Assembly: GCA_964016885.1 (NCBI GenBank)
Contig: OZ024747.1
Coordinates: forward strand, 84,692,001 to 84,756,000
Origin: Eledone cirrhosa
Lineage: Eukaryota
Length of the DNA stretch: 64,000 nt
Reading direction: 5' to 3'
A program made the translations under genes and the position numbers. This document shows positions 1 through 64,000 of this stretch, in pieces (position 1 is the first letter of the stretch; each line of letters starts with the position of its first letter). The notes beneath the pieces are model-generated. The model searched no databases. It was not told the origin of the DNA and was given only the letters and a program-made list of their open reading frames with translations.

Positions 1-2039
1 CATACAAGGATGGCATCATTATTGGCGGATCTAATTCAGCTAAGCATGAAAGGAACCTAGATAAATTCAAGATGGAAGCCAGTGCAATTGGTATGCAGAT
101 CAACCATGAAAATGACAATTTTTCAAAAGCGGATACAGTTTCTAGGTCATGTTTTAGAAAACGGCACTGTCCAGTCAGACCCTGAACCCTACAAAGCTCT
201 CCTACAAATGCCAGAACGAAAAATGTCATGGAACTAAATTACCTGTGTATATATCATGCAAAATGGATCCATCGCTGTTCTGAAATGATAGTTACTCTCT
301 CTGAATCATGTGAAACAATCAATGCCTATGGTCTGTCTGAAGAAGACAAAGTTTCAATAAAATGTCTAAAGGGAGCCTTAACTAGATCCATTTTAGCTGC
401 CCTCTTTACATTAATTACTTCTAACAATCGGGACAGATTGGAGGAATATTAATGCAAAACGCACGACTAGTTGCCTTCTTTTCAAGAGTATTGTCAACAT
501 ATGAGAAGAGACAGTCTCTGTGGAAAGAGAGACATGTGTATTCGTTGAATGATGTCGCAAATGCAGTATTTAATTGGCTGTGTTCCCCATTTCAATATTG
601 TAATAGATCAATGTTCTGTGTCCATCACAAATTCAATCAATGGTGAATGGAGTTATCCATTACACAATTTCCTATCGCCTCGGTCTTTTGAACAATGCAG
701 CAGATGTTTTATCCATATCTAGAACCTTATAAACAACCACGAGTCTATCAATACTCTACCGCCAACTATGTTGTCCTGCTTTACCTAGGACGTTCCACTA
801 CTATAAAGACCGCAACTTATAAGTATCCATTAAGGACTTGCGAGAAATAGTAGACTTTTGTCAAACTTGCAAGAAATTAAAGCCACACGTTTTCAAACTG
901 TCACTAGCTAATACGTGCCATCAGGTCCTGCGAGCGAGTTTCAATTGATTTTGTGGCTCCTCTTCCAATTTTTATACAGAACAAATATTTACTGGTGCTG
1001 GAAGAAGAGTTTAACAGATACACCTTTGATTTTCTGCGCTTTGATAAGAGTATAGAGACTGTGATGACACACTAAGTCTCTTCTGGTGTCAGGTCACCAG
1101 TTGGTGCTACTGGTAACATGTATCCCAGTACAACCTGTCTCATGGTCGGGTCGTTAGCGACTAAACTGGTAACTCCACCAAGATTTCTTGGTGAGGAGGG
1201 TGACTTTGGATATCTTGCAGGACTAAAAACAAAACCTGTCAAAGGGCAAAGGAACTTCTGGGAGCTCTTAAGAGCTCTTCGAGTCAATGGCCATCCAAAA
1301 CCAGCACGGCCGCCGAAAGGCGCTGCAGTGCCGGAAAAGTCAACTTCCTGCTACTAGTATGCTGGTAAGCTAGTACAACGTATCTCCAGACGGATAGAGT
1401 GGGTCCGTAGCTTTGGTTAGCGACTACTCTAGTGCTTGCAACACGAACAATTAGGGCGAGGGTATAAATGCCAGGTTGGTATCTGGCGCCGGGTAACCCA
1501 CCACACGGAGGAGAAAGCACCTTCTTCAAGACTTGGCTGTCAAATTCTTTCACATGTGTGTAGTAGTGGCGCCCACACGCATTATTAGCTATTTGAAAAG
1601 ATGATGGGATCCGTCATCTCGACAGTAGTCGACGAATGAATGAATGAATGAAGTCTCTTCTCAATGTTTGGCCCACCAGTGTGCATACATTTAGCCCGAG
1701 GTGCCCAATTTGAGAGTGCCCAGAAACAGTAGAGTCAATACTGTCTCCATTCCGTCATGTTGCACCATTTGCTCAGAAGCATTGATACCCCTAGCTGAGA
1801 GTGTGAACCCAATGAGCACAAGAGAAGAGGATCAACCAACTGCCCCAGAGGAACATCTTAACAACATAAAATCAAACACTGGACCCTTTATCAGAACTGA
1901 CACCTAACTCACCTGTCTCATTGAAAGGATCAGAAGCCAATCTGGTTCTGAGGATATTAGAAATATCAAAGAACACAATAACAACCCAGCAAGGCTGCAC
2001 AATAAAGAAACCAGATTTTTTGACAGACTACAAACTTTA
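1..2039 (+). pseudogene. Degenerate Ty3/gypsy pol fragment (end of RT, RNase H, integrase), interrupted by an unrelated segment at about 1070-1650
   Basis: Frameshifted translations give QFLGHVLENGTVQSDP (RT thumb), GGILMQNARLVAFFSRVL (RNase H), ERVSIDFVAPLP (integrase core) and SRVNTVSI...TIKKPDFLTDYKL* (integrase C-terminus-like). Many stops. Confidence 0.75.
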
Positions 2040-2064
2040 ACTTTCAGTCGATGGAATGTAATAT

Positions 2065-2277
2065 TGGTTTCTGATTTAGGCACAAAGCCAAATTTTTTGG
2101 GGGAGGAAAAAATCGATTAAATCGACCCAGTACGTTATTGGTACTTTATTTTATCGATCCGTATGGATGAAAGGCAAAACTAAGCTCGGCAGCATTTGAA
2201 CGCAGAGAGTAAAGGGCCGTAACTATATGCTTCAAAGCATGTTGCCCGGCGCTCTACCGATACTAATAATCCACCGC
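2065..2277 (-). mobile_element. tRNA-derived SINE (Meta/MESC-domain-like family)
   Basis: Reverse complement matches the SINE repeated throughout the window (tRNA-like head, core TTTGCCTTTCATCC...TCGATAAAATAAAGTACCA). Confidence 0.85.
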
Positions 2278-2627
2278 TTTTTGTGGGATTTCTCTATATG
2301 AAAAGTAATTTGCAGAAGCCAATTTATTATATAAATTAACAATATCAATTTTTTCCGTTGTTTGGACAGAATAACCCGCACACGTATAACCTTCAAATTC
2401 TTACCCACACACATGCATGTCCATCCTATTGGACCCATCGGTCCCACCAAGCACAGATGTAGCATTCCCTGCACACAACCGGCATACACACATACGGCTG
2501 CATAATATACCCATACATCTACAACTACGGTCATTATAACACAATCTCCTCACCTCCTACACTTTCTGATGCATAGACACGTACGTGCGCACGTCCACAC
2601 ACCACCGACACACAAACATTCCAAGGC

Positions 2628-3560
2628 TCACGCATGAGGGGGTACGTGCAGAACGGTTTTGTTGTCCTGTGCGCATCTCGGACAAGCACAACTGACGACA
2701 CCTCTATACGTGTAGAGTTTATCTCGAAGCGGCAATGCTACCAGAGAGCATTGCCAGGTCAGGGATTTCTGGAAGTTATCCATGGGCTCTAAACCGAAAG
2801 ATCTCCGGAACAGACTCGTTTGTTCGATTTCGCCGATACCCAGAGATTCTCCGAGAACGTGGTCGCACTGGTCCACCACCAGTCCTCTATAGAACGCTAA
2901 AACTGAATTTCCATTGACGCATTGCCAGACTCGTAGAGAGCAGTGAACGTCTGACAACATTACAGATGCCGGGCGCCCAGTTTCGGTCCATAACTCTGCA
3001 TTTAGCAGAGTTATAGGCCTAAAATGATCAATATGGTCCCCCTTGTTCGGGCGTTTTTCTCAGCAGCACCATAGTTCTATGGCTGGGAATTCGCCAGTTG
3101 CAGTAGATGTCTGCCAAGAGGTCATCGAATATGTAAACGTAAAGCTCGTAGGCCTGACCATCCAGACCAAACATTTGTCCCTCATGCATTCTGTCTTCAC
3201 CTCCCGTATGAGAGGTTGCTATCAACTTTTCGTAACACCCAGCCTCCGTGGTCGTGAGCTGCGACAGGCCTTCGAGGTAGGCACTAAAGTACATCTGTGG
3301 ATTAGACCCACCACCGCTCCCGAACAGTTGAGCTAAGTGCTGTATAAAATCCACACACACCCGCTTGGGATCGAGTACCATGCGTCTGTCGTGGTCCGCC
3401 AAGAACGGATTATGGCTTTGTTGCCAAGCTGCGCCTTCTCCATTCAGACCTATCGAACGGTTTTCGTCCCCTTGTGTGTAGCATTCCTTGCACACAACCG
3501 GCATACACATATACGGCTGCATGATATAACGGCTTTCGTCCCTTCGAGCATGCACCCTAG
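2628..3560 (-). mobile_element. Internally deleted Tx1/L1-like LINE ORF2 fragments, related to the element at 31521-37348
   Basis: PMDNFQKSLTWQC...LPLRDKLY...CPRC matches the 36509-37132 peptide. DPKRVCVDFIQHLAQLFG...YLEGLSQL matches EPKQMCEAFQKNFARLFG...YLDGLPRL in the 34214 ORF. Confidence 0.85.
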
Positions 3561-3934
3561 CTCTGACAAAGCAACCTTCATATTTCTTCAAGGTTTCTAA
3601 CTAGCTCACCATCTAGTCTAATCTCCCTTTTCAGGGAAAACGCTTATTTGTTGTTAAAAACTACAAAGCATTTTCTCCGAAGCTCTACAGATACTTGGAT
3701 AATTTATACTGTTTAGTTTCAGCTTGGAGCGATGGGAGTTATAATAGTTATAATTTTTCTCTACACGATGTGTTAGGAACCAGTTGGTCTGGCAGTCTTT
3801 AAAGCTTACCTGGATATTACATGATCATATTAAAATATCCATGTATTTCATATAGAATGTCTGAAGTATGTTTGATGGTCGAAAAAATGTGGGAGGACGC
3901 TCTATGGTGTGAAGAACCCCAGACACAAGCCGCC

Positions 3935-4215
3935 CCATGGTCCCAGCAGACAGCATAGAAAAAGCATTTCCTCGGAGGATGGCGAGAGAAATGCATTGAA
4001 ATAATTATCCTAACTTATGGAGATTCGCTCCTGCGGGTGGCTAACTCCAACCCGATAGCATTGAGTAAGGAGGTGGTTTGGAGATCAAGAGCACCAGAAG
4101 TGTCCACCGTGATAGGTTCAACTACAAACCTATTGAAAAGCGGTCGATATTTCAACAGATTTCTATCTTCTGCTTCTCGGACAACGAAACCTAGGGCAGT
4201 CACCGAATGCAACAT
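3935..4215 (-). mobile_element. 3' fragment of a restriction-like-endonuclease non-LTR retrotransposon (CRE-like)
   Basis: Minus strand gives AEDRNLLKY...FVVEPITVDTSGAL and LFQCISLAILRGNAFSML, resembling the K-Y...F.P...E..G and QR.S.A..RGNA motifs of CRE-type RLE C-termini. Confidence 0.6.
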
Positions 4216-4804
4216 GTTGCTTCTGAAAAAGTGTCGCGGAACCGGAAGATTGCGATCTCACCATACCGGCATTCAGTTAACTATGCTAGTTTTTTTTTAA
4301 AGGTTTAATTTAACAGCAAAGATGGAATGAATAGAAGAGTATTAACATACCTAAAACGTGTTGTCTTTATGTTAATGTCGGCCGTTTGGTATAAAGTGTT
4401 AGCGCTAATAGATATTTGAAATAATCTATTCAAGCCATATGAGTGGCATTGGAAATGAAAGTATTGATCCTTGAAAATCTCCTTAAAGATTCGGCAAGGC
4501 ACGAAAGTGTTATATATAAAACCGAAACAGATGGTATCTGATCTTGAGATGGAAATAAAATTTTCCCATGGGCTACATACAAGAGTCGAAATAGCATAAC
4601 ACCTGGTGCCATCCAAACACACCTACTTTAAAATATTATTATTGTTATTGAATGATAAATTGTAATGTTTTGTTAAATATATGTAATTAACAATATATGC
4701 TCTAGTTGTTTGATCAATTAAGCCATTAAACCATATATAACTTGTATAATTATTCCACATTTACATTCATTAAAAAATACTTAACACATACTTTTTAGTA
4801 TGGG

Positions 4805-4836
<32 letters not shown>

Positions 4837-5069
4837 GTATGTATACGTACATACATATATGTATACAGACGTACAGTAGTATGTATATATATATACATAC
4901 ATGCACACATATATATATGTACGTATGGATTTACCGAACATTTATTATAATGCTCGGTTTCTTTATAATGCAGTTCACCCTTCTTCGTTTGTGTAGTTGG
5001 TGGTGCGAATACGGAGTTAATTATTATGAATAAAATAACAGGAGGCTAGACTTGAAAAGTTTATTATAC

Positions 5070-7182
5070 TGTAGCGGTTGTCTCCCTTGTTTTGATTGGG
5101 ATCTAGACGGGAGGTGGAACCCTTTCTGCAACTTCCGGTCAGAGCCCTATAAAACTAGCAACTTTGAGCTTCCTCTCTCTCTTTGCCTTTTCGGCACCAG
5201 GTCGAAGAGTCTTCTCATTTGGCTCTGCCATTAATTTGGCCAACAGGCGCCTGGCTAAGGCCAGGCGCCCTCTGCCAGCCGCGTTTGCCTGGCAATCAAA
5301 ACGGTAACTACTAACTTTGTTTCATTCTAACATCTATCTTTGACATGTCAAGTATTCTATCTACCGTTAATTAAATATTATATACACAAACATTGTCTCG
5401 TTTTGTTACATTCATATAACCAGTAATCTCCCTATATTGGTAACCCTGACGTGATACGAACACGCAGCCGTTCATCGCTATAAGTGGTCACCCCCCAAAA
5501 AAAGAAAAAAATAGCACATCTGGTTTTGTGAGTAACATTACGAATACACAGCAAATTTAGCGACAAACTATGAAAATACTCAAGGACACGCACATGTGGA
5601 ATTCGCACAGACATACTTTTTCTCTCACGCATCAATTAACTGTCGCATTTCACCAATATATATATATATGTTTCTCGTTTCTTACAACGAACACTTTCAA
5701 AACAAAAAAAAAAACATTTCACGATATATATATGTTTCTCGTTTCTTACAACGAACTCTTTCAAAACACAAAAAAAAAAAAGAAATTTGATATTCTTTAA
5801 AAAACATTTCAACAGGAACATTTATTTTCGATGAACCATTGCCTTTTGTTCTTCGTTTTCTTCATCGTTCAAGTTTTTTTTTTTTTTTTTTTTTTTCTCC
5901 AAAAGTTCACACCTATAATTATGCTGATTGAAGCCTTTCTTTTTCATCATTGTCACTTTCAAAATTGCACTATCATTTTCTCGCGCGTTAGAAATATTTT
6001 TTTTCAACCTTGTATTGGCACGTGTAGGCAGCATAAATTCTCGATTCACTGAGATGTCTCTTACTCACAGACAGCCGCACGCCAGAGATAGCATTTCTCC
6101 CCCAAGGATTCTTCAGCCTTAAGCTATATTCTTCTATTTGCCGGTTTATAAATTTACAATGTAAATTTACCGTTGATAACCGCGCATTTATTAAGAATGC
6201 TTATTTCTCTGGTCGCTGGCCTCTTGACCCTTCCAGGTCAACGCATTCTCAACATCGACCATCAACTTCGGCTGCTATTTCTAGCACTTTGCGCAACTCA
6301 TTTTTTCTAAAAAAAAAATTTTTTTACTGTGAATTTAAACACCGAATACGCTCACTCAGCGAGACAACAGCAGCAGCAACAGCAATATAACAGCAACAGC
6401 AATACATCAACACAGCTTCACCAAAGCCAGAGAATTTATTTTTGCAGCACTCTTCCTGTGAGAAAATCCATTCGGAGGTTGGAAATTTCACGATATACCA
6501 CAGAACAGAAACCACCTGCATTCATTCTCTGGAACACACTTTCTTTCCAGCTGTCATGTGATTGCACACCTGTGAACTATATTTTGAACTTTGAGCTCTT
6601 CTATTACTTTTACTTTATTACATTGTATCTTTGGGTGATGGATAGATGGATGTCCAGTCGTGCTCTGGCCAAGAGCGGTTGGCTACCTTGATATCTATCA
6701 TTGATTTTTCCAAACATTCTTTTGTCGTAATTTTCATGCCTGTTACAACATTCTCGCCAACTTGCTACATATTTTCATTTCGATTTTTATACACTAAAAT
6801 TCTGGCGGGAGGTTATGTAGCGGTTGTCTCCCTTGTTTTGATTGGGATCTAGACGGGAGGTGGAACCCTTTCTGCAACTTCCGGTCAGAGCCCTATAAAA
6901 CTAGCAACTTTGAGCTTCCTCTCTCTCTTTGCCTTTTCGGCACCAGGTCGAAGAGTCTTCTCATTTGGCTCTGCCATTAATTTGGCCAACAGGCGCCTGG
7001 CTAAGGCCAGGCGCCCTCTGCCAGCCGCGTTTGCCTGGCAATCAAAACGGTAACTACTAACTTTGTTTCATTCTAACATCTATCTTTGACATGTCAAGTA
7101 TTCTATCTACCGTTAATTAAATATTATATACACAAACATTGTCTCGTTTTGTTACATTCATATAACCAGTAATCTCGCTATA
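5070..7182 (+). mobile_element. Non-autonomous gypsy-type LTR retroelement. LTRs 5070-5436 and 6816-7182, PBS 5438-5455, PPT about 6803-6815, TSD ATAC
   Basis: 367-bp direct repeats that are nearly identical (TGTAGCG...C[C/G]CTATA). TGGTAACCCTGACGTGAT matches the tRNA-Trp PBS at 16/18. TGGCGGGAGGTTA precedes the 3' LTR. ATAC flanks both ends. The interior has no gag/pol ORF. Confidence 0.92.
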
Positions 7183-8219
7183 ATACTATGATCATTTCAA
7201 TGACCGGGTTCCGTATGAATCCGGTGATATCAGGTATTCGAAATATAACAAAGGAATATATAAAAATCCATGGGTCTGAAAATCAGAGACAGAGAGGACG
7301 ACTGACCAACTAGCTGTTTTCACCTCGGTCAGTCGCCCTCAAGTGATGGCTATTCGATCTACTAATGACCATCTGGTGAAGGGGCGAAAGCTTATAGTGT
7401 ACTACCACCTCTCCGTCAAAGAATAAAAAAAAAAAGAGAAGAAAGAAAGAAGAACAGTCAGCGTAAGTGTCACACTACAGTCAGGCAAGAAAACGCCGCG
7501 AAAAATGTTATTCCAAAGAACCTATATTTTAACAAAGGCATATATAATGGGTGTCTGTATGGTCAAATGTGTGAACAGAAAATTGGAACGTTAACTTATG
7601 TTAAGAGTTAAAGGATGAAATTAAATTAAAAGTTAAAAAAATTAAGAGTTAAAAGAAATTAAAAAAATAATTAGAAAATTAAAAGTTTGTGTTGCGGGAT
7701 TTATTTAATGAAACTACAGAGAGAGAGTCTTATATGAAAACGTTTAAGTGTATTATTGGGAATCCCTATAAGTTATCAAGGTGGGATATAGAGTAAAGAT
7801 TAAAGCCTTCGATTGTAAATCCCAGCCAGCACCTCCTAACCACGTGTCAGCCAGTTTCGAGTGGTCGAAGGTCACCAGTTTTAACAGGGTGGTTTTAAGA
7901 GTAGATGTATCACCACGAAGAATTGAGGTTAGGCTGTAAGTCTCAGGTCCTGTTGCTGCTGTGATAATACCTCTGAAAGGAATCCTTCCATATCACATTT
8001 AAAGGCATTGCTGTGGTAACAGTGTAGCAGTGAATAAAATGTATTTTCCTTCTGCGGCGGAATGGTGTTACGGAGGTAAGTTGGCTGAAGTGTGAGCCAA
8101 TCGAAACCTTCGGTGCACTAATTCGACTGTCCAGAACTACGTCACCAGGTGAGCGGAGGTGACCAAGAGAGACATTAGTCTACACGCACCTCTCTTATCG
8201 ACAAGACCAGGCTACACTC

Positions 8220-8430
8220 ATCGCAGCTAACCAAGGAAGTGAGAAGACTAAGCACTCACAGGGCTCATTCGCCCAGACGCCGTTTCCAGAGCCGTTCAAC
8301 CTCGCCACGACGCCGTCACACAAGCAGTTCAGGTTTGTGTTACTACCACAGCCGTTTTGGCGCAGCAGCACGCTCCTGTAAACAGCCTTGTACATTTTCG
8401 GACCAGGGAAACAGATTTCAGGAGACCTGA
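8220..8430 (+). pseudogene. gag: Gag C-terminal remnant of the gypsy element
   Basis: SQLTKEVRRL...RSTSPRRR...LCYYHSRFGAAARSCKQPC, a C-x2-H-x9-C-x3-C motif seen at the end of some gypsy gags. It ends in QGN over GGGAAAC. Confidence 0.8.
8406..8412 (+). promoter_or_regulatory. -1 ribosomal frameshift slippery heptamer G GGA AAC (gag to pol)
   Basis: X XXY YYZ phase in the gag frame. The -1 frame continues GKQISGD into the protease (LIDTGA). Confidence 0.75.
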
Positions 8431-11400
8431 GCACGGCACAGTCTCCTCTGACCCTCCCTAATAACCGTGTGTTTTTCATCACAGACACTGAGTCGCAAGC
8501 ACGTTGTCTGATCGACACCGGCGCGGCTTGTAGCATTTGGCCGCTAAAACTTCTCAAAGAGAAGCCCCAACTCTCAACCATCTCTCTGCAAGCAGTAAAC
8601 CAGTCACCGATCCCCACGTACGGTCAGATTTCTCGTTCTTTGAACCTGGAATAGCCTAGAGATTTCACGTGGATCTTCACTGTTGCTGATCTGCCTTACC
8701 CCATCCTAGGCTCAGATTTCCTGCACCACTATAACTTGATAGTGGATATGCGCAGACGCCGGTTGTTGGATGCCAACACAGAACTGTCTGTGCCGGGTAC
8801 CAGATCGACTGTCTCGTCGGTCAGCCCGGTCTTCTTTATCGCTGCTACAGAAGATCCTTACCAATCACTTTTGCATTCCTTCCCGGAATTAACAAATTTG
8901 AATTTTGTGATGAGTGAGCCTACTCACTCCACCAAGCACCACATTGAAACATCCGGAGCTCCTGTGTTTTCGCGCCCTCGCCGTCTCTCTGCTGAGAAAC
9001 TGAAGGCCGCAAGGGCTGAATTCAATCACATGCTGCAGCTCGGGATCATTCGCCCATCCTCAAGCCCGTGGGCCGCACCCTTGCATTTGGTACCAAAGCG
9101 TTCCGGTGATTGGCGTCCCACTGGGGACTTTCGCCGGTTAAATGCAATGACGGTACCCGACCGCTACCCGATACCACACATACAGGATTTTGCATCTTCG
9201 CTGCATGGATGCAACATATTCTCCAAATTGGATTTGGTCAAAGCATACCACCAAATCCCGGTGAACCCGGCAGACATACCTAAAACTGCAGTAACAACTC
9301 CATTTGGAGCGTTTGAATTTTTGACCATGCCTTTCGGTTTGCGAAACGCAGCCAGCACGTTCCAACGATTTATGGATGAGGTTGTGCGCGATTTAGACTT
9401 CGTGTACAACTACATCGACGACATTCTTGTGGCAAGTGCCTCACCTGAGGAACATGTCAATCACCTCCGTCTCCTGTTCGAGAGATTTCAAAAATACCAA
9501 GTGAGAATTAATCCGGCAAAATGTGTTTTCGGTGCTTCCTCGCTTGTCTTCTTGGGCCATGTCATCAGCCCAGAAGGAATTTCGCCACTACCTGATAAAG
9601 TGAAAGCGGTACAAGACCTCCAACCACCCACTTCACTTCGTCAACTACGACATTTCCTTGGGCTACTGAACTATTACAGGCGCTTTATCCCACACTGTGC
9701 GGATCTCCTGTCTCCTCTGTCCGACCTGTTACGTAACAGGAAAAAGAAGAACGATTCCATTTCATTGGACACGAATCAGCTAAAAGCCTTCGACGAAGTG
9801 AAGCGGAAGCTTGCGGAGACATCACTGCTTGCACATCCTGTGTCTGGTGCCCAGTTTTCACTGGTTGTTGATGCATCAGGCACAGCTGTAGGTGCAGTAC
9901 TGCAACAACATCACCAACAACAGTTACAACCTCTTGCCTACTTTTCTAAACAGCTGAAGCCTGCAGAAACACGGTATAGCACATTCGGCCGTGAACTCTT
10001 GGCTATGTACCTTGCAGTGAAACACTTTCGGCATTCACTGGAGGGTCGCCAATTTGTTATATACACTGACCACCGTCCGCTTACGTTCGCACTGCGTTCT
10101 AAGCCGGACAAATATTCACCTCGCGAAACTCGCCACTTGGACTTCGTTTCGCAATTTACCAGCGATATCCGACACATCTCTGGTGAGCAGAATGCGGCGG
10201 CAGATGCACTGTCTCGCCTCCCAATTAATTCCCTGTCATCGCCAGCGGAAATCGACCTCCAACGAATGGCCACAGAACAACCACCTCTGGATACTTTGGA
10301 CCTCTCGTCTTCTGAATTTGCAACTGGCAAATTTGCATATCTGCCTGTGCCCACTTCGGACACACAGATTATCTGCGACACCTCGACAGATGCACCTCGC
10401 CCTCTAGTGCCAGTGACTCATCGTCGAGCAGTTTTCGACACCTTGCACGGTCTGGCACACCCTGGAATATCGACCACAGTGAAGCTCATTTCGGCTAGAT
10501 TCTTCTGGCCTAATATGAGGCGTGACATCACTGCCTGGACACGTTCCTGCCTATCCTGCCAAAAGTCAAAGGTGCACAAACACATCCGCGCACCCCTTGG
10601 AACTTTCAGCACTCCAGACGCTAGGTTCAGCCATGTCCATATAGATCTTGTCGGACCATGGCCGGTCAGCCGAGGATTTACATACCTCCTGACCTGCATA
10701 GATCGCTTCACACGTTGGCCTGAGGCCATTCCTTTAAGTGACATTTCGGCGGAATCTGTAGCGCGAGCCCTAGTATCGGGTTGGATATCGCGTTACGGAG
10801 TTCCAGCCACTATCACCACTGACCGCGGTGGACAATTTGAGTCACACCTTTTCCGAGAGCTTTCAAGGATCCTGGGAATGCAACGCATTCGAACGACCAG
10901 CTACCATCCAGCTTCTAACGGAATGATTGAACGCTTCCACCGCCAATTGAAAGCCGCACTGCGCGCTTATCCGGATCAGCAGCGGTGGAGCGAATATGTA
11001 CCAATTGTCCTCCTGGGCTGTCGTGCAGCCATCAAGGAAGATCTAGGCTACTCCCCCGCCGAGTTGGTTTACGGAGTGCCTATATCTCTGCCTGGTCAGA
11101 TGTTAGCTCCATTGGACCTACCAGCAACAGACCCAGCTCTGTATGTGAGCAGACTGCAATCATATTTCAGCAATCTTCCGCCTATGCACCCTCGCCAACA
11201 GACAATCAAATCTTCGGTCCCGAAAGACATTGCTTCATGGACCCACGTCTTTTTACGAAAGGACGCCGTGAGAGCTCCTCTCATGCCACCTTATACCGGT
11301 CCCTATCGCGTGCTTGAGCGCACAGATAAGCTATTCACCCTAGACATTGGGGGTAAAAAAGAGACTGTGTCCATTGACAGGGTAAAACGGGCCTATACAG

Positions 11401-11567
11401 ACACTCTCACACAAGAGCCCCATTTTCCCCCCACATACACCTGGCATCAGCCAAGCCACAATACACATATAACATCGCACACACCTACACCTACATATGT
11501 CACCACCACACGTAGCGGTCGGCGGGTACATTGGCCCAAGAAGCTTTGCAAGACTCTTTATATATGA
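8406..11567 (+). pseudogene. pol: Gypsy pol polyprotein (protease, RT, RNase H, integrase) with one in-frame TAG at 8652-8654
   Basis: LIDTGA protease; [11 protein letters not shown]; VDASG and RELLA RNase H; H-H-C-C zinc finger; HIDLVGP, TDRGGQF and NGMIERFHR integrase; PYTGPY. ORFs 8388 and 8736 are in the same frame. Confidence 0.95.
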
Positions 11568-14554
11568 ACTATGTTATTTACAGCAATCTTCTTGGAGTTT
11601 GCTCCGCCCTTGTATTTGTATTAAATGTATGAACTAAGGTGAACATTACACTATTTCTGACTTTCCTGTAATATGAACATTTCTTTATCAGTGATATATT
11701 TTATTGTGTTTACTATTATATAGTACTTTTTCTTTCATTCAACTGCTACCCTTATTTCTCTGTCGGCTGTAAGCCTAAGCAGGGGGTGATGTAGCAGTGA
11801 ATAAAATGTATTTTCCTTCTGCGGCGGAATGGTGTTACGGAGGTAAGTTGGCTGAAGTGTGAGCCAATCGAAACCTTCGGTGCACTAATTCGACTGTCCA
11901 GAACTACGTCACCAGGTGAGCGGAGGTGACCAAGAGAGACATTAGTCTACACGCACCTCTCTTATCGACAAGACCAGGCTACACTCATCGCTGCTAACAA
12001 CATCTCCATCTTGCAATGAAGCGGACCAAACTACATCCTACACATGTAGATACGACCTGTACCTAATGTATCCGTTCAACATGTACGACTAATAAATAGA
12101 GTTACAACATCGATAATGGATTTAGTCAATGTTCTAAATGCCTTCTGATTTCTATTATGTATACCAAGAATTGACCCTAAAACCCGTTATAACAGCATCA
12201 CAAGACGCTACGATGTTTTTATGTTTTGGTTAGTTGCGCCACGAGGAATTAGTTTGGTAGTTAGATGTGGTAAGAACATCGACAACGACTTTGACGGGAT
12301 TTGAACTCAGAATGGCAAGGTCCGTAACTCTATGCGTCAAAGCATGGTGTCCGACCCTCTACCGATACTGCCAATCAATGCAACAAAACTATTACTAAGG
12401 TAGTACACTGGATTAAAAATATCAATAAACTTAGGAGTGAATATTGGACCGTAGTTGTCTCTTTGTGGTCTCTATTATCTTCTCGAATTAAGTTCCAAAC
12501 ATAATCACGTGCCCAAAGTAGAAACAATTATTTCATTCCACCTTCTCTAATGTTGAATTGTATGTCCTGTTCATTATGTTCTGACACAGTATCAAGATCC
12601 GATTGGAAGAATTTTGAATGAGAGCGCTAATAGTGCAGCTTAAGTAACATTTTGCTTTCGACACTTTTATAGTTTTCAAGTAGTTCTTCAGAAAGAGGTT
12701 TGTAATTCTTCGCTACGTAGTTGCCCACAAATCCATTGACAACCATTTCAGAGAAAGGAGGAAAAGGGAGAGGAAATGATGGTCAACAGAGAAAGGAGGA
12801 GGAAAGGGATTTCAGATGCATTCCAAGCTCTTTTCTTCACAACTGTCAATTGCACCAGATCCTCGAAATAGCAAACGACACGCATTTTCTGCTGCAATTC
12901 ATTCACCTTTCTAGTATAAATTTGCAACTGTTACATCTTACAAGCAGAGCCCATGGCTTGTGCTAATTTCTAACGGAAGTGCTGATGTACTTTCATATGC
13001 GACATATTTGTTACGCCGTAAAATAACACGTTTGACTTTTGGCCTGTTCACTCACATAACAAAAACAGTCAGCTGATTACCTTGCAGTGTATCTAGAAGC
13101 CACCATTATGATATGTTGTAACAGTCAAACACAAAAGTTAATACAAGGTTGTTAAAGGAAATAAATATCGTCACACCTGAATAGTGGAGTTTACATCCTC
13201 CATCCAAATCTACAGTACCAGAGTTACGGGACTTTGTTATGGTAACTTCGACTATATCTAGCCGGTAGCAGCTAGTCTCTCCAACTAGACCTCATTTCTA
13301 TATTTTATTGTCAATTTTTAACTGAAATTTTACTGATTTTATTCTGTATTTTAGACTAAACTAAAGGATTGTTTTGAAGTTTGGTTACATAGATATATGG
13401 TCACCTGGTACTTTCCTGTATTAAATGCAATGACTACCTAGTATCAACTAGATACTTAGGGCAGGTATAGTTGTTTGTTTTGACAGTTTTCGATAGCTTC
13501 TTTTTGTATTTATTGTTCTCTCCTCACATTCGCTTAAAATGTCACGTCACAAAAGTTGATAGGTAAAACAAAACAAATTGAGAAATAGGACTGTAGGAAG
13601 TAATAAAATGAAGTATAAAAGAGTATAAAAGATACCAATTAATTTTGCATTGAAGATTATTGAATGGTGTTAAATATCAAGTAAATTTAGTATAAAAATT
13701 AAATAGGAGACATAAATTTACGAAGAATGTGGGCGGTACTTGTTAGAACTATCTTTTGGATTTCATAGATGCTAGGTTAACCAGGTGTATTTTCTAGAAA
13801 CCTTTAAACGCCTTTATTTGTGACACCCAGTACTCCTATCACCACTAGAATAGTTTAAGTTTTAAGGTGCCATACTCTGTTTAACTCAATTTCAAGATCT
13901 TTATACGTTGCAAAAGAGTATGAAAAATTTGCAAAGTATAAAGATCTTGAAAACGAAGGTCAGGTAACTTCCAATTAATGATATTATAATTGTATTGTAC
14001 TATTGGTACAACTAAGATGTTTATAGCTTCGAAACGGTTTTTAGAATTTAGTTCAGTTTTCTGGATCAGCTTTACACATCTGTCGTATTTTTTCCTTGTT
14101 TTCTCTTTCCTTTGATTATGTTTAATTCCACTATCTTCGTTTATTCCAAAATATAAATACCTTCTGTACGGTTGTATCTAAATCGAGTTTAACAGATAAT
14201 GTTTTTGTTAGCTTCCCCCCTTTAAATGTTGTTTTGGCACATTTGTCAAGGCCAAATTCCATGCCATTGTTATTGCTAAATTGCTTCACAGTTGTTAAAA
14301 GTCATTCTAACTCTGAAATGCAAGAAGGTAACGTGAAAGGGAACACAGTTGTGATCAGGGCATTAGAGTCAATCCTATTGAAACTGCAAGACTTTTTAAT
14401 GCCGATGGGAATACCATGCAATATTGGTGTCATACAAAAATCAGTTTTGCTAGGCCCTGAAAGTATTATCTCTCTGACGTCCTTGTAATTTGACAGATGA
14501 CAGATGAGTAAATAATCCGGAGCATTTTCTATCAACACTGTGTTACAAATAAAT

Positions 14555-14932
14555 AATAATTGTTTCTACTTTTGGCACAAGGCCAGCAATTACCCAGTAC
14601 ATTACTGGTACTTTATTTTATCGACCCCGAAAGGATGAAAAGCAAAGTTAACCTCGGCGGGATTTGAACTCAGTCCGTAAAGGGACGTAACTATGCTGGA
14701 AAGCATGGCGTCCGACTCTCTACCGATACTGCCAATCCACCGCCGTCAAGTAATTATTTCTACTTTTGGCACAAGGCCAGCAATTTCCCAGTGTATTACT
14801 GGTACTTTATTTTATCGACCCCATAAGGATGAAAGGCAAAGTTAACCTCGGCGGGATTTGAACTGAGAATGGCAAGGGCCGTAACTCTATGAGTCAAAGC
14901 ATGACGTCCGACCCTCTTCCGATACTGCCAAT
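14555..14932 (-). mobile_element. Two tandem tRNA-derived SINE copies
   Basis: Two consecutive reverse-strand matches to the window's SINE consensus. Confidence 0.85.
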
Positions 14933-15209
14933 ATAATAATAATATCACGTGAGCTCAAAAACACGGGTTGTGTATATAAGATGAACAACAACAATGAGTA
15001 CATTAACAATTTGTTGTTTTTTTAGATGACCTGAAATTACACTATTGTTGTTCAATGGTCATTTATCATTTTTTTTTTATAGATGACCTAAAATTCGATA
15101 TGGCTGTGTGTGTGTGACAGCTTACACATATGCAGGTTTAGCTGGCCACCTTTAAGGTATATCTCGTTGGAGCTGTCTTGGGTGATTTAATGATTAGGGC
15201 CCCCCAGGC

Positions 15210-15362
15210 CTATCATCTCATTTCTACAGCTGAGTAAATTGAAGCAACGTGAAATAAAGTGTCTTGCTCAAGGAAACAACGCATCACCCGGTCCGAACTT
15301 ACAACCTTTCGATTGCAAGCCCAGTGTTCTAACCACTAAGCCATGCACCTTCACATGGCTGC
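15210..15362 (-). mobile_element. tRNA-derived SINE of a second family (CORE-like)
   Basis: Reverse strand has a tRNA-like head TGGCTTAGTGGTTAGAAC and a CCTTGAGCAAGACACTT CORE-like motif. Confidence 0.6.
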
Positions 15363-15967
15363 GCCTTTGATTTGTCGTTTTTGTTCAATACGACAATGTC
15401 CGGTCGGCGATGCTCAGTTACTCCGTCTCAAAATCATAATCCCAGAATATCGTTGCTTTCCCATCCTCCTGCATTACTTTACCAGACACATGCTCATACT
15501 AAGTCTATATTATATCATATTGGTATTTACGACATAACAACCAATGAAGGTTGAAGGTACAAATAGACTTTATCGTGGAGGCGGTTGTATTCTTTTTGTG
15601 CAAGCCCATCTCATCAACTTATCGAGTAGATTATATTTTCCACATTCTTTACACAATCTGTATTTCTGGGTTTCAGAAGTTTTGTAGATGTTATATTTCC
15701 ACGAATTGGTAGCAAGAGCTTGTCCTTGTGCTGCAAATATAAGGATTTCATTGGTACGCTTCAAATCATCTTGCTTAAGCCATGTCCATGATAGTGTTTT
15801 ATCCTTGATATCCTATGTATTTCTTTTAAACTGTCTGTGCATTCTCATTTCCAGAAGATCTTTGCTCTTCTCACCAACTCTTTGGTTAAACATTTACTTT
15901 CTCGCCATTTCGTCTGCATTTCGTCTAATTTCAAACTGGCTCGCTGTTTCAAAACAAACTTGCTTGA

Positions 15968-16700
15968 TGGCAGTATCGGTAGAGGGTCGGACGCCATGCT
16001 TTGACACATAGAGTTATGCCCCTTGCCATTCTGAGTCCAAATCCCGCCGAGGTTAACTTTCTCTTTCATCCTTACGGGGTCGATAAAATAAAGTACCAGT
16101 AATGTACTGAGTAATTGCTGGCCTTGTGCCTAAAGTAGAAACAATTATTTTTATATTTTTTCGATGGATTGGCAGTATCAGTAGAGGGTCGGACGCCATG
16201 CTTTGCAGCATAGAGTTACGGTACTTTAAGAACTGAGTTCGAATCCCGCCGACGCCGAGGTTAGCTTTGCCTTTCATTCTTACGGGGTCGACAAAATAAA
16301 GTACCAGTAATACACAAGGATAATTGCTGGCCTTGTGCCAAAAGTAGAAACAATTATTTTTATATTTTTTCATTGTTAATTGTTTTTGTTATTGTGTAAT
16401 TTTACTCAATTTTATTGTACCAGTAATACACTGGGATAATTGCTGAACTTGTGCCAAAAGTAGAAACAATTATTTAGGGTGGTGGATTTGCAGTATCGGT
16501 AGAGGGTCGGATGCCATGCTTTGCAACAAAGAGTTACGGCGCTTTATGGTCTGAGTTCAAATCCCGCCGAGATTAGCTTTGCCTTTCATCCTTATGGAAT
16601 CGATAAAATAAAGTACCAGTAATGGACATGGGTCGATTTAATCAACTTTCCCCTCTCCTCAAATTGCTGGCCTTGTGCCTAAAGCAGAAAACATTATTAT
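15968..16700 (+). mobile_element. Cluster of three tRNA-derived SINE copies
   Basis: A box TGGCAGTATCGG, B box GAGTTCAAATC, core and tail GGCCTTGTGCC..AAGTAGAAACAATTATT recur at about 15968, 16165 and 16478. Confidence 0.85.
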
Positions 16701-17052
16701 TATTATTGATAGTTTGCGCAGTAAATATGATAATTACTGAACCTTTACTATCTGTCGACTTTTCTATAACACAGTATATTCTTTTGTTACCGTTAAATGT
16801 GTGAGACTCACATCATTTAGCATTCTCATAATCAACCTATTTAACCAATTGAATAATTATGAGGATAAAATGTCGAGCAATTATCTTCAAACTGGTATGT
16901 GTATTCAGTTGGAAGGTAAAATCGAGTGGAAGTTGATAGCGAATGGTCCTCAAAATATTTTAAATTAAATATACAGTATATTGCCAAATATACGATACAT
17001 ACATTCATTTATACATCGTTATTTCAGAGCTCTAATACTAATATATATATAC

Positions 17053-17317
17053 ATAACGAAAGAAGTAGACCATAACGCACCAGAGTACTCGATACTATGG
17101 GTAGTAGAGTGGGTAATAGGAAAAGAGTCAGGACCCGGACGGCTGAGCACCGGCCGCTAATTTCAACAGCTAATTCTGAATTCACAATTAGCTGTCGAAA
17201 CGGCCGGAGCTCAGCCGTCGGGGTCCTGACTCTTTTCCTATTACCCACTCTACTACCCATAGTATCGAGTACTCTGGTGCGTTATGGTCCACCTGGTTCC
17301 TTACCACACTTCCTTCG

Positions 17318-17320
<3 letters not shown>
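17053..17320. mobile_element. Fold-back (inverted-arm) element between (TA)n arrays; family also at 52140-52267 and 62298-62498
   Basis: Arms about 17068-17167 and 17179-17289 are reverse complements. The right arm sequence recurs at two other loci and ends in GTTATATA at each. Confidence 0.85.
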
Positions 17321-17374
<54 letters not shown>

Positions 17375-17685
17375 ATATTAATAAATGGAAACTATATTTA
17401 TAAAACCATATTTATTTTATTATACATATTTCAAGGGCAACCAAGGCAAATTATGGTGCGCTTTCATCAGATAAAATACAGATTTGTTTTATAAATAAAT
17501 ATTGACATACCCGGAAAAAAAGACAACCTTAACGGTTGGAGCTTCCTGGATAGTGGAGATAGTACATTTATTGAGGGTGATAGAAAATTATGAGTGAGTA
17601 TGCAAATGAGTGTGCGAAAGGTTGAAAAGATAACGATTTATTTAAATTAAACTGTTGGAAGAAGGTGATATGTGAGGGAGAGAGA

Positions 17686-17815
17686 AAAAAAGAAAAAAAG
17701 AAAAAAAGAAAAAAAGAAAAAAAGAAAAAAAGAAAAAAAGAAAAAAAGAAAAAAAGAAAAAAAGAAAAAAAGGAAAAAAAGAAAAAAAGAAAAAAAGAAA
17801 AAAAGAAAAAAAGAA
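17686..17815. repeat. A-rich (GA6-7)n simple repeat
   Basis: Direct reading; explains the poly-K/F ORFs. Confidence 0.95.
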
Positions 17816-18939
17816 GAAAGAAATGAGAAAGATAGAAGAGGAAAGAAAGAACGATTATATATTGACAGTGAAAATAGCGTGCATGAAGTGAAGAGTTTCA
17901 AAGGATAAATACAGCGTAAGTATATTTAAGTGAGAGAAGAAATGAGTTTCAAAGGATAAATACAGCGTAAGTATATTTAAGTGAGAGAAGAAATGAAGAA
18001 ATGAGAATAAGGTGGAAGAATAATTGTTTCTACGTTTGGAACAAGGCCAGCAATTACCAGTGCATTACTGGTACTTTATTTTATCGACCCCGTAAGGTTG
18101 AAAGGCAAAGTTAACGTGGAAGAATAATATTTATAATGCCGGATTCATTATGTTTTGATTATAATATTTATAATGATAGGTTGAAAAATTAGATTAAAAT
18201 TAAAATTAAAAATTTAGAAATCAAAATTAAAGATTAAAATTTACCTTAATATTAAAGATTTAATTTAATAATTTAATAATTAGTTTAAATGTATATGTTA
18301 AGGATTATAAATTATTTAAATAAATTATTTGACAAACTTAAATATTTAAATAAATTATTTAAATAAATATATACATATGTGGATGTACATTTTTAACTTA
18401 ATTGTTTAAATATATATTATTTTACATTAGAGCAAATCTAGTATAGTTTATTTTATTAGAAGTTGTAAGTCAAAAATGTTAAGCTTGTCAAGGAATTCCC
18501 TAGGGCGATAAAAAACCCCCAAAAGAAATCAAAGAAAATGAAAATAAGGACAACGTCAACTTCTACAACAGTTACAAGAACAACTTCAACAGAAATGACA
18601 ACAAAAAGAAGCAATGGTGGTGAATGGTGTGGGTTTATACATATACATACGAACATACACGCACATGCATACGTACATACATACATACATGCATACACAC
18701 ACACAGGCCGGCGTTAGTGTTTGATGAAGTTGAGAACCTGGTCAGCTTTCAGCCAGAGCTGTGGTATTTAATCTCCCTAGGTAATAACATCTGGAGACAG
18801 AATTTTCTCCTTACCAAAAAAATAAAAAAAACATAAATCATATCAACATCCTTACACACTTAAATATAAATGCATGTATATATACAAATGTATAAATGCA
18901 TAGCTATATACATATGCAAAAGAAACCAAAGAACGCTTA

Positions 18940-19860
18940 CATACTCAAACAATCTTTATTCACTAACAATGTTTCATCCTCACCCTTTGGCAGGAATCAT
19001 CCGAGCTTAATAAATACAGTGTTGAGTATAAGCTCCACAAAAACTTAGTCACACGAACAATCAGAAAAAATGATAGGGGGATTGGAGATAGCTAACAAAG
19101 AGGTTCATGCTGGGGTTACTAAGCATCACTGCAAAATACCAAGGCACAATTGGATTCAACAAGAAGACACAGTAGATGGCACTCCAAAAATGTAGAATGT
19201 AAAATCAAAAAGTGTGAAAACATTAAAAACTACATAATAAATACATAATAATACATAAAAAATACATAAAAAATACATAAAGAAATACAGGCAAATTTTA
19301 AAGCATAATATAAATTATATTAAAGTAATAAAAAATATAAAAATACAGATAAAAAATAATAATAAAGATAATAGAATAAAATGAAATAAAGTAAAATAAA
19401 ATAAAATAAAGTAAAATAATTAAATAAAAAATATTTAAAATAAATTAAAAATACAATAAAGTAATATAAAAAGTATATTAAAATAATAATAAATGATAAA
19501 ATAATAAAATAATATAATAATATGATAAAATTAAATTAAAAAGGATTAAAAATATTTAATAAATTGAGAAAAAGTTATATGTTATGAACACTTAGAGAAA
19601 GTAAGATATTAAAAGCGCAGTACCTAACAACACAAGCGAGTAGGATCCCAGTAGTCTATATACAGGCGTGAAGAGATATTTTTGGTACATCTCAAAAGAC
19701 CACAGTAATCCGAATGACTACCATAATATACATACACAAGGTAGGCATACGTCAAGATGGGCGGTCTCAAAAGTGAAACTAATTTTACGATTGGGAATTT
19801 GTTTGTTTTTTTACAACAGGTCTCAATAGTGAAAGTATAATGCAGACACACGCAATTGTA
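18940..19860 (-). mobile_element. Degenerate Penelope-like pLTR element (decayed hammerhead, AT-rich body)
   Basis: Minus strand at about 18960-19010 reads GCTCGGATGATTCCTG...GAGGATGAAACATTGTTAG, similar to the 29559 hammerhead. A TAAAA-rich body follows, then GGGCGGTCTCAAAAGT, shared with GGGCAGTCTCAAAAGT at about 27784. Confidence 0.5.
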
Positions 19861-20445
19861 TGGATTTCTTAATATATATATATATGTGTGAGTGTGTATA
19901 TGTGTGTATATATATGTGTGTGTATGTATATATATATATATATGTGTGTTTGTATATATATATGTGTTTGTGTCATCATCATCGTTTAACGTCTATCTTC
20001 CACGCAAGCATGGGTTTAGACGTATATATGTGTTTGTGTGTATATATATGTGTGTTTGTGTGTGTATATATATGTGTCTGTATATATATATATATACATG
20101 TATGTGGCCACATATATATACACACAAACACACATATATATACACACAAACACATATATACACACAAACATATATACGTCTAAACCCATGCTTGCGTGGA
20201 AGATAGACGTTAAACGATGATGATGACACAAACACATATATATATACAAACACACATATATATACATACACACACACATATATATACACACTTATATACA
20301 CCCACACATATATATATATTAAGAAATCCATACAATTGCGTGTCTGCATTATACTTTCACTATTGAGACCTGTTGTAAAAAAACAAACGAATTCACAATC
20401 GTAAAATTAGTTTCACTTTTGAGACCGCCCGTCTTGATGTATGCC
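19744..20445. repeat. Long inverted repeat with arms of about 330 bp
   Basis: 19744-about 20075 is the reverse complement of about 20110-20445, including unique sequence, microsatellites and a CATCATCATCGTTTAACG LINE/SINE tail. Confidence 0.9.
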
Positions 20446-20553
20446 ATATAAATCTACATACATACATATATACATACATACATTTACGTATGTATATAGT
20501 TATGCATATATACATTTGTATATATACATGCATATATATTTAAGTGTGCAAGG

Positions 20554-20611
<58 letters not shown>

Positions 20612-20615
20612 TTAT

Positions 20616-23610
<2,995 letters not shown>

Positions 23611-24156
23611 AAAAAGGTAAAGTATATATATGTGTGTGTGTGTAGAAGAGAAGTCTCAAACTCAAGGACACAAAATGGCCATTACGTCCTGGAGGAGGAG
23701 CACAGTGGACCAAACGTGGTGGTAGGTGAAGATTTTCACCAGTTATAATCATTTCTACTATAAGAACAAAGCATGAAATTTGGGGTTTAGGGTTCAGTCG
23801 ATTACATCGATCCTAGTACACAACTGGTACTTAATTCATTGACCCCAAAAGGATGAAAGGCAAAGTTGAGATCGGCGGAATTTGAACTCAGAACGTAAAA
23901 AGTACCGTTAAGCATTTCGCCAGATGTGCTAACGATTCCACCAGATGTGCTAACGATTCCACCAGCTCGCCGCCTTATTTTCACCAGTTATAATGCGATA
24001 TGAAATATTGGTTCTACCACGGGCCACAGAAAAGTAATTCGCGGGGCGCATGTTTGAGCCCCTGTTGGAGATAAATAGATAGATAGATAGGATAGGCGTG
24101 TACCAAACACACACACACATTTCTTACTCTCTCTGTCGCTCCCTCTTTCTCTCTTC

Positions 24157-24376
<220 letters not shown>

Positions 24377-24377
24377 G

Positions 24378-24437
<60 letters not shown>

Positions 24438-24549
24438 GTTGCTGAAAAGAACAGTGGCCTATGACCGGGCAATAAAAACTGGAGACAAAATTCTTTCTGT
24501 ACCAAAACCAAGGCACACACACACAGAAGTTTGTGTGTGTGTATGTATA

Positions 24550-24634
<85 letters not shown>

Positions 24635-25475
24635 ATCTATCTATGTATATATAAGGAATACAGATATTTCTTTCTCACTGTCACCAAGCTTCTCAATTCA
24701 TTCGTTGCTACTAAGTATTTTATTTTGCTACGAGGTATTTTATTTTGCAAGGTATTATTTTCCCTCTGAGTTTGTGATTTCAGAGAAAGGTAAGAAATTC
24801 TTCATATTTGCATCTTTTGTATTTTGACTTTACAGTTTGAATTGTAGAATTGTCTATCCACTCAAAATATTACAACAGCTAACAGTGAAATATAGAATTT
24901 AAAAAAAAAAGCTTTTTCGACTGAGATCAAATCTTTGAGAACATTCACGTCTATTTTTCAAAAATATATAATTTGAAATAGCTTGCTTTTGTTTTGGACT
25001 GAAACTTTTTTGTATTTAATTCGTACGAGTATTTTTTAAAGATTCTAACATAACTTGATTTGGCCCAGTAATCTACTGATATCAAAATCAGTAGTATATT
25101 GAAAAGTGGAAAAATAGGGGGGGGGGGGGGGGGCGTTTCGTGATTTTGAGAGGCAAAAGGGGGGGTTTGGCAGAAATTGAGGTTGAGAACCTTTGCTTTA
25201 GATAACCATATAAAAAGAAATCTGGACCCCTTAAATCATGGCTGTGTGGTGCCCAATAAAAATCAGTCTTCAAACTGATGAGAAGAGTTCCAAACTTATT
25301 TTTCAGTCTATGTATGTATGTATATGTATGTGTGGGCTGTCTGTATATATTTGTGTACGCATGTGTTTATATATATATGTATATATGTAGGAATATATGT
25401 GTATATATATATGTTTCTTTGTATGTATGTGTGCATGTGTATATATGTATATGTATATATGTGTGTGTATGTGTA

Positions 25476-25532
<57 letters not shown>

Positions 25533-25664
25533 ATATGTATATATATACATATGTATGTATATATATATATATATATGCATATGTATGTATATGTATATAT
25601 ATATGTATGTGTGTGTATATGTATGTGTATGTTTCTGTGTATTTGTATATACGTATATGTATGA

Positions 25665-25711
<47 letters not shown>

Positions 25712-26102
25712 TGGAAGCTTAGTAAAATCGAAGGTTTGGCTGCGACCAAGCAAAGTCGACCTACAATTAGGAATGAGTAGCAAAGCACTCAATAAGGGTA
25801 GGTCCTCAGAGTAATAACATTACGTTTAGATAGCTTGACAAATTGAAAATTGCGGCAGACAAAACCCAACCATACAATACCAAAACAACGAAAAAACTAA
25901 TCAGGTTAGACAACAGACCTGGACAAATCGAACGATATTCTGCAATACGTTTGATATGTTTCTATGAATCCGAAATTATCAATCCAACTTACGTATCAAG
26001 TAAGCTTGTGGTATTCCATGATCAAATAAAGGACTCACTTCATCGACAGGCATTTAGTTCTTTGCCTCAAACGGGTGTGAATATATCTGTGTATTGTTTA
26101 TA

Positions 26103-26164
<62 letters not shown>

Positions 26165-26193
26165 AAGGTTTGTGTTTATATATATATATATAC

Positions 26194-26303
<110 letters not shown>

Positions 26304-26599
26304 GACAGCATTTTACACGTTTTTATTGTATGTAAACTTCCCCCTTTGTATTTGTCCCCTTCTTTTGTGCCCCTGTGGCTAATAAAGAAACATCTCTCTC
26401 TCTCTCTGTATATATATATATATATATATATACGTTTGTCGGCAATAAACTTGTTATAATGTCATAATAGTTCCTTTGTTCTTTTTCACTAATAATTCTG
26501 CTCTGCTTACACGCATAGAGCTTAACTAGCTACCGTCACATATTTGGTAGGTCAGACGTGATCATCGCGATTCACATACGACCTACCATACATCTTGCT

Positions 26600-26630
<31 letters not shown>

Positions 26631-26764
26631 TACTAGGGAGAGGATCAGGGGTGTATAACACTCCACTTATCCAGCAGGCAGTATAAGGTTAGCTCGATGT
26701 CTGAGGACAGAGCCGTGATATAATAAATAACAAAGAACGCCTATAGCATATGCATATCTTTACT

Positions 26765-26810
26765 TGCTAACATTGTTTCATCCGCACTATAAGTGGGACT
26801 CATCAGAGCA
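26765..26810 (-). ncRNA. Type I hammerhead ribozyme motif (mirror of 29559-29604)
   Basis: Reverse complement: TGCT CTGATGA GTCCCAC TTATA GTGCGGAT GAAAC AAT GTT AGCA. Confidence 0.7.
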
Positions 26811-27425
26811 TAAAGGTTAATTACATACCACACAAGCAATAACAAATCCAAGACATTGAAGAATGAAAAATAATAGAAGATAAAGGATATTAAGGAAGTA
26901 AAAGTAAAAATAAGAATAAAAATAAAAATAAAAATAAAAATAAAAATAAAAATAAAAATAAAAATAAAAATAAAAATAAAAATAAAAATAAAAATAAAAA
27001 TAAAAATAATAAAATAAACAATGAAAAATAAGGGGTGCTATCAGTCACAGTTGGGCGGGGTGCTGTCAACATATAGTTACATACAAGCATACACATGGAT
27101 AAGAGAACAGACAAGAGTAGGTAAGATAGATAGGATTAGGTAAGAGTAGGTAAAAAATAGGTGAAAAACAGACTTATAATATATATAAGAAAATATAAAA
27201 AAATATAAAAAAATATATAACAAACTTACATATAAAATATAAAATATGCAGATAATAGTGATACAGGGTAAGGAATGAAATAAAATAATATAAAATTAAA
27301 ATTAAAATTATATAAAATAGAACATAATATAATATAATCATAAAATAAGATAAAATAAGGTAAACTAAAATAAAATAAAATAGACTAAAGTAAAATAATA
27401 TAATATAAGATATAATTAAATGTAA

Positions 27426-27461
<36 letters not shown>

Positions 27462-27530
27462 AATTAAATAAATAAATAAAATTAATAAATAAAATTAAAA
27501 TTAAAATTAAAATTAAAATTAAAATTAAAA

Positions 27531-27566
<36 letters not shown>

Positions 27567-28895
27567 GTAAATAAATAAATAAATAAATGAAATTAAATTA
27601 ATAAATAAATAAAATTAAATAAAATGAAATGAAATAAAATAAAATGAAATAAAGTAAATTGAGATAAGATATATATTTTTTTAGAATATATTTCTTGAAA
27701 ATATCAGGGGGCCACGAAGGCACTAAGTGTCACAGTCACCAGTATCACTTGACCATTGCAAGGCAATGGAGGCGTCCCAGGTTGGGCAGTCTCAAAAGTT
27801 CACTCGAAAGTCACGGGTGTGCATTCACACAGTTGAGCGGTGGGGTAATCACAAACCGGTTCACACCCGGGCAGGAGTCCAATGGTCAAACAGAGGTGCA
27901 TCGAAGGAAGGTAGGAGAATTCACGTGCAGTAGCAAGCGAGGTGCAGGCGGGTTAGCCAAAGCAAGCAGACACAGTTGGAGCGCATACAAAAGATATATA
28001 AAAAGACAAAAGATATATAAAAAATAGCTTCAAGAGCCATGAAGTCACCGCATTGGGACATCACAAGATTGTACACACCAATATGTTCAGCACGTATATG
28101 CACATATACACACCACATGCATATGCAGAGACGGTATACATATATATATATTTTTTTATATACAGACATATACAACCACCTACACCCATACACATATAAA
28201 TGTATACACAGACACACACGCACACACACACAGCGTAGGACACCCGGGTCAAAGCTGATATTAAACACAGAAATACCACATTAGGCAAGACCCACCACCA
28301 CGGATAATACATTCAAAATAAATACATACGATGAGATGTAGTAAAATAAAATTGAATTCCTACGGAGATAATCATGTCCGCACGTGCCATTGCCCGATTT
28401 AAGTGTACACAGGCCGTTAGTAACTACGGAGGGCTATCGGGGCCAAAACGTTACTTTCGGGATCATAACAACGACCTTCGATGCACCTCTGTTTGACCAT
28501 TGGACTCCTGCCCGGGTGTGAACCGGTTTGTGATTACCCCACCGCTCAACTGTGTGAATGCACACCCGTGACTTTCGAGTGAACTTTTGAGACTGCCCAA
28601 CCTGGGACGCCTCCATTGCCTTGCAATGGTCAAGTGATACTGGTGACTGTGACACTTAGTGCCTTCGTGGGCCCCTGATATTTTCAAGAAATATATTCTA
28701 AAAAAATGGTCAAGTGATACAGATAACTGTGACACTTAGTGCCTTCGTGGGCCCCTGATATATTCAAGAGATATATTCTAAAAAAATATATATCTTATCT
28801 CAATTTACTTTATTTCATTTTATTTTATTTCATTTCCTTTTATTTAATTTTATTTATTTATTTATTTAATTTCATTTATTTATTTATTTATTTAC

Positions 28896-28931
<36 letters not shown>

Positions 28932-29558
28932 TTTTAATTTTAATTTTAATTTAATTTATTTATTTAATTTTATTTATTTATTTATTTATTTATTTGATTA
29001 CATTTAATTATATCTTATATTATATTATTTTACTTTAGTCTATTTTATTTTATTTTAGTTTACCTTATTTTATCTTATTTTATGATTATATTATATTATG
29101 TTCTATTTTATATAATTTTAATTTTAATTTTATATTATTTTATTTCATTCCTTACCCTGTATCACTATTATCTGCATATTTTATATTTTATATGTAAGTT
29201 TGTTATATATTTTTTTATATTTTTTTATATTTTCTTATATATATTATAAGTCTGTTTTTCACCTATTTTTTACCTACTCTTACCTAATCCTATCTATCTT
29301 ACCTACTCTTGTCTGTTCTTTTATCCATGTGTATGCTTGTATGTAACTATATGTTGACAGCACCCCGCCCAACTGTGACTGATAGCACCCCTTATTTTTC
29401 ATTGTTTATTTTATTATTTTTATTTTTATTTTTATTTTTATTTTTATTTTTATTCTTATTTTTACTTTTACTTCCTTAATATCCTTTATCTTCTATTATT
29501 TTTCATTCTTCAATGTCTTGGATTTGTTATTGCTTGTGTGGTATGTAATTAACCTTTA

Positions 29559-29604
29559 TGCTCTGATGAGTCCCACTTATAGTGCGGATGAAACAATGTT
29601 AGCA
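29559..29604 (+). ncRNA. Type I hammerhead ribozyme motif
   Basis: Stem I TGCT/AGCA, core CTGATGA, stem II GTCC-CAC/GTG-C-GGAT, GAAA, short stem III, cleavage triplet GTT. Confidence 0.7.
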
Positions 29605-29643
29605 AGTAAAGATATGCATATGCTATAGGCGTTCTTTGTTATT

Positions 29644-29685
<42 letters not shown>

Positions 29686-29853
29686 CTGAAGACAGCATAT
29701 ATATGTGTAGGTATGTATATTCCCTCTGATAGTTTGTAAAATTTTTACATAGATCTATATCATATACATACCAACACACACATATATATCCTAGAAACGA
29801 TCGTAAAATGATCAATTTTTTAATATAAGGAACTGTTTCTTTGTTTTTATCAT

Positions 29854-29951
<98 letters not shown>

Positions 29952-30881
29952 CGAATCTCTTCAGGATGTGTCCCAGCATGGCCGCAGTCTAATGAGCGAA
30001 ATCAATAAAAGAATATACACTCCATCTCAATCCTTTTCTCTCTATCACCCTTTCTTTCTTTCTTTCTCTCTCTTAGTCTATCTCTCTCTTTCTTACTCTC
30101 TCTCTCTCTCTCTGTCTATCACTCTCTCGGTTACCGACTCACATATTTTACACTTCACACTGTCTTTCTCACTCCTCTCAAATATCCACAGTAGCATAGT
30201 TAGAGTTTGCTCCGCCCCGGGGTGGGTCTTCCCTCTCTCGCACTTCCCTCTTACGAACACAATATGCATTAGATTCGCCCTCACTCCTACACAATTTCAT
30301 GGTGGGATGGACCACCCTTTGCACACCCATAGTTACGCTTCTGCTAACATGCATAAACATCTCGGAACACACACACACACACACACGCACAGACACGCAC
30401 AGACGTACACAGACACACGCACGCACACGCAGACACACACAGACACACTCATGCACGCACACACACACACGCGCACACACACAGACACACACATACACAC
30501 ACACACACAGACACACAGAAACACACACACACACAGACACACACAGACACACACACACAGACAGACAGACACACACACACACACACACTTACACACACAC
30601 ACTATTACTTTGAGTGTCATTCACCCTGTTACACTTTCATACTCTTTATTTTTCCCAAAACAGTTTAAATATTAATCTCTCACTCACTTTATTTCATACG
30701 CTTTCACATACATCTCTCTCTCCACCTCATTCCCTCTCTGCTTCTCTCTCATTTAAATACACACACACACACACACACAGGCTGACAGCCACATACACGG
30801 AGACAAACATACGCACACTTTCTCCCTCTCTCCCCCACTCTCTCTTCCTCTCCCCCTCTCCCTCTCCCCCCTCTCTCTCAC

Positions 30882-30917
<36 letters not shown>

Positions 30918-30995
30918 ACATATATATATTGAAAAGTCGCTTGAAGCAGACGATATGTTTAGTCAAAAGTAAAGAACGCTGAAGTACTGTTCGCC

Positions 30996-31138
30996 ATGGA
31001 TTATGAAGAAGTGATTGGAAAGATTGGTGGATGTGGACTTTATCAGAAACTCATGCTAGCCTATTTGTTTTCCGCCACTATTATGGATGGTTTACAAGTT
31101 GGTAGCATAGTTTTTCTGGTACCTGACTTGGATTACAG
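30996..31138 (+). CDS. SLC22 / organic cation transporter-like (MFS) gene, coding exon 1
   Basis: Kozak GCCATGG; MDYEEVIGKIGGCGLYQKLML...VFLVPDLDYR, the typical SLC22 N-terminal G-x-x-G-x-Y-Q; donor AG|GTAGGT, phase 2. Confidence 0.9.
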
Positions 31139-31453
31139 GTAGGTTTATAATTACCTTTTTTTTGTGTGTGTGTATATTATAAATATTTTTAGTTCAACAA
31201 CTATTTATGAATGACAAAAAAGGAGAAAATAGACAAAAAACTAGGAGATGGGTAAACTTTACAACATGAATGAACGGTATATCGTTTGTTGCGCCCTGTG
31301 GACAAGATGACAAAACGTTACTATGCAGGACAGCCGTCGATCGCTACTGCATTAGCCATACCACCCCCTGATGCTCCTTCTTCAAGAGTGATGATCCTGT
31401 CTGATCTGGCAGTGGAAAACAGAAGTCCGGAGACCGAGGATTTTATTTATTTG

Positions 31454-31454
<1 letters not shown>

Positions 31455-31520
<66 letters not shown>
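31455..31520. repeat. (TATC)n microsatellite, 5' flank of the LINE
   Basis: Direct reading. Confidence 0.95.
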
Positions 31521-31521
<1 letters not shown>

Positions 31522-31951
31522 GTTGTCGTCTGTTCGATAGCGTAGACGTAATTCACTTCGCGCAGAAGTTTTGTTCCAATTTATTGCGGAAATTTTGTAA
31601 GTTTAATTTTAATTTTGATACTATTGTGTAGCTTGACCCCCCGTCTGAACTGTCAGGCGGTGCGTCAGCTCATTTTCGCCCCTCCCAGGGGTGAAAAACC
31701 TGTTTTAAAAAATTTTGTTGCATAAAATTTCAATCGTCTGGGAGAAATGTTAAACGAAGCTAACGAAAATAGTGGTGGGGGGGGGGGGGACAGCGGTAAG
31801 AGTTGTAAGCTCGCACGCTTTAGTCCCCCCCTTCCTTCCCAACTAACGTCATAGAGAAGGAAAGAAAAAATAAAATAAAAACAGACGAATGTGCGGAGAA
31901 AAATGTCGACGAAAACACAAATCTGGAGATTGATTCCAACAACAAAAAAAT

Positions 31952-32998
31952 ATGAAAGAATTGCATGACAATATTAATACCACAAACAAAGAAACAACAA
32001 ACACAAAAATAACATTTGAAAACAACAACATCATAACAGAAAGCAAAACAGACGACAAAGTCAACACCAATAACATCTCATTTGCACAAACAACAAAAAA
32101 ATCTTTAACATACATACCTGAAAATATTTCAGATGTGGCACAAAGAATAAAAAACGCCAAACAATTCATAACTCAAGAGGAAAATGGAGCCTTGTCAGTA
32201 AAAATGCCCCAAGAACTCACCAAAGATATTAAAAGTCGGACGGTCGTTTTCCGCACCATCAACAACATCTCAAAAAAGCCACAACAACCAACACAAGCAG
32301 AAATTAAAGCAGTACTTAGAGAAGTACTTAATGAAGCCACTTTCATAAGAAGAGACAGGCTCTATGGAAGCCTGGCCATTATTATGAAGAACGAATCGGC
32401 GGCAAAAAAATATGCTTTGTCACCGATTCGTTCGACAAATTTTACCTTTTATCCATCTTATATGGGTAAAAGAACTCAGCGCATATGGCTGGATGCGATG
32501 ATGCCAGATATGGACTACTGCTGGCTCATAGCTGGCTTCATCGATCCAGCGAATGACAACGTGATTTTCATTGGGAAAAACACAGGCAATGCGTTCAGTG
32601 GAACAGGTATAGAACTTGTAGTGCAAATGAAGCCTGAGCGCATTGCCCAAATACCCGACAGAATCCTATTAGAGGGCCACGGATATATAAACATTAGCGT
32701 GGTGGGGAGAAGGCCGTCCTGTCATATCTGTGCAGGCAGAGGGCACCCGAAGGCGGCTTGTCCCCAACTCAACAAGAAGAAAACCCTGCTACCAACACCA
32801 GCTCCACCACCACCACAACAGATAAACAAACAACAAAACTCAGTCCCACCTAACCCGTCCCTCAGTAAAACTACAGCACCACCACAGCACAAACAGACAC
32901 AACACATTACCCCAAAACAAAACAAGTCCCACCCAACCCCTCACTCAATAAAACAACACAACCACCGCAGCCATAACACACAACACAGTCTAACATAG
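31952..32998 (+). pseudogene. LINE ORF1 (gag-like, CCHC knuckle); disrupted, probably spanning about 31747-33661 originally
   Basis: CHICAGRGHPKAAC (C-x2-C-x4-H-x4-C) followed by a Pro/Thr/Gln-rich tail that continues in other frames. Confidence 0.8.
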
Positions 32999-33694
32999 TG
33001 ACATCCATCTCCCCCACAAAGAAAACTAACACGGAAACATTACCAGCAAACATACCTCTTCCCTCCAACACTGAAGATAACCCAACGAATTCGGAGGAAG
33101 AAACGGAGTCCTTCAGACAGATTAAAAGGAAAAAAGAAAACATGTGCAAAACACACAAGGCCAAACAGCCCCTACCCAAATGTCAACACAATCCAACAAA
33201 ACACAAAACACCCCTCCAGCAACAAACCAAACCAAACCTGCCCCTCCCCTCTTCGAAACACTCACACCATCCGAAAAAAGACATTACACTATACTTACAT
33301 CAACAGAAACAATAATAAATTAAATGAACTCATAAACAATAACCCTTCGGTACAAACCAAAGGGGTAACTTTGTTTCTTCAGAAAACTACCCACATTTAA
33401 AATTAATAAAGATCCCAATGAACCTCTACCAAAAACTAAAAAAAGGATTTTAAGGAGGACGTAGGACCACCCTCTGTCAAACCCATAAACCGCGTCCTCC
33501 TAAAAAGCCTTCCCCCTCCCCTTCCCCTCCCCAACACAACTCCAAATACCCCAACCCCACCACACACTGACGACCCCACACCACCACAAGACACCCCTTC
33601 ACCCAACACCCCCGACCCCATGGAAGTCGTGCAACCCGAACCCCGGGAAGCAGAAAGGTAGGTCTCTACACTCTCTTTTGGCTTTGCCGCCCAC

Positions 33695-36600
33695 ATGGAT
33701 GTGTTAAGAGTAGGATGTTTGAATGCACGTGGCCTGGGCTCAACTTGGAAGTAAGCAAAGCTTCTAAATGACCTCAGGTCACGTGGTATAAATGTAATGG
33801 TTATCTGTGAGACTCGGATCAGCGTCGTGCGGAAGCTGGCCCCTACCTTCGATGACTTTGAGGTGCACGCATCTCTCTGTCAACCTGGAGGTGGTGGTGG
33901 GGTTGTCGTACTGCTGGAAAAACACCTGGGTCTCGCCGTACAGGTTGTTCACTCGGACCCGGAAGGTCGTTTGTTGGTGCTAGACGTTGGCAGTAGTGGA
34001 GGTGCGGCCTTGAGACTGGTCGCCGTCTACTCCCCTTTCGGAGCTGAACGACCCGACTTCTTCCAGCGTCTGGAGACTTTTCTGGGAACGTCGCGTTCCC
34101 TGCTTCTAGCGGGGGACTGAAATGACATCCTAGATGCACGTTGGGACTATGCAGGAGCATGTCCTAATAGAGGGGGGTGTAACAGCCTCAAGGGGTTACT
34201 CGACCGTTTTAACTTGGTCGATAGATATCGACTAGATTTTCCAACTGTGCCAACCTGGACTTGGACGAACCACAGTGGTCAATCTAGATCGTACTCAGAT
34301 AGATTCTTAGTTAGAAGTAAGGATAGGGACATATTAAGCTGTCCAGAAATGCTCACGGTTGGCTATACAGATTACAAATTAGTGACCTGCGTAGTCAACC
34401 TCGAGAGAACACATAGACAGGGTCCCGGTTACTGGAAACTTAATTTGTCTTTACCGGCAAAAGAGGCTTACAGAGACCGGATTAGCAGATTAGTTAAGGA
34501 GAGGTTGACGGGTGCAATCGTCAACAACCGATGGTGGGCATCTCTCAAAAGAGAGATTAGAACAGAATCAATAAGTTATAGCAAGATGTTAGCTGCCGAT
34601 AGGAATAGGAACGAGAAAGAATTAACAGGTAAATTAGAAGAGGCAATCAAGAGCGAAGATGTGGCCAGAGTGCTAGCATCGAGGACGGCCTTGAGCCAGT
34701 TTTTCGATGCAAAGCACGAAGGCTGCGTCATTCGAAGTAAAATACGTGCTCTAGGTAATGAGGGGGCCAAAGCCGTTGGCTGGGCCCGCGTGACAGAAGC
34801 TAATAGTGGAAATCGATCCACCATCCGGTCTTTGCAAAACGAGGATGGACGGGTGATCCGGGAGCCTAAGCAGATGTGCGAGGCCTTTCAAAAGAACTTT
34901 GCCCGATTGTTCGGGGGAGACGAGGGTCCGGGCGGGGACGTGGATTTCGGTCCATACCTCGACGGCCTGCCGCGTCTCTCAAGCGAAGAGGCAGAGTCCT
35001 GCGAGGGACCAATCTCGGCTGATGAGATCGGGGATGCGCTGAGCCAATGCAGCAGACGCAAATCTCCAGGTCTCGATGGTATACCTTACGAACTTTATTT
35101 AGCAATGCCGGTCTTCTTCTCCGAACTCCTCGAAGCAGTCTACTGCAATTGGCAGCAGAACGGGAGAATTCCTTGTTCTGTAGCCAAGGGCGTAGTCTCG
35201 CTGGTGAGGAAGGACGAGAACAAGGGGGATAGTATAAATAATTTTCGGCCCATAACCCTGCTAAACACAGAGTTAGAGATTTTGGCCAAGGTGTTAGCAA
35301 AGAGGTTGGCGCTTGTCGTGGGTAGCTTGGTGGGAGATGCGCAGACATGTGCTATCCCATCCAGGTCCATTCACGACAACCTCCACCTCATGCGATACAT
35401 CATAGAGAGGGTTGGCAACAAACCCGGCTTCGGTGGGGCCCTGATCAACTTGGATCAGTCTAAGGCGTTCGATAGGGTCGACCATGGTTACCTGGATGCG
35501 GTGCTAGCGGCGGCTGGGTTCGGTCCTGTTTTCAGAGGCTGGATCACTGCCTTACATAGCAACCACATCTGTTCTAGGATCAAGGTAAACGGCTACCTTT
35601 CGAAGCCGTTCGAAATCACACGATTCATTCGACAGGGGTGCCCTCTCTCCTCCCTTCTGTACGTATTGACTCTCGAGCCTTTACTGAGGAAGTTGGAGTT
35701 GTGGCAGGGTATCCCCCTGGAACCAGGATTGAGCAAAGCAGTGTCGGCCTACGCCGATGACGTAACAGTAATGGTATCGACCGACTCGGAGATCGAGGCG
35801 ATCGGTACCTTACTGGAGGAATACGAAAGGTTGTCAGGAGCGAAACTGAACCGGGAAAAATCCATCGGGCTGCAACTCGGAACGTGGAGAGGCAGACCAA
35901 TGCCTCCCGACGGTGTCGTCGGACACTGGACGGAGGGCCCGGTGAAGTTGCTTGGGGTCTGGTTTGGACCGGACCTCCAGATGGAAAAGAACTGGGGCGA
36001 GGTTACGAACAAGGTGTTTGCACTGACCCAGAAATGGGCCAAGTGTAAGCTGTCCCTGAAAGGTCGGGCGGAGGTGGCGAACATTTACATAGCGTCTGTC
36101 ACCTACTACCGCCTGACTGTCGTGCCTTGCCCTAAGGAAACACTCACCACCATGGAACGTATGCTCTTTCAATTTCTTTGGAAGAAGCGCCCTTCTATGG
36201 TGAGAAGATCCATCTGCTGCCAACAACCTTCGAAAGGAGGGCTGGGGATGCCGTGGTTGATGATGCGTAGGCACGCCGTAAGGCTACGGCACTTACAGGT
36301 ATTCCTCACTGGTCAACCGGTGTGGGCTCCGTTCGTGAGACGAGCCTTTCCGTGACTCGTCTCACTCACCGAGCTGCAGTCCTGGGTCAAGCAAAGATCC
36401 GGAAAACTGGGCGACTGGCACACTGAGTGTGCCCAGGCGCCCAGGGCTCTCTGGCAAGCGGACCCGGCCATCGGTGGAGAATCCACCTCGTCATTCTATA
36501 GAGGGCTGGTGGCTAGCAGGGGCGATGACACCCTTGGAAAGTCGCTGAACATGGAAGAGGACGAACTGGCCAGCCTGTTCAGTAGGACTTTCGGCTCGGG

Positions 36601-37132
36601 ACCAATGGACAACTTCCAGAAGTCACTGGCCTGGCAGTGCTACCGGGGGGATCTACCCGTTCGAGAAAAGCTCTACAGGCACGGGCGCCCGGGCCTGGAT
36701 CCCTCGAAAAAGATTTGCCCTAGATGCGTGCGTCACGAAGAAACCGTTGCGCACGCATTGGTGCACTGTCCGGGCGTGGCTGATCTGTGGGGCTACGCCG
36801 AACGACTGCTGTCGCGGGTGGCGCCGATTCGATTGACCGCCGAGTCCGTGATGACAATCAAACCGCCTCCCCTCTTCACAAAGGAAGCAAAGGCGGTTTT
36901 TCTGTGCGTAATAGCCATGTTGAAAGAGGTTGTTTGGTGGACACGATTGAAAGGTCTGAGGTCAGGCAACTTCCTCTCTGGCCATAGTCTGGTCTACTTC
37001 TTCCGATATCACTTCGGAAGAAGGATAAGAATGGAGAGAGAGGTGCTTGGCCACAGGCAGTTTTATGAAAGGTGGGTGATAGTGGCGAGAATGGCTCGTG
37101 TAAATGGGCCTTCTCTGTATACCATCCTGTAG
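33695..37132 (+). pseudogene. LINE ORF2 (AP endonuclease, reverse transcriptase, C-terminal zinc finger); one frame with three nonsense codons (33752, 34118, 36353)
   Basis: MDVLRVGCLNARGL, ICET, LAGD*N, GPGYWKLN, KSPGLDG, FRPITLLN, DQSKAFDRV, RQGCPLS, YADD, CPRC...HALVHC. ORFs 33797, 34214 and 36509 share one frame. Confidence 0.93.
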
Positions 37133-37349
37133 GTAAAGAAGTGAAGGAGAGGGGAGCACCTTCTCCATGTGCTCCCCGGGCAAAGGATTGCACACTTTTT
37201 CGGGGGTGTGTGCAACCCCCATCACGTCCCCTCCCTTTTGAGGTTGTTTTTGATTATTTTCATTTTATACCCTTTTTACTCGGTTTTATGTAAACTCCCC
37301 CTTTGTATTTGTCCCTTCTTTTTATACCTTTATGGTAAATAAAGAAATA

Positions 37350-37402
<53 letters not shown>
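37350..37402. repeat. (TATC)n microsatellite, 3' flank of the LINE
   Basis: Direct reading. Confidence 0.95.
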
Positions 37403-37770
37403 GTCCCCTTCTTTTGTGCCCCTGTGGCTAATAAAGAAACATATCTATTCAGAACAAGCCTTCTTCAACTTCTTCAAATACCATTCCAGAGCAAGATGAG
37501 GCTGGAGTGGTAGATGCTGCCCTTCAGTAATTTTTTATAAAAAGTAAGCGAGAGAGACGAAAGTAACGAGGCTAAATGGACCTTGTTAACTCTGGTTGTA
37601 GACTGGCGGCAAGAACAAGAGAGAAACATTTATTTCCCTTAGTGTTTCAGGGTAGTTTATGGTTGTGTTTGAGGCACTTCAAATCACCTTGTTTGGTTTC
37701 TCTCCATTTTGGGGAATTCTTTTCTTCTTTCTTATTTTGTACTGCATCGCTAGATCTGTTTATTATTACA

Positions 37771-38150
37771 GGGCGGTGAATTGGCTGTATCGGTAGAGGG
37801 TTGGGCGCCATGCTTTCTAGCGTAGTTACGTCCCTTCATGGTCTGAGTTCAAATCCCGTCGAGGTTAACTTTGCCTTTCATCCTTACGGGGTCGATAAAA
37901 TAAAGTACCAGTAATGCACTGGGTAATTACTGGCCTTCTGACAAAAGTAGAAACAATTATTACCTATTTATTAATGTGTTCTTGTTATTTATTCAGTATA
38001 AATCTTCTACCAGACTGCGAATTGGCAGAGTCGCTAGAACGCCGGAGAGAATTCTTTGCGGTATACGTTCCAGTTATCTGCCCTCTCAGTTCAAATTCCG
38101 CCCGAGGTCCACTTCGCTTTTCATCCTTTCAGGGTCGATAAAGAAAGTAC
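37771..38150 (+). mobile_element. Two tRNA-derived SINE copies, the second more diverged
   Basis: A box, B box and core matches. Confidence 0.8.
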
Positions 38151-38550
38151 TACTTCAATGCTAGAGCAGCTCTCTTTCCTTTCAGCTGTTACATCGTTGA
38201 TGTTCTGCTAGGTCAAAGAAAGGGGTGTTGAGAAGATGTCTTTATTTACTTTCAACTGCGTTGGCACCGAAAACCTTTAACGAAACCACAGCACATACTA
38301 CCAAGTCATACTCGATTGCAAATGACAGCTGTAGAAATGAGTTGCGACGTCACTGGTGTCACTGGTGCATTGCTTTTCCCTTAGACAACATCGGTGGCGT
38401 GGAGAAGGGAGCGTGGAGAAGGCATGTATGGGCGACTGGTGGTCTTCCACAAGCAACTTTGTCCGGACTTGTGCCTCGGAGGAGAACCTTCTAGGTGCAA
38501 AATAAATATGGTTTTATAAATATAGTTTCCATTTATTAATATATTGTATA

Positions 38551-38597
<47 letters not shown>

Positions 38598-38664
38598 ACA
38601 AATAATAAATCAAAACATATCAAAGATGTTTACAATTTTGTGTTTCTCAATAAGCAACCTCAAC

Positions 38665-38706
<42 letters not shown>

Positions 38707-39126
38707 ACTAAAGCACCTAGAGTCAATGTGAGAGAAAGAAAGAAATTTACCGAATTTTTTACTAAACAAAAATGAACAATTAGATATATTAGAAATTATA
38801 TAGGAATATGTATAGTAAAAATACTAGTAAAAATATATCTAGTAGTTAGAAATTATAGCTTAATACTTATTAAATAAATATGTGGAATAAAGCTAACTAT
38901 TGTAAACATTAGGGAAATGCTGAAGGGAATAAATATAAACTATTTAGAGTATACTAAATTATTATTATGCATTACTGTTTATCATATAATTAATCAATTA
39001 AACTTTAATTATGTTAATTGAATTTTAAAATGGTTAAGTTTAAAAATTTAATTTTAATTTTTAAAACACTAGTCCTTTTAAAACTAATTTACTGTCACCT
39101 CTGCTGTTCATTATTTAAATGAACAG

Positions 39127-39328
39127 GGCGGTGGAGTGGCAGTATCGGTAGAGGGTCGGACGCCATGCTTTGCAGCATAGAGTTACGGCCCTTTATGATC
39201 TAAATTCAAATCCCGCCCAGGTTAACTTTGCCTTTCATCCTTACGGGGTCGATAAAATAAAGTACCAGTCACGCACTGGTGTCGATTTAATCGACTTTCC
39301 CCTCCCCCAAAATTGCTGGCCTTGTGCT
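39127..39328 (+). mobile_element. tRNA-derived SINE, full length
   Basis: GGCGGTGGAGTGGCAGTATCGGTAGAG head, B box, core and tail. Confidence 0.88.
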
Positions 39329-39329
39329 T

Positions 39330-40150
39330 ATATAAGTGGATTGACATGCGCAGACTGGTTGCAAGTGGTATCATGACTGACGACTGTAAAATCAGTCGGC
39401 TGGAATTTGCAGATGACATAGTGTTACTCAACTCGACAGTAGATAATCTTCGACTTGCACTTGATAGGTTTGATGCCGAGTGCTGCATGGCTGGAATGAA
39501 AATCAGTGCTGCGAAAACTGAGACACTTGTCCTCTCAAGGAAGCCTGCGCAGTGCACTGTACATGTGAATGGAGTTCCACTGAAGCAGATAGAGAAGTTC
39601 AAGTATCTCCGGGCCGCGTTCACGAGTGATAGAAGGCAGGAGGAATTAAGTGCAAGAATTGGTGCAGTAATGCACCAGCTTCAGCATTCAGTAATCAGAA
39701 GAAGGGAGGTAGGCGTAAAAGCCAAACTCGCTATCTTCAATTTGGTTTTCGCGCCAAAACCTTATCTATGGCCATGAATCTTGGGTAATGACCGAAAGAA
39801 TACGATCGTGAAAGCAAGCGTCCGAAATGGGATTCCTCCGAATGGTCTTTGGAGTAACGTATCTTGATAAAGTGCGTAACTCAGAGATCAGAGTGTCACT
39901 CCAGGAAAAAATCGCTGGACAGGTCTTACGGGCAAAACCAACCGGAAAGAGACCCAAGGGGTAGACCCCGAGCAAGATGGTTGGATAACATCCATGAGCT
40001 TGGCTGGTCATGCTTGGGGACCCAGCCGGATCAGTTGGGGACGGTTTCTTCTGACAGGACCCACTGGAAGGAGTGTTTGAGGGCTCTGACCCCACGACCC
40101 TCTCAGGAATAAGTGGGCGAAGAAGAAGAAAAAGAAGAAGAAGAAGAAGA
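39330..40150 (+). mobile_element. 5'-truncated RTE-clade LINE ending in (GAA)n
   Basis: LEFADDIVLL, GMKISAAKTE, QIEKFKYL and RPRGRPRARWLDNI motifs; GAA-repeat tail. Confidence 0.85.
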
Positions 40151-40499
40151 TTTACATTTGCAATATACCTTGCTACTAGTAGGTTAATAATTTATAGAGA
40201 ATTTAACTGTCCATCAACACATGGAATATTAAGAAACTCTATAAGAATTTTTTATCAAATTATTATTAAGCATTATGAATATAAAGAGAAAATAATATGA
40301 AATGCGAAAAATAATTATATAAATCAAAGTAAACGATTATTTTAACATTAGTTATTTATTGTTTTAAATATGCTAATTTTTCAAAGGTTATTATGTTCAA
40401 TATTTTACATATACATCCAATTTATGTAAAATAATCAATAGAAATCAATTAAATAAAAAAGAAAGTAACATTGCAAAAGACTATAAATGAGAGGAAAAT

Positions 40500-41300
40500 A
40501 ATGGTTTCTTATATAGGCACAAGGCCATCAATTTTGGGGGAGGGGAAAGTCGATTAAATCGACCCCAGTGCGTGACTGGTACTTTATTTTATCGACCTCC
40601 GAAAGGATGAAAGGCAAAGTTAACCTCGGCGGGATTTGAACTCAGATCATAAAGGGCCGTAACTCTATGCTGCAAAGCATGGCGTCCGACCCTCTACCGA
40701 TATAGCCGTCGCTACAGCCTTCTCACAAAAAGTGGCTATGTCATACGAATATTGCACAACATATTCATATATATTTAGATGCACACACGCGCACACATTA
40801 ACACACACAGACCCCCCCCCCACACACACACACAAACACACATGTACTGACATTTAAAAAAAAAATACATCGGGTTAATTAAAGCATTGTTATGGGAAAT
40901 ACAAAGCAGTGCATTCCTTAGGCTATTCAGAAGTTATGCAGTGCTGCAAATATTATTTACATTACTAATCTAGTATGCCTATATTATGAATGAATATATA
41001 ATGTGTGTGTATGTGTGTGCACGTACGTGTGTACTGATTGTATTTTAAAAATGCACTGGGTTATTTATTCAAAACGTTTCTATATTTCTATAATATTATA
41101 TATAAAAACGTGGTGGTGGATTGGCAGTATCGGTAGAGGGTCGGACGCCATGCTTTCCAGCATAGTTACGTCCCTTTACGATCTGAGTTCAAATCCCGCC
41201 GAGGTTGACTTTGCCTTTCATCCTGACGGGGTCGATAAAATAAAGTACCAGTAATGCACTGGGTAATTGCTGGCCTTGTGCCTAAAGTAGAAACAATTAT
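40500..41300. mobile_element. Two oppositely oriented SINEs (40500-40702 minus; 41112-41300 plus)
   Basis: Matches to the window's SINE consensus in opposite orientations. Confidence 0.85.
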
Positions 41301-41624
41301 ATATAAAAACGTGTTTAAAATACTGTAGTATTAACTGATTGAATACTCAATGTTGGCGAGAAGAGAGCAGGAATTAATTTTCTAAGTAGAAAAGTGGCTG
41401 GATTTGGAAGTTTTAGCTTGGCTGCTTCACCTGGCTGCGTCGTGTTGAGGGACTCGAATGTCTTAAATGGCTTTATATAGGTCTGAGTAAAGGCTGGTGG
41501 TAGGATGATTAGGGAACTTTTAATATACTGGGAAGGGGGTTGTAGGAGTGGTGTGTGTATTGTATTTTTAATTTTCTTTTTTTTTTTCATAAGATTTTTG
41601 TAGGAATGCATGTAAAAGTTAAAT

Positions 41625-42035
41625 GGAAAAAATGAAATTTCATTTCTCACTCTTAGTACGGCTGATACTTAAATATAAGTATGTATACGTACATACATAT
41701 ATGTATACAGACGTATACAGCCGTTAATATGCATAAGGAAAGTATATACTTTCAAACGTTCAATCGACTGACAGGAAGGTATACGGTGCTGATGACAGCT
41801 AATAAGCTAGAAACTAGTTCATCGTTCCTTTGTCAGTGTTGAACAAAAGGTCAACGATGGTTGCCGAACACTGTACGGCTACTAATTTGGGCTGTTTGTT
41901 TACAAACAAACCGAGCATTATAATAAATGTTCGGTAAACCCATACGTATATATATGTGTGTGCATGTATGTATGTATATAATACTAGTGTACGTCTGTAT
42001 ACATATATGTATGTACGTATACATACTTATATTTA
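41625..42035. mobile_element. Hammerhead-bearing repeat unit with an internal inversion (family also at about 4795-4960, 43891-43957 plus 46654-47580)
   Basis: Shared GAAATTTCATTTCTCACTCTTAGTACGGCTG...TTAAATATAAGTATGTATACGTAC; 41715-42035 is inverted relative to the 46654-46975 copy. Confidence 0.8.
41783..41825 (+). ncRNA. Minimal type I hammerhead ribozyme motif
   Basis: ACGGTG CTGATGA C AGCT AATA AGCT A GAAAC TA GTT CATCGT; stem I ACGGTG/CATCGT; palindromic stem III ACTAGT. Confidence 0.7.
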
Positions 42036-42203
42036 AGGCCAGCAATTATCCCAGTGTGTTACTGGTACTTTATTTTATCGACCCCGTAAGGATGAAAGGC
42101 AAAGTTAACCTTGGCGGGATTTGAACTCAGACCATAAAGGGCCGTAACACTATGCTGCAAAGCATGGTGTCCAACTCTCTTCCGATACTGCCAATCCACC
42201 GCC
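42035..42203 (-). mobile_element. tRNA-derived SINE
   Basis: Reverse match to consensus. Confidence 0.85.
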
Positions 42204-43318
42204 CTCCACACAGTTAACAGTGGGACAACTTCTTTAATTCTTTATATATTTTAATGCAGTCGTAGTGGTCGTAGTGTTTCATAAAAGAGCTGGCCTGAGT
42301 AATAGCAAGTAGCACAATATAACTCTATGACATAGCGCTAGGGAAGGAGAAAAGGTTTATGATCGAGAATGAGGTGTACCAGTCGAGGAGGGGAACAAAC
42401 CGGCACGATAGCTGAAATGTAACTGAAGGGAACTGGAACAAGAAGGGAACAAGTAGTTGAATACAAAGTTTTATAGTATGAGCTTAATTTCACGAGCAGG
42501 CTGTTCCATTAATCGAGTTATTTATAACACTTGTTGTCTGAACCGACAGAGGTTCAACACCCACACATAAACATGTATGTCTATATGAACGTGTGTATGT
42601 ATATGAGTATGTATGTATTTTTTTGTGTATGTAATGTTTTTACTCATGTAATATATGCATATAAGAAATGTATATATTTAATTGTTCAATTACATGTGTA
42701 TTGATGAAGAAAGCAGATGTGTATCCATTTCTATTCTGCTGTTTCTAAATTTTTAAGTCTATGTTCTTTTTTTTTTTTGTATCGTATCTTTAGTACGTAA
42801 TTTGTCATTTGATATTTTATTTTTGTTGATATACTTGTTTGTGGGTGGCCGAATTTGTAGACTGTGGGACAATAGTTTATAGTATAATGGTACGTATCTT
42901 GATGCACTCTGTTTAAACTACACCCAACCCTACATTGGCTTTTGTTCGTCCTGCTTCAATAAAATAACTGCCATGTCACAATATAGGCCAAGAACTTCTG
43001 ATGGAGATTCAGGGCATTGTCTTGGGCATTTTAAACCTGGTGGAGCCAACCCCTCTTCAAGCCTGAACACAGGTGATTGCTTCCAAAGAGAGAGAGGAGG
43101 AGAAAAGGAGAGAGGGAGAGAGAGAGAGAAAGAGAGAGAGAGACAGAGGAGGAGGAGACAGAGAGAAAGATATATATATATATATATATATATACGTTAT
43201 TCCGGGTTGAATCGGAGGTTACCACAGTAAGTAAGGTACTCAATACATAGCAGAGTATAACAGTTTTAATATAAATGAATGAAACAGTTCTAGTCCTGTA
43301 GAATCTCTTCTATATTAA

Positions 43319-43389
<71 letters not shown>

Positions 43390-43521
43390 AAGAATGAACT
43401 CGCTGCCTAACTATGGAAACATCTTGTTGAGTTAAACAAAGCCGTTCGTTAAAACTATCCACAATACAGAGTACTCACAACCTCTAACTGGATTACCTAT
43501 AACGATAACTTGTTTGTTACC

Positions 43522-43601
<80 letters not shown>

Positions 43602-43839
43602 AAAGGATAACAAGGATGATTGGTTACTCCTTCATTACATTTATTACATTTATTACTCCTTCATTACATTTATCAAGGTTTGATCTGTATCGATCCTACA
43701 CGACTCAATGATCGGCAGCTCGACGGACCCTTTAGAATGCTATAAGAAAATGTATAGCCCTACACCTCATCACAGAAGTGAACCTAAACATCGAGTGCTC
43801 TCCCGGGTGAACCTGCAGTAACTCCAAGTTACACCCCCT

Positions 43840-43893
<54 letters not shown>

Positions 43894-43957
43894 GGAAAAA
43901 ATGAAACGAAATTTCATTTCTCACTCTTAGTACGGCTGTTACTTAAATATAAGTATG

Positions 43958-46653
43958 TTTAGCAGGGTAGATGATTGATGGTCGTTAGTTGCCAGTGTGG
44001 TAAGTGATAGTATCCTCGTTGGATTATCTTGTTGACATAGACGTGAGGGAAGGTCCCTCGATCTATTTACCATCTATTTACAATATTCCTTTCGTCAGGT
44101 CGCCAATTCCAGCAGCATGGTTTATAGATGTTATTGAGACACGAGTAACATAATAATGATTTCAACAGCCGTAATTAGAGATGAAATGTATGTTTATTTT
44201 TGATGTAGTACAAACAATGTTTGTTAACTTATATGGTTGAAGTTACAGATAAAAAGAGGTTACAAAAGGGAATGTGCCATTGTGCCGTTAAGCCGGCGAG
44301 GCTAGGGTGCAAAATCTCACCGTTACATTATGCGTGTTGCTGGCTCGAAGTTTCTGGTACAAGAGAGAGATTCTTCAAATCTTCGCGGGGAATTTCTTCC
44401 TCAGGGCGCGTAGGGATACATCCTCTTCTACTGGCGCTGATTGGCTGAACTGAGCCAAATCACGCACAGAGAATGTATGTGAGCCCGCGGAATGTAGGTC
44501 ACTACATCACCTCCGACCAGATTTTCAGCCGAAAATCGATAACGAAGAAACCAAGGACCCACATATTATTGAATCAGCAAGAACAAATGCTGAAAGAACA
44601 CATCAGTGAAAAAATAATTGAGCAGAAAGATTCATGCAAGAACAAAAAAAAAAATTAGGCGCGACGGGCCGTGTTGAGCCGCTGTCAAATGACTAGCTAT
44701 TTTGTAGTTTAAACGAGACCCTCAAGGGCCTACCAGAAAACAGATAAAGTCTGACATGGGCGAAGTTGCTGTTCTTGCATTAAATGTTAATGGTAAGCGT
44801 TGTACCAGTAGCTGTGAACGAAGCTATTATGGTAGTTTACCAGTGCTGGTGAGAAAATGATGGCCCCCAGATGTATTGTCGAATGTGCTGTGGAGCCAGG
44901 AAAAAATGGCTGGTTGCTTTGTAAAGAAAAAAAAGCAAGTTTAATCTGTAGGTGGGCTGCAGTGTAAATTCCATAATTCGGGCGAATCCACAGAAGTGGC
45001 TGAAATATTGACAAGTCCAGTTCAATTTGTTGCTTTCCCAGCGAGTCGAGCAAAAACAACAAGACGGATGGCCGTCATGGACGATCAGTGTGCAACGAGA
45101 TGCGAAGCTGTTTGAGTTCAGCTGCAATTAGTATTCTCGTGTTGCGGTGCCTGTTTGAATCCAGTGGATTAAGCTCTGTGAGCTGCTAGCATGTGACAGC
45201 ATCTCAACCAGGTGAAAAGGGACTCGCAGAATATTACGTTTGAAGAACATATACCAAGAACAACATGTTGGTGTGTGATAAAAAAAAATGTGTGCATATG
45301 CAGGCATGTAAAACAGCAAAGAATGTGAATGAACAAAAACCATGAGCAAACAAATAGCAAAAGAGCACAAAACAAGTAAATGCATTCTACAAAGAAATAT
45401 GTGAATGTAACAAACTGATAATTCAAAGTCAATCTAGGGGAGCAGAGAAATTGCCCAATAAGTTCAAAGTTTTTCAAAGTCAAATAGTTCACACATCACC
45501 AGTGTACAGACACTAGTTCTATTTGAAAACTGAAAAAGAAGTTTGTTAATGCCGTTAGGGGTTAGATGTATGGTGTTTTTGTGAGATTTCGTGGCCATCT
45601 TGTGTGGCATAAGGTTGTGTTGTTTATTGTTAAAGCAAAGTCAAAGAATCTTCTGTAGAGTAGCGGTCACCAAATATGGCAGGCACGTCTGACGCCATAA
45701 TGGTGAGAAAACTACTGTCTCAATTTCTCGCGTCCCTGTGGTAACGAGACAGAAGGTATGGTGGTTGCGTCGGTAAAGTTACAAGCCGTTTTGAAATTTC
45801 CTATGTGTGGTGGTTTGCGTCGGTAAGGCTATGAAGCTGCCACTCACTGTTCCCCGTATTGGTCAGTGGTTAAACAACGCTGTCGCTGCTGCTGTCGTTG
45901 TTGTTGTCAAGTGTAGCCATGACATTTCGGTAGCCATCTTGAAATTTTTTCGTGGCGAAAAATTCTTTGAAATACTGCCAATTTTTCAAAAAAATTTTGA
46001 AAGGAATATATTGAATTTTCGCAAGTTGCGAAAAGGTTGGCAACGTGGCAATAAAAGTTCAACTGAATGAAAAAGAAGGGCTGCGTTAAATTCTTACGTC
46101 GGTCACCACTTTAGCAGGGTAGATGATTGATGGTCGTTAGTTGCCAGTGTGGTAAGTGATAGTATCCTCGTTGGATTATCTTGTTGACATAGACGTGAGG
46201 GAAGGTCCCTCGATCTATTTACCATCTATTTACAATATTCCTTTCGTCAGGTCGCCAATTCCAGCAGCATGGATTATAGATGTTATTGAGACACGAGTAA
46301 CATAATAATGATTTCAACAGCCGTAATTAGAGATGAAATGTATGTTTATTTTTGATGTAGTACAAACAATGTTTGTTAACTGGTTGAAGTTACAGATAAA
46401 AAGAGGTTACAAAAGGGAATGTGCCATTGCGCCGTTAAGCCGGCGAGGCTAGGGTGCAAAATCTCACCGTTACATTATGCGTGTTGCTGGCTCGAAGTTT
46501 CTGGTACAAGAGAGAGATTCTTCAAATCTTCGCGGGGAATTTTTTCCTCAGGGCGCGTAGGGATACATCCTCTTCTACTGGCGCTGATTGGCTGAACTGA
46601 GCCAAATCACGCACAGAGAATGTATGTGAGCCCGCGGAATGTAGGTCACTACA
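43958..46653 (-). mobile_element. Non-autonomous gypsy-type LTR element. LTRs 46110-46653 (5') and 43958-44506 (3'), PBS about 46096-46108, PPT about 44507-44520, TSD TATG
   Basis: About 545-bp direct repeats with few differences. Reverse strand has TGGTGACCGACGT (tRNA-Trp-like PBS) and CTGGTCGGAGGTGA (PPT). TATG on both sides. No long ORF. It splits a hammerhead-family repeat. Confidence 0.9.
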
Positions 46654-46866
46654 TATGTATACGTACATACATATATGTATACAGACGTACACTAGTATGT
46701 ATATATATATATATATATATACATGCACACATATATATATATATGTACGTATGGATTCACCGAACATTTATTATAATGCCAGATGTGTTTGTAAACAAAC
46801 ATCCCGAATTAAGCCGTACAGTGTCTAGCAACCATCGTTGCTCATTTTTTCAACACTGACAAAGGA

Positions 46867-46908
46867 ACGCTGTACTAGCTTCAAGCTTATTAGCTATCGT
46901 CAGCAACA
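46867..46908 (-). ncRNA. Minimal hammerhead motif (GAAG variant)
   Basis: Reverse complement: TGTTG CTGACGA TAGCT AATA AGCTT GAAGC TA GTA CAGCGT. Confidence 0.55.
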
Positions 46909-47299
46909 TATACCTTCCTGCCAGATGGTTGAACGTCTGAAAGTATATACTTTCCTTATGCATATTAACGGCTGAGCAGCCTAATTTGCATATCGAATGA
47001 GTTAATCGGCCGGGGTACTGAAAACAATAAACCGAAAAAATGAAACGAAATTTCATTTCTCACTCTTAGTACGGCTGTTACTTAAATATAAGTATGTATA
47101 CGTACATACATATATGTATACAGACGTAGACTAGTATGTATATATATATACATACATGCACATATATATATATATATGTACGTATGGATTCACCGAACAT
47201 TTATTATAATGCCAGGTGTGTTTGTAAACAAAAATCCCGAATTAAGTCGTACAGTGTCTAGCAACCATCGTTGCTCATTTGTTCAACACTGACAAACGA

Positions 47300-47342
47300 A
47301 CGCTGTACTAGTTTCAAGCTTATTAGCTATCGTCAGCAACAT
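47300..47342 (-). ncRNA. Minimal type I hammerhead ribozyme motif
   Basis: Reverse complement: TGTTG CTGACGA TAGCT AATA AGCTT GAAAC TA GTA CAGCGT; about 433 nt from the previous copy. Confidence 0.68.
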
Positions 47343-47578
47343 ATACCTTCCTGCATGTATGTATATATATATACATACATGCACATATATATATATGTGT
47401 GTTTGTTTACAAACACACCTGGCATTATAATAAATGTACGGCTTAATTCGGGATGTTTGTTTACAAACACAAATGTTCGGTGAACCCATACGTACATATA
47501 TATATGTGTGCATGTATGTATATATATATATACATACTAGTGTACGTCTGTATACATATATGTATGTTCGTATACATA

Positions 47579-47699
<121 letters not shown>

Positions 47700-48980
47700 G
47701 GCCCAGTACTGACAGCTAGTACATTATTATCACCCTCGAAAAGATGAAAGGCAAACTTGACCCCATTGGAGTTTGAACTAAGGACACACAGTGTTGAGAC
47801 GAATACCGAATAAGATATAAAATAATATAGAATATGCTTTGAGAAAAAGACTCCTCTCAGTGCAAAGAAATTAAGGATATAGAAAATATCAATTTTCTAG
47901 ACACGCAAATGTGGGTGACGAGTAAAGTTGAGTAAATCAACCTTAGTACTTGACAGGTACTTTATTTTATCGACCCCGGAAGGAGGAAAAGCAAAGGTGA
48001 CCGCATGGCCATAGAAAATATTAATTTCTGATTTATGCACAAAGCTTGCAAATGATTGAATCAATCTCAGTACTTGAGTGGTACTTAATTTTATCGTCCT
48101 CGGAAGGTGAAAAGCAAAGTTGACCTTTGTGGCTTTTAAACTCAGTAAAGAGCTAGAACAGTAAAATGCCAGAACAAATTATCATTAAGGCATTTTTTTT
48201 CTGACGTTCTACTAATTTTGTCAATCCACCACATCATAGATATAGAAACTATTTCGTGCATGAAGGACCGAGAGTTGGAAACGTTTGTGAATCAGGTTAA
48301 TGTTTCACTCTTCCCAATAAAAAAAAATTATATTAACGAAATACTTTTAAAAAAATAACACAAATTCCTGTTGTTACTCAATGCCTGGCTGTTTTACAGT
48401 GCATAGGACTAAGTATCCTACATACTTTATATTTCAGTAAGTGTGGTGGATTGGCAGTGTCGGTAGAAGATCAAATAAAATGCTTTGCAATATTTAGTTA
48501 CGACTTACTATATTTTAACTTCAAATCCCGCCGAAGCCATGTCTGCCTTTAGGTAGGACTCTCTAGAAGGCGTGTCTGAGAACTCTGTTCCTACAATACT
48601 TCCAGGAATAAATGGGAGAAGAAGAAAAAGGAGGAGAAAGGGGTAGTGGAGTGAAAGATTGAAGTGTGATAGGGCGCTTAACATACCTACTTCAGTAGTG
48701 GTGTACAAAATGTTTTTAGCATTTAGTTACGTCCCTTTTCCTTTTGAGTTCAAATTACACCGAAGTCGACTTTGCGGTGGATTGTCAGTATCGGTAGAGC
48801 GTCTGACACCATGTTTTTCAGCATAGAGTTATGGCCCTTTACGTTCTGAGTTCAAATTCCGTCGAGGTTAGCTTTACCTTTCATTCTTACGGGATCGATA
48901 AAATAAAGTACCAGTAACGCCCTGGTTTCCCCTCCCCTTCAAATTGCTGACCTTGTGCTTAAAATAGAAACAATTGTTAT
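47700..48980. mobile_element. Cluster of diverged SINE copies
   Basis: Several partial core matches (minus 47700-48230; plus 48445-48980). Confidence 0.7.
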
Positions 48981-49134
48981 TATTATTGGCGACTGACTTG
49001 TGAAGATATTAGTGTGAGCTCCGAAAGGTTTGTTGTTTTAAGTTGTATAGAATTGTTATTTGTAGAATATTTTTGTTGTGAATAAGGTACTATGTAATGC
49101 CTTCTGAAAAGAAGATAAAAACATATTTGGACTC

Positions 49135-49560
49135 GTTTGAATGGGCTGAAGACGGGCACTTACCTCTTCGGTGAAATCCTGATTAATCTTTTCACATTTC
49201 ATTTGAAAAGGAAAATCAGGGTGGAGAGGGATGTGCTCCCTTCCCAGCAGTTTGTTGAAAGATGGGTGAGAGAGGTGAGCATGGCCCGAGTGAATGGGCC
49301 TGCTTTGAGTATGCGCCTGTAGATTGGACGTAGAAAACTGGGAGAGGGCACTTGCCCTAGTGGTCAGGGTGACCGTGGCTTTTTGTGGGCTTTCTCTACG
49401 AGTGACCCTCAGAAGTTCCCCCGCTATTGGGGAATTTTCCTTTGATCCAAATTTTTGGTTACATCGTTTGTTTTTGTTTTATGATTTGTTTTACAAGCAG
49501 AAACGCCCATTTGTACCGTCCTGTGCTGTCCTTAATTTTATGCTTTGAGTAAACCCTTGT
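49135..49560 (+). mobile_element. 3' end fragment of the Tx1-like LINE family
   Basis: GLKTGTYLFG...FHLKRKIRVER...FVERWV...MARVNGP matches the ORF2 C-terminus. Confidence 0.85.
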
Positions 49561-49791
49561 GGTTTATAGTTACGGTCATTTACGTGCTGAGTTCAAATAC
49601 AATCGAGGTTAACTTTGCTTTTCGTCATTCAAGGGTCAATAAATTAAGGTACTAATCATGTTCTTAAGGCGAGTAACCGACTTCCTTCTTCCCTTAAATT
49701 TGTTGGTCTTATGCCTAAATTAGAAACCATTATTAGAATGCCGAGGTTAACTTTGCCTTTCATCCTTACGGGGTCGATAAAATAAAGTATC

Positions 49792-50000
49792 AGTAATGCA
49801 CTGAGGTAATTGCTGGCCTTGTGCCAAAAGTAGAAACAATTATTAGTAATGTACTGGGTAATTGCTGGCCTTGTGCCAAAAGTAGAAACAATTATTAGTA
49901 ATGTACTGGGTAATTGCTGGCCTTGTGCCAAAAGTAGAAACAATTATTAGTAATGTACTGGGTAATTGCTGGCCTTGTGCCAAAAGTAGAAACAATTATT
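49792..50000 (+). repeat. Four tandem 52-bp copies of the SINE 3' tail
   Basis: AGTAATGTACTGGGTAATTGCTGGCCTTGTGCCAAAAGTAGAAACAATTATT at about 49792, 49845, 49897 and 49949. Confidence 0.92.
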
Positions 50001-50510
50001 AAAATAGGCGGTGGTTTGGCAGTATCGGTAGAGCGTCGGACACCATGCTTTGCAGCATAGTTATGGCTCTTTGCGTTCTGAGTTCAAATCTGCAGAGGTT
50101 AACTTTGCCTTTCGAGGTTGATAAAATAAAGTACCAGTGATGCACTGGGGCCGAGGTTGACTTTGCCTTTCATCCTTACGGGGTCGATAAAATAAAGTAC
50201 CAGTAATGCACTGAGTAATTGCCGGCCTTGTGCCAAAAGTAGAAATCATTATTTAAATACGATGGCATGGTACAAACAGGAGTGTTTAGTTTTAGCCCTC
50301 AGTAACCTTAATTCAAATTTCTTTAATGATTACTGTCTATATTTCATTTCCTTCCCTACCCCGAGTGGAGTATCAATACCCCCAATTATACACCCGTTGC
50401 CAAAATTGGCCCTTTGCCGAGTCGTAATAAGACCAGCTGTGCAATGTTGAATTCCATTCCCTTGTAACCGCTTATGGTAGCAGATGTCTAAATCGAAACT
50501 ATACGCGTGT

Positions 50511-50542
<32 letters not shown>

Positions 50543-50789
50543 CGTGCATGTGTGTGTGTGTGTGTGCACACGTGCGTGTGTGTGCACTCGTGTGTGTATA
50601 TATATATATATATGTATGCATGTATGTATGTATATATGTATGTATGTATTTATGAGTGTATGTGTGTATGCATGTGTATGTATGTATGTATGTATGTGTA
50701 TATGTATATCTGTATGAGAGAGAGCGAGAGAGAGAGATAACCGCATCTGTCCTACACGCGATAATAGCTGTTCGACAAACCTCTACAAA

Positions 50790-50940
50790 TCAGTAATACG
50801 AGGTCTCAGGACGAGTTACGTCGCTCTGCGCGCATCTCGGACATGTCCGCCTGACAGCACTCCCACGCCTATAGAGTATATCTCGAACTAGCAGTGTCCC
50901 CCAGGAGCACTGCCAAGCCAGGAGTTTCTGGAGAAATTGA
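50790..50940 (-). mobile_element. Tx1-like LINE ORF2 fragment
   Basis: QFLQKLLAWQCSWGTLLVRDILYRRG...CPRC. Confidence 0.75.
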
Positions 50941-52011
50941 AAGAATAAGAGATAAAGTAGGATATATAAAAGGTGAGAGAGGGTGGAGGTGAAAGAATAA
51001 AAAATAGAGGAAAGGGTGAGTGAGTGGAAGTAAGAGGGGGTAATGATATAAAAGAAAGAGAAAGTAGCAATCAGATGTAGAATAGTAAAACAACCTGATT
51101 CAACAATATAGTGCAAGCGGAGAAGTTGGTGATAACTACACAGAAAAGAAACAGGGCAATAGTTGCATACAAAATAAAGAGAGGGAGATGAATATATGAT
51201 GAGGATTAAGAAGAGACGCTTAAAGTATTACCATATCGAAGATGAAACACACACGAACCAATATTTCGAAATATTCCGTTTTTTTATGGCGTTCTTAAAA
51301 AATAAAAAATAAAAAATAAAAAATAAAAAATAAAAAATAAAAAGTTAGTCAGAAATTTAATATATGTGTATATTTCAAGTAAAATTTAAAACATATTTTA
51401 TGTTGACATTAATTCGACATCAGCAATATTTAAACTCATTACATAAACATTATATAAGAAATGGAAAAAGAAAAAAGAAAATTGTAACAATATCTTGTAG
51501 TAATGCACACAGGGCTTATATTTTACGATCAACTGAGTATTAGCATATCGCTTTATGCAACAAAGGTAAACATTCTGTAGATTTTAAATGTTTTTTTAAT
51601 ACGAGAAAATTCAACTGATACGATATATACACTGGGACAAGAGTTTAGACTAAAATGCATTACATTTCTTTTTATATATAAACTAATGAACCTGAGCCGA
51701 TGATTTCATAATATTTATGAAAATAGAAATGTCATCAAGTAATTTAGCTCAGAGTATATGTAATTTAATATTTGAAATAGTGTTATTTCTAATATTTTAT
51801 ATCTTAGCATAAGAAAGATTAAATAACATTTGGCGGAAGACGAACTCACAAGATAAATGTGTGAACCAAAATAATAAATAGATAAAAAAAGAAAATTGTT
51901 TCTACATTTAGCACAAGGCCAGCAATTACCAAGTGCATTATTGGTACTTTATTTTATTCGCCCCGTAAGGATGAAAGGTAAAGTTGACCTCGGCAGGAAT
52001 TGAACTCAGAC

Positions 52012-52046
<35 letters not shown>

Positions 52047-52059
52047 GAGAGAGAGAGAA

Positions 52060-52126
<67 letters not shown>

Positions 52127-52264
52127 GCAAGTATTTCTTGTCCAGAAATAGCCGTCGAAACGGCTTGAGCTGTGCCGTCGGGGTCATACTTTCTCCTATT
52201 ACCCACTCTACTACCCTAAGTATTGAGTACTCTGGTGCGTTATGATCCATCTGGTTCCTTTTCG

Positions 52265-52312
<48 letters not shown>

Positions 52313-52398
52313 CAATACAATATAATTACCTCATTACCAGAGGTTTCCCGAATGAGGCGAATACGAAAGAAACGTCTTCATTCGTTCGTCAGACGAGG

Positions 52399-52447
<49 letters not shown>

Positions 52448-52478
52448 CAAAAGTTTGTGTGTATGTGTTTGTGTGTTT

Positions 52479-52542
<64 letters not shown>

Positions 52543-52919
52543 AGGGCTCACTAAGTGGCAGTTCAAAAAGCGCTAAAATAACCGGACAGCGTCATTCTGT
52601 TGTCGAGAAAAAAATGAACACACCAAAACTTTCCAGTGTTACGTCAGACAAAAAAACAAATATATTCGACAAAAGAAGTATTCACACAAAAGTTACCTCC
52701 TCTAGACGGAAAAATGTTTGTTTTTTTCAGAAAAACTTTTCCAATGTGAAGTAAATTGTAAGCATTTTTTTTTTTTTTTTTGCAAAGATTGCTGGAAAAA
52801 TGCTAGATTAATCTGCTACGATTAATGGGATAGCGTCAGGAAACTGAGTACTAATGAAAAGATAAGCTCAGTTGCTATGTATATTAAGTAATATAAAATA
52901 TGTTAACATATCGAGGGCT

Positions 52920-53345
52920 CATTCATGTAGGGGACAATACACAAGACAGGGACAGTGGTGGGTTTTAGATGAACACGTGTAAACAATATAAATAACAATA
53001 ACAAAATAACAAGAGAAACATAACAATGAAAATTCCCCAATATAGGAGATAATCAACCAGGATTGATTAAGACACCCCTCTAATCCTGAACCATCCAATG
53101 CTTCAAGGGCACCCGGGAAGGGCACCCTTCTCCTCCTCAAATTAACCAGCCTACAGGCGCATGCTCAGAGTGGCCCATTCACACGGGCTATTCTTGCCAC
53201 ATTCACCCATCTTTTAGCAAATGTACTGATGCATGAGGTGGGGTAGGGGACAGAACTTCTCTCTCCACCCTCATCTACCTTTCCAAGTGAAACTTGAAAA
53301 CGTTGAAGGTGGATTGGCCAAAGAGAAGAGTGTCTGTCTTCATTC
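52920..53345 (-). mobile_element. Tx1-like LINE 3' end fragment
   Basis: Reverse strand matches the 58330-58670 and 49135-49560 3' ends (TTTCAAGTTTCACTTGGAAAGG...GCGCCTGTAG). Confidence 0.8.
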
Positions 53346-53377
53346 TCCTCTATTCTTATGATATATGTCTCTTACTT

Positions 53378-53482
<105 letters not shown>

Positions 53483-53582
53483 TTTACATATATATATATA
53501 TATATATACATATATACATATATGTTTTGCAACGGGTCACATTGTGGCTCAATGAAAAGTTAATAAATTAAATAATCAGAGC

Positions 53583-53972
53583 TATATATCATAAAACACG
53601 TCTATATTTAATGTCTAGATTAGAGCAAACTCCTGAAGAGTCCGATGCTCGAGTTTCCGAAGATATTGGAAATCTCAAAATGCGGACGAAACCATGGTAG
53701 AGGTAATTAAATGTATTCTCTTTTCTCCTAGTTTATTTTACACCTAATTCTGTTTAATTAACTGTATATCTGCGCGATTACGCTGTCGAAATATTCGATA
53801 AATATTCCGTCGCAGCCGACGCGAAGGGCTAGTTTCGGTTATTTGTTGGGGATTTCTTCATAGAAGCCTTATTCTTATAGCCTGGTCTATTCGATTTTTT
53901 ATATAGTTGATTATGCTAATTGGGAGAGGAAATGGTATATATTTTATCTGGTGATTCTATAGACGTGTTTTA

Positions 53973-53981
<9 letters not shown>
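53583..53981 (+). mobile_element. About 400-bp hammerhead-bearing element ending in (TA)n, with a short inverted copy of its 3' end at the 5' side
   Basis: TATATATCATAAAACACGTCTATA and TATAGACGTGTTTTATGATATATA inverted termini; hammerhead at 53630. Confidence 0.7.
53630..53702 (+). ncRNA. Type I hammerhead ribozyme motif with an extended stem II
   Basis: CTC CTGAAGA GTCCG...CGGAC GAAAC CATG GTA GAG; palindromic stem III ACCATGGT. Confidence 0.75.
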
Positions 53982-54053
<72 letters not shown>

Positions 54054-54082
54054 AAAGAATAGCGGTGTAACACACAAGTTAT

Positions 54083-54593
<511 letters not shown>

Positions 54594-54627
54594 TAAAATA
54601 ACAGATTAAAGTTTAAGCAAAGAATCG

Positions 54628-54705
<78 letters not shown>

Positions 54706-55406
54706 CATAATCGGAGAAAGCTAAAAGCGATACTCCGGCCAAATTCCAGCTCACTCAACAAACATTATATTCCTAATTAAACGTTCGGGGTGCTAACTAA
54801 TTGTATTGTGTGGAAAATTGGCTGTATCATTTCATATGAGATATATCAAATATATCTCCTCCCAGACGGACGTCTCGTTTCATTATAAGATTTCTACAAG
54901 TTGGGTCAAATTATACCAATTTATGTAGAAGCTTGTATAAGATCAACAGATACTTATTCAAGTGGGCTCTTATAATTCTTCAGTGGGTGCCCAATAATAT
55001 TAATACTGATAACTAAATAATATTAATACTGATAACTAAACAATCAATGTTTAGCGATAATCACCATCAGTGCTTGAGGGAGCTGCTAGGTTGTTAGCCA
55101 GCAGTTCTAAAGAAAATTTCACATTGTCACTAAAATAGGTGGAAGGAGATTACTGCCAAAAAACAATACATGCGCAGGTCAATATATTTACTTATTTATC
55201 AAAATAACAGATTAAAGTTTGAGCAAAGAATCGCTGCTTTCACCCTTAACGGGATCTTCTGAAACTAAAAAAAATCAATCTGTGAACGCAAAAGTAAATA
55301 TTTCGAAAAGCGTTGCATTTCGGAAAACAAATATTTGCTCTAGGGTTCTTATATATTTGATATATATTTATCCTTATCGAGCCCTCTTTGGATTTTAGTC
55401 TTCACA

Positions 55407-56746
<1,340 letters not shown>

Positions 56747-56999
56747 CTTTTCGAATATTAATAATAACATTCGATTCGTTTGCAATTATGAAAACAAGCC
56801 TCATTTTTAAAGCCATGTCAGTAGAATGAACCCTTCATTCTTGCTCTTGTGTTGGCATGTGAACAGAACTGCAGACACTAATGTTTCTCGGTATCACCCT
56901 TCATCCTCCACCACCACCCCACTCTCAAGCGTGAAACTAATACTATCATTTGTACTGCCTCTTCGTTTTTCTTTTTTTTTGTTCTCTGTTTATTTATTA

Positions 57000-57041
<42 letters not shown>

Positions 57042-57044
57042 GAT

Positions 57045-57204
57045 ATGTTTATCCCGGGTTCAATCGGTACTCAATACAAAGCAGAGTATAAATATTTAAT
57101 ATAGAAAAGGCTTCTACAGAACTAGAACTTTTTCATTCGGGAGAAATCATCAGGAAGCCCTGATGATTTCTCCCGAATGAAACAGTTCTAGTCCTGCAGA
57201 AGCC

Positions 57205-57212
<8 letters not shown>
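57045..57212. mobile_element. Small fold-back element with a hammerhead-like core; family also at 43195-43325
   Basis: GGCTTCTACAG..ACTAGAACT..TTCATTCGGGAGAAATCATCAGG aagc CCTGATGATTTCTCCCGAATGAAACAGTTCTAGTCCTGCAGAAGCC. Confidence 0.75.
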
Positions 57213-57248
<36 letters not shown>

Positions 57249-57551
57249 GTGAGGTTTTTTTTTTTTTTTTTTTTTTTTACAAAATGAAAAATAACCGAGG
57301 TGTCCTACACGAGTGGAAGTATAAAGAAAAAGGGATGAAATCGAAAAAATAAGACTTCAGTTGCATTTTCGATTTCATCCCTTTTTCTTTATATATATAT
57401 ATATATATATTTCCACCACTCCTCCCTCACACCCTCTCGGAACTCTTTTCCTTCCCACCTTTCTCCTGATGAAACGCCCCTCCCCCCACTCTCAAGCGTG
57501 AACCTAATACCAAGCACTGTTCGTAACTTGTTTTTGTATTTTACTTTTCCA

Positions 57552-57582
<31 letters not shown>

Positions 57583-57791
57583 ATATATGATGGATGACTA
57601 GCGTCCGAAAAGTTAAGACCCTCTTCCTGCTATATCAAGCGTTAACCTAATATATCCCTTCCATATACTGTACCGATTGTGTTGTTATTTCTGTTTACCT
57701 TTTACATATGTATATACATATATATGTGGGGGGGGGGGTAATGTTTGATATATATATATATATATGAACAATGTTTGAAATATTTTGTTAG

Positions 57792-58014
57792 GTGTTCTGT
57801 ACCCGGGTACGACAATGACACGTACAAAATTCAAAGTGATAACCACGAAGAATTGGTAAACGAAAATATTCTGAAACGTGAACTTGATGGGGATTTAGTC
57901 TACGAAAAATGTTTTATTTATTCAAACGACACAGAAAATGGAAATCGTACTAAACAGAAATGCAACTCCTGGGTGTACGATAAATCCAACACGCACAACT
58001 CAATCACCAGTGAG
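57792..58014 (+). CDS. SLC22-like gene, coding exon 2 (large extracellular loop)
   Basis: Acceptor TTGTTAG|G; (R)CSVPGYDNDT...KC...KCNSWVYDKS...SITSE; donor GAG|GTAAGT; phase matches exon 1. Confidence 0.92.
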
Positions 58015-58329
58015 GTAAGTTCAGTTTTGCAATCACCTCTATCTCCCCCTTCTCCCCCCCCCCCCCTCACTCTCTCTCTCTCTGTTTTCTATATTACGTA
58101 CAAAGACAGCAATTTGTGAGGGGAGGAAAATCAGAAGTCGATGAAATCTACCCTAATACTTGACTGGTATTTATTTTATCGACCTCTGAAGGATGAAAAC
58201 CAAAGTTAACCTCGGCTGGTTTTGAACTCTGATCATAGAAAGTCGTAACTAAATATCGCAAAATCTTTTGTCCGACACACACACATACATATATGTATGT
58301 GTGTGTGTCGGACAAAAGATTTTTACAGC

Positions 58330-58672
58330 CACCAGGTGTTGTGTACGAGGCTGAAAGGACTGAAGTCAGACACTTTTCTCTTCGGCCAATCCCTCATCAA
58401 CTTTTTCAAGTTTCACTTGGAAAGGAAGGTGAGGGTGGGGAGAGAAGTGCTACCCCCTAGTAAATTTGCTAAAAGGTGGGTGAATGTTGCAAGGATGGCC
58501 CGTGTGAGTGGGCCTGCTCTGACCTTGCGCCTGTAGGCTGGCTGATTTGGAGAGGAGCGCCCTACTCGAGTGCCTTCGGAGTGTCGGGTGGTTCAGGATT
58601 GGTGGGGTTCCTGAATCGCTGTTGGGTGGTTCTCCCCTCCATTGGGGAATTTGTATTGTTATAATTATATTG
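58330..58672 (+). mobile_element. Tx1-like LINE 3' end fragment
   Basis: TRLKGLKSDTFLFGQSLINFFKFHLERKVRV...RWVNVARMARVSGP. Confidence 0.88.
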
Positions 58673-58675
58673 TTT

Positions 58676-59795
58676 ACTAGCAGAGGTACCCGGCGTTGCT
58701 CGGGTATTAAATAGCAGTTATGTATACCATTTATGTCAATACTTCAGTACTGTTTCGAAAACTCTACTTTTACAAAATCATCATTTTTTCAAAAAGGGGG
58801 TTCCTGCCCCCAGGGGTCCCCTACTCAATATGTGCCAATTCTGAAAGTTCACATTCATCTGTAGAACAAACGTAGCCCATGTGCCAAGTTTTGTGAAAAT
58901 CGGTTGCGAACTCCAGAAGTTATGACGTTTTGTTGCATTGCACTGCAGTTCTTCAGTCGACTCCAAGGAAGCGGTTGAAGGGGGTTATCTGCCGGGAGGC
59001 CCTATAATCAATATCTGGAAAAATGAAAGTACCCATGACCATCCGGAGTACATAAGTAACCTATGTCTTAAGTTTGGTGAAAATACTGTAGAAATGCATA
59101 AGGTTTACACACACACACACGCGCGTGTGTGTGTATGTATTTGTGTGTGCGTATGTGTATGTTCGTCGGCGCATACGTATGTACTCGCCTAAATCTTCAC
59201 TATTTACTTTTACTATGTTAAGGCAAAGTTAAAATCCCGTCGAGGTTAACTTTGCCTTTCATCCTTACGGGGTCGATAAAATAAAGTACCAGTAATGTAC
59301 TGGGTAATTTGCTGGCCTTGTGCCAAAAGTAGAAACAACTATTTTAATAACCTGTCATTTTCGTTTACAATTTTATTTACATCATTCTTAAACTCCGGGG
59401 CTGGAAATCATTCGGTTATTTTAAATAGAATATTAGTCTAACGACTCCATTTACACCATAAACTTGGTCTTGTCTTTGCATGAAATTGTTCTTCTCGGTC
59501 CACCGCGTCGTTTATACGTAACATAAATAGATAAGCAAATGACGCCATAAAAGGGAAATAACTCGTCTCTCATCTCTATTTATACATTTGAACTGAAAAA
59601 TCAATACATTACAAATTCGATTTTTGCACTTGGCGTGGGTCGATTTGAACATTTTTTTGACCGATGTCTTCGCCGGACCTTCATCTACGAGTGTAGCAAT
59701 TTCACCGAAATTTGAACGCACGGTTTAGGAGGAGATGTGTGCCGACGGTTTTAGTAGACAGTCAGACAGACAACCTCAGTTTTATATATATAGAC
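58676..59795 (+). mobile_element. Non-autonomous Helitron/Helentron-like sequence, interrupted by a SINE fragment at 59232-59342
   Basis: 5' TACTAGCAGAGGTACCCGGCGTTGCTCGGGTA hairpin, internal CCAAGTTTTGTGAAAATCGG and 3' (CAGA)n...TTTTATATATATAGA, features recalled for Lep1/DINE-like elements. Confidence 0.5.
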
Positions 59796-59872
59796 TAGCA
59801 GAAAACCGCCCACCGTGTGGTTTTCTGCTAGTATATATATATATTACACACACAGAAATGTATATATATTTC

Positions 59873-59925
<53 letters not shown>

Positions 59926-60338
59926 CACACACAGAAATGTATATATATTTCTGTGTGTATATATATATATTTCTGTGTGTGTATATATATATATATTACA
60001 CACACACAGAAATGTATATATGTTTCTGTAGCACTTCTCAATTCCCCCCTCTCTCCCTCCCGCTATCCCCCTCTTGTAGTCTGTCTCTTTCTTTCACTCT
60101 CACTCTCTCTCACGCGTGCGCAAAAAACATTCGCACGCGCGCACGTGTTTCCACTGTCGGACAGACAGACAGAGAAATTGCTGGTTATATATTATAAGGA
60201 GATTGTTATTGCTTTTTATATTGTTTACACGATGTGTTTTGTGAAACTCCCACTGTGCCTGTCTATTATATTGTCCCCTACATGTCAGCCCCGATGACCA
60301 TTAACGAAAGTATTATTATAATAATAATAATAATAATA

Positions 60339-60385
<47 letters not shown>

Positions 60386-60594
60386 ATAAGCAGTATCGGT
60401 AGAGCGTTGGATACCATGCTTTGTTCATAGAGTTACGGCCCTTTACTTTCTTAGTTCAAATCTGGCCGAGATTAGCTTTAGCTATCATCCTTACGGGCAC
60501 GGGGTCGATAAAATAAAGCACCAGGGGTCGATTTAATCGACTTCCCCCTCCTCTTCAAATTGCTGGCCTTGTGACTAAAGTAGAAACAACAACA

Positions 60595-60600
60595 AAAACA

Positions 60601-60633
<33 letters not shown>

Positions 60634-60844
60634 GCTGTTGCTGCTGCTGTTGTTGTTGTTGCTGCTGCTGCTGCTACTACTACTACTACTACTACTACTA
60701 CTATTACTACTACTACTACTGCTGCTGATACTACTACTACTACTACTACTACAACCTCCACCACCACCACTACTACTACTACTACTGCTGCTGCTACTAC
60801 TACTACTACTACTACTACTGCTGCTGCTACTGCTGATGCTCTGG

Positions 60845-60902
<58 letters not shown>

Positions 60903-60905
60903 AGC
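60595..60905. repeat. (CTA/CTG)n trinucleotide repeat, extending a SINE tail (SINE 60390-60590)
   Basis: Direct reading. Confidence 0.95.
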
Positions 60906-60976
60906 AGTAGCATCATCATCAAAAAAGAGAGATTTATGATGCATGTGTTAACTGATTTTCCTTTTTATCGTTCCAG

Positions 60977-61080
60977 CTAAATCTTGTTTGTGAGAAGAGT
61001 ATTCTGGCTAATCACAGTATGACATTCTTCTTTATGGGGTATCTTTTTGCCATGCTTATATGTGGAATTTTGTCAGACAG
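60977..61080 (+). CDS. SLC22-like gene, coding exon 3 (104 bp)
   Basis: TTCCAG|; LNLVCEKSILANHSMTFFFMGYLFAMLICGILSDR; |GTAAAT. The NLVC and G-x-LSDR motifs and the 104-bp size are typical of SLC22. Confidence 0.95.
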
Positions 61081-61113
61081 GTAAATATATAAGAAAGTTT
61101 CATTCATGAAAAG

Positions 61114-61151
<38 letters not shown>

Positions 61152-61156
<5 letters not shown>

Positions 61157-61561
61157 GGAGGTGAGTTTTATTGTAGTACAATAAAGCAATGCAGATATCG
61201 GATAAGAAGCACTCTACAGTTTGTAGGACTGGAGTATACATAATATAAGATCAAAAGATGGTTAAAGGAGTTCCATGTATTTTATTATGCGCATTTCAAA
61301 AACAAACATCATCATGCAATAATATTTGTGTTTTCATCAGATAAAACAGGAGAACATGATATGAAGGCTAAAAAACACTTGTGGATAGTGCAGTTGATAG
61401 TATGTTGATTTAAAACTGCACTATCCACAAGTGTTTTTTAGCCTTCATATCATGTTCTCCTGTTTTATCTGATGAAAACACAAATATTATTGCATGATGA
61501 TGTTTGTTTTTGAAATGCGCATAATAAAATACATGGAACTCCTTTAACCATCTTTTGATCT

Positions 61562-61569
<8 letters not shown>
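61152..61569. mobile_element. Hammerhead-bearing fold-back element between (TA)n arrays; single-arm copy at 62932-63185
   Basis: Arms 61240-61395 and 61414-61569 are reverse complements; a closely similar direct copy lies 1.78 kb downstream. Confidence 0.88.
61463..61529 (+). ncRNA. Type I hammerhead ribozyme motif (mirror copies on minus at about 61281-61347 and 63062-63128)
   Basis: TTTTAT CTGATGA AAACACAAATAT...ATGTTTGTTTTT GAAAT GCGC ATA ATAAAA; 6-bp stem I, long stem II, palindromic stem III ATGCGCAT. Confidence 0.75.
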
Positions 61570-61620
<51 letters not shown>

Positions 61621-61765
61621 TGGTAACACAACAGTTAGTTCACCATACCGAGAACAATTGTTTCACCTTAGCAGATCCTCAGTTCGTAATGGTCATGGTT
61701 TTACGGATAACTATTGTCCCATGGACTGATTGCTCTACCACTAGGGATATTACCTTCCAGTGTTC

Positions 61766-61880
<115 letters not shown>

Positions 61881-61901
61881 TATATAATATATATATATAA
61901 T

Positions 61902-61936
<35 letters not shown>

Positions 61937-62004
61937 TATATAGCTATCATCCTTACGGGCACGGGGTCGATAAAATAAAGCACCAGGGGTCGATTTAATC
62001 GTGA

Positions 62005-62042
<38 letters not shown>

Positions 62043-62088
62043 TATATAATATATATATATATATTATATACATATATTATATATATAT

Positions 62089-62205
<117 letters not shown>

Positions 62206-62214
62206 ATAATATAT

Positions 62215-62257
<43 letters not shown>

Positions 62258-62258
62258 T

Positions 62259-62297
<39 letters not shown>

Positions 62298-62498
62298 GGA
62301 AAATGTTTGACCACGACGGCAGAGCTCAAGCCGTTTCGACAGCTAGTTCTGGACTCAGAGGCCAGAAATAGCCGTTGAAACGGCTTGAGCTCTGCCGTCG
62401 GGGTCAAACATTTTCCTATTACCCACTCTACTACCCTAAGTATTGAGTACTCTAGTACGTTATGGTCCATCTAGTTCCTTACCACACCTTCTTTGTTA
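62298..62498. mobile_element. Fold-back element of the 17053 family
   Basis: 62298-62416 is an inverted repeat; the tail matches 17190-17320. Confidence 0.82.
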
Positions 62499-62509
62499 TA
62501 TATATATAT

Positions 62510-62741
62510 ATAAGGAAAAAAAATGAAATCAATAATGCAACTGGAGTCTTTTTAAGAATATTTATTTGGTTCCTTTACCGGTTTCGCTTTTCAAAAGCAT
62601 AAGAACTGCGAAACCGGTAAAAGAAGCAAATAAATATTCTTAAAAAGACTCCAGTTGCATTTTCGATTTCATGTTTTTTCCTTATACTTTCACTCGTGTA
62701 GGACATGCCGTTTTTTTTTCATTTTGAAAAAAAACACTCAT

Positions 62742-62750
<9 letters not shown>
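62510..62750. mobile_element. Fold-back element with a hammerhead 3' half; family also at 57240-57395
   Basis: 62510-62685 is an inverted repeat centred on TACCGGTTTCGC...GCGAAACCGGTA; the tail CACTCGTGTAGGACA recurs inverted at about 57300. Confidence 0.8.
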
Positions 62751-62798
<48 letters not shown>

Positions 62799-63184
62799 CG
62801 GAAACTTGACGTGTTTATATGACTATATAATCAATGTGTATATTTAAATGCAAATTTACGCTGGTGCTGCTAACTTTGTACCAAATGTGTACAGATATGA
62901 ATCTATTATATATATATATATATATATATATGTGTAGGAGGTGAGTTTTATTGTAGTACAATAAAGCAATGCAGATATCGGATAAGAAGCACTCTACAGT
63001 TTGTAGGACTGGAGTATACATAATATATAAGAACAAAAGATGGTTAAAAGAGTTCCATGTATTTTATTATGCGCATTTCAAAAACAAATATCATCATCCA
63101 ATAATATTTGTGTTTTCATCAGATAAAACAGGAAGACATGATATGAAGGTTAAAAAACACTTGTGGATAGTGCAGTTTTAAATC

Positions 63185-63275
<91 letters not shown>

Positions 63276-63305
63276 TATTAAATAAATTTACTTCATCTTT
63301 TACAG

Positions 63306-63460
63306 ATTTGGCCGCAAAAAGGTGATCATTGTCTGTTTGCTACTCCAAGGAACAACTGGTATAATATCAGCGTTGCTATCCAACATCTACGTCATATATG
63401 GGCTACGTTTTTTGACTGCTGTTGGTGGAGCAGGATCTTACGTCCCTTCCGTTGTTTTTG
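63306..63460 (+). CDS. SLC22-like gene, coding exon 4 (155 bp); the gene continues beyond the window
   Basis: TTTACAG|A; completes the DR-FGRK MFS motif; FGRKKVIIVCLLLQG...LRFLTAVGGAGSYV; |GTAAGA; phase consistent with exon 3. Confidence 0.95.
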
Positions 63461-64000
63461 GTAAGAGAAAACAAACATAAATATACTTCGTTATTTTATT
63501 ATTTTATTATAATCTTTATTTACTTATTGATTTCAGCCTATTACTCTTTAATTGATTTCAGTCATTATATTTGCAGACATTCTCAGACACATTGATCGAT
63601 GGTTTTAATTGATCTTACACATACACACACACACACATACGTATTGGAAGTGGTCTATCTTTTCCCTCATCTGTCCATGTAGTTGAATGGTTGGGTGCTA
63701 GGTTTCTGTTCGTTAGGTGATTGTTGGTGTAGTCTTCTGAAGACCTCTGTTTTACATGTTTTGAGAGTTAGATCTAAACGTTCATATATCTCAGGTAAAA
63801 AATATAGGCGATCGTCTGTAATTCTAGTGAATTAGCCCCAGGCATTCTGGTCCTTAGTCCATCATGGTTGAATAGCCTGTCATCTGTGTGGTATAGGATC
63901 TAGACACCATATGAATAGTTTTTCATGTGTGGTATAAGATTTAGGCACCAGATGAGTGTTTGCTGATAGGAAGATGGGGAGGCCGTAAAAGATACCATGC

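What the first reader, a model, noticed from the sequence alone, without database searches (positions are those of the whole stretch)
26718..29651. 2.9-kb quasi-palindrome with mirror hammerheads, 1.3 kb upstream of the SLC22 start codon
Seen: ~1.2-kb inverted arms that differ mainly in simple-repeat lengths and in an ~80-bp duplication (28625-28787) present only in the right arm. Outward-reading hammerheads lie at 26765 (-) and 29559 (+). Inference: a Penelope-like 3' fragment with an inverted pLTR. A read-through transcript would form more than 1 kb of dsRNA (an ADAR or siRNA substrate) or be cut just upstream of the gene, and the DNA could fold back on itself.
Basis: partly seen in the sequence, partly recalled or inferred. 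Interest (0 to 1): 0.7.

Follow-up and report, generated by a model that had tools for sequence, protein, structure and literature searches.

The report
Head-to-head Penelope retrotransposon stub pair
This mirror-image stretch is a recent insertion of two cut-short ends of a very common Penelope-type jumping gene, joined head to head in a TA repeat of an octopus-like genome; the layout is known, it likely forms when both ends of the cut DNA are copied from the element's RNA, and nothing here shows an effect on the neighbouring transporter gene.

Summary
The palindrome is real (1,091 matches, 6 mismatches). It is two 5'-truncated 3'-UTR fragments of a young, high-copy Penelope-like element (PLE). 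Intact copies elsewhere carry an 844-residue frame with a telomerase-like fold and Hydra-clade motifs; the window holds no coding sequence. Inverted arms with one tailed end are textbook PLE architecture. In 37 of 38 head-to-head units exactly one end was tailed, and the arms shared alleles (4 of 279 common-SNP sites discordant, 101 expected), which favours priming from both cut ends on one template lineage. An assembly fold-back is unlikely, though no read across the junction was seen. A read-through RNA would be double-stranded, but that is predicted to bury the hammerhead, so cleavage is unlikely; no RNA data were found. The SLC22 start codon 1,345 nt away is confirmed; a regulatory link is untested. 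The scan has noted the same layout and mechanism on other DNA of this genome. Verdict: ordinary.

The parts
26600..26627 (.). (TA)n target, left half
   Evidence: sequence; TRF
26625..26717 (-).
   Evidence: (U4955-5047 of reference copy L026)
26718..28476 (-). Left (long) arm: 5'-truncated 3'-UTR fragment, U3175-4954; 26718-27907 is the part mirrored by the right arm
26765..26810 (-). Type I hammerhead motif, left copy; predicted cut site after 26769
   Evidence: no Rfam hit
27675..27757 (-). Single 80-bp unit: the left arm has lost one of the family's two units
27908..28474 (-). Unpaired spacer: element 3' UTR reached only by the left arm
28475..28476 (.). Head-to-head junction, 2-nt overlap shared by both arms
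28475..29651 (+). Right (short) arm: 5'-truncated 3'-UTR fragment, U3762-4954, no tail
28625..28787 (+). 80-bp tandem duplication, the family state
29559..29604 (+). Type I hammerhead motif, right copy; GUU triplet, 2-bp helix III, near-palindromic loop; predicted cut site after 29600
29647..29683 (.). (TA)n target, right half
30996..31138 (+). Neighbour, not part of the element: first coding exon of an SLC22 (organic cation transporter-like) gene

Best explanation
The stretch 26625-29651 is one recent insertion of a high-copy Penelope-like retrotransposon with Hydra-clade motifs, made of two 5'-truncated 3' ends joined head to head inside a (TA)n microsatellite, likely formed when both ends of the cut target were extended on the element's RNA. 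Shown: identity of both arms and spacer with the family's 3' UTR; (TA)n on both sides; one tailed and one untailed end; shared alleles between arms; 2-nt junction overlap. Inferred: the GIY-YIG endonuclease cuts both strands in (TA)n; the two 3'-OH ends prime reverse transcription at two TA-rich start sites 93 nt apart on the same RNA (or on sister RNAs in one complex); both cDNAs stop early, after about 1.85 and 1.18 kb; end joining fuses them; the left arm later lost one 80-bp unit and the simple repeats drifted. The copy codes for nothing and is most likely neutral or slightly harmful.
For: Family: 1,005, 792 and 1,556 first-look candidates for three probes, best 40 of each at 96-100% identity. 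Intact copy L026: 4,954-bp unit, 844-residue frame, partial-tandem pLTR; predicted fold ranks telomerase RTs first (3 of top 3, E 6e-9). 111 of 114 terminal 3' ends are followed by a TA-rich 12-mer (the first bases belong to the element, so this is slightly inflated). One-tail rule: 23 of 23 units in the first set, two partners predicted before fetching (L075, L076), one tail-only stub (L031), and 11 of 12 in a held-out set: 37 of 38. Tail on the shorter arm in 13 of 34 scored units, which copying back of the long arm cannot give. Arms discordant at 4 of 279 common-SNP sites against 100.9 expected; the window's arms share two alleles seen in no other of 76 copies. In vitro, a Poseidon PLE cuts and extends both strands, starts at two sites that bound the tail, and is predicted to be a dimer (PMC11167929, parts 1-2 of 4 read).
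Against: One held-out unit (L100) has tails on both arms and no spacer. At this locus the tail is on the long arm, so fold-back is not excluded here. Shared alleles also fit RNAs from one donor locus or later gene conversion. Large central deletions could turn fold-back products into short-tailed ones. PMC11167929 saw no difference in start site between strands and no homology of start site to target, whereas here both start sites resemble (TA)n. Pfam (3 of 3 frames) and NCBIfam gave no hit for the family protein. No read or contig across the junction was listed. Junction microhomology was clean in only 11 of 36 units, blunt in 1; the other 24 are fills or unresolved because SNPs disturb the method.
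Confidence: 0.8

Rival explanations
1. Same element, but the inverted arm comes from fold-back: one cDNA (or an antisense RNA, as proposed for rotifer Penelopes) self-primes and copies itself back, and the copy is joined to the other target end at the TA-rich site before the tail.
For: Explains allele sharing and tail on the longer arm in 21 of 34 units, this locus included. L100 is a spacer-less palindrome centred on a short self-complementary word. Self-priming on an antisense template is proposed in PMC3846280 (passages read).
Against: In 13 of 34 units the shorter arm carries a tail that the longer arm lacks, for example a 75-nt tail-only arm in L031 and a 342-nt arm beside a full-length copy in L112. 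Here the short arm has two 80-bp units and the long arm one, so a later deletion is also needed.
Confidence: 0.2
2. The insertion regulates the SLC22 gene: by dsRNA and editing or siRNA, by ribozyme cleavage of a read-through RNA, or, more plausibly, because the right pLTR acts as an outward promoter aimed at the gene.
For: A read-through RNA is predicted to form 1,093 arm-to-arm pairs. The right arm points at the ATG 1,345 nt away. The Drosophila Penelope pLTR can drive downstream transcription (PMC2377424, abstract and Discussion read).
Against: The catalytic fold (-8.0 kcal/mol) is weaker than the local alternative (-13.4) and far weaker than the arm duplex (-121). Such hammerheads work as dimers and cleave poorly (PMC4209133, passages), and the two copies lie on opposite strands. 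Helix II closes with G-U and the triplet is GUU. The right arm lacks the tail. Single-copy DNA at 30125-30365, a possible native promoter region, lies between element and gene. The insertion is young and sits among other high-copy repeats. Private substitutions in 136 arms show no A>G excess (39 A>G, 48 T>C, equal rates).
Confidence: 0.07
3. Assembly fold-back artefact: one arm duplicated in reverse by chimeric reads.
For: No listed contig bridged the junction in 4 runs (196 pieces were not shown, and contigs of a high-copy repeat are short).
Against: Arms differ by 6 substitutions and 4 indels, end at different element sites and have different flanks; the same asymmetric layout recurs at 36 other loci with other breakpoints.
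Confidence: 0.03

Closest known systems
Hydra clade of C-terminal EN+ Penelope-like elements (Craig et al. 2021, PMC8557442; section 11 and passages read)
   Same: Single ORF with DKT, CxCx5C linker, CxxC and CxH motifs, C-terminal GIY-YIG-type core, hammerhead in the pLTR, insertion into (TA)n, molluscan host.
   Different: Unit is 4,954 bp, not under 3 kb, because of a 2.3-kb simple-repeat-rich 3' UTR; RWR in place of RWK; a disordered insert of about 100 residues between RT and EN. No tree with reference Hydra proteins was built.
PLE insertion with inverted 5'-truncated copy and optional tail (PMC8557442 fig. 2 legend; Adineta Pen2a, PMC3846280)
   Same: Head-to-head inverted copy at the 5' end, tail on one end only, short junction overlap.
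   Different: Tail is 93 nt, not 30-40; arms exceed 1 kb because the 3' UTR is long; target-site duplication cannot be read in (TA)n.
Anolis Poseidon (PAc) in vitro mechanism (PMC11167929)
   Same: Two start sites that bound the tail, downstream of the hammerhead; AT-rich target; both strands extended.
   Different: Other clade; there the hammerhead overlaps the ORF start and the start sites are AC-rich and unlike the target; here the motif lies about 250 nt before the first ATG and both start sites resemble (TA)n.
LINE-1 twin priming (recalled, not tested)
   Same: Two primers from one cut, inverted junction with microhomology.
   Different: Twin priming copies non-overlapping parts of the RNA; here both arms copy the same 3' end.

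Membership tests
EN+ Penelope-like elements | Telomerase-like reverse transcriptase in a single ORF | tested here: met
   844-residue frame in L026; model pLDDT 77.7; top three Foldseek hits are TERTs. Not in the window itself.
EN+ Penelope-like elements | C-terminal GIY-YIG endonuclease | tested here: met
   IVY...YIG...R core read in the sequence and conserved in 12 aligned relatives; motif reading only, Pfam gave no hit.
EN+ Penelope-like elements | Partial-tandem pseudo-LTRs of variable length | tested here: met
   L013, L014, L015, L024, L026, L062, L063.
EN+ Penelope-like elements | Hammerhead motif in the pLTR | tested here: met
   Core motif with helices I-III; 98 of 120 matches identical; Rfam blank; cleavage not assayed.
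EN+ Penelope-like elements | Inverted 5'-truncated copy and tail at one end | tested here: met
   37 of 38 units.
EN+ Penelope-like elements | Target-site duplication | not testable with these tools
   Both flanks are (TA)n and no empty allele or paralogous site was found.
EN+ Penelope-like elements | Retained spliceosomal intron (optional) | not tested
   No RNA data.
Hydra clade | DKT in place of DKG; CxCx5C linker; CxxC and CxH around the EN E and N | tested here: met
   DKT, CNCRRASGC, CNLC, CPH in P0001; features from PMC8557442 section 11.
Hydra clade | RWK motif | tested here: inconclusive
   RWR here; among the 12 aligned rows 6 RWK, 5 RWR, 1 RWA.
Hydra clade | Insertion into (TA)n | tested here: met
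   111 of 114 ends.
Hydra clade | Generally shorter than 3 kb (a tendency, not a strict rule) | tested here: not met
   4,954-bp unit.
Hydra clade | Absence of the CCHH motif; phylogenetic placement | not tested
Non-LTR retrozyme (non-autonomous tandem hammerhead repeat) | Short non-coding unit in tandem arrays | tested here: not met
   The family unit is 4.95 kb and codes for RT-EN.
Fold-back or TIR DNA transposon | Fixed terminal inverted repeats shared by all copies | tested here: not met
   Arm lengths and junctions differ at every locus and many copies have one arm only.

The most novel reading that the evidence does not exclude
Penelope-like elements insert by double-ended priming: one dimeric complex holds one RNA and starts the two cut DNA ends at two fixed sites 93 nt apart, so every two-armed insertion has exactly one tail and allele-matched arms. 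This family (37 of 38 units, intact ORFs, over a thousand young copies) would be a ready system to prove how inverted pLTRs arise.
Probability: 0.45. Interest if true: 0.55.

Novelty: new member of a known kind. Interest (0 to 1): 0.22.

Why it matters
The locus itself is ordinary: one of many copies of a known insertion layout. Its value is as data on an open question, how PLEs make inverted pLTRs and tails, which PMC8557442 calls still undefined. The near-strict one-tail rule, the tail on either arm and the allele matching narrow the models and give a clear test. If the host edits RNA heavily, as coleoid cephalopods do (recalled), kilobase inverted repeats from this family could be a general source of dsRNA, but nothing here shows that this copy is transcribed.

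Tried and rejected
Rfam at gathering score: 0 hits. Pfam, NCBIfam and PDB sequence searches with the family protein: nothing significant. tblastn of the family protein against the window: blank. Sequencing runs: no RNA holder listed; contigs of 4 runs laid on 27910-28620 listed no piece across the junction, which proves nothing. Empty-site test through SLC22 paralogues: exon 1 and 30125-30365 each matched only themselves. ADAR footprint in family copies: none. Three truncated partner arms (L017, L021, L046) had no readable 3' end and were left out of the one-tail count; L026 was left out of the long/short count because one arm ran off the locus. Exact junction mapping was unreliable for 24 of 36 units. 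Hammerhead covariation cannot be tested, as copies are nearly identical; MFE z-scores of the motif are null (-0.32 and 0.05). Rejected: DNA fold-back transposon, retrozyme array, gain of the 80-bp unit in the right arm.

Full report
Observation. The inverted repeat is as described. Arms 26718-27907 and 28475-29651 align with 1,091 matches, 6 mismatches and 4 gaps. Identical hammerhead-like cores read outward at 26765-26810 (-) and 29559-29604 (+). Rfam does not call them. The ATG at 30996 opens an exon 81-89% identical to 17 octopus proteins, most named organic cation transporter-like; three further exons map at 57790, 60932 and 63304. The host is thus octopus-like; the genome is 3.0 Gb.

What it is. 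Three probes found 1,005, 792 and 1,556 first-look candidates, the 40 scored of each being 96-100% identical. I examined 78 loci, the window included. Locus L026 holds an intact unit of 4,954 bp: a short leader, an 844-residue open frame (first ATG 15 codons in) and a 2.3-kb 3' UTR with the hammerhead near its end. Profile libraries miss the protein, but it has 1,196 relatives among 7,994 scored candidates, its model ranks telomerase RTs first, and it shows the DKT, CxCx5C, CxxC and CxH motifs and a GIY-YIG-type core listed for the Hydra clade in PMC8557442 (section 11). Clade placement rests on motifs only.

Anatomy of this copy. Against L026 (U coordinates), the left arm with the spacer is U3175-5047 on the minus strand, 28476 down to 26625; the right arm is U3762-4954 on the plus strand. 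Both are 3' UTR; the protein finds no match in the window. Both ends run into (TA)n. The arms overlap by 2 nt at the junction. The 80-bp duplication is present in all but two listed copies, so the left arm lost a unit. The flanks beyond the (TA)n are other high-copy repeats (714 and 1,251 candidates).

Family pattern. Terminal 3' ends fall at one of two sites 93 nt apart and 111 of 114 are followed by TA-rich sequence. In the first 53 loci, 23 head-to-head units had both ends readable and all 23 had exactly one tail. Two missing partners were predicted untailed and were so (L075, L076); L031 has a tail-only inverted stub. In 25 held-out loci chosen on a tailed end, 11 of 12 units had an untailed partner; L100 had two tails and no spacer. 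That is 37 of 38. The tail was on the longer arm in 21 and on the shorter in 13 of 34 scored units. Opposite arms disagreed at 4 of 279 common-SNP sites where 100.9 were expected, and shared 28 locus-private alleles against 77 unshared. The window's arms differ at 1 of 485 non-repetitive sites and share two alleles found in no other of 76 copies. Private substitutions run at 0.32% per site; with the calibration quoted for Octopus vulgaris in PMC13282606 (distance 0.09 at 25 My, passage read) that is roughly 1 My, a borrowed and rough figure.

How it most likely works. The endonuclease cuts both strands in (TA)n; each 3' end primes reverse transcription at one of the two TA-rich start sites; both copies stop early and are joined at their 5' ends. 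These steps are inferred. They fit PMC11167929 (parts 1-2 of 4 read): both strands cut and extended, two start sites bounding the tail, predicted dimer. Against them: that study saw no strand difference in start site, L100 breaks the rule, and allele sharing also fits one donor locus or gene conversion. Fold-back, as proposed in PMC3846280 (passages), is not excluded for this locus but cannot by itself give the 13 units with the tail on the shorter arm. I put the identity at about 0.95 and the double-ended route at about 0.6.

Effect on the gene. A read-through RNA is predicted to form 1,093 arm-to-arm pairs that take up all 68 hammerhead-region bases; the catalytic fold is -8.0 kcal/mol against -121 for the duplex. 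PLE hammerheads of this type need a tandem partner and cleave poorly (PMC4209133, passages); the two here are on opposite strands. Cleavage upstream of the gene is therefore unlikely. An outward pLTR promoter is the more plausible route (PMC2377424, abstract and Discussion), but the right arm lacks the tail and single-copy DNA lies between it and the gene. No transcription start is known and no RNA holder was listed. Family copies show no A>G bias.

Artefact. Unlikely: unequal ends, different flanks, 10 arm differences and 36 similar units elsewhere. Not directly closed: no contig across the junction was listed.

Known or new. [quoted passage not shown] In three search listings on the mechanism and the passages read I saw no count of the one-tail rule or of allele matching, but subscription papers are not held and no supplement was opened. 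The 2026 retrozyme preprint was seen in passages only. Earlier notes of this scan describe the same layout and the two-ended idea in other families of this genome; they are not independent support. Verdict: a new member of a known kind, interest 0.22.

Noticed in passing
window 61154-61570, with a third motif copy near 63122 (-): A second, unrelated head-to-head unit between (TA)n runs, with mirror hammerhead-like cores at 61340 (-) and 61469 (+) and extra sequence on the left end only: the same one-tail layout in another family, inside an SLC22 intron.
   Followed up: partly
window 57039-57207: Small imperfect palindrome between (TA)n runs with hammerhead-like cores at 57153 (-) and 57160 (+).
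   Followed up: partly
window 26437-26600 and 29684-29860: Both flanks are other high-copy young repeats (1,251 and 714 candidates, 98-99% identity), some with their own inverted partners: a nested insertion hot spot.
   Followed up: partly
L100 (G000:C4:9385342-9387784): Spacer-less palindrome with tails on both arms and 8 mismatches in 1,218 nt, centred 3 nt from the element position where the window's right arm starts; the one exception to the one-tail rule.
   Followed up: partly
L026 / L075 (G000:C7:67220638-67232332): Two full-length elements head to head, each with its own partial pLTR, one end tailed and one not: an 11.7-kb quasi-palindrome.
   Followed up: partly
P0001 residues 495-600: Low-confidence Asn/Gly/Ser-rich insert with a 27-residue duplication between RT and endonuclease, absent from most relatives; recalls the N-rich inserts described in rotifer Penelopes (PMC3846280).
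   Followed up: no
window 8655-11567 (+): 970-residue open frame that reads like a Ty3/Gypsy pol (RT, RNase H, integrase motifs by eye).
   Followed up: no
window 31934-37132 (+): L1/Tx1-like LINE in SLC22 intron 1 (intron about 26.6 kb): ORF1-like frame with a zinc knuckle and an endonuclease-RT frame broken by stops, by eye.
   Followed up: no
window 17470 (-), 41789 (+), 47336 (-): Further hammerhead-core-like matches, probably other PLE stubs.
   Followed up: no
runs X5, X6: Two other organisms hold 43-44% of the probe's words; X5 contigs cover 20 of 30 bins at 95% or more, so the family is shared with at least one related species.
   Followed up: partly
family-wide: Private T>G changes outnumber A>C (24 vs 7, p=0.017 uncorrected, one of six tests); probably chance.
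   Followed up: no
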